Source of the DNA: Octopus bimaculoides
Lineage: Eukaryota
Length of the DNA stretch: 41,199 nt
Assembly (NCBI RefSeq): GCF_001194135.2
Contig: NC_068986.1
Span: 47,059,391-47,100,589 of the forward strand
Direction: 5' to 3'
Shown one piece after another: positions 1 through 41,199 of the stretch. Made by a program: the position numbers and the translations under genes. The notes under the pieces were generated by a model, which was not told the DNA's origin, searched no databases, and was given only the letters and a program-made list of their open reading frames with translations. The number at the start of each line of letters is the position of its first letter. Position 1 is the first letter of the stretch.

Positions 1-299
1 ACCGCCTGACTGGCTCCCGTAGGATTTTTGAGCGAGATCGTTGCCAGTGCCCCTGGACTGGCTTGTGCGGGTGGCACATAAAAGACACCATTTCGAGCGT
101 GGCCGTTTTCGTGCGGGTGACACGTAAAAGCACCCACTACACTCTCTGAGTGGTTGGCGTTAGGAAGGGCATCCAGCTGTAGAAACTCTGCCAAATTAGA
201 TTGGAGCCTGGTGTTGCCATCCGGTTTCACCAGTCCTCAGTCAAATCGTCCAACCCATGCTAGCATGGAAAGCGGACGTTAAACGATGATGATGATGAT
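1..299 (+). mobile_element. Young SINE-like retroelement, 3' part with (GAT)n tail; 5' end cut by the window edge
   Basis: Contains GTGGTTGGCGTTAGGAAGGGCATCCAGCTGTAGAAA core and ends AAACGATGATGATGATGAT. Near-identical reverse-complement copy at 40904-41199; decayed copies at ~2560, 3900, 23005, 27128, 30523, 31795, 37090. Confidence 0.85.
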
Positions 300-455
300 A
301 TATATATATATATATATACTTATAGCTGAAGACTAATTGGTATTTTTAGCAGGAAGGATAGCATTTGTAAAAATTATATTTGACAAAAAATAAATAAATT
401 CAAGTAGTATCATAAAAAATGTAAAATAAAAAAAGGGATTAACATAGCTTAGATT

Positions 456-666
456 TTAACCATTTAGCATTCAGTTTACTCTGTCAAATGTAAAGCGTAT
501 TTATTCACATTGTTTTGAATGAGTCATGCATTATTTGGTGATGTGGTTGTTTATTTTTAGGATGACATTGCCGGGCAGGTGTGAAAGGCTAGACGTGGCT
601 GCTTTAAACAAAAAACAGGCAGAAAATTTGAATTGGATATGACCAGTTTAAATGTTAAATGGTTAA
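456..666. mobile_element. TTAA-flanked MITE (piggyBac-like non-autonomous DNA transposon), ~203 bp
   Basis: TTAA(456-459)|CCATTTAGCATT ... AATGTTAAATGG|TTAA(663-666): 12-bp TIR with 1 mismatch and a TTAA target duplication. Confidence 0.75.
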
Positions 667-729
667 ATAAACCCCCAAAATATTTTGTTTAGTTATGTTG
701 ACATTATACGATAGATAATGACTGTTTAC

Positions 730-939
730 CTTGAAGTCGTCTGCTGAGTTCAGTTGTGAAGAGAACTTTTGCTAGGTGACTTTGGTAAAATGCCTCACGG
801 TTATCATACTTCTGTGCACTATTCAAATCCTGCCAGTTCATGGAACCGTTTTTAAAAGAATGACTACAAATATTCAGAATACGACTTGGTGCAGATTTTT
901 TTAATTTGTCCAAAAGTAAAACTGTCAGTAAGAAATGGC
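730..939 (-). CDS. RDH13: RDH13-like SDR, coding exon 5 (210 nt): GHFLLTVLLLDKLKKSAPSRILNICSHSF...REAFYQSHLAKVLFTTELSRRLQ(G); downstream exons lie left of the window
   Basis: ttttgcag|GC acceptor at 940-941 and G|gtaaac donor at 729. Phase 1/1 matches the previous exon. Aligns by eye to the RDH11-14 GHFLLT...SRIVNVSS...YxxSKLANVLFTxEL segment. Confidence 0.93.
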
Positions 940-1220
940 CTGCAAAATTTAACAAAAATATTGAATTTTCAACAGTAAATTTCATATTGAATTGATTTCA
1001 GCAAATAAATCACAAATGAAAATAATAATGCAGATATGGTGAAGGGAAGAATAATATGTAGACACAAATTTTCGGCTGATGCTACGTTGTGCTTTTATGC
1101 AACATTCTAATTTATGTAAAATAATTCCTTAACAATCCAATCTTATACTTGACTGATTAGTGATAATATTATTTAAGTATTTCTTTTGCAAGATTGCAGA
1201 TGTGAAATCATGTGTTGAAA

Positions 1221-1594
1221 CAGATATTGTTATACTTGGAGATGGTCATATTTTGCCAATTAAACACATATTATATATTTGGCCTTCACTTCAGCTTTAT
1301 TACCATTGCTTCAGTTTCTTTATCAAAGCGCTTTGTCACACATCCTGTGACCTCTTCAGTGACTCTTTATCTCATGTGTCTTCACTTGTTCTGCTTATTC
1401 CATTTTAAAATGAAATAGATAGAAGAGGAAACACATGGGACAAAAAGTTGTTGAAGAGGTCACAGAATGTGTGACAAAAGATCTTTGACAAAAAACTAAA
1501 ATAATAAAAATAATAAAGCTGAAGTGAAGATTAAATATATAGTCCAGGTGTTTAACTAGCAAAAGATGACCATCCATAACTATAACAATATCAG
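1221..1594. repeat. Old ~375-bp loopless fold-back palindrome (probable palindromic MITE) in an RDH13-like intron
   Basis: Centred on CATTTT|AAAATG (1401-1412). Arms share GAAGAGGTCACAGxATGTGTGACAAA, AATAAAGCTGAAGTGAAG and TATAACAATATC; roughly 70-80% identity by eye. ORFs 1212..1418(+) and 1395..1577(-) translate to similar peptides. Confidence 0.8.
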
Positions 1595-1744
1595 TTAAGA
1601 GTTTTGTTGAAATTTATGGCTCAGTAACATTTCTTTCAGAAGACATCTAATTTCTATTACCTTTGTTTTCCTACTGAAATGATGTAGTGTTTTTTTTTTT
1701 ACACCTGAGATGATAAAGCTATGTCAACGATACAATCAACTTAC

Positions 1745-1849
1745 CTAAATAATTTACACCTAACTGTTGTTCAAAACCATCTTCAGTTAAGGATTTAGGA
1801 CTGCACATCACCCCTGCATTGTTGATTAGAATGTCTAAACGGTTTTCAG
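1745..1849 (-). CDS. RDH13: RDH13-like SDR, coding exon 4 (105 nt): [35 protein letters not shown](G)
   Basis: ttttttcag| acceptor and G|gtaagt donor. Contains NNAG and TEDGFE..GVNxLG motifs; phase 1/1. Confidence 0.95.
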
Positions 1850-2236
1850 CTGAAAAAATAAGTAGCCCAGTTATCTAAGTATTTTAGACCAAAACATGTG
1901 TGTGTTTGGTACATGTATCAAGTAAAAGGGATTAAGATCTGAGCTGGATCCTCAGTAAGCATTTCTGCAAATATCGGTTAAAAGAGTGTATATCTGTAGA
2001 TGGTTTATCTTAAAGAAAAGACTTTACCCGAGGAAATGCCTTTGAATTACATATATGTAAAAAAATATATAATTACAATATTATGAATTCATTTATATTC
2101 ATATTGATATTTACAATTATGAAATGTATTTCCCATATTGTGTAGAAATAAATATAAAGAATAAAAGACAATACTATAAATTCCAGTCTTTGATTTAATG
2201 TGTGCATTTCAGCAAAAAAAAAAAACAGTCACTTAC

Positions 2237-2392
2237 TTTTGTTAAATGCATCAGCAAATGCCTTAATAGATTTGATGGAAGCAAGATCTAGTTTTCTGCA
2301 GTGAATATTTAGGTTGGCAGTCTGGTGTATAATTTCTTTCTGAGCTTCAGCACATCGTTCCATGTCACGACAGGCAAGAATTATCCTTCCAC
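2237..2392 (-). CDS. RDH13: RDH13-like SDR, coding exon 3 (156 nt): RGRIILACRDMERCAEAQKEIIHQTANLNIHCRKLDLASIKSIKAFADAFNK
   Basis: ttttctag| acceptor and |gtaagt donor. Contains IILACRD and LDLAS motifs; phase 1/1. Confidence 0.95.
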
Positions 2393-2559
2393 CTAGAAAA
2401 GAAATACATACATTTCTTCAGATTTAAATGTATTTTAACACTCTATGAATTATTTCAATCCAATATAACATTTAATGAAAATCATTAGTCCACCTAAAGT
2501 TTTTGCTAACATAGTTTAGTCATTTCCAGAGCATATGTTACAGAAAAATCTCACTTTCA

Positions 2560-2770
2560 TCAGCAGCAGCATTTAACATGTTTTCCATGCTGGCATGGAT
2601 TGAACACTTTGACAGGATTTGGCAAGCTGCAGGGTTTCATCAAGCTCCAGTGTCAGCTTTGAAATAGTTTCCACAGTTGGATGCCCTTCCTAATGCCAAC
2701 CATTTTACAGTGTGCACTGGGTGCATTTTCATGCCACTGGCCTACAGAAGGTGTTACGTAACTTGCAAGA
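2560..2770 (-). mobile_element. Decayed SINE of the (GAT)n-tail family
   Basis: CAGCATTTAACATGTTTTCCATGCTGGCATGG...GGATGCCCTTCCTAATGCCAACC resembles the reverse complement of 1-299. Confidence 0.7.
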
Positions 2771-2935
2771 CAGAGAGAGAGAACAGGGGAAATAACTCCA
2801 GCTACTAAGTGAGGTGGTGTGTTCAAGGAAGCGAGGAGGTGGCTTTATATCAAGGCTAAAGCATGATAGAGGGACAAGTTGATGGAGAGTCAGTGGGGTA
2901 TGTAATGGAAATATAAATAAAAGAAATAAACTCAC

Positions 2936-3054
2936 GTTTATATGCCAGACCTGTAGCAACAGCCTTCCCAATGCCACTGTTGGCTCCAGTTATGACGACT
3001 GTCTTACCAGCAATCTTCTCTTTCCCTTCATATTTGGAACCACCAAGATAGTCC
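2936..3054 (-). CDS. RDH13: RDH13-like SDR, coding exon 2 (119 nt): DYLGGSKYEGKEKIAGKTVVITGANSGIGKAVATGLAYK
   Basis: ttttgttag| acceptor and C|gtgagt donor. Rossmann motif TGANSGIG (TGxxxGIG); phase 2/1. Confidence 0.95.
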
Positions 3055-3199
3055 CTAACAAAATAAAAAACATATAACTCCAATAGTTAGTTACTCTGAT
3101 GTTTTCTGATTTAAATCTTAAACCATAAATTAGACTGGTGTAAGAAAATTAGAGACTGATTGATACAGTAAATAATTATGTACTTGGATATTAGCCAGT

Positions 3200-3610
3200 A
3201 TACACTTTTACTCTTTTAATGGTTTCAATCTTCTGACTGTGGCCATGCTGGAGCACCGCCTTTAGTCGAGCAAATCGACTCCAGGACTTATTCTTTGGAA
3301 GCCTAGTACTTAGTCTATTGGTCTCTTTTGCCGAACGGCTAAGTTACGGAGACGTAAACACACCAGCATCGGTTGTCAAGCGATGTTGGGGGGACAAACA
3401 CAGACACACAAACACATACATGTATATATATATATATATACATATATACGACGGGCTTCTTTCAGTTTCTGTCTACCAAATTCACTCACAAGGCTTAGGT
3501 TGGCCCGAGGCTATAGTAGAAGACACTTGTCCAAGGTGCCACGCAGTGGGACTGAAGCTGGAACCACGTGGTTGGTAAGCTACTTACCACATAGCCACTC
3601 CTATGCCTAT
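3200..3610 (-). mobile_element. tRNA-derived SINE (octopus OK/OR-type) with internal (CA)/(TA) tract
   Basis: The minus strand starts with a tRNA-like head AGGAGTGGCTATGTGGTAAG...GGTTCCAGCTTCAGTCCCACTGCGTGGCACCTTGGACAAGTGTCTTC. Homologous copies at ~16500, 23985, 25255, 27895, 37375, 40015. Confidence 0.8.
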
Positions 3611-3708
3611 ATGTAGTTTTCTTAGAGATTATGTGGTTTTGTTAAATATTAACCAGTTTACATGGCTTTGTTATTTGGATATTAACTAGTATATGTAGTT
3701 TTGTTATA

Positions 3709-4107
3709 AGAGTCACTGTGTGGTAAGAAGTTTGCTTCCCAACTATGTGGTTCCAGGTTCACTATGTGACACCTTGAGTAAATGTCTTCTACTATAGCCC
3801 TGGGTCGACCAAGGCCTTGTGAGTGGATATGGTAGATGGAAGCTGACAAAAGCCCATTGTGTGTGTGTTACTATCTCCTTGTCTTGACATCACAAGGTAG
3901 TTGTAAATGAGTGTCACCATCGTGCAAAAAGTATCCTTCTTTACCAAACTTCCACAAAAATATGTCTGGTCATGGGGAAATATTACCTTAGTTGAGAACA
4001 GATGAAAGTTGGTGACATGAAGGGCATCCAGCTGTAGAAAATTTACCTCAACAAATTCCATCTGACCCATGAAAGCATACAAAAATGGATGTTAAAATGA
4101 TGATGAC
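3709..4107 (+). mobile_element. Full-length-like SINE: tRNA-like head, core and (GAT)n-family tail
   Basis: Head GTGTGGTAAGAAGTTTGCTTCCCAACTATGTGGTTCCAGGTTCA; tail GAAGGGCATCCAGCTGTAGAAA...GTTAAAATGATGATGA. Confidence 0.75.
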
Positions 4108-4419
4108 ATGGTTTTGGTATTTAAATATTAACCAGCTCATATGGACTTGTAATTTGGAAGTTAAACAGGATGTGTAGTTTTGTTATAGAGTTTATGTGGC
4201 TTTGTTATTTGAAGGTTAAGCTTATATGATTTTGATATTTGAAGATAAACCAGTTAAAGTAATTTTGTTGTTTAGATATCAGTCAAGAATGATTATATGG
4301 TTTCTGTTTAGATATTAATTGGGTTGTATGGATTTTTTATTTGGAGATTAAATTAGTTATGTGGTTTCGTTATTTGGCTATTAACCAATTTATGTGGTTT
4401 TGATATTTGCACATTAAAT

Positions 4420-4622
4420 AAGGAGGTGAGATAGCAGGGTTATTAAAATGCCAGACATTTATGATCTGAGTTCAAATTCTGCCATAGTCAACTTTGACGT
4501 TCTTTCTTTCAAGGTCAGGAAAATGCGTATGTACCAGTTGAGCACTGGTGGCTTGGTGGGTGGGAGAGCATTGTCATCAGCTTAACCTCACTCTTGGTAG
4601 GGTGCTAAAATCTGAAATTATA
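4420..4622 (+). mobile_element. Decayed tRNA-derived SINE
   Basis: B-box-like GAGTTCAAATTC followed by GTCAACTTTGAC...CTTTCAAGGTC; same family as 14480-14673 and 36730-37050. Confidence 0.65.
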
Positions 4623-4865
4623 TTTGGAGATTAAATCAGTCTACATATTTTATTATTTGAAGGTTAATCACTTTACATGGTTTTGTTATTTGGTGACAAA
4701 CCAATTTATGTGCTTTTCTTACATAGATATTAACTATGAAAACTGATGTCAGCCAAACTGACATTAAGTTACATAATAAATATTTGTTGTTGTTGTTGAT
4801 GATGAGGAGGAGGATATCTTAAATAATTAATTTAAGCTGCTCACATACAATTATACAGAACTTAC

Positions 4866-4954
4866 TTTAGCAATACTGAAGCACCAGCAATTGTTCCAAT
4901 GAAACTTAAGGGATAAAAAAATTTGTTGAGTGATCGCTGAAGTCTTCGTGCCAT
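4866..4954 (-). CDS. RDH13: RDH13-like SDR, first coding exon: MARRLQRSLNKFFYPLSFIGTIAGASVLL(K); the exon itself spans 4866-4961
   Basis: ttttaaaag| acceptor at 4962-4963, ATG at 4954-4952, AA|gtaagt donor in phase 2 giving LLK-DY. Closely resembles the vertebrate RDH13 N-terminus as recalled (PLSALGTVAGAAVLLKDY). Confidence 0.9.
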
Positions 4955-5060
4955 TTCATGCCTTTTAAAAAAATGTAAGATGGAGAAATTTTAATTTTTC
5001 AATGTTATCAAAATGACTGAAACAAGTAAAAGAAAACTCACCCAGGTTACAACACTGCAC

Positions 5061-5595
5061 TGTTCATGAACTACTTCACCCATGGATCAACAGCGAATAT
5101 ACAACCCGTGAAAACTCCTGCACCAAGTGACCCAGGCAGCAGCATCATTGCCACAACTTCATATACAACACGTGCCACAACCGGCTCTACATCATCGCCG
5201 CAACTTCTTGATACAGTATTTCAACTATCGTGAACAATTGACTATGAACTAGTACTTATCATTCTTGTATCTATGAATTTACTTATCACTTCGCTGGCTA
5301 GAGACTCATTGTCTCCTCGTCATCGCCATCCTTATATGTTCTTAACACGCATACGTCTATGCTTACATACACACACATACATCTTATTCTTATGACAGCC
5401 TGTCTATTATTCAGTATATATGACGCACACACAAACACACGTTAACATATCAATAAATCTTCTCTTAAACATTCTACCTGGTTGTGTCTCTCTTATCTCC
5501 CTCTGGCACATATATGCATTGTTCTATTTATATTTATTGTATCGACTGTATGATGTACTAAGGAGCCATTCTCATCACCTCACAAATCGGCGACC
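5061..5595 (+). mobile_element. Possible LTR plus primer-binding-site remnant (Ty3/Gypsy-like)
   Basis: Begins TGT at 5061 and ends CACA at 5584, with AATAAA at ~5452. Followed by AATCGGCGACC, resembling a TGGCGACC-type PBS. No second LTR or TSD found. Confidence 0.4.
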
Positions 5596-6855
5596 TGTTC
5601 CAGCTCCTTGAAACTACAAAACCATTTATAATGGGAGGAGATACTCCACAGATATCTAAACCTTCATGCCCATTATAAAATATTTGAATTATTCGAAAAT
5701 CCTCTCCTCCTTCCAAAAGTTCCGACATAATCGTAATCTACACTTGATGAAACGTATCCCTGGAAAATTTAGTTCAGAATTAGGAATTTTTCACAAAATT
5801 ATGAAAGAAACGAAGTCGATGCCGATTTTATTACAGTTCCAAAATTTTTCCTCAACTAAATTGCAAACATGAATATAATTATGTCTTTTATAAGCATTAA
5901 CCTCTACATCAAAACATCATAAAATAGGTAAATATAAGTACCATTGTTTTAGTTTTGTATCACAAAACCTAATTTTTTAATAAAGAAGTTAGGACTCAAA
6001 TAAAGCACGCGTCAACAAAACAGCAACCAAGCTCCCTCAAATTGCGGGTTATTGCCTTTAAAAAAGGGGCTCATTGGAATAATAAGGTGTACTGGCTGCG
6101 ACAACTAAGACGGGATAATTTACTAGAGCTAGAAATACCATTGATCACAGATTTGTTCGATAAATGCTGATTGATAAACGACAACGAGTACCGGTGACTT
6201 TTATGACCTTTGCAATGACATGAAAATCTGCATTATTTTAAGAGATTAGAAATAAAAAACTTGATCCAAATATATTTTTACAGAGTTTGAAGGTATTTAA
6301 ATTATTATAAAATTAATATAGTTGATTAATAAAGCAATAATCATAGAATCTACATACCAATCAGATTTTATTTCGGGTTTTGTTTTCTGTTATGTATATA
6401 TTTCGGGTTACACCGGCAGTTGAATTTCGGTGTCGACTGAAATAAGGACATCTATTTCACAGATGAATTGTAGGAATCGACTATTTTCACTCAAATTTCA
6501 TGTTTATTTCTAATATTAACACAAAACTACAAACGTCTTTTTTTATGGAGAAAGATATTGTTGATTAAATTTAACTTTGATTAGGACTGGGACTTTCGGT
6601 ATAGCCGTCCCGGAATTTCTCCGTTTTGATTTTTTCCTAATTTTTACAAATGTTTTTTAGCATCCCACAATTCAAAGAAAAAACAAAGGTGATGGAGTGG
6701 GGACCTTTTTTGTCTCCTTTAATGAAATTTTAAAATTCATGTTTTATAAACGTCTCGCACTCCACCTTCTGAATACCACCCACTAATAAATTTTCTTTTT
6801 TTTTTTTTTTTTTTTTACGTTTTCACTAAACAGCAATAATAGCATTCATACTTAC

Positions 6856-7000
6856 CTCGAAAGCTAACTATTGATACGGTGAAATAACATCATAAAATAA
6901 TTCAACACGTTTTACGAGTTCCCGAACTTGCCTATTTTGTCTTTGACTTTATTGCCATATAACAAGAGCAGACAAAATAATGAACCGCTCCACAAGAGTT
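6856..7000 (-). other. RDH13: Probable non-coding first exon (5'UTR) and promoter region of the RDH13-like gene
   Basis: Strong donor TTCGAG|GTAAGT at 6855-6850. The first coding exon has an upstream acceptor, so it needs an earlier exon. The region is locally CpG-richer. TSS position unknown. Confidence 0.55.
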
Positions 7001-7559
7001 ACCTCCCTGTGTAATAAAACCACTCTTAACTAGTATTGCAAAGCAGAAAACCTAATTGGGTAACATTTTATTAAAAAAATATATTTTCGCATAATGATTC
7101 AAAGCAAGAAATATCTAAATCGGCTGTCGATCGAATCACCCTCATTGCATTATACACTATCTTTCTAACATCAACTATGACCGCTTTTTTGAATACAATA
7201 TCTCCAACACCTGTGGGTATGCTCATAAAATCAGAAAACAGAGCTGCACCGATGACTTTCAGAGATAGGTTTTCATGGTCGGAATTATCAAAACATAGAG
7301 AAAACAACCAAATTTTATAAGAGAGGTGATGTTCTAATGGTGAGGTTAAAGAAAGGCAGAGAGAAAGGGGAGATGATGGTGGTGGGGGTGGAGGTTGAGG
7401 TGATTGGATAGTGAAAAGGGTATTTTTTCTTTAATTGAACATTTTTATACCACTTATCACTTAACACATGTGCATAGCAATTCTGTGAAATATTCTCCAG
7501 TCTCCATTGACAATCAGCAGTACTGGGTTAGTTTTACATGTCTGTTTAACCTCTGGCTT

Positions 7560-8620
7560 TCTCTTGAGGTGAGGAATTTTCACCATTTTTTTATTATTTT
7601 TCTTGGAGTTTACTCTTTTTTGTAGGGGTGTAATTTTCCTTTTTTATTTTTTGCCCTTTGCACTCTCTTCAATAGCTTGGAAGTTTTGCTTGGCCTCCAT
7701 TTCTTCCTTCTCATCACAAGATGGTGGTGTTATGCTGCTGTTTGCTACAGTCAGAGGACAAGGTACCTGCTCACTTATTCTCAGGATTTTGCACAAGATG
7801 TCTTTCACGCTTTATGAATCTGTGACTGATTTGGATCAGGAGACTGTGATTGGCTGGTCTTGTTGATGCCTTAGCTGCTCTCCATTGTTTTCCTCTTTGC
7901 TCTGCTGTCATACTTTATCCACTTCTTTACAGCAAAAGCCCCTCAAGTGATTTTTCCTGCCATGTGTAACAACTAGGCTGTTTTACCTGCACTATTAGTC
8001 TCATGCTCTTTGCCTTGGTGCTCTCATCTGGAGATGACTCTGATATGGCCTTGTGGAATCGGAGGGGGCATTAGGATTTGTATATCCATCTTAATTATTT
8101 CTGAACATGTGTTGCTTCTTGTCACTCCTAACCAACATTCTACTCTTACTATAATATAAAAGTGTTGATCAGCCATGGAATTACATTGTTTCTAGTCTCG
8201 CTAATTGTCATCTTCATATTTCTCTGCCCTATTTACTGGGGTACAAGTACAGGAATGATGGCATGTCTAACTATTTCAATGTGTGTTATGGCTGGATGCT
8301 CAGTCCTGAATGTACAACAGACCATACCATAAATCTTGCCTTACTCAGTTGGGAGAATATCTACCAATATTTCTTGTAATGCTTCCTCCAGTGGCTGTTT
8401 TAATGGGAGGTGTAAACACTTGCCATTATTTTTAAAGCACTAATATGTCATTTTTTCTTTGCCTTCTCTTGGATTAGGTCCTGGTGTAAAGTGGATGTTC
8501 TTCAATGGCTACTAAGAAGTATGAAAACAACATCACCAAATAGTGCAATATATTCATAGGAAAATGTGCAGTACTATGCAAAAGAAACGACCAAAATCTG
8601 GTTTGAACACCTTCCCCAAC
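7560..8620 (-). mobile_element. Decayed LINE ORF1 (gag-like, zinc-knuckle remnant)
   Basis: Minus-strand translation near 7930-7990 gives QPSCYTWQEKS.../HLRGFCC, a broken CX2CX4HX4C knuckle, followed by a K/E-rich tail. Many stops and frameshifts. Confidence 0.45.
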
Positions 8621-8819
8621 CAGTCATTGAGATTGGTCATGTTAACATTCTCTGGGATCGATCTAATCGACTGGTCTCCTCCCCCAAAATTTTGGGCCTT
8701 GTGCCTAGAATTGAAAAAATTATTGTAACTGTTTGGTTGTCATAGCTGGCCACTTCAGCCAATTACAAGCTTACAAGGTGATTAAGGGTTTAAGTTATAT
8801 ATATAGAGTCATACATACA

Positions 8820-9265
8820 TACATCTACCAATAAGACATGGTGTTCTTGCTAGGACATGGTGTTCTTGGTATACAGTAGTATAATGAGATCTGTCAGAAG
8901 GATAACCCTGAGGCTAAAGAAATAAGAACCTATTGCGAAAACTATAGCCACTCAATAAAAAGGAGTGCTGGTGGAATGTCCCAGTGAAAACCTCAATAAA
9001 ATGTAAACATAATAGACCTGATATAATAATTTGGGATAGAGAAGAGAAACTTTGTACAGTTGTGAAAATCAGCTGCCTAGTGGATATTAACGTAAAGCTA
9101 AAGATCAGCAAAAATAGAAAATACTTACACTGAACTATTGAGGAATCTACAACTACTCTATCCAGATTACAAGTTCAAGTTTATACCTGTAATTATTGAG
9201 GCACTGGGATATGTAACACACTACCTAAATACCAATCTTGAGAAATTAGGCTACAGATCCAAACC
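8820..9265 (+). mobile_element. 5'-truncated R4/Dong-like (restriction-like endonuclease) LINE fragment
   Basis: Translates, with frameshifts, to LPIRHGVLA...KECWWNVPVKTSIKCKHNRPDIIIWDREEKLCTVV...LRNLQLLYPDYKFKFIPVIIEALGYV, the PD-(D/E)xK REL domain. Confidence 0.85.
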
Positions 9266-10927
9266 ATCAGTAGACTGTAAACATCTGTAAAACTTTCCAG
9301 AAGTTTATCATTTAAGTATATATAAGCATGTCTAGACATGCAACTATATGCATGAGAATACATTCATAAAGTAAAACATACAAATCTGCACATATACATA
9401 CCGTAAAAAACCCCATGTAATTTGTGCACCTGTGTAATTTACGCAGGGGATTTTCAGGATAAAGATTGTTAAAAAAGCTTCTACTCATATAAAATTTGCA
9501 CCCAAAAGTTTTCAGAATTGCTGATATGGCCAGAGGAAAAGGCTTTCAATTTAGTTGTATTTAACAAAATTTCACTTACCTATGATTAGATTTCGTTAAA
9601 TTTTCATCAAATAAAAATAATTTCTGTTTAAATTATGAAGTGTTTGTGTTGTTTATCATAAACTTTATTTTACATTTCTTGCCCACAAGAGATTATGTCC
9701 AATCTTTAGCTTACTTCTGTATGTCTTCTCAAATCACAATCACAAGAAAAATTGTTGATAATTCTTAACAAAAGCAAAGCTGATAAATATGCACAAGTGT
9801 TGCAAAATAAGTTTAATTACCAATAAACATCAGCTTGGATGACACTTTACTCAACTGACAGAGGAAGGTAACCAATCAAACTGATTATGTAAACAGAATT
9901 CTGATTGGTCGAAAGTGTCTTCTTGTCTCAAGCTCTGATTTTCTGCCTATTCTTGTTGGAACCTTTGATATGGAGTATCGAAATTTTAATCCCTTTCACA
10001 CTTATAAAATGTCAAGCAAACTTTAAAATCTGTTATTACCGTTTTAGCCGGGAGACCAAACTGATAGTTTGGTAACCTACTAAAATAAACATTAAAAATC
10101 GAAACGAGAAAATAAACAGCTATGCAAGTTTAACTCAGTGTTTGTTGAACAAGAGAGCGGCAAAATTTAAGAAGTGACTTGTTAGAATATACACATCTGT
10201 GAGGAGACATAAACAAGAATAGCAAAAATCTACTATACCAAAAGAACTGGTAATACATACATTATAAATGTTCTATGAAGAGAACATAAGATTGCTGCGT
10301 AGGAATTATGATGTTGTCATTGGTGTTAGGTGCAGTAAGAGCTTGTAGTGGTTAAGTGTGTATCAGTATGTGTTAAGGTGAACAAATGCCATAAACATGT
10401 GGATGCCTTTGAAGTAAACAAATAAATGACATCAATTCATAGTTAAAATAATTTATTTACTGTACTTGCATTTGCATTTGGTATACAATATTCTTCACTA
10501 CGTGCTGGACGGTATAATGCTTACATTTTCTGTATAAATTTACTAAAATCATTAAATGGGTAACTACTTTTTGAAGTTTGACATTCATGTTGGTAATTAC
10601 AGTCCAGGCCATAGTTTACATTGCTTGGAGTTTCTACCTATCGCAATGGAGCCCAGCAATTTCCTTAAATAGATCAGTTTTTCACCGCTTAAGAAGCGTA
10701 GCTTGCATTTGCCTCCAGGAAGCCATTGCTTGCTTTCTCCACATTAGAACAATGAAATTCATCACCTCGAACATCGTCGTTACCAGCTTGTAAAAATTAA
10801 ACTTCCTTCTCCAAGCTTAGATTCGAAACTGAATCTAAGGATTCTCGGTCATCCAAACCACCATGATCAACAGGCGAGAAAAAAGGTTTTCTTTGCCCTG
10901 TCAAAAAAATGATAAATCGTCTCCCTT

Positions 10928-10940
10928 TGACCTATGACCT
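10928..10940. promoter_or_regulatory. Perfect DR1 nuclear-receptor element TGACCTaTGACCT
   Basis: Exact direct repeat of two AGGTCA half-sites (minus strand) with a 1-nt spacer; function untested. Confidence 0.4.
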
Positions 10941-11404
10941 CAGCTACGTCATGCAAAGCTCAAATGGACAGGAGCTGACCTATTTAGGCACAATCTCTGC
11001 TGCAGTATGTCTGTCCACAGCGGTTATAAAATACTGTGGTCAACAGAGAGACAGACAGAAAGGCCTAGGACACAGACAAGAAAGGCTTTGGCAGACAGAC
11101 TGAAAGGTTCATGGCACTTTGGCAGATAGAAAGGTTCATGGCAGACTACTTTCTCAGATGAATGACGCATGCGCACACACACATACACTGTAATGTGGTC
11201 AGTGGTTAGGCTTTAGAAGGTCTGAAACCAACAGACCTCGAGACTAGGAGGAGGTGAGTTTTTATAGTAGCAGTAGTCTCAAATAGAGGGTGTGTGTGTG
11301 TGTGTGTGTGTGCGTGCGTATGTGTGTGTGTATTAAATATTCACACACATGCACACACACTTTTCGTTTCAGTATAGAGTTAGTAAAAATGTACATTTTT
11401 GCTA

Positions 11405-11725
11405 GATGCACATGGTTCAGTGGTTACCACCTTGGGCTCACAATCATGAGATAGTGAGTTCGATTCCTAGCCCAGGTTGTGTGTTTTATTCTTGAGCAAG
11501 TCACTTTATTTCTTGTTGCTCCTGTTCACTGAGCTAGAGGAATGAGTTGCAACATCACTGGTCTCAAGCTGATTCAGCCTTTGCATTTCCCTTGGATAAC
11601 ATCTGTGGTATGGAGAGGGGAGGCTGGTATGAATGGGTGACTGCTAGTCTTTCATAAACAATCTTGCCCAGACTTGTGCCTCAGAGGGGAACTTTCTAGG
11701 TGCATCCTATGATTATTCATGAAAA
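11405..11725 (+). mobile_element. tRNA-derived SINE
   Basis: A-box-like GGTTCAGTGGTTA and B-box-like GTGAGTTCGATTCC, then TTCTTGAGCAAGTCACTTTATTTC core. Confidence 0.7.
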
Positions 11726-12095
11726 AAGCGGATCTAAAAGTAAGAATAGTAGCAAAGTTGTGTTCAAGGGTAGGTAACTCTGTCTCACAAAAAGGGGCTT
11801 TTGCTTCAGAAATTCTTTTTTTTTTATGACCAAGCTGACCAAGATAGTATTTTTACCTCTATTTCTAAAGAAGTTATGTGCCTCCTACCAGCAGGTTCAA
11901 TGGGGGATCTTTTCTGTTTGGTTGCCAATTTTCTGTTTGAATTGATTTCATATTCAGTGTAATGACACACTTTTATAGGCTAATTAATGACATGAAAATA
12001 ATTTTCGCTATAAATCAATAAAGAGTTATTAGTAACTAAAGTTTGAAAATTTTGGTAATTGTAGCCAATCGTAAGCCACAGACACATTCATGTTT

Positions 12096-12151
12096 GTTTC
12101 AATAGTAACAAGTGAAAACATGAGAACTATCTTGCCTGTTGCCATAGTAAC
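12096..12151. promoter_or_regulatory. Pair of RFX X-box-like motifs
   Basis: GTTTCAATAGTAAC (12096-12109) and GTTGCCATAGTAAC (12138-12151), with CCAAT at 12065 and CACGTG at ~12177. May instead belong to a DNA transposon. Confidence 0.35.
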
Positions 12152-13029
12152 AGTCTTTGAAAAGTCTGTGAGGAAGCACGTGTTGACAGCATTCTTTGAA
12201 AAGTCTTTTATCTGCGAGAAAGCACATGTTGATTTATTTACATGAAAGAAAATTACCAGAGAACTTTCCAATTCTTCCAAATCTTTCTGTTAAAAATTGT
12301 AAAGTGGTTATTGCATGTAGCGTGTTGTTTATCAACACATATTGAATGCTTAAAAGCTTGTTTTTTAAGCATATCTAAATTGTAACAAAACATATTTATT
12401 GCCAACATCTCGCTCAGAGATTTAAAACTAACTGTTTTTCTCTTTTAAATTAACATAAACATTTATTTAGATGAAAGAAAATTATGGGAGAGCTTTCGTG
12501 CCAAAACTAACAGCTAAATAAGCTTTACTTACATGAAAGAAAATTACTGAAGACATAACACTTGTTGTTTACAAATATTGACAAAACATGCTATTTTTAG
12601 GATATTGATGACAAAATGTGCAGTCACGCACAAAATGACAGATTCCAAATCTTGTTGCTTGACTGGGTGAAAATGATAAAACTTTAAACCTCTATAACTT
12701 TTTTAAAACATTTTTCTGGAAAAAATGAAATAACTCCAGCAATTCAGTTTGGTAAAGTGTATTATTGTACTAAATTAAAAAAATTTCAGTGAAATTTAAT
12801 TTTTGGAGCCACTGGCATCCAAACCGAAAAGATACCCAATGGGTTGCTCATATTGCCAAGTGCAAAAATAGACGTGAAACCAATGATTACATAAGATGTT
12901 ACCACTCAGGATATTTTCTTACAATGTACTTTTCTTGGGATTCATGGACAACCGGTCGATTTTTTACACTCCCCACTTGTAAAGTGTATAGCAATAGGCC
13001 ACCACATGATTTGTGTTTTATAGCAGCCC

Positions 13030-13700
13030 CCACCCTTCCCCCAGCAGTAGGCTTCTATGATATGGCAATGAAAGCATTCAACAGTGCGGATAGCTGCAAC
13101 CTCATATATACACTGGCTACCTTAACGAAGTATTTTCGGTGAGTACATTTTGGTCTATACTGAGATGATACTTTAGTCTTCCCTAGAGGTGCAAACAGGC
13201 ACACCTTGGATTGGCTTAGACAGGAAGTAACTCATTCGCTTGTCTCCCTTGGTTTTAAGGTTATTAGATGTTATGCACGACGATTTGGGTACCTGTTCAC
13301 AGAAGCCTTATTGCAAACCAAATGAAAGGTTGTTGTATATTAAAATAACCTCCTTCCACCAATCTATTGTGTTTAAAAACCTGGTGAAGGGTGTCAGTAA
13401 AAGTATATTGAATCTGTCCTTGAATAAAGACATTTTCAACACTGCAGCCCCTTATTACAACGAGGCTTTGGCAGACAGCATGTTTAAGTACCACATCTCC
13501 TCTATGCCTGGACTTAAAACTCACAAAAGAAAGTGTCACCATAAGGTCTTTTGGTTTTGTTGCCTTACCCTTCTCACTGAATGTTAAAACCTGCTTGGGA
13601 AGGATCTTCCTTAAATTAGTAGACAAGCATTTCACACAATCCCATAAGTACAGGCAATTACTTAATAGATACAACTTAAGGGTCTCGTTCAGCTATATAC
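13030..13700 (+). mobile_element. Decayed Penelope-like retroelement, reverse transcriptase and linker region
   Basis: YDMAMKAFNSADSCNL (FDVAMGSFDGAEVCEL-like), FGLY*DD (GLYRDDG-like), IVFKNLVKGVSKSILNLSLNKDIFNTAAPYYNEAL, RKCHHKVFWF, NVKTCLGRIFLKLVDKHF. Stops and frameshifts present. Confidence 0.85.
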
Positions 13701-13879
13701 CCAGTGGATGCCTCTAAGTTCTGCCCAGAGGCAGGATGCTCATGTAGGGTTCAGAGGTTCATGTAGGTTTCAGGTAGGATTCAGAGAAGGTTGATGCAAC
13801 TCTGTGGCTGTACTCTATGAGGCCGAGTAGGTGTTTAGGAGTAGCAGCAGCAACAACAACAGCAGAAGCACAAACAACA

Positions 13880-14240
13880 GATTCACCAAAAACAGCAAGG
13901 GATGCTGTCAGGATTCTTGGCTCTCCAATCCTCTCAAAAGAAATAACAAGAGTGCTTGGATCCCAAGCTTGAGGACCTGTCCAGGATGACAGAGAATTGC
14001 ACTTCATTGATGAGTACCTGGCACTCTTTCACTTGAAGAATTGCTTTGCCTCCCCTAAGATCCTTTTCTCACTATGTCCTGTACCATGTTACCTTCTCAC
14101 AGACCACCTCAACAAAATCAGTGACACCATCCATGAAATGAAATCTATCAATTACTTAGAACAGATGTTAAGTTTTCATTACATAAATGATCCAATAGGT
14201 GTTGGAGTTCTAGGAAGTATTGTTGTGGTTAGATTAGCAT
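13880..14240 (+). mobile_element. Decayed CRE-like non-LTR retrotransposon fragment (post-RT region)
   Basis: RILGSPIL...ALFHLKNCFASPKILFSLCPVPCY...IGVGVLG resembles the VLGSPI...LLKNCxSIPKLLYLLRTSPCY...GGLGI pattern. Confidence 0.5.
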
Positions 14241-14479
14241 AACTGAGCTGAGTTGTTAGTAATAAGAAGAGCATTCATATGTCAAAACACATACACCAAG
14301 AGAAACCGTCCAACTCATATAAGCAACAAAACTACATATACATAAATGCAGTGGCCTTGCCTAAGCTTATAGAAAATATCAGAAAAGGGTAGCCTATGAT
14401 CATCCCTTTTTAAAGCTGTGCTTCTTTGCAAAAATATAAAATCAACTAAGTGCAAAACTAGCCAATTTAATTGTTTCTT

Positions 14480-14673
14480 TTCTACTCTAGGCACAAGGCT
14501 CGAAATTTGTGCGGAGGCAGTGGGGGCAGTCTTGTACTTAATTTATCGACCCCAAAAGGATGAAAGGCAAAGTCGACCTTGGCGAAATTTGAACTCAGAA
14601 CGTAAAAGACAGACGAAATACCACTGAGCATTTCGCCTGGAGTGCTAACGTTTCTGCCAGCTTGCTGCCTTAG
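14480..14673 (-). mobile_element. tRNA-derived SINE, fairly intact
   Basis: Minus strand: AGCTGGCAGAAACGTTAGCAC...GTTCTGAGTTCAAATTTCGCCAAGGTCGACTTTGCCTTTCATCC...GATAAATTAAGTAC; near match to 36780-36930. Confidence 0.8.
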
Positions 14674-14989
14674 TCTAATTGTTTCTGTTGGCAGCAAAGA
14701 GTTTCTTTATATGCAAAGGTATACTGATCAATGACTTCATAAACTGGTGTGCTGCAAAGCAGACAAACATGGGAACTGAGTGTTGAAGATCTATGGAATC
14801 TATACAGATATGTGCTGAACATAGTTCATTGGATGTGTGATATTAACTAGTAGGAAAAAATGGACAAATGATTTGGGAGAATTGCTGAAGTATTAAAGCT
14901 TGTAGGGGAGACAACTGTGGTAGTATAGATATTTGATGCACATGAATGACGAATGTTGGGTACATAAAATACCAAGGCCTCTTAGTTAA

Positions 14990-15600
14990 TGGCACTGATG
15001 GAAAAGTTCAACTAAAGAAAATGTTGATATTTAATTCTGCCTTTTCTTATCTTACCAAGCTTTAGAGAAACGGATGCCAGATATTTCTGGTTAAGTTAAG
15101 ATGTCTGTCTGTGTACAAATATTTTTGTTCCAGTCTTTGCTTATTATTTTTGGTTGGCTTACCTTGACCTCCTTGTTAGCTTCAATATGCAAATCCCAGA
15201 TGATCGTGGCTAAGTCCCAGTCATGAACTCTTTTTGGTATATGCTTATACCACTTCCTGTTTGTTTTCATGTTGAAGTATTAGCATATTGTCCAGTGGAT
15301 ATAGCTGTTGACTCAACAGTGTCTGTGAATATGCTTGAACTTGGCAAGGACTAGGTAGTCATTTGTGTAGCTGAGTGGAGTTAGTCTGCTTTGGGTGATG
15401 CCTGTATGAGGGCAGAACTTTTGAGTCTGCTGTGTAAACCTGCATAGGTAGTGTTGGCCTGACGAGTGCATGACAATCTCAAGGGCTATTCTAGGCAGCA
15501 CACTCTAGCTATGCCACTGTGGAGATGATGTTGCCAGTCATCTCATTGTACTGGTTGCAAGGACTGCACTTGATGTTAGAATCTTCTTTCACTGTTTTAC
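14990..15600 (-). mobile_element. Decayed R4/Dong-like REL-LINE C-terminal fragment
   Basis: VLAKFKHIHRHC*VNSYIHWTIC...KWYKHIPKRVH...IIWDLHIEANKEVKV: the zinc-knuckle/RH/W-Y-x-H-x-P/ILWD signature. Confidence 0.7.
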
Positions 15601-16499
15601 TTATTCATAGGTGGGTATTACTCTCCAGTATCTAGAATAAAAACTTTGTTTCATCTTTTAGCCCAGGGTTTTTGATCCATTACTGACTATCACACAAGTT
15701 AACTTCTCCTCTTTGGGGACATTATCTACAGAGTGTGATTTTTCTGTCCAGTTTCCACTTCAGTATATCTGAGGATTTCTTTTTGATGTTTTTCTTTCTG
15801 TGGATTTGTTCTTATCTAAATCTTTTATTTCAGAGTAGTAGTCTCAAGTTTGCACTAAATTTCCTTATATATGTCAAAAAAAAAAAAAAAGTTCTTTGAT
15901 GGGATTTTCCATATTTTTTATTATTATTAAACCTTTCAGTTTCTCTTTGCTTTAAAGTATTTTTCAAGTCCTTTTGTTGCTTTATAGTAGGTTTCTATCT
16001 GTATAAGACAGTCCATCATGTGCAGAGTAGGTATATTAAGAGAGAGAGAGGCTAATTGTTTTTAGATAGGTGCCAACAAAGAAAAATATCTTCCACAATG
16101 AACTGTGACCCAATGAATTATGGAGCGCTAAAAATTTGTTAAAGGATTGGGAAAAAAAAAAACACCTTGTGACATTTGTTCTGACTGATTACATTTTGGG
16201 TTCAAATTCCACCAAGGTTTTGGAGGAGAAGCTTTAGAACACCATCCCTAGGTTTTTGTTTTTCTGTCTAAGCTCTTCAATTTGCTAATTTCCAGTTTAT
16301 TACATTGAAGTTGTAGTTTATAATTAGGATGACCAGTGTGTTAATGCCTATTATCTTAATTCTAACAATGAGTTCAGTTTTTAATATTAGTGTTCTTTCC
16401 TAAATTTCTCCTTCATTTTTGTGTTGTATTTTATCATTTTCATTTCCTTCTATAGTTGGTTCTTATTTAAATCTCTGATTTTATTGTCTATTTTATCGT

Positions 16500-16835
16500 T
16501 TGTCTTTTATTTATTTCAGTCGTTGAATTGTGGTTATGCCGGGGCACTGCCTTGAAGGGTTTAGCTGAACAAATCAACTCCAGTACTTATTCTATCAGTC
16601 TCTTCTGCTGAACTGCTAATTACAGGGATGTACACAAACTACTACCAGTTGTCAAGCAGAGGGAGAGACTAATGCAAATGCAAAGACACAAGACACACCC
16701 ACATCTCTCTCTATCTCTCACCACCTGTCCATCCATCCATCCACTTCCCCCTCTCTCTACATGTATATTTATACATGTATGTGTGTGTGTGTAGGTGGGG
16801 GACAGACTTCCACACTGTACATCTACCAAATTCAC
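16500..16835 (-). mobile_element. OK/OR-type SINE, decayed
   Basis: Homologous to 3200-3610 (GGGGCACTGCCTTGAAGGG...CTACCAAATTCACTCA). Confidence 0.7.
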
Positions 16836-16964
16836 TCAAGAGTCATTGGCTAGCTAATGACTCTTAAGTAGAAGGATAGTTTCAGAGAGATGTGGTTCTG
16901 GGAAGGAAGTACTGGGAAAAATTATTTCATACTGGAGTTTAGAAGAATGAGATATAGTAGAAGG

Positions 16965-17228
16965 CAGGGCCAGTGCTTGGAAGTGTAAGACCCAATTAGA
17001 GAATTGTCAGTGGGACCCCTACTCTACAAAAATTGAAGACTGATGTTTTATGCTTCATGTACTAGTCTCAGCTAAAAAGTGATGGAGAGGTTGAGGTTAA
17101 ACCATAAGCCAAAATAATATACTATAAATTCACCATAGTACCGTCCGCTCAAGTGTGAGCATGGGGCCCTCTCTTGGTGTGGGACCCAATTTGAGCAAAT
17201 CTGTCTAATTGCCTTAAAACTGGCTCTA
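16965..17228. mobile_element. Possible PIF/Harbinger-type MITE
   Basis: Imperfect TIRs CAGGGCCAGT / ACTGGCTCTA with internal GGGGCCC/GGGACCC motifs; no clear TSD. Confidence 0.35.
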
Positions 17229-17728
17229 CTAGAAAAGATCAGCAAATACAGAATGGTAGAGAACATTATCACTGCAGTAGTGGTGTAGCTAGAGTGTGTG
17301 TGCTGCCTGTTTCAAACATATTTATCAATGGGGAACATTATGTTTTCTTGTTCATTATATCCATTTCAGACAGGGTGATTTGTCACAGTTTAGCTAGTTG
17401 ATAGGACACAATATAAAATCTTCAAGGAATGTGTGTCACATAGAACAGACTCTAGTAATATATCTCATAAGATTTTTCTTTTTTTCTTCTAAATAATATT
17501 GTAACTGATTATTATGAATTTATCAGGTTCCTAAAATGATTATTAATATTTCTGCAAGTTGTATGAAGTTGAGCTGAAAGTTGCCAGGAAGGCAACCAGC
17601 AAAAATGAATGGTAGTTGAAATTCTATTTCTCAATGGCTCAGTCCATCTGATAGCAAGTGGTAGCACTAAAAGATAAATGTGTGCTGTGCTGGTGTTAGT
17701 GTTGAATTTAATTCCTTCTCTTGGTATA

Positions 17729-17731
<3 letters not shown>

Positions 17732-17783
<52 letters not shown>
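17732..17783. repeat. (AG)n microsatellite
   Basis: About 26 perfect AG units. Confidence 0.95.
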
Positions 17784-17787
<4 letters not shown>

Positions 17788-19049
17788 TTTTTTATTAGAT
17801 AAACTCCACAAAGAAAAATATCTTCCATAATGTTTCTGTGACCCAAAAAATTATGGGGAGCTAAAAGTATCATTTGAACATTGTGGAAAAAAATTACCTT
17901 ATGATATTTGCTCTGATTCTTTACATTGAGAGTTCAAATCCCACTGAAGTCAACTTTGTCTTTCATCCTTTAAGGGCTGGCAAAGAAAAGTACCAGTCAA
18001 GTGCTGGGGACAATGATATCAACTAACACCTTCCCCTTCAAAATTCCGGGTCTTGTGATTATAACAGAAATCATTAGTATTAAACAACCTTAATTATTAA
18101 AAAAAAGAACAGTTTTAGCTCTAGATATTTAAATAAGACATTAGTTGTCATTTATTCCTTGGTCAGTTCTGAAATGACCTATAGTTAAAGGCAGTACACT
18201 TGTGACCAACCTAGCTTTTTTTATCCAGGCAGTATATCTGATGTGTTCTTATTTGGCTCTTCAAGAGAGTCGGGTATGACTGGAAAGGAAATTGATTGCT
18301 ATTTCTAGCAAGTCAGGTGACCATGTAGAAACTTCATTATCGATCTGTGGCACGAGCCACTAAGGAATCATTGTTGTTAGTAGTCCACCCCATTTCATCT
18401 TTGACTTAACAGACCTATGATCAAAATGTTCCAGCGTGGCCATCTATTTATCTCATGGAGATTACTTATCAAAGAAATATGGCTGCCATTTCTAGAAGGT
18501 CAAACAATCATGTAGGACCTTCTTCTTTGGCCTCTGGACATTGGAAGTGTTCCTTTCAAATAGGTAAAAGCAGAAGTCCATTTCTAAATTTATTAGAAAT
18601 TATTCCATGGTCATATGAAAAATTCAATTTATATTTTTTTTCTTATTGCTTATCCTATTTTATTCTTTTAACAAGTAACAAAGAAACTACATCAGATAAT
18701 TATTAGAATCTTGAATTTACATGATATCTCTTTCTGAATAAAATCCATGTTCATACATTTAAATTGAATCCTAACTGATGGATGTCCAGCAAATAAAAAG
18801 GTAAAATTTGCAAATTTGAATTATATTGTTTCAAAACAAAATATTGAATTTTCCTCAAAGAATCATCTTTCTTGTCATTTCAGCAAAGAAGTTGAACATT
18901 TTAGGCTGTTTTTCATGTCATTGAAAAATATTAGGAAAGACTTGACTGTTTCAATGAACAGTCACATGATACAATCTATGTAGTAGATAAATTTCATGCA
19001 CCACATCTTTAGAATGTGGGCCACATACATATTCAAGCCCTGAACTTTA

Positions 19050-19460
19050 GCACAATAAGACACTAACTATCCAGTCATCTTGTCAGCCCACTTTTTTTGG
19101 AAGGGTCATCAGAGTAGAGTCCAGCCACCTCCTCCATAGGTTTCTATCAGAAGCCACCATCAATAGACTTTCTATTTGGATTCCTAATGGTGACCAATTG
19201 AAAAACTGAAGAATCTGTCTTGTGATTCTTTCTTGTAATATGCTAATCCCATGGCTGTAGTGCTGGAGCTTTCACCTCTCAATACAATGAAGCAGTGGCT
19301 TGAACTTGAGAGACTCTTTGATCTTCAAGGTAAGTACTCTGTCAAGTAAAGTTACCCCAGAGATCCTCTGGAGGAATCTCATTTCGGCCACTAGTATTTG
19401 CAATAATACTCTTTAAGTCATCATTCAACATTCATGACCATAGGTGAGGATAGGCACTGA
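19050..19460 (-). mobile_element. Decayed RTE-clade (Expander/Rex3-like) LINE 3' fragment
   Basis: PILTYGHEC*MMT...VAEMRFLQRISGVTLLDRV...KPLLHCIER*KLQHYSH. Confidence 0.75.
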
Positions 19461-20539
19461 CTGCAACTGTTCTATTTTAACATTACAGTTTACACAAGCA
19501 AAGCAGACAAGAGCTAATAATAACTGGGTAAACATCAATAAAACATTTCTATGAAAAATAATTTAAATGTTTCTTATTGAGAGGAAATGTATCTGATGTA
19601 TATACTAGGACATAGAACAACACTTAATATAGGGCATGCCCTTTTAATGAAAAAAAAAAAAAATTATAAGAGCTATTACATTTATTCAGTATTTTATTAT
19701 ATTAGTCATTACAGATTGAATAAAGAGGGCTTTGGCTTCTGGTTCAATAGTAGACATGTTTTTTTTATTCTGAAATTGGCTGCTCTGTGACCATGATCAA
19801 AATATTTAAATCTCACTGGCCCTGTTGATGTCACTGGAAATACAGTTTACTGCAGGATGGAATGAAAGCTGAGTGAAGACAAAGAACATTTTATGTTGGT
19901 TTGCTGAATATAAACCTTATTGAGGGCAGTTAAAATTAATGCCTTTGGATATAAGTTAATTTTATGCTTAATATTAATCGAAACAATCTAAATAACATAT
20001 TCAAGTGAAATAATAGTAACCATAAAATAAAACATGGTTTTTTCTAAGTAAACTGTGCAACTTAAACTTATGAGAACTAGGTGGAAAGTGTTTATCACTT
20101 GTCACATATTGCTGGCCTCCTGCAACTGTTTTCAGTGCAAGCTTTTTAAAGTGCTACTTTTCAACACTTGCTTTGTAACAGTTTTGGTCTATAATAGTGA
20201 AGCCTAGACAATAACAGAAACATAAGGAAGAAAATGCTGGACTTTGCTCTCTTTTAACATTTTCACATGGAGTAATTTTTTTCTATCAATAAATAAATAT
20301 ATATTCAGTAAAAAAAAACAAAAATATCAAAATTTAATTGCAAGGGTGCAAATTTTGTGCGGGCAAATAGCATTTTCCATTCAAAATTAATTTAGATTGG
20401 ACATATTTTTTAGAAGGTTAAATATAACACTGGCCACTGTTTTGAATAATGAAAATCAAGCTAAAAAGACTTATCCCTATTGGAAAGCTTACTGAAGGAC
20501 ATGTATTTCCCAACTTTCTGACATATCACTGGATGCAAT

Positions 20540-20990
20540 ATTAGATTTAGTGAAGCTGTTGACCATGACAGATTCAGAACCACAAAGATGTTCTCCCTTC
20601 CAGACAGCACAGAAAGGGTTTCTTCAAAGCAGTTGTTGAATCAATACTTCTTCATGTCTCTTCAGCATGGACACTGAGCAAGAGACTTAAAAAAAAGAAA
20701 TTTGACTGTACATACATGAGAATAGTTCATGCAGTTCTCAATCTTTCTTGGCAGCAATATCCAACAAAGCAGTGACTGAATGGCAGCCATCACCTTGATA
20801 ATGAAACGAAGAACATGTTACACCAGGCACTGCTGGAGAAGCAAGGATGAAATATCCAGTGTTCCTCTTCTTTGGAAACCCACACATGGACATACGAATA
20901 TCAGTTGAGGATGAAAAGCATATGCCAAATTGTCAAAGGCATTGTGAAGTTGAGGATATGAAGACTGCTATGGAAGATTGGGACATCTGT
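20540..20990 (+). mobile_element. Decayed RTE-clade LINE 3' fragment
   Basis: FFKAVVESILLHVSSAWTLSKRL...DCTYMRIVHAVLNLSWQQYPTKQ...RHCWRSKDEISSVPLLWKPTHG. Confidence 0.8.
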
Positions 20991-22093
20991 GCAGGAAAGT
21001 TGCATTGGTCTTGGTAAGTTGCTTGCCCAGATAGACAGATAAATAGTTGACGTTGCTATGGATACAGGCTAATGATGAATTCACATTGGCCAAGGGGGAG
21101 CAAACAATGGCTCTTACATTGTAGAATACTCTTATAGGAATAGGAAAAGATTTTGAAGACAAATATTTCCAATATGGTGGAAACTACAAGCCTTTTTTTT
21201 ATCTTATTCACAGGAGTTCATATTGTAGAGTTTCTCAAGGAAAAGAACCATCAAAAACCACTACTTTTAATTACATAACTACTATAATTTCAGCAAAATA
21301 TGTTCAAATTGTTTCAATAATAATAAACATAAAATTATTTGCATGCTTCCCATAGGCAGTAATTTAACCCAACCCATGAGTGTAAGTTTGAAAATAGTTC
21401 CACAAAGCTGACTTGTCCCAGATGTACATCATTCAGTGAGGGCCAACAGTTAATTTCCCATTGATTAAAAAATTTGCGGAACTTGCTGCAGTAATATTAA
21501 TAGTGTTAATTAACAACCCATTGACCGATACAGCTGATCAAGAAAAATAAAGCAATTGATTCTTTTCAGTTCCACTTTCAATTAATTCTTTTCAGTTGCT
21601 AGGTGACTAGCAGTTAATTAGTTGATTGAAATATTTATAGAATGAAAGAAAAAAAACAAAACCAAAGACTTTTGAATATACATTAAATAAATTAATAATA
21701 CCAGTAATATTTATCATTAAAAAAAAATAATAATAAGACATTAACTGATTTTTAACATATTTTGAAAACTTAAAAAAAAAAGAAAACATTAAGTGAAGGC
21801 AGGAAGTAATGAATGATAATAAAAAAAAGTGGAGACAAGCATAAATCAGAAAAGAACAAAAATTAATTGACAAAATTTCATTAGGGATTTAACAGCAACA
21901 CAAGATGATTCTGATAACTTTGCATGAAGGATTATCTGCTGAGCAATGTACTTTAAAATAACAATGTGAAGTCTCAATATATGACAGATATCTCAAACTA
22001 ATTCAATGAACTATGTAGAGTAAATTGATATGTAAGATGTAAGACTTTAATTCTTGTGAGCATGTATCTGTTTGAGTACATACTACAAGCATA

Positions 22094-22129
<36 letters not shown>

Positions 22130-22134
22130 CATAT

Positions 22135-22272
22135 ATATATAATTGTTAAAAAGGACAACAAATGTTAAAGCAAGACAAACATCTCAAGTCATATACTTTA
22201 TTATTATAACGTATATGACTTGAAATGTTTGTCTTGCCTTGACGTTTGTTGTCCTCTTTAACAATTATATAT
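22135..22272. repeat. Near-perfect hairpin: 62-bp arms, 14-nt loop
   Basis: 22135-22196 is the reverse complement of 22211-22272 with 5 mismatches, all transitions. Confidence 0.9.
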
Positions 22273-23004
22273 CTGCTATATCGGAAATCTATAATGGTTC
22301 CATAACTCCCATCTCGGCTATAATTTTTGAGCCCTGGTAATCTGTTACAGCACTTACCTACCATACCTAGTCGTTTAGATCACCTGCGAACTAAATACCC
22401 CATATTTTGTATATATATATGCATAGTTATGTAAACATACACACATATAGACATATGTAGCCATCTATGTATCATACTTAAATATAAATACTCTGCTGAA
22501 AGGCAATTTACTATGGAATTCATCTAAAGATACCATCTCTTATGGATGTGCTGTATTTAACAACACAGTTTTTCAGAGGGAGATGAACATAATCCAAGCA
22601 GCAGTTAGTGAGACAGCTGAAAGCACTCTAGCTTCAATGGTATGAACTTACTACTGGCCACATGCTTAGAAAATAATTGTTACCTCTGATGTAGCAGAAA
22701 CAGGGAATAAAATATTCACTGTTAATGTGAATACCTGCCCAGGTGAATAAAAATCTATTTTGTAAATTTCTCGAAGTATGTATTTGGCTGTGAGTACATA
22801 CTAATGACAAGGCGCAATGAGGCTGGGATCATTTTTGTCTCCGTCTGATATACATTGTATTTTTAAACACAACACATTGATAAGAGATGTTACTTCTGGA
22901 TGAATACCATGCTTAACTGCATTTCGATGATGCGTTTACATTAAGTATATGTATATGGCTATTTTAATTTCAGTACTGCTTCTATTGCATATAATAGAAA
23001 GACA

Positions 23005-23190
23005 TCATCATTATTTAATGTCTAGTTTCCATGCTGGTATGGGTTGGGTGGGTTGACTGGGTCCACTCCAATGTCAGCTTTGGCATAGTTTCTGTGTATG
23101 GGTGCCCTCCTTAAACTCCTTAACACCAACTGAGTGTTCATTTCATGCAACCAGCACTAGTAAGGTTACCAAATAACTTGCAGGATGGGA
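23005..23190 (-). mobile_element. Decayed (GAT)n-family SINE
   Basis: CATCATCATTATTTAATGTCTAGTTTCCATGCTGGTATGGGTTGG... Confidence 0.65.
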
Positions 23191-23234
23191 AAAAATCAGG
23201 AAGAAAGGTAAAAATCACACGTGCGCATGTGTGC

Positions 23235-23269
23235 ACGCACACACACACATCTATCTATCTATCTATCTA

Positions 23270-23330
<61 letters not shown>

Positions 23331-23482
23331 AGAGAGAGAGTGAGAGAGAGAGCAAGACATACGTGTATACAGACATACATGCAACTTTACATACATACAA
23401 ATGTGTATATGTGTACATGCATATATATATACACACATACATATATATATATACACTCACATGCATACACACGTGTGCACAC

Positions 23483-23544
<62 letters not shown>

Positions 23545-23545
23545 T
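23235..23545. repeat. Compound microsatellite (CA)n-(TCTA)n-(TA)n-(GA)n ... (GATA)n
   Basis: Read directly; the (GATA)n run spans ~23484-23543. Confidence 0.95.
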
Positions 23546-23984
23546 GTGTATGTGTTTGTGTGTCTTTTGTGTTTTTACCTTTCTCCCAGGTCAAATTGTA
23601 CAAGTATCTTGGAGCCCAAATCTCTGATGAAGCCATATGTATTCTGTGTCACACTGAATCTCCCTAGGATCTATGTTAAGGGTACACATGTCAGTGGTGT
23701 GCTCAGCCACTCGTATGTTGATCAGATCAACTGGAACCTATGTTGTCATAACTGACTGAGTGGCAGTACAAGACTTTCCTCTCATTGGGACAATGGTCAG
23801 TTGCAGAGTTAGCCCTTCTAACTGTTACTGGCAATCAGTTTTAACTGAGTAAACTAGGTAAGGTAAAGTTCCTTCCTGAGTCATAGACTCATTGGGCCAG
23901 TTTCCTGGTTTCCATGGCAAATATATTCCCCACCTTGATAGAATGTCAGTCTATTGCAAGATTACTCATGCTCTCCATCTCTTC

Positions 23985-24200
23985 TATTTTTCTTACTTGT
24001 TTCAGTCGTTAGACTGCAGCCATGCTGGGGCACTGCCTTGAAGAAGTTTTAGTTAAATGAATCAACCAAGTACTTCTTTTTTTTAAAGCCAGGTACTTAT
24101 TTTATAGATCTCTTTTGTTGAACTGCTATGTTACGGGGATGTAAACATACCAACAGGTTGTCAAGCAGTGGTGGGGGACAAACGCACACACACACATATG
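23985..24200 (-). mobile_element. OK/OR-type SINE followed by an (AT)n tract and a gap
   Basis: Homologous to 3200-3420. Confidence 0.7.
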
Positions 24201-24217
24201 CATCTATCTATCTATCT

Positions 24218-24278
<61 letters not shown>

Positions 24279-24322
24279 ATACATATATATATATATATAC
24301 ATACATACATATATATATATAT

Positions 24323-24786
24323 NNNNNNNNNNNNNNNNNNNNNNNNNNNNNNNNNNNNNNNNNNNNNNNNNNNNNNNNNNNNNNNNNNNNNNNNNNNNNN
24401 NNNNNNNNNNNNNNNNNNNNNNNNNNNNNNNNNNNNNNNNNNNNNNNNNNNNNNNNNNNNNNNNNNNNNNNNNNNNNNNNNNNNNNNNNNNNNNNNNNNN
24501 NNNNNNNNNNNNNNNNNNNNNNNNNNNNNNNNNNNNNNNNNNNNNNNNNNNNNNNNNNNNNNNNNNNNNNNNNNNNNNNNNNNNNNNNNNNNNNNNNNNN
24601 NNNNNNNNNNNNNNNNNNNNNNNNNNNNNNNNNNNNNNNNNNNNNNNNNNNNNNNNNNNNNNNNNNNNNNNNNNNNNNNNNNNNNNNNNNNNNNNNNNNN
24701 NNNNNNNNNNNNNNNNNNNNNNNNNNNNNNNNNNNNNNNNNNNNNNNNNNNNNNNNNNNNNNNNNNNNNNNNNNNNNNNNNNNNNN
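24323..24786. other. Assembly gap
   Basis: N run. Confidence 1.
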
Positions 24787-25170
24787 ACAGTTTGGCATGT
24801 GCAGAATAACATGTTGAAACTGAATAAATAAACAGACAATGTGCACATTGCAGCTCATGACGAACGTGATAACACTCATACTGAGCGAATTGAAACTGTC
24901 GGCGTTTGTTAGTTTCAAAGAAGAAGCCATGGATGTTGTAGCATGGAAATCTAAATTTACTTATGGAGACAGCAACTGAGTATCACCTGAGGAGATACAT
25001 ATAGATCTTCTTATACAGGTAAATCGTTACATAATTTAATTTAAACTTAACTTTAAATCCTGTATATACGAGGATCTGTACGTATCGAAACATTTGTAGC
25101 GATTAAAAAGCTGCCTAACTGTACTTACTCTTCCTTTTGACTCTTTTACTTTTGACTTTATACATACGTG

Positions 25171-25213
<43 letters not shown>

Positions 25214-25376
25214 TCATCATATATATATATGTATATATATATATATACATACATATATGTGATAGGCTTCTTTTTAGTTTCTTTCTACCAAATCCACTCA
25301 ACCACTTTGGTTGGCTAAGTAGGACACACTTGCCCAAGGTGCCATGCAGTGGGAAATAAGCTTCTTACCATGCATA

Positions 25377-26625
25377 TCAGGTTGGTGCAAAGGTAATGGC
25401 CAGAGTTTTAGAAAACAGTTTTAGATAGTTTTTTAAAAATTCACAATGAGTAATTTATACATTTTTCTTTCAGATTCTGATTGCATTAGCCATAATCTTT
25501 TGCTATATTTGCACTCATGTTCGTCCCATTTAAAAATCACATTAGGTGTCTAATGTGATCTTACTCAATGAATTTCATAAAGGTGTCAATGCAAGCACAG
25601 CAGTAAAGTCTCTTCAGAAAGTTTATGGGATGATGTAGTGAGTGAAAGAAGCTGCAAGAGATGGTTTTCTCGCTTCAGAAGTGGGAATTTGAGTTTGAAA
25701 GACAAGCAAAAAGAAGCTCGTTCAAAATAACTTGATTCCAAAGAGTTGGAAGCTGTGGTCACAGAAAATCCAACCACTACTTGTAGAGAGCTTGCAGAAC
25801 AGTTTAACATAGCCCATACAACTGTTCTACACCAACTGAAAATGACCAGAAAGGTTTCAATGGTTGGAAAATGGGTCCTACGTGAACTGTCCCCAGAGGA
25901 TCTGCAATAGTGTGTTCTTTGTTGTCAGTCATTGCTTTCATGACACCTTAAGGAACCATTTTTAGGAAAGCTTAATACAGCTGATGAGAAGTGGATCCTT
26001 TACCATAATGTTAAATGCCACTGGTTGTGGATCAGTCTAGGAGGAAGACCTGTTCAACAACCAAGAAGAGGACTTCATCCAAGGAAGATCAGGTTAAGTG
26101 TATGGTGGGATATTGAAGGAATTGTCCATTATGAACTGTTAGACAACAATCAATCAACTACTGATGACCTCTGCTGTGATTAACTTCATCATTTGAATGC
26201 AGCTTTGTACTGAAAACGACCCTGCTTAGTCAACAGAAAGGATGTCATCTTCCACCATGATAATGCTCGTCCTCACACATCTCGATTGATCTAAGATCTC
26301 TTGAAAGAGCTTGGTTGGGAAATATTACTTCATCCTCCATATTCTCCAGATTTTGCTCCTTTTGATTATCACTTGTTTCAGGGACTACAGAACCATTTGA
26401 ATGGTCTTAGGTTGACATTAAGAGAAGAGGTTGAAAATAAATTGGATTCATATTTCGCATCAAAATCAAAACAATTTTACAAACGTGGCATTTATAAGCT
26501 TGTTGACAGATGGAATGAAGTTCTAGAAAGCGATGGAAATTATGTTAACAAATATATATTGTCTTAATCATGGGCTTTTTCATTTTTTAATAAAGACCTT
26601 AAAATCGACCATTTCCTTTGCACCA
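25377..26625 (+). mobile_element. Decayed, near full-length mariner (DD34D; Hsmar1/cecropia-like TIR), ~1.25 kb
   Basis: TA|TCAGGTTGGTGCAAAGGTAATGGCC left TIR; right TIR GACCATTTCCTTTGCACC is cut by (CA)n. Transposase motifs: RWFSRFRSGN, KWVLREL (WVPHEL-like), TADEKWILY, HDNARPH, HPPYSPDFAPFDYHLF. Stops and frameshifts make it non-functional. Confidence 0.93.
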
Positions 26626-27127
26626 CACACACACACGCACACACACATACACATACATTTATGCAAATAGGGAGCAACTTTTCTTTAAACGTTTCATTAA
26701 AGACACGACTATTGCGTGTTGTAGAGGGAGGTAACTCCTAGTCATTTCCTGTACAACGGTTATAATTCTGCCAGGCGGATGCTGTTGTAGGGATTGTTTC
26801 ACAGCTGAATTCTGTGGGTAATATTCAGTCATCTGAGAAATTTGTTCATAATCCTAGCGGAACCTCCACTGATAATGACAATTGGACAAATCCACTGACT
26901 TACTATTAAGTGACGCTGCATTCTACTTCAGGTTTTGGAACTTTCTGGTAGTCAGGTTCCACTGTTGTATGTCCCAGAAAAATCTATGACATTCCATGCC
27001 CTTGGTTGGTAAGGTTCCTTTGCTAATTGTGACAAAATTGTGGAATTTTTTCTTAGTTCCTTAATCTGAATGAGTGGATGAAGGATACAATAAAAGAACT
27101 GTTTGTAGTTATATATATATATATCAG

Positions 27128-27480
27128 CATCATCATCGTTTAACGTCCGCTTTCCATGTTAGCATGGGTTGGACGATTAGACTGAGGATTGGCAAACCAG
27201 ATGGCTACACCAGTCTCCAATCTGATTTGGCAGAGTTTCTACAGCTGGTAACGATCTCGCTCAAATGGTGCTATTTACGTGCCACTGGCACGGAAGCCAG
27301 ATAGCTACTCTGGCAACAATCATGATCAGACGGTGCTCTTAGCGCTCCAATGGTACAGGTGCCATCACGATTTCACTTTCACTTGCCCCAACAGGTCTTC
27401 GCAGGCCGAGTTTCATGTCCAATGAAGGAGAGGTTGGCATGGGTGCCAGTCGTCGAATTAGGTTCGATTTCGATTTCACT
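27128..27480 (-). mobile_element. (GAT)n-family SINE
   Basis: CATCATCATCGTTTAACGTCCGCTTTCCATG...GGCAGAGTTTCTACAGCTGG. Confidence 0.75.
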
Positions 27481-27894
27481 TGCCTACACACACACACACA
27501 CACACACAATTCTTCTCAATGTTATCTAGAAATGTTAAGGTTGCTTGGGATAGGATTACTGAATAGCCATTTTGTGCCTTTGTTTCTGTCTTCATGGTCT
27601 TGTGTGTGGTAGGACTTTGCTTTAAAATATATTTTGAAGATGTTATTAAAAGGTTGGTACTAGGTGAATTTGCTTGATGACATGATTTACAATGCTATGA
27701 ATCTACTTGCTGATAGCCTCACTGAAGTCCATTGCTCTAGTTTTCTCACCTGTTTCCAAGCATGGTAATATTACCTTGTGACTAGAAATGTTTTCATGAA
27801 ATATTGAAGTGAATGACACTGCTTGCATGACAGTGATACTCATTTACAATTAACACATGCTGTTACAAAGGGACACAAACACACACACACACAC

Positions 27895-28050
27895 TGGGGC
27901 TTCTTTCAGTTTTCGTCTATTGAAACTACTCACAAGACTTTGGTTAGCTCAGAGCTATAGTAGAAGACACTTGCCCAAGGTGCCATGCAGTGGGGATGAA
28001 CCTGAAACCATGTGATTGAGAACTAAACTTTGTAACCACACAGCCATATA
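27895..28050 (-). mobile_element. OK/OR-type SINE 5' part
   Basis: GGGCTTCTTTCAGTTT...AGAAGACACTTGCCCAAGGTGCCATGCAGTGGG. Confidence 0.7.
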
Positions 28051-28212
28051 TGCACAATGAAAGAAAAGAGTACTCAATACTGGAGTTAGAGTTTAAATGG
28101 TTTATTATGTAAGGTCAGACAATAGAACATGTTGATACCTTTGGTTTTGCATCAGCAAAAAGAGATTCTGCTGTGCCCATTCAGCTGATAGAAGCTAACA
28201 GCAACTTTTGTC

Positions 28213-28248
<36 letters not shown>

Positions 28249-28632
28249 NNNNNNNNNNNNNNNNNNNNNNNNNNNNNNNNNNNNNNNNNNNNNNNNNNNN
28301 NNNNNNNNNNNNNNNNNNNNNNNNNNNNNNNNNNNNNNNNNNNNNNNNNNNNNNNNNNNNNNNNNNNNNNNNNNNNNNNNNNNNNNNNNNNNNNNNNNNN
28401 NNNNNNNNNNNNNNNNNNNNNNNNNNNNNNNNNNNNNNNNNNNNNNNNNNNNNNNNNNNNNNNNNNNNNNNNNNNNNNNNNNNNNNNNNNNNNNNNNNNN
28501 NNNNNNNNNNNNNNNNNNNNNNNNNNNNNNNNNNNNNNNNNNNNNNNNNNNNNNNNNNNNNNNNNNNNNNNNNNNNNNNNNNNNNNNNNNNNNNNNNNNN
28601 NNNNNNNNNNNNNNNNNNNNNNNNNNNNNNNN
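28249..28632. other. Assembly gap between (AT)n tracts
   Basis: N run. Confidence 1.
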
Positions 28633-28665
28633 TATATATATATATACATATACTTACACAGATAG

Positions 28666-28707
<42 letters not shown>

Positions 28708-29185
28708 GCATATACATATGTACACATGCATATATACACACATACGTATATACATGTATGCACAAATATGTAGACATACACACATAAACACACACACACA
28801 CACACAATTTATAAATTTTGCTAATTATTTTTGTTAATCATTATTGATGCTAATTACCACTAATTTAGTTAATTTTGGGAACGAGATTTCCAAAACCTAA
28901 CCAAGTAAAGTTGTCTCCCCCTATAAAAATATCAAATTTCAGTTGGGGTGTTATCACCCTTTATGACTAACTTCTGCAGATTGTCCCGCCAATGAAATAG
29001 TGAGGCCCTGATGACATCATTCATGACATCATTATGCTACATCAAGCTGATGTCCGACTGAGTGTGGAAAAACAAAATGCGAATAATTAGCTGAATACAT
29101 ATAATCATACTCTACACCATATATTGAATACTTCTCTTCTTTATAGTTAATGTGTGTGTGCATGTATGTATGTTGTGTATATATT

Positions 29186-29410
29186 TGTATTATAAGATAC
29201 AGAAATAAATTTATTTCTCAAACGCGTGATAATGCTATAAATAGCATGAACAGGATAAATTATCCATATATTGCAGAAAAATACGTTACTGGCCAGCCAT
29301 GAGACTTGAATTCACATCTCTGTGATATATGGATAATTTATCCTGTTCACGCTATTTATAGCATTATCACTCGTTTGAGAAATAAATTTATTTCTGTATC
29401 TTACAATACA
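29186..29410. mobile_element. Long-TIR fold-back element (MITE-like): 92-bp arms, 41-nt spacer
   Basis: 29186-29277 is the reverse complement of 29319-29410 with 5 mismatches. Confidence 0.85.
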
Positions 29411-29799
29411 TCTCAACGCTTCTAAAAAAAAAAAACTTTATTTGTGTTATATATACATATATATGTAATGAAATGCAGTACAGGTTTGTTTTATGGGGAA
29501 GTACTGCTAATGCCCTCTTTGTGGTGACCAACTGCTTGAAGTACTTAGTCAAAGTAAACTACAGTACTTAGCATTCACCGATCTGTAGAACAATTTAGAC
29601 AGAGTTCTATGCTCTGTAATCTGATAATAGCTCAGGAAAATCTGTGTACACGACTGATTTGTGAGGGTTATACAAACTATGTACAGGGTGTGGTCAGCAA
29701 GGGGAGAGTTAGCAATGAATACAGTGACTAGTTTTAATGTGCTAGTTTGCGTTCACCAGAGATCACTTCTCAGCTCCCCTCTATTCATCATTGCCCCCT

Positions 29800-30510
29800 A
29801 CCCCCACAAACTATAAGAGAAGTCTAAGAACATTTGTTTCCGGAAACTGCTATATGTTGATGCCTTAGTTCTTATAATAGTATCAGTAGTGGATATAAAG
29901 AAAACATTTCAAGCAAAAATGAACAAATCTGGAATTAAGAGGCCACAAAGTAAACTTAACAAAGACTAAGGTTTTATTTAGTAGGAGTAAAGATAGGAGT
30001 CTGTTACCGTTAAGGAAATTGCCATGCTTAATATACAGAAAAGGAGTTGGTAGAAACTCCATGGCAGTGCACCCAGTGCAGATCAAGAATGCACGAGCAA
30101 TGCAGTAGGATCACAGGAATGCTGATAGAGAAGGTAGACTTCAGATACAGTAGATGTACAAGGGCAATAAGCACTAACAGCACATGGGAAGTAACTTCTC
30201 ACAAATACCTAGAAATCTTCTTAAAAGTAGATGATTTATTTTGTTACCTACATGACTGAATTAGCAATGAAAGTAAGTGTTTTGAAAGCATGATAGCCAT
30301 AATAGGAACAAGTTGGCAAAAGTTCATGGGGCTATACCTCTGCTGGCAATAAAGGAGTGAACTGCATGATGCAAGAGAAACGAATGTTCAGGGATGGGCC
30401 TGTGATGCCTATAGAAGATGATGGCTATATAAAGAAGTGCTGAGCAATGAGAATAGACGGGGCCTGTGGAAGAGAAAGACTGAGGAGAATATGGGGCAAA
30501 GTAGTGTGTG
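29800..30510 (+). mobile_element. Decayed RTE LINE RT/C-terminal fragment with a Cys-rich insertion
   Basis: KLLYVDALVLI (ELLYADDLVLI-like), KVNLTKTKVLL, LPCLIYRKGVGRNS..CTQC...CSRITG; internal deletions. Confidence 0.8.
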
Positions 30511-30522
30511 TGTATACATATA

Positions 30523-30670
30523 TCATCATCATCGTTTAACGTCTGTTTTCCATGCTAGCATGGGTTGGACGATTTGACTGAGGACTGGTGAATCAGATGG
30601 CTACACCAGGCCCCAATCTGATTTGGCAGAGTTTCTACAGCTGGACGCCCTTCCTAACGTCAAGGATGCC
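30523..30670 (-). mobile_element. (GAT)n-family SINE 3' part
   Basis: Close match to 40904-41070. Confidence 0.75.
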
Positions 30671-31014
30671 CTTCTTAACGTCATATATATTCCTAACACA
30701 CACACACACACATATATATATATGTACCTCATCATCATTATTGTCATCATTTCATATTTGCCTTTCAGGTCGTCATAAGTTGGACAGATTGTCATGGTCC
30801 AAGTCAACTCTTATTCAGAGTTACTGCCCTCTCAGATGAGTTATGGGACTGAAAAAGACCTGGGATAGGTGATGAAGACTAGTCTCTTGATGTTAACGCA
30901 ACAATTTGTCACATGTGAGAGTAGCAAAGACCTGATTGCCCATGTAAGCATGGAGTAAAATTACATTAAAATGGAGAAGTGATGTAGGCAGGATATATAA
31001 TATATTTCCACAAT

Positions 31015-31746
31015 TTGGCCTTTCACCCATATTGTATCTGCAAAGTCTCCACCAGCAATTCTTGTCTATTCATAATTCTGTCATCACTCTACCATCCCAC
31101 CAACTATTTACTGTACCATGCAATCCATGTACTGAGGAAAAGCTTTAGATCTGTCTGTACTAGTTCCACCTCTCATTACCATCATTCATACCTCTCTCTC
31201 TCTATTGATGCCTGTATAATGAAGGATTGCATCAGGCAAGCTAATATTCAATATATACCTCCATTTATTCTTTGTTGCTATCCATCACTCCCTCCCTTAA
31301 CTCTCTCTCCTATTGACATTCATCACTCTTACTATTGCCATCTCAACAATTCATCACTTGTACTCTCTCTTTTCAGCAAAAATGAATTCTTCTCTCCAGC
31401 TGGTCATCACTCACTTTTTAGCAAGTCACTCTTTACCGACATCAGTCACATTTTCTTACTACTGATCTATATAACTACCCATCACTTTCTGCTTCTCTTA
31501 CAAGCACACATATTGCTACTTTGGGGTTTCTGTCTCCCATTACCCTTTACTACTATTATCATTCTCTCTTTTTTCTCTTTTTATACCTTGCGATTACAGT
31601 TTCTCTTCCCTTACCCTTTCTCACACAGCTCTCCTCAAAATTTCCCTTGTTTTTCATACTTTATTTTCTCTTCTTCCTCCCACCTCAGTTCATCTTCTAC
31701 AACCATCCACTTTCCTGCCCTCTCAGTTGGTTACATTGCCCTATGA
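31015..31746 (-). mobile_element. Highly decayed LINE RT fragment; the + strand 243-aa ORF is its antisense
   Basis: Purine-rich minus strand with TDRSKAF (DLSKAFD-like) and many stops. The + ORF is L/S/F/H-rich, typical of antisense frames. Confidence 0.4.
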
Positions 31747-33282
31747 AAATGGAACAAAATAGAGTAGTGCTAACTCTCTTGTTTAGTGGGGTACAAAGCA
31801 ACTTCACTAATGTGGTGCTATAATAAAATACCTCCAGTACATTCTGTAAAGTGATTGATATTAGGAAGGGTATCCAACCATTGTAATCATGCTCAAAATA
31901 GAATGTACAAGCAAGATATTGATATCTTAAGTAATGTTCTTTTCAATTTTTTTGGCTCTGGATATGCTCAAAAATTTACTAGTATGAAAATTTTGTCCTT
32001 CTTTGTTAAGTATGTGGTGCATCCATACAAGTTGCCACCTTTAATTAAAAAAAAAATTGATTTCATTCTGGAAACCTTGTGTGCGCACAATTTTTTCCTT
32101 TGTATGTGTACACATGTGAACAGCATAGTGAGGACAGTCCTTATAACCTATCTGAAAGGCAGCAACACTGAATAAGAAGGGAAAAATTCAGCTCATGGTA
32201 GCATGAAAAATAGACATGGAAAATGATGATGATGGTATGCATATATATGCACAAATGCATATCTATGTATGTACACACACACACTAATGCATACACGTGT
32301 GTGTGTGTATATGTATGAGTATGTGCATGATTACAGTCGTCCACCTAATTCAGTGACGACTGTCTTCTGGAATTGAACATCTTTTGATAACTGCACTTTT
32401 AAAGAGCAGCAAAAAAGGAGACAACTATGTGGATGATTGTAGAATCACAACAGCTAAATCTGTGCTATGCTTACTGTGAGCACCCATGAGTGAATAAACC
32501 ACAGAAGTGGTAGTATTTCATTATCAAAGACATGTGGTACCCTGGCTACTGTAACAGCAATGACCACCACTGAGATCCAAGATCCATAATTGACATTGCA
32601 GGTAATGATAATCTGTACAATGAAGCTGACATTAGGAAAGTATATTTCCCAATGTCACTATTTTCACTGTGAAGGACATACATCTGATGGCAAAGATGAC
32701 CCAAGATGACTGGTAACTTCTCACAGGTGCAGAAAGTTATTGGAAATCCAGTCTATTGGGAACCGCCATAAAGCTATCTATCACAGCTTGTTTTTCTTTC
32801 AGAGTGTACCCCTTGACAAACCCACAAGACAACAGGGTAGTGCAAATAGATTGCTGCTACCACAGCAAAGGAGCCCTATATATTCCTCTCTAGACAAATA
32901 ACACAGGAAACAGTATTCCCAAATTGACAGCAGTGCACTTGGTCACTATATCAAATATTTCTATTTCAACATACTCTATTGGTAGGTTGGTGTTGATTCA
33001 GTTATTTTTTTAGCACTCCTCTTAACCAGGCTAGCCCTGTGGAGGTAGGGTTGGGGTGGGTGGCTGATGTTGCTTTAGTTACCAACAATCTAACCATTTA
33101 ACAAAATGTACCAACTTACATGTCACCAGTAGCATTATATATATATAACTTAGACAACTTAGATACGTTTTGACCAAAGATTGGCCCAGGCCATGTCTAA
33201 CTTAATAGCACCACCTGATATATACATATACATATACATACATGTATGTATGTATATATATATATGTACATATACATATACA

Positions 33283-33336
<54 letters not shown>

Positions 33337-33516
33337 NNNNNNNNNNNNNNNNNNNNNNNNNNNNNNNNNNNNNNNNNNNNNNNNNNNNNNNNNNNNNNNN
33401 NNNNNNNNNNNNNNNNNNNNNNNNNNNNNNNNNNNNNNNNNNNNNNNNNNNNNNNNNNNNNNNNNNNNNNNNNNNNNNNNNNNNNNNNNNNNNNNNNNNN
33501 NNNNNNNNNNNNNNNN
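33337..33516. other. Assembly gap within microsatellites
   Basis: N run. Confidence 1.
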
Positions 33517-33624
33517 CACACACACAAACACACACGCACACACACACACACATACACACACACACATATATATATATATATGTCAATGCATGTATGTACA
33601 TTTATATGTGTATGTGCATGTATG

Positions 33625-33683
<59 letters not shown>

Positions 33684-33770
33684 CTATGTAAACTCATGTA
33701 TGTGAATGTAGTGAATGTATGCATGCATGTGTTGATGTTTCTTTACATTTATATATGTATATATATTTTT

Positions 33771-33789
33771 TTTATTTTGCATATTTATT
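33771..33789 (-). terminator. Candidate polyadenylation signals of the trh-like gene
   Basis: Two AATAAA on the minus strand (33784-33789 and 33771-33776), ~90-110 nt after the stop codon. Confidence 0.4.
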
Positions 33790-33880
33790 AAAATAATGAA
33801 ATGTGTGGGAAGCTCGTCAACAGAATGTTACATTAAACCTTAAAGAAATGTCTGGGTAAAGTTTGAATAAATGCCAATTA

Positions 33881-35334
33881 TTAATTTGTGTATGCAGTTG
33901 AGTACCACGGTCCTGAAGATCGATGACTACTATGGTCATAGGAAGGAGTATTATTACCATTGTTCATATGACTATAATGGGTATACTCTGAGGATGTTGG
34001 GATGTATGGACCAGAAGCTTGAAATCCTGTAGATTTTGTATGATCATATTCAAGGTTTTGAGGTGAGGTGACAGTTAATGTATAGCCAGCTTGTGGTTTG
34101 ACAGGTATACGCTGGATTGCAGAATTGTCGGCTGGAAGACTTGTACATTGAGTGGTACTATCCACATAGCTAACATCGGTGAAGGGTGAGTGCAATTTGT
34201 CTTGAGGAGAGACAGAAGATGGGGGTGTGATGCTGTAAGAGTCTGACATAGCATTACAAGACATAGAAACGGTTAATGGAGTGGATGCATATGTAGAAGC
34301 AGCATACTGTGTATCTTGGTTGATTGGAGCCTTGCTTCCATTTGGCATTGATGACATTGATGCATTTGTTGGATCTTTATAGCCACCGTCACCACTAGGT
34401 GGCGTTAGCATACTTACAGGAATGTCATTATAACATTGTGGACGACTGCTTCGAATGACGGATTCTCGATTGGCAAAAATTGACCTCAGAAGATTTGAAG
34501 CAGGAAGAGAATCCGATGCATTCTGATGAGATCCAATCCATTGTATTGTTGGCTTGTGACGTGACTGATAACGGTTATTCATTTCTCCATTCATATTGGA
34601 ATCAGGATTTTCCGTAATTGTTGGCAGGTGCCGGTTCATCACATCTTCTAAGTCTTTAACCGAGGTGTGTTGGTGTGAGAAGTCAGGAGTGTTACTTTCA
34701 ACAGTATTTGTCCAATCTGATGTACAATCTCTATTAGATGTTGAATTTGGTAAATGTGAATTCTGAACTGGAGAGTGAACTATAGTCACTGATTTTGTTG
34801 ATAAGTCTTCAGGTATTGGAGATGAAATGTTAGCTGTTAGTTTCTCTTGATTTCTCATTGACATAGCCACATTTGATTTTATGTGATTCATCTCCCCTGA
34901 ATTATTTTTGTTGTCATCAATGCTACTGATGAGACGAGTGATCTTACTGTCCATATCTTTATGGTCACTAAGAAATTCATCCTCCAAATAGTTATCTTCA
35001 ATGGTTTCATTTTCTCGACGACGTTTTCTTGGCTTTTCTGCTTTGCGTCTCGAATTTTTGTTGTCCAGTTTAATTGTTTCATTGCCTTTGTCAATAAACA
35101 TGGAGCAGTTGTCGTTGACCTCATTCTGGTCATTGTTATTGTTGGATAATTTGGATTGTACCCCTGTAAAGAGAGCTTCAGACTCTTGACTCACTGACTG
35201 CTTATCATAATGACCTTCTATATTATTCTGATTATTAGCAGACATTGTAGAAGAGGGTTTCATGGAAATGGATTGTGAGCTAATTCCACCTTGATTATCA
35301 TTTTTATGACTTTTATCTTTCGTTTTCCGACAGT
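33881..35334 (-). CDS. trh: Trachealess/NPAS1/3-like bHLH-PAS factor, terminal coding exon (disordered N/S/P-rich C-terminus with NLS KPRKRRRE)
   Basis: tttttccag|AC acceptor at 35335-35336. Phase 1 continues DCRKTKDK...SIS into the 460-aa ORF 33881..35263, which ends in TAA. Contains VKDLEDVMNRHLP, TIQWIG and LLRSIFANRESVIR blocks. Confidence 0.9.
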
Positions 35335-35499
35335 CTGGAAAAAGAGAAAAAAGAAAAAAACAGGCAATTTTGAAAGAACTTCAAAAAATTAAAAAGGAAA
35401 ATATTAACCACTAATCTTATATATGGTATTAGACATTCTAAGCACTATTTCAAGAGAGAAAAAAGGAAGACCAACAGATAGAATTTAACAATATGCTTA

Positions 35500-35970
35500 T
35501 TGCTTGCCAACTGTATGAAGATCTGGTTGTACCAAGGTATTGTCCCACTAAGAGCAGTCTATGCAGGAGAAACTTGGAAAATGACTGCCCTCCCAGATGT
35601 TGAATGCATTTCATCAATTGTGTCTATGTAGAATACTCAAGATCCCCAATAGGTACAGAACCACAAACATTAAAGTCTCTAGAAGAACCAATCTGCACAG
35701 TTTGCAGAAAATTGTGATGGAAAGAAGAGTGAGACTTGCGAGTCATGTTTTCCAACTGCAAGAAGGACAAACACCTAAGCTAGCTTTTGTACCAGGAGAG
35801 GTACAAAGAAAAAGAAAGAGACCCAAGAGGACATGGTGTGTCACCTTCAAAGAAGGTCTTAAGCCATTTAGTATCACATGGGAAGATACAGGCAACTATG
35901 CTAAAAGCCAAGAATATTGGAGCCATCTTGCTGCCCAGTATACAGGTCGACAGTTCAGGAGGAACTATGA
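35500..35970 (+). mobile_element. RTE-clade LINE 3' fragment in a trh intron, antisense to the gene
   Basis: LNAFHQLCLCRILKI...TNIKVSRR...RRVRLASHVFQL...RKRPKRTWCVTFKEGL (LxxFHxRCLRxIL / RRxRxAGHV / GRPKxTW pattern). Confidence 0.85.
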
Positions 35971-36128
35971 CTATTGCTTGCCAGATAACTAAGTTATCAA
36001 TTACACTGCTATTTTAATTGCACTATGTTTCAAATCATTTGTGTATCTTTCTCATCATCTTCGAATTTGTCAATCAGAATTCAAAATCTCATTTCTAAAG
36101 ACATGGAAGTCAGTAAAGATCTATATAC

Positions 36129-36241
36129 CTATATCTGTATCTTGGTTGATTTGGTCTTTGAGACTGCTAGTGTTTGAACTCATTCCAGTTACATTCTTTA
36201 GCTGACTTGTGTCAAAAACACAGTTACCACATTCCAAACCA
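36129..36241 (-). CDS. trh: trh-like exon (113 nt): (S)GLECGNCVFDTSQLKNVTGMSSNTSSLKDQINQDTDI(D)
   Basis: ttttgcag| acceptor and G|gtatat donor. Phase 2/1 links both neighbouring exons without a stop. The DxxQL post-PAC motif is present. Confidence 0.85.
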
Positions 36242-36399
36242 CTGCAAAATAGAAAACATTTGTTTAGAAATAGAAGAATATAAGAATTGTTGTATTTTTG
36301 AGAGGAACATTTTGGCAATAAAAACACAACTGTGACCTTTTCAATGAGAACTCATTGAAAAGGTTACAGTATTATATGGCAAAACATTTGACCAATGAA

Positions 36400-37050
36400 T
36401 CAAATAATAATGGCATTAAATCTTGGTACAAAGTCAGCAGTTTTTAGCGGAGTGGGTAAGTTGATTGTATCAATCCCACTGCTCATCTGGGACTTATTTT
36501 ATCAATCTCAAATGGATGAAAGGCAATATTGACCATGGCAGAATTTGAACAAAGAATGTAAAGAGTCAAAAGAAATGCTGTTAAGCATTCTACCCAAAGT
36601 GCTAATGACTTCCCCAGTATGTGGCCTTTAATGGTTTCAAATTTTAGCACAAAAGCAGCAGTTTTAGGGGAGAGGAATAGTTGATTACATCAACTCCTAT
36701 TTCTTTCTTGGCTACAAGGGGCTAAACATAGAGGGGACAAACAAGGACAGACAAAGGGATTAAGTCGATTACATCAACCCCAGTGCGTAACTGGTACTTA
36801 ATTTATCGACCCCGAAAGGATGAAAGGCAAAGTCGACCTCAGCGGAATTTGAACTCAGAACGTAGCGGCAGACGAAATACCGCTAAGCATTTTGCCTGTC
36901 GTGCTAGCGTTTCTGCCAGCTCACCGCCCTCCAATGTTCATCTAGTACATATCTTATTGACCGTAAAGGATAAAAGGCATAGTTATCCTCAGTGGGATTT
37001 GAACTCAGAACGTAAAGAGTCAGGAGAAATGTTGCAAAGCATTCTACCAA
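36400..37050 (-). mobile_element. Cluster of stacked tRNA-derived SINE copies
   Basis: Repeated GAATTTGAAC(T/A)CAGAACGTA...; the best copy is 36730-36930 (GAAAGGATGAAAGGCAAAGTCGACCTCAGCGGAATTTGAACTCAG). Confidence 0.75.
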
Positions 37051-37089
37051 TCCTCTACACTAATGCATCAATTAGTAAGAAGTGTTAAT

Positions 37090-37323
37090 TAACCATCACT
37101 ATCCTTTTAATGTCCATTTTTCTATGTTGGCATGAGTCAGATGAAATTTGTTGAGGCAAATTTCTTCAGATAGATCCCTTTACTGTTGCCAACTCTCACC
37201 TGTTTCAAGTAAGGGAATATTTATCCCTAGTTGTACATGTTTCCATGGAAAATTGGAAACAAAGGCCACCGCTTGTATGATAGAGATGTTCGTTTATAGC
37301 CATCACATAATGCCAAGTCAAGG

Positions 37324-37371
<48 letters not shown>

Positions 37372-37510
37372 ATGACTGGCTTCTTTCAGTTTCTGTCTAC
37401 AAAATCTACTTACTAGTTTTTCGTTGACCTGCAGGTACAGTAGAAGACATTTAATCTAGATACCATACAGTGGGACTAAACCTGAGACCTTGGGGTTGGG
37501 AAATAAACTT
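37090..37510 (-). mobile_element. SINE with (CA)n tract (head ~37375-37510, tail ~37090-37320)
   Basis: Reverse complement resembles 3709-4107. Confidence 0.65.
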
Positions 37511-38003
37511 CTTAATTTCTTTATAACAAGTGTTTTTATTTATAAAATGGTCCTCCCAAAATACAATGATATTTGTTTCAACACACTTTCACATCAAGAA
37601 CCTTGCAGGGGGTGGGGGGAGGGAAAGAAAGCTAATTTAGATTTATAAGTGGTTTATGGAAAATGGAGAATATCAAATTTCTAGAAAGAACTTGGAATGA
37701 CCTTGTCATAGTAAAATAAGTGAATGTGGATTAGAATAGTTTACAACAATCCCCTAAAGACAGGGGTGAGACTTGAGATCATTTGAGGAGGAAGTTGTAA
37801 TTTTTATTATTGTTTAACCCCAGGTTAGATCTGAGTAAGTGAGATCTATAACCAAAACTTTGCTTTTCAGCTTTTTGGGGGCCAATAAAAAAAAGAGCCA
37901 ATCAAGGGTTGTGGATTGGTAGAATTGTAAGACTTTTAGGCAAGATGTCTTGAGGTATTTGTTCTGGTTCTTTGTGATCTGAGTTCAAATCCTATCATGC
38001 GCA

Positions 38004-38051
<48 letters not shown>

Positions 38052-38805
38052 CACACGCACTCACACACACGTGCACACACACACACACACACATATCTGA
38101 TGGGACTTCTTTCATTTTCCATCTCCTAAATTTTGTAGCCAAACTGATTAAAATAATATTAATCATTGAGCTAATTGTGTTTTTTTTTTCCTCATCACAT
38201 AATTATTTCAAATTGTATTTCTGATGATTGTTACTTTTAAAGGGCTTACACCCAGTAAAGTATTGTTGAGAGTAGTTTGGAAAAGGAATAGGCTTATCCA
38301 GATTGATTTCCCCCATTTGCATTGTATGAAGTGGAAGTCTTCAGATGTGCCTCACTATCCAATGGATTATGGGGATCACCATATCTGTAAACGGTTAATG
38401 TGTAATCATGAGTTCAAATCCCTTCACTGCCATATCCTTGTTCTTCTGGGCAAAGTGCATGACACTGTTCACTTCAGTTCCTCTTAACTGACAATAGGTT
38501 CAGTTCTTTCTTCATGGATGAGTGATTATTGGTGTAACCAATCAGCTAACTCAGCAGCTAGATGGTTGGTTTAATTTGTTAGAAACAGCAGCTAAATCTC
38601 ACTTCAAAAGCATTCTACTGTTATGAAAAGGAAGTGCAATCTTATGTATGCAATATTTGTGAGAATAAAATGGTTATGGCTGGATTAACTTTGATCATAA
38701 GTGTGCTCAGTAGAGCTGATCTAGAAATAAACTGAACTCAGGTTAAATGAAAACACATAACTCTTGTACTGTTTTTTTTTACTTGCTATATTGCTATGGT
38801 GTGGA

Positions 38806-39145
38806 GGCGCAATGACCCAGTGGTTAGGGCAGCGGACTCGCGGTCATAGGATCGTAGTTTTGATTCCCAGAGCAGGCGTTGTGAGTGTTTATTGAGCGAA
38901 AACACCTAAAGCTCCACGAGGCTCCGGAAGGGGATGGTGGCGTACCCTGCTGTACTCTTTCACCACAACTTTCTCTCACTCTTACTTTCTGTTTCTGTTG
39001 TGCCTGTAATTCAAAGGGTCAGCCTTGTCACACACTGTGTCACGCTGAATATCCCCGAGAACTACGTTAAGGGTACACGTGTCTGTGGAGTGCTCTGCCA
39101 CTTGCACGTTAATTTCATGAGCAGGCTGTTCCGTTGATCGGATCA
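38806..39145 (+). mobile_element. Young tRNA-derived SINE, cut by the gap
   Basis: GGAGGCGCAATGACCCAGTGGTTAGGGCAGCGGACTCGCGGTCATAGGATCGTAGTTTTGATTCCC tRNA-like head; retains CpGs; 3' part matches 23640-23770. Confidence 0.75.
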
Positions 39146-39535
39146 NNNNNNNNNNNNNNNNNNNNNNNNNNNNNNNNNNNNNNNNNNNNNNNNNNNNNNN
39201 NNNNNNNNNNNNNNNNNNNNNNNNNNNNNNNNNNNNNNNNNNNNNNNNNNNNNNNNNNNNNNNNNNNNNNNNNNNNNNNNNNNNNNNNNNNNNNNNNNNN
39301 NNNNNNNNNNNNNNNNNNNNNNNNNNNNNNNNNNNNNNNNNNNNNNNNNNNNNNNNNNNNNNNNNNNNNNNNNNNNNNNNNNNNNNNNNNNNNNNNNNNN
39401 NNNNNNNNNNNNNNNNNNNNNNNNNNNNNNNNNNNNNNNNNNNNNNNNNNNNNNNNNNNNNNNNNNNNNNNNNNNNNNNNNNNNNNNNNNNNNNNNNNNN
39501 NNNNNNNNNNNNNNNNNNNNNNNNNNNNNNNNNNN
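39146..39535. other. Assembly gap
   Basis: N run. Confidence 1.
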
Positions 39536-39805
39536 AAATTGACACATTTTTTTTCTAATATATTTTCAGAATAGCATTTCATTAACATTTCTCATTCTCT
39601 CTATGCCCACCACAGAAAAACAAAATTCTGAAAAAAAAAAAAAAAAACCGAAAGAGTCAGTTAATACATTTCACGACCATTAGAATTCCATCTTTCTTCA
39701 CCGCACATAAACTTATTCAAAATTAGAAAATTTAGTATTTGAAAGTTTTATATTAGTGATTAATCACAGCAGTCTAGTTAATTTAGCAAGTAATTAATTA
39801 CAAAC

Positions 39806-39953
39806 CTTATTATATAATTGATAGCTATAATGTTCTGATCATCCAAGTTCTTAGCATTACAGATGGTTGTAGCACATGTTTGAATCCAATAATAACCTCC
39901 ATGTTTATTCATTAGCCGGTAGTAATCAGTACATACTTGACCTTTTGACAGTA
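39806..39953 (-). CDS. trh: trh/NPAS1/3-like PAS-B/PAC exon (148 nt): LSKGQVCTDYYRLMNKHGGYYWIQTCATTICNAKNLDDQNIIAINYII(S); bHLH/PAS-A exons lie right of the window
   Basis: Long pyrimidine tract + ttttag| acceptor and AG|gtttgt donor. Matches Trh (KGQVLTGYYRLMNKSGGYTWLQTCAT..C..KNADEQNII) and NPAS3 better than SIM (NSRSSRPHCIV), from recalled sequences. Confidence 0.92.
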
Positions 39954-40014
39954 CTAAAAGAGAAGAAAAAAAAACACACATATATATAAATGTATATATT
40001 TTATTCTTTTAATC

Positions 40015-40245
40015 TTTTACTTGCTTCAGTCATTTGACTCTGGCCATGCTGGAGCACTGCCTTTAGTTGAGGACTTATTCTTTGTAAGTTTAGTACTTAT
40101 TCTGTTGTTCTCTTATGCCGAACCACTAAGTTACGGGACATAAACACACCAGTATTGGTTGTCAAGCAATGTTTGGGAGACAAACACAGACACACAAATA
40201 CAAACACACACACACACACACACACATACAAACACATACACATAT

Positions 40246-40285
<40 letters not shown>

Positions 40286-40290
40286 GACAG
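40015..40290 (-). mobile_element. OK/OR-type SINE 3' part with microsatellite
   Basis: Homologous to 3200-3450. Confidence 0.75.
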
Positions 40291-40903
40291 AAAGGACAAC
40301 AAAAAAAGAAAGAGACCTCAATATTATGCAAATAGAGGAATTTATCTGTAAAAATATGTGACACTTATTCAGAAGCCATGATAAAACTCCGAGTTTCGGA
40401 TGCCAGGGTGAGAGCCCATGCCAACATCTCTTCAGTTATCCGGCCATTGAAAATTCCTGTGAAAAATGACTGTTAAAAACAAAGGGAAATTACTGTGTAG
40501 TGACAAGGTAAAAACGCATCTAAAACTGCATATATTATCGCATGCACGCATATATCCATATACACATGCACATATCTCTATATACGCACATATATATCTA
40601 CATACGCACGCATCCACGCGCACACTCACAAGCACGCACATATAAAGTTCCTTGTACGTGTCCATAGGCGTACAGGAAAAAACAGGGTGGTGGGGAGAAA
40701 ACAGAAAAATATGTGTGGAAAAAATACAAAAACATTAACCCTATAATTATGTAAAAAACATGAAAATAATTTTAAAAATATAAAAATATAAAATCCAAGT
40801 AAAAAAGGTGAAAAGCTTATACATAGACACAATATAGAAACCTATCAGTACAGTCCCATCAGCAGGTCCTATCAGTAAAAAATATTAAAAAAATATATAA
40901 GAA

Positions 40904-41199
40904 ATCATCATCATCATCATCATCATCATCGTTTAACATCCGCTTTCCATGCTAGCATGGGTTGGACGATTTGACTGAGGACTGGTGAAACCAGATGGCA
41001 ACACCAGGCTCCAATCTAAATTTGGCAGAGTTTCTACAGCTGGATGCCCTTCCTAACGCCAACCACTCAGAGAGTGTAGTAGGTGCTTTTACGTGTCACC
41101 CGCACGAAGGCCAGTCAGGCGATACTGGCAACGGCTACGCTCGAAATGGTGTCTTTTATGTGCCACCCGCACAAGAGCCAGTCCAGGGGCACTGGCAAC
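40904..41199 (-). mobile_element. Young (GAT)n-family SINE; 5' end cut by the window edge
   Basis: (CAT)n tail then GTTTAACATCCGCTTTCCATGCTAGCATGG...; reverse complement of 40-299 with few differences. Confidence 0.85.

What the first reader, a model, noticed from the sequence alone, without database searches (positions are those of the whole stretch)
730..860. RDH13-like gene with the catalytic YxxxK replaced by FxxxH: candidate cofactor/retinoid-binding pseudoenzyme
Seen: the exon reads GCA TTT TAC CAA AGT CAC CTA GCA AAA = A-F-Y-Q-S-H-L-A-K-VLFT. The family pattern is A-Y-x-x-S-K-L-A-N-VLFT, so the catalytic Tyr is Phe, the catalytic Lys is His and the next Asn is Lys. The usual VSS reads ICS. 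TGANSGIG, ACRD (NADP-type Arg), DLAS, NNAG and VNxLGHF are intact, all introns are GT-AG and in phase, and five exons carry no stops, so it does not look like a decaying pseudogene. Established: classical SDRs need Tyr and Lys for catalysis, and atypical SDRs lacking them can act as redox sensors or ligand carriers. Inference: this may be a non-catalytic NADP(H)/retinoid-binding protein, or a rewired active site using the shifted Tyr (+1) and Lys (+3). Cephalopods regenerate retinal with retinochrome, which could have freed an RDH for such a role. A-to-I editing could change CAC to CGC (Arg) or TAC to TGC (Cys) but cannot restore the Tyr.
Basis: partly seen in the sequence, partly recalled or inferred. 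Interest (0 to 1): 0.78.

Follow-up and report, generated by a model that had tools for sequence, protein, structure and literature searches.

The report
Catalytically disabled RDH13 of coleoid cephalopods
The octopus version of the retinol dehydrogenase 13 gene has lost the two residues that this enzyme family needs for catalysis, yet octopuses, argonauts and cuttlefish have kept it intact and tightly conserved, so it is probably a "dead enzyme" that now works by binding rather than by chemistry.

Summary
On the minus strand, window 4954-730 holds exons 1-5 of the 7-exon Octopus bimaculoides gene annotated "retinol dehydrogenase 13". Exon 5 reads A-F-Y-Q-S-H-L-A-K where 262 of 265 non-cephalopod relatives have Tyr and 263 have Lys.

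It is neither an assembly error nor a decaying pseudogene. All 14 full-length coleoid orthologues compared carry Phe at the Tyr site, His or Gln at the Lys site and Lys at +7. They come from three Octopus species, Argonauta, Sepia/Acanthosepion and a second, unidentified decapodiform lineage. They also share an 11-position signature, mostly near the active site, that no other sequence approaches.

Exon structure matches between octopus and cuttlefish, and the six downstream exon sizes match canonical abalone RDH13. dN/dS is about 0.10, against 0.077 for the canonical abalone enzyme, and about 0.055 over the cofactor-binding core. Cofactor motifs are intact, the AlphaFold model is confident (pLDDT 95), and spliced cuttlefish mRNAs carry the same codons.

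The best reading is a conserved NADP(H)-binding pseudoenzyme, like human HSDL1 (also Tyr to Phe). The retinoid and retinochrome link is untested and weakened. I rate it a new member of a known kind, of moderate interest.

The parts
4866..4954 (-). Exon 1 (ATG at 4954). It encodes aa 1-30, a basic N-terminus followed by a hydrophobic helix. The PLSxxGTxxG...LLKDY pattern is shared with RDH13 of other animals.
   Evidence: tblastn of P0001; sequence; exon chain in L006; alignment; AF2 helix 2-33
2936..3054 (-). Exon 2. It contains the glycine-rich dinucleotide-binding motif TGANSGIG (2990-2967).
2237..2392 (-). Exon 3. It contains ACRD (2375-2364, the Arg typical of NADP-preferring SDRs) and DLAS (2288-2277).
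1745..1849 (-). Exon 4. It contains NNAG (1823-1812) and the tetrad Asn154 (1754-1752), which is retained.
730..939 (-). Exon 5. It contains NICS with the retained tetrad Ser182 (865-863) and the altered active-site helix AFYQSHLAK (793-767).
788..790 (-). TTT = Phe207 at the position of the catalytic Tyr. It is Phe in all 14 full-length coleoid sequences (TTT or TTC) and Tyr in 262 of 265 other family members.
776..778 (-). CAC = His211 at the position of the catalytic Lys. It is His in octopods and one Sepia-type sequence, and Gln in the other decapodiforms.
767..769 (-). AAA = Lys214, at +7 from the Tyr position where the family has Asn in about 90% of sequences. It is invariant in coleoids.

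Best explanation
This is the coleoid-cephalopod orthologue of retinol dehydrogenase 13 (SDR7C family).

On the lineage leading to coleoids, before octopods and decapodiforms split, its active site was remodelled. Tyr became Phe, Lys became His or Gln, and nine further family-conserved positions changed. The Rossmann fold, the NADP(H)-binding motifs and the N-terminal membrane anchor were kept.

Shown here:
- the substitutions;
- their fixation across coleoids;
- strong purifying selection, strongest on the cofactor-binding core;
- expression as spliced mRNA in cuttlefish;
- a confident SDR fold model.

Inferred:
- Without the Tyr general acid and the Lys that lowers its pKa and holds the nicotinamide ribose, canonical carbonyl/alcohol oxidoreduction is lost or reduced by orders of magnitude. 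This follows from established SDR mechanism and from the natural Tyr-to-Phe protein HSDL1.
- The protein therefore acts as a pseudoenzyme. It is probably membrane-anchored, possibly mitochondrial like human RDH13.
- It still binds NADP(H), with His/Gln211 and/or the invariant Lys214 plausibly contacting the ribose.
- It exerts its function by binding: as a cofactor or redox sensor, a lipid or aldehyde binder, or a non-catalytic partner of an active SDR.
For: Identity:
- 100% match to O. bimaculoides 'retinol dehydrogenase 13'.
- Pfam adh_short scores 91 bits against a cut-off of 26.6.
- With canonical Haliotis RDH13 as query, the only named cephalopod proteins in the top 120 are these Phe-type ones.
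- Exon sizes are 89/119/156/105/210/208/97 in octopus and cuttlefish and 80/119/156/105/210/208/97 in Haliotis.

Substitutions fixed across coleoids:
- All 14 full-length coleoid sequences carry Phe207, His/Gln211 and Lys214.
- An 11-site signature (E61A, T62V/I, H155Y, S181C, H185F/L, Y207F, K211H/Q, N214K, H236Y, R246x, A282S) is present 11/11 in all coleoids. The best non-cephalopod sequence has 3/11.

Selection:
- NG86 dN/dS is 0.103 for Octopus-Argonauta (bootstrap 0.063-0.158).
- It is 0.107 for Sepia versus the second decapodiform lineage (0.066-0.163).
- Over residues 31-180 it is 0.054-0.061.
- The canonical Haliotis pair gives 0.077.

Relaxed constraint exactly at former catalytic or substrate-side positions: 208 is Y/S/C, 211 is H/Q, and 246 is N/T/G/S where the family has 99% Arg.

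Cofactor motifs TGxxxGIG, CRD, DLAS, NNAG, Asn154, Ser182, PG and Thr242 are retained.

Fold: AF2 pLDDT 95.3 and pTM 0.92, with helix 203-224 carrying residues 207, 211 and 214. The nearest solved folds are NADPH-dependent SDRs.

Expression:
- The A. pharaonis gene spans 11.8 kb with 6 introns, and the same protein is encoded without interruption on 15 short contigs from sequencing runs.
- P0126 is listed in 53 blocks of the collection; the 24 read all carry it on short contigs.
- One run is Sepia esculenta larval RNA-seq (PMC10466719).

Precedents:
[quoted passage not shown] 2009, title as cited in PMC9859523).
- Inactive SDR subunits exist in petunia benzaldehyde synthase and in BbsCD (PMC13418739).
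Against: - No activity, cofactor-binding or localisation data exist for this protein.
- Ser182 and Asn154 of the tetrad are kept. Selection on the substrate-side region is still strong (0.105-0.146), which could mean a ligand or substrate pocket is still in use.
- The invariant Lys214 and Tyr236 could belong to a non-canonical catalytic arrangement.
- I could not read side-chain geometry from the model, because the tool returns no coordinates.
- No transcript evidence for the Octopus genus itself was found in the collection. Cluster 1 holds only genome-derived proteins.
Confidence: 0.6

Rival explanations
1. It is still an oxidoreductase with a rewired active site. The invariant Lys214 lies one helical turn after position 211 on the same face. 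It would take over the ribose-binding and electrostatic role of the lost Lys. Another residue would donate the proton, for example the coleoid-specific Tyr236 of the YPG motif, or Ser182 with His/Gln211. The substrate may also have changed.
For: - Lys214, Tyr236, Cys181 and Phe185 are replacements that are themselves invariant or nearly so within coleoids. That indicates new constraint rather than mere relaxation.
- dN/dS of the active-site and substrate region stays low at 0.105-0.146.
- Ser182 and Asn154 are retained.
Against:
- Position 211 drifts between His and Gln, even within the Sepia cluster.
- The 99%-conserved Arg246 became variable.
- YPG also occurs in canonical members such as Capitella and Sinanodonta, so it is not a specific compensation.
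- No classical SDR is known to me to catalyse carbonyl reduction without the Tyr (own knowledge).
Confidence: 0.2
2. It is a non-catalytic retinoid carrier or chaperone of the cephalopod visual cycle. On this view RDH13 was freed from catalysis because retinochrome regenerates 11-cis-retinal.
For: - The ancestral family handles retinaldehyde: human RDH13 is a retinaldehyde reductase (Belyaeva 2008, cited in PMC3184775).
- The hydrophobic substrate-side region is still constrained.
- Reviews regard RDH involvement in mollusc visual cycles as open (PMC9776813, PMC8628405).
Against: - No eye or retina expression evidence was obtained. The one identified RNA-seq source is whole cuttlefish larvae.
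- The retinochrome system is reported across molluscs (PMC8628405), and their RDH13 proteins remain canonical. Retinochrome alone therefore does not explain the change.
- Cephalopods already have dedicated retinal shuttles, RALBP and RLBP1 (PMC8628405).
Confidence: 0.08
3. It is an artefact or a decaying gene: an assembly or annotation error, or a pseudogene on its way out.
For: Loss of two catalytic residues is what an inactivated gene would show. No Octopus transcript was found in the collection searched.
Against: - Independent assemblies of six species in the four lineages with genome data (three Octopus, Argonauta, A. pharaonis) plus cDNAs encode the same replacements.
- The 327-aa reading frame is intact with identical exon sizes in lineages whose synonymous sites are saturated (pS about 0.8).
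- dN/dS is about 0.10, like the canonical Haliotis gene.
- Spliced mRNAs exist in cuttlefish.
Confidence: 0.01

Closest known systems
Human and zebrafish HSDL1 (hydroxysteroid dehydrogenase-like 1, SDR12C3)
   Same: It is a classical-type SDR in which the catalytic Tyr is naturally Phe. The fold and cofactor motifs are kept. The protein is conserved among species although inactive (Meier et al. 2009, title cited in PMC9859523; the Phe detail is from my own knowledge).
   Different: It belongs to a different SDR family (SDR12C, not SDR7C). HSDL1 keeps the Lys (F-x-x-x-K), whereas here the Lys is also replaced. HSDL1 is an old separate paralogue found across vertebrates and amphioxus (PMC3184775). 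Here the single RDH13 orthologue of one clade was converted.
RDH13 (SDR7C3) of other animals, e.g. human mitochondrial retinaldehyde reductase and Haliotis RDH13-like
   Same: It is orthologous by best hits and placement in the tree. Both have 7 exons, and the six downstream exon sizes equal those of Haliotis. The N-terminal anchor and all NADP(H)-binding motifs are shared. Identity is 50-64%.
   Different: The catalysis consensus YxxSK reads FxxSH or FxxSQ. There is an 11-site coleoid-specific signature, mostly near the active site. The evolutionary rate is moderately higher.
Inactive SDR subunits of hetero-oligomeric enzymes (petunia benzaldehyde synthase beta, BbsCD, HSD17B8/CBR4-type assemblies)
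   Same: These are SDR-fold proteins with a broken catalytic tetrad. They are retained because they stabilise or complete an active partner (PMC13418739).
   Different: No partner is known here. PhBS-beta has also lost a cofactor-binding Arg, whereas the cephalopod protein keeps its cofactor motifs. No tandem paralogue lies within 36 kb upstream, and the downstream neighbour is SURF6.
Atypical SDRs used as NADPH sensors (NmrA, HSCARG/NMRAL1)
   Same: They have a Rossmann fold, bind NADP(H) and lack the catalytic Tyr. They act by binding and sensing (own knowledge).
   Different: They form a separate, anciently divergent SDR class with altered motifs. The cephalopod protein is a classical SDR by Pfam and by all motifs, and it lost catalysis much more recently.

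Membership tests
Classical short-chain dehydrogenases/reductases (Pfam PF00106 adh_short) | Significant match to the family profile and a Rossmann fold | tested here: met
   adh_short scores 91.4 bits (cut-off 26.6) on the window-encoded 197 aa. AF2 pLDDT is 95.3 with alternating strand-helix order. Foldseek top hits are all SDRs.
Classical short-chain dehydrogenases/reductases (Pfam PF00106 adh_short) | Cofactor-binding motifs TGxxxGxG and NNAG | tested here: met
   TGANSGIG (2990-2967) and NNAG (1823-1812) are present. They are invariant across coleoids.
Classical short-chain dehydrogenases/reductases (Pfam PF00106 adh_short) | Catalytic tetrad Asn-Ser-Tyr-Lys (YxxxK) | tested here: not met
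   Asn154 and Ser182 are present. Tyr is replaced by Phe207 and Lys by His211, or Gln in most decapodiforms.
SDR7C / RDH13 orthologous group | Closest relatives are RDH13 of other animals, and the group's members are mutually best matches | tested here: met
   All top hits are named RDH13 or RDH13-like. The Haliotis RDH13 query returns the Phe-type proteins as the only named cephalopod hits. Coleoids form one clade inside the RDH13 group in an NJ tree (the topology is only indicative).
SDR7C / RDH13 orthologous group | Conserved gene structure | tested here: met
   There are 7 exons. The six downstream exon sizes, 119/156/105/210/208/97, are identical in Octopus, Argonauta (last exon 100), Acanthosepion and Haliotis. 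Human RDH11/12/13 also have 7 exons (PMC9859523, Table 1).
SDR7C / RDH13 orthologous group | Catalysis consensus Y-x-x-S-K | tested here: not met
   The octopus protein reads F-Y-Q-S-H. The family table lists YCHSK for human RDH11, with no separate entry for RDH12/13 in the extracted text (PMC9859523).
SDR7C / RDH13 orthologous group | NADPH-dependent retinaldehyde reductase activity and mitochondrial inner-membrane location | not testable with these tools
   This needs biochemistry and cell biology. Only the conserved N-terminal hydrophobic segment is seen.
Conserved SDR pseudoenzymes (HSDL1-like situation) | Natural loss of a catalytic residue with fold and cofactor motifs retained | tested here: met
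Conserved SDR pseudoenzymes (HSDL1-like situation) | Conservation across species under purifying selection | tested here: met
   dN/dS is 0.10 in two independent coleoid pairs. The canonical Haliotis pair gives 0.077.
Conserved SDR pseudoenzymes (HSDL1-like situation) | Demonstrated lack of activity, restored by back-mutation | not testable with these tools
   This requires recombinant protein assays with F207Y and H211K variants.
HSDL1 family proper (SDR12C3) | Sequence membership in SDR12C | tested here: not met
   All close relatives are SDR7C RDH13 proteins. The resemblance to HSDL1 is functional, not one of descent.

The most novel reading that the evidence does not exclude
Coleoid cephalopods converted their only RDH13 orthologue into a protein with a new, selected active-site architecture: Phe207, His/Gln211, the relocated Lys214, Tyr236, Cys181 and Phe185. 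On this reading it is not merely dead. Either it performs a non-canonical NADPH-dependent reaction without the SDR Tyr, or it acts as a dedicated NADPH or retinoid sensor in mitochondria or photoreceptors. It would then be a clade-defining molecular innovation accompanying the coleoid radiation.
Probability: 0.15. Interest if true: 0.7.

Novelty: new member of a known kind. Interest (0 to 1): 0.45.

Why it matters
Databases name this gene "retinol dehydrogenase 13". Studies of cephalopod vision or retinoid signalling that count RDH genes would treat it as an active retinal reductase. The sequence evidence says it most likely is not one.

It adds a clean, datable example of an enzyme turned pseudoenzyme. 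The change is fixed before the octopod-decapodiform split and has been held under enzyme-like purifying selection since. It happened in the single orthologue rather than in a spare duplicate. That raises two questions: which protein now does RDH13's job in coleoids, and what does the retained NADP(H)-binding scaffold do?

The question is directly testable with recombinant protein and two back-mutations.

Tried and rejected
- **Downstream exons in window 1-729.** None found. Exons 6-7 lie outside the window.
- **Tandem paralogue in the window.** tblastn with octopus, Haliotis and elephant RDH13 finds only the five exons.
- **Shifted Tyr208 as a replacement catalytic residue.** Rejected, because it is not conserved.
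- **A family-wide or recurrent F-type variant.** Only sporadic single-species cases exist. These are Orussus and Ampulex (Y to F), Helobdella (Y to S, K to T) and Mytilus (K to Q, S to A). A search seeded with the Orussus protein found no conserved F clade.
- **A Nautilus-like intermediate.** I scored the 11-site signature in all retrieved sequences, unnamed ones included. None exceeded 3/11. Nautilus may simply be absent from the collection.
- **Canonical SDR7C paralogues in cephalopods.** I could not target them with the capped searches, because only the top 120 hits are listed. One search is therefore indirect evidence only.
- **RNA editing tables.** The Cell 2017 paper is not held and no held paper links editing to this gene.
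- **H. rufescens as a dN/dS baseline.** The exon chain could not be resolved, so I used H. rubra instead.
- **Literature on cephalopod RDH13.** Nothing specific was found.
- **Rfam, tRNA and repeat scans of the window.** Nothing relevant to the finding.
- **Side-chain geometry of Lys214 and Tyr236.** It could not be measured, because the structure tool returns no coordinates.

Full report
**What is in the window**

The finding lies on the minus strand. Reading 3600-500 in reverse complement and checking junctions gives four GT-AG-bounded exons. tblastn with the full protein adds a first exon with the ATG at 4954.

The five exons are 4954-4866, 3054-2936, 2392-2237, 1849-1745 and 939-730. They encode residues 1-226 without a stop. 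Nothing coding follows in 729-1.

The window is 100% identical to Octopus bimaculoides assembly GCA_001194135.2, chromosome CM046606.1. In that locus the gene has seven exons. Exons 6 and 7 lie beyond the window start, after a 2.7-kb intron. All six introns are GT-AG.

The motif reads GCA TTT TAC CAA AGT CAC CTA GCA AAA (793-767), which is A-F-Y-Q-S-H-L-A-K. NICS (874-863) replaces the usual NVSS. TGANSGIG, ACRD, DLAS, NNAG and VNYLGHF are present.

**Is Phe really at the Tyr position?**

The alignment around the motif has no gaps. A206, Q209, S210, L212, A213, L216, F217 and T218 all match the family. Phe207 therefore occupies the catalytic Tyr column and His211 the Lys column.

Among 265 non-cephalopod RDH13-like proteins collected in three searches, 262 have Tyr and 263 have Lys. 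Pfam places the protein in adh_short at 91 bits against a cut-off of 26.6.

**What the gene is**

The window-encoded protein is 100% identical to O. bimaculoides "retinol dehydrogenase 13". The entries are UniRef A0A0L8GQG5 and RefSeq XP_014778964.

- Every close hit is an RDH13 or RDH13-like protein of molluscs, arthropods, annelids and vertebrates, at 50-64% identity.
- I then queried with canonical Haliotis RDH13. The only named cephalopod proteins in the top 120 were again these Phe-type proteins. They therefore appear to be the RDH13 orthologue of cephalopods and not an extra divergent copy. Unnamed transcriptome entries cannot be excluded.
- Gene structure agrees. Exon sizes are 89/119/156/105/210/208/97 in Octopus and in the cuttlefish Acanthosepion pharaonis, 83/.../100 in Argonauta, and 80/119/156/105/210/208/97 in two Haliotis species with the canonical enzyme. 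Human RDH11/12/13 also have seven exons (PMC9859523).
- A rough NJ tree places the coleoid sequences as one clade within RDH13, with a moderately raised rate.
- The downstream neighbour is SURF6, in convergent orientation, in three octopod genomes.

**How widespread is the altered site?**

Seventeen cephalopod sequences were retrieved and 14 full-length ones were scored. They come from O. bimaculoides, O. sinensis, O. vulgaris, Argonauta hians, the Sepia/Acanthosepion cluster and a second, unidentified decapodiform cluster.

- All have Phe at 207 (codons TTT or TTC).
- Position 211 is His (CAC or CAT) in octopods and in one Sepia-type sequence, and Gln (CAA or CAG) in the rest.
- All have Lys at 214.

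A column-by-column comparison finds eleven positions that are at least 85% conserved in the family and replaced in every coleoid. These are E61A, T62V/I, H155Y, S181C, H185F/L, Y207F, K211H/Q, N214K, H236Y, R246 to N/T/G/S, and A282S.

Eight of them lie beside the tetrad residues, the PG motif or the substrate loop. All 14 coleoid sequences score 11/11 and the best non-cephalopod sequence scores 3/11.

Elsewhere in the family, loss of catalytic residues is sporadic and confined to single species: Orussus, Ampulex, Helobdella and Mytilus. The coleoid form is thus neither an artefact nor a family-wide variant. It is a clade-specific, fixed remodelling that predates the octopod-decapodiform split.

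**Is the gene under selection and expressed?**

| Pair | dN/dS (NG86) | Bootstrap range |
|---|---|---|
| Octopus-Argonauta (dS 0.99) | 0.103 | 0.063-0.158 |
| Sepia vs second decapodiform lineage (dS 1.15) | 0.107 | 0.066-0.163 |
| Residues 31-180, cofactor-binding core | 0.054-0.061 | n/a |
| Residues 181-270, active-site/substrate region | 0.105-0.146 | n/a |
| H. asinina-H. rubra, canonical enzyme | 0.077 | 0.039-0.126 |

Octopod-decapodiform comparisons are saturated at synonymous sites, yet the reading frame and exon sizes are unchanged. The Phe-type protein is therefore about as constrained as a working enzyme.

In A. pharaonis the gene spans 11.8 kb with six introns. The same protein is encoded without interruption on 15 short contigs assembled from sequencing runs. 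A close Sepia variant (P0126) is listed in 53 blocks of the collection, and the 24 that were read all carry it on short contigs.

One of these runs is RNA-seq of Sepia esculenta larvae (PMC10466719). These contigs are spliced mRNAs. All 19 contigs inspected carry TTT and CAT/CAA/CAG, so the RNA consensus is not edited at these codons. No transcript of the Octopus genus itself was present in the collection.

**Structure**

With a 99-sequence alignment, AlphaFold2 gives pLDDT 95.3 and pTM 0.92.

- The model has a long N-terminal helix (2-33) and a regular Rossmann core.
- A helix at 203-224 carries residues 207, 211 and 214.
- The nearest solved folds are NADPH-dependent SDRs: light-dependent protochlorophyllide reductases and 3rd5.
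- By helical periodicity, 207, 211 and 214 lie on one face. Residue 208 points away. This is an inference, because the tool returns no coordinates.

**Most likely mechanism**

In classical SDRs the Tyr is the general acid/base. The Lys lowers its pKa and binds the nicotinamide ribose (established mechanism, summarised in PMC13418739). With Phe and His/Gln in their places, canonical carbonyl/alcohol oxidoreduction should be lost or reduced by orders of magnitude.

Selection is strongest on the cofactor-binding half, and every cofactor motif is kept. The former catalytic or substrate positions 208, 211 and 246 have become variable.

The best-supported reading is a conserved pseudoenzyme with three properties:

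- It still folds and still binds NADP(H), possibly with Lys214 and His/Gln211 holding the ribose.
- It keeps the RDH13-type N-terminal anchor.
- It acts through binding, as a sensor, ligand binder or non-catalytic partner.

I put this at about 0.6.

The main rival, at about 0.2, is a rewired but active site built on the invariant Lys214 and Tyr236. The rhodopsin-retinochrome system is reported across molluscs (PMC8628405), and their RDH13 proteins stay canonical. Artefact or decay is effectively excluded.

**Comparison with known cases**

The closest precedent is HSDL1, a classical SDR with a natural Tyr-to-Phe change. It is described as inactive but conserved among species (Meier et al. 2009, cited in PMC9859523).

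Inactive SDR subunits also exist in hetero-oligomeric enzymes, namely petunia benzaldehyde synthase beta and BbsCD (PMC13418739).

The cephalopod protein is not a member of those families. It is an SDR7C RDH13 orthologue that fails the catalytic-tetrad criterion.

I found no paper describing this feature of cephalopod RDH13. I rate it a new member of a known kind, the conserved SDR pseudoenzyme. Its interest is moderate. It corrects a functional annotation relevant to cephalopod retinoid biology, and it gives a datable, testable case in which an orthologue rather than a duplicate lost catalysis.

Noticed in passing
window 33881-35263 (minus strand): A 460-aa open reading frame rich in Ser, Asn and Thr. 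It has no Pfam match and no exact product on record. It lies about 29 kb upstream of the RDH13 start on the same strand and ends in a stop, so it may be the terminal exon of a neighbouring gene.
   Followed up: partly
window 24323-24786, 28249-28632, 33337-33516, 39146-39535: Four assembly gaps (runs of N), each flanked by TA/TATA/TATATACA microsatellites. The large 'repeats' and long ORFs reported there by the tools are artefacts of the N runs.
   Followed up: yes
window 1-297, 27110-27248, 30513-30663, 40916-41199; also 3395-3591, 27898-28035, 37319-37515: Two families of short interspersed repeats, 72-97% alike and in both orientations, including copies inside introns 1 and 2 of the RDH13 gene. 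ARAGORN finds no tRNA-like head and Rfam finds nothing.
   Followed up: partly
L004, L005, L006 (outside the window, downstream of the gene): A SURF6-domain gene lies convergently 2.4-3.7 kb downstream of the RDH13 gene in O. bimaculoides, O. sinensis and Argonauta hians. This is conserved local synteny.
   Followed up: no
proteins P0029 (Mytilus), P0090 (Helobdella), P0035 (Orussus), P0240 (Ampulex): Isolated RDH13-like proteins of other invertebrates also lack tetrad residues. Mytilus has K to Q and S to A, Helobdella has Y to S and K to T, and the two wasps have Y to F. None forms a conserved clade in the data retrieved, and each could be a lineage-specific dead copy or an error.
   Followed up: partly
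L001 versus L007-L016 (Sepia-type cDNAs), codon 211: Sequences less than 2% diverged at non-synonymous sites differ at the former Lys position: CAT (His) against CAA (Gln). This is a T/A difference, so it is not A-to-I editing. It shows the position is now free to drift between His and Gln.
   Followed up: yes
window 785-787 (codon 208, TAC): Octopus Tyr208 (TAC) corresponds to Cys (TGC) in all decapodiform genomes and cDNAs. A-to-I editing of the octopus codon would produce exactly the decapodiform residue. No read-level data were available to check this.
   Followed up: no
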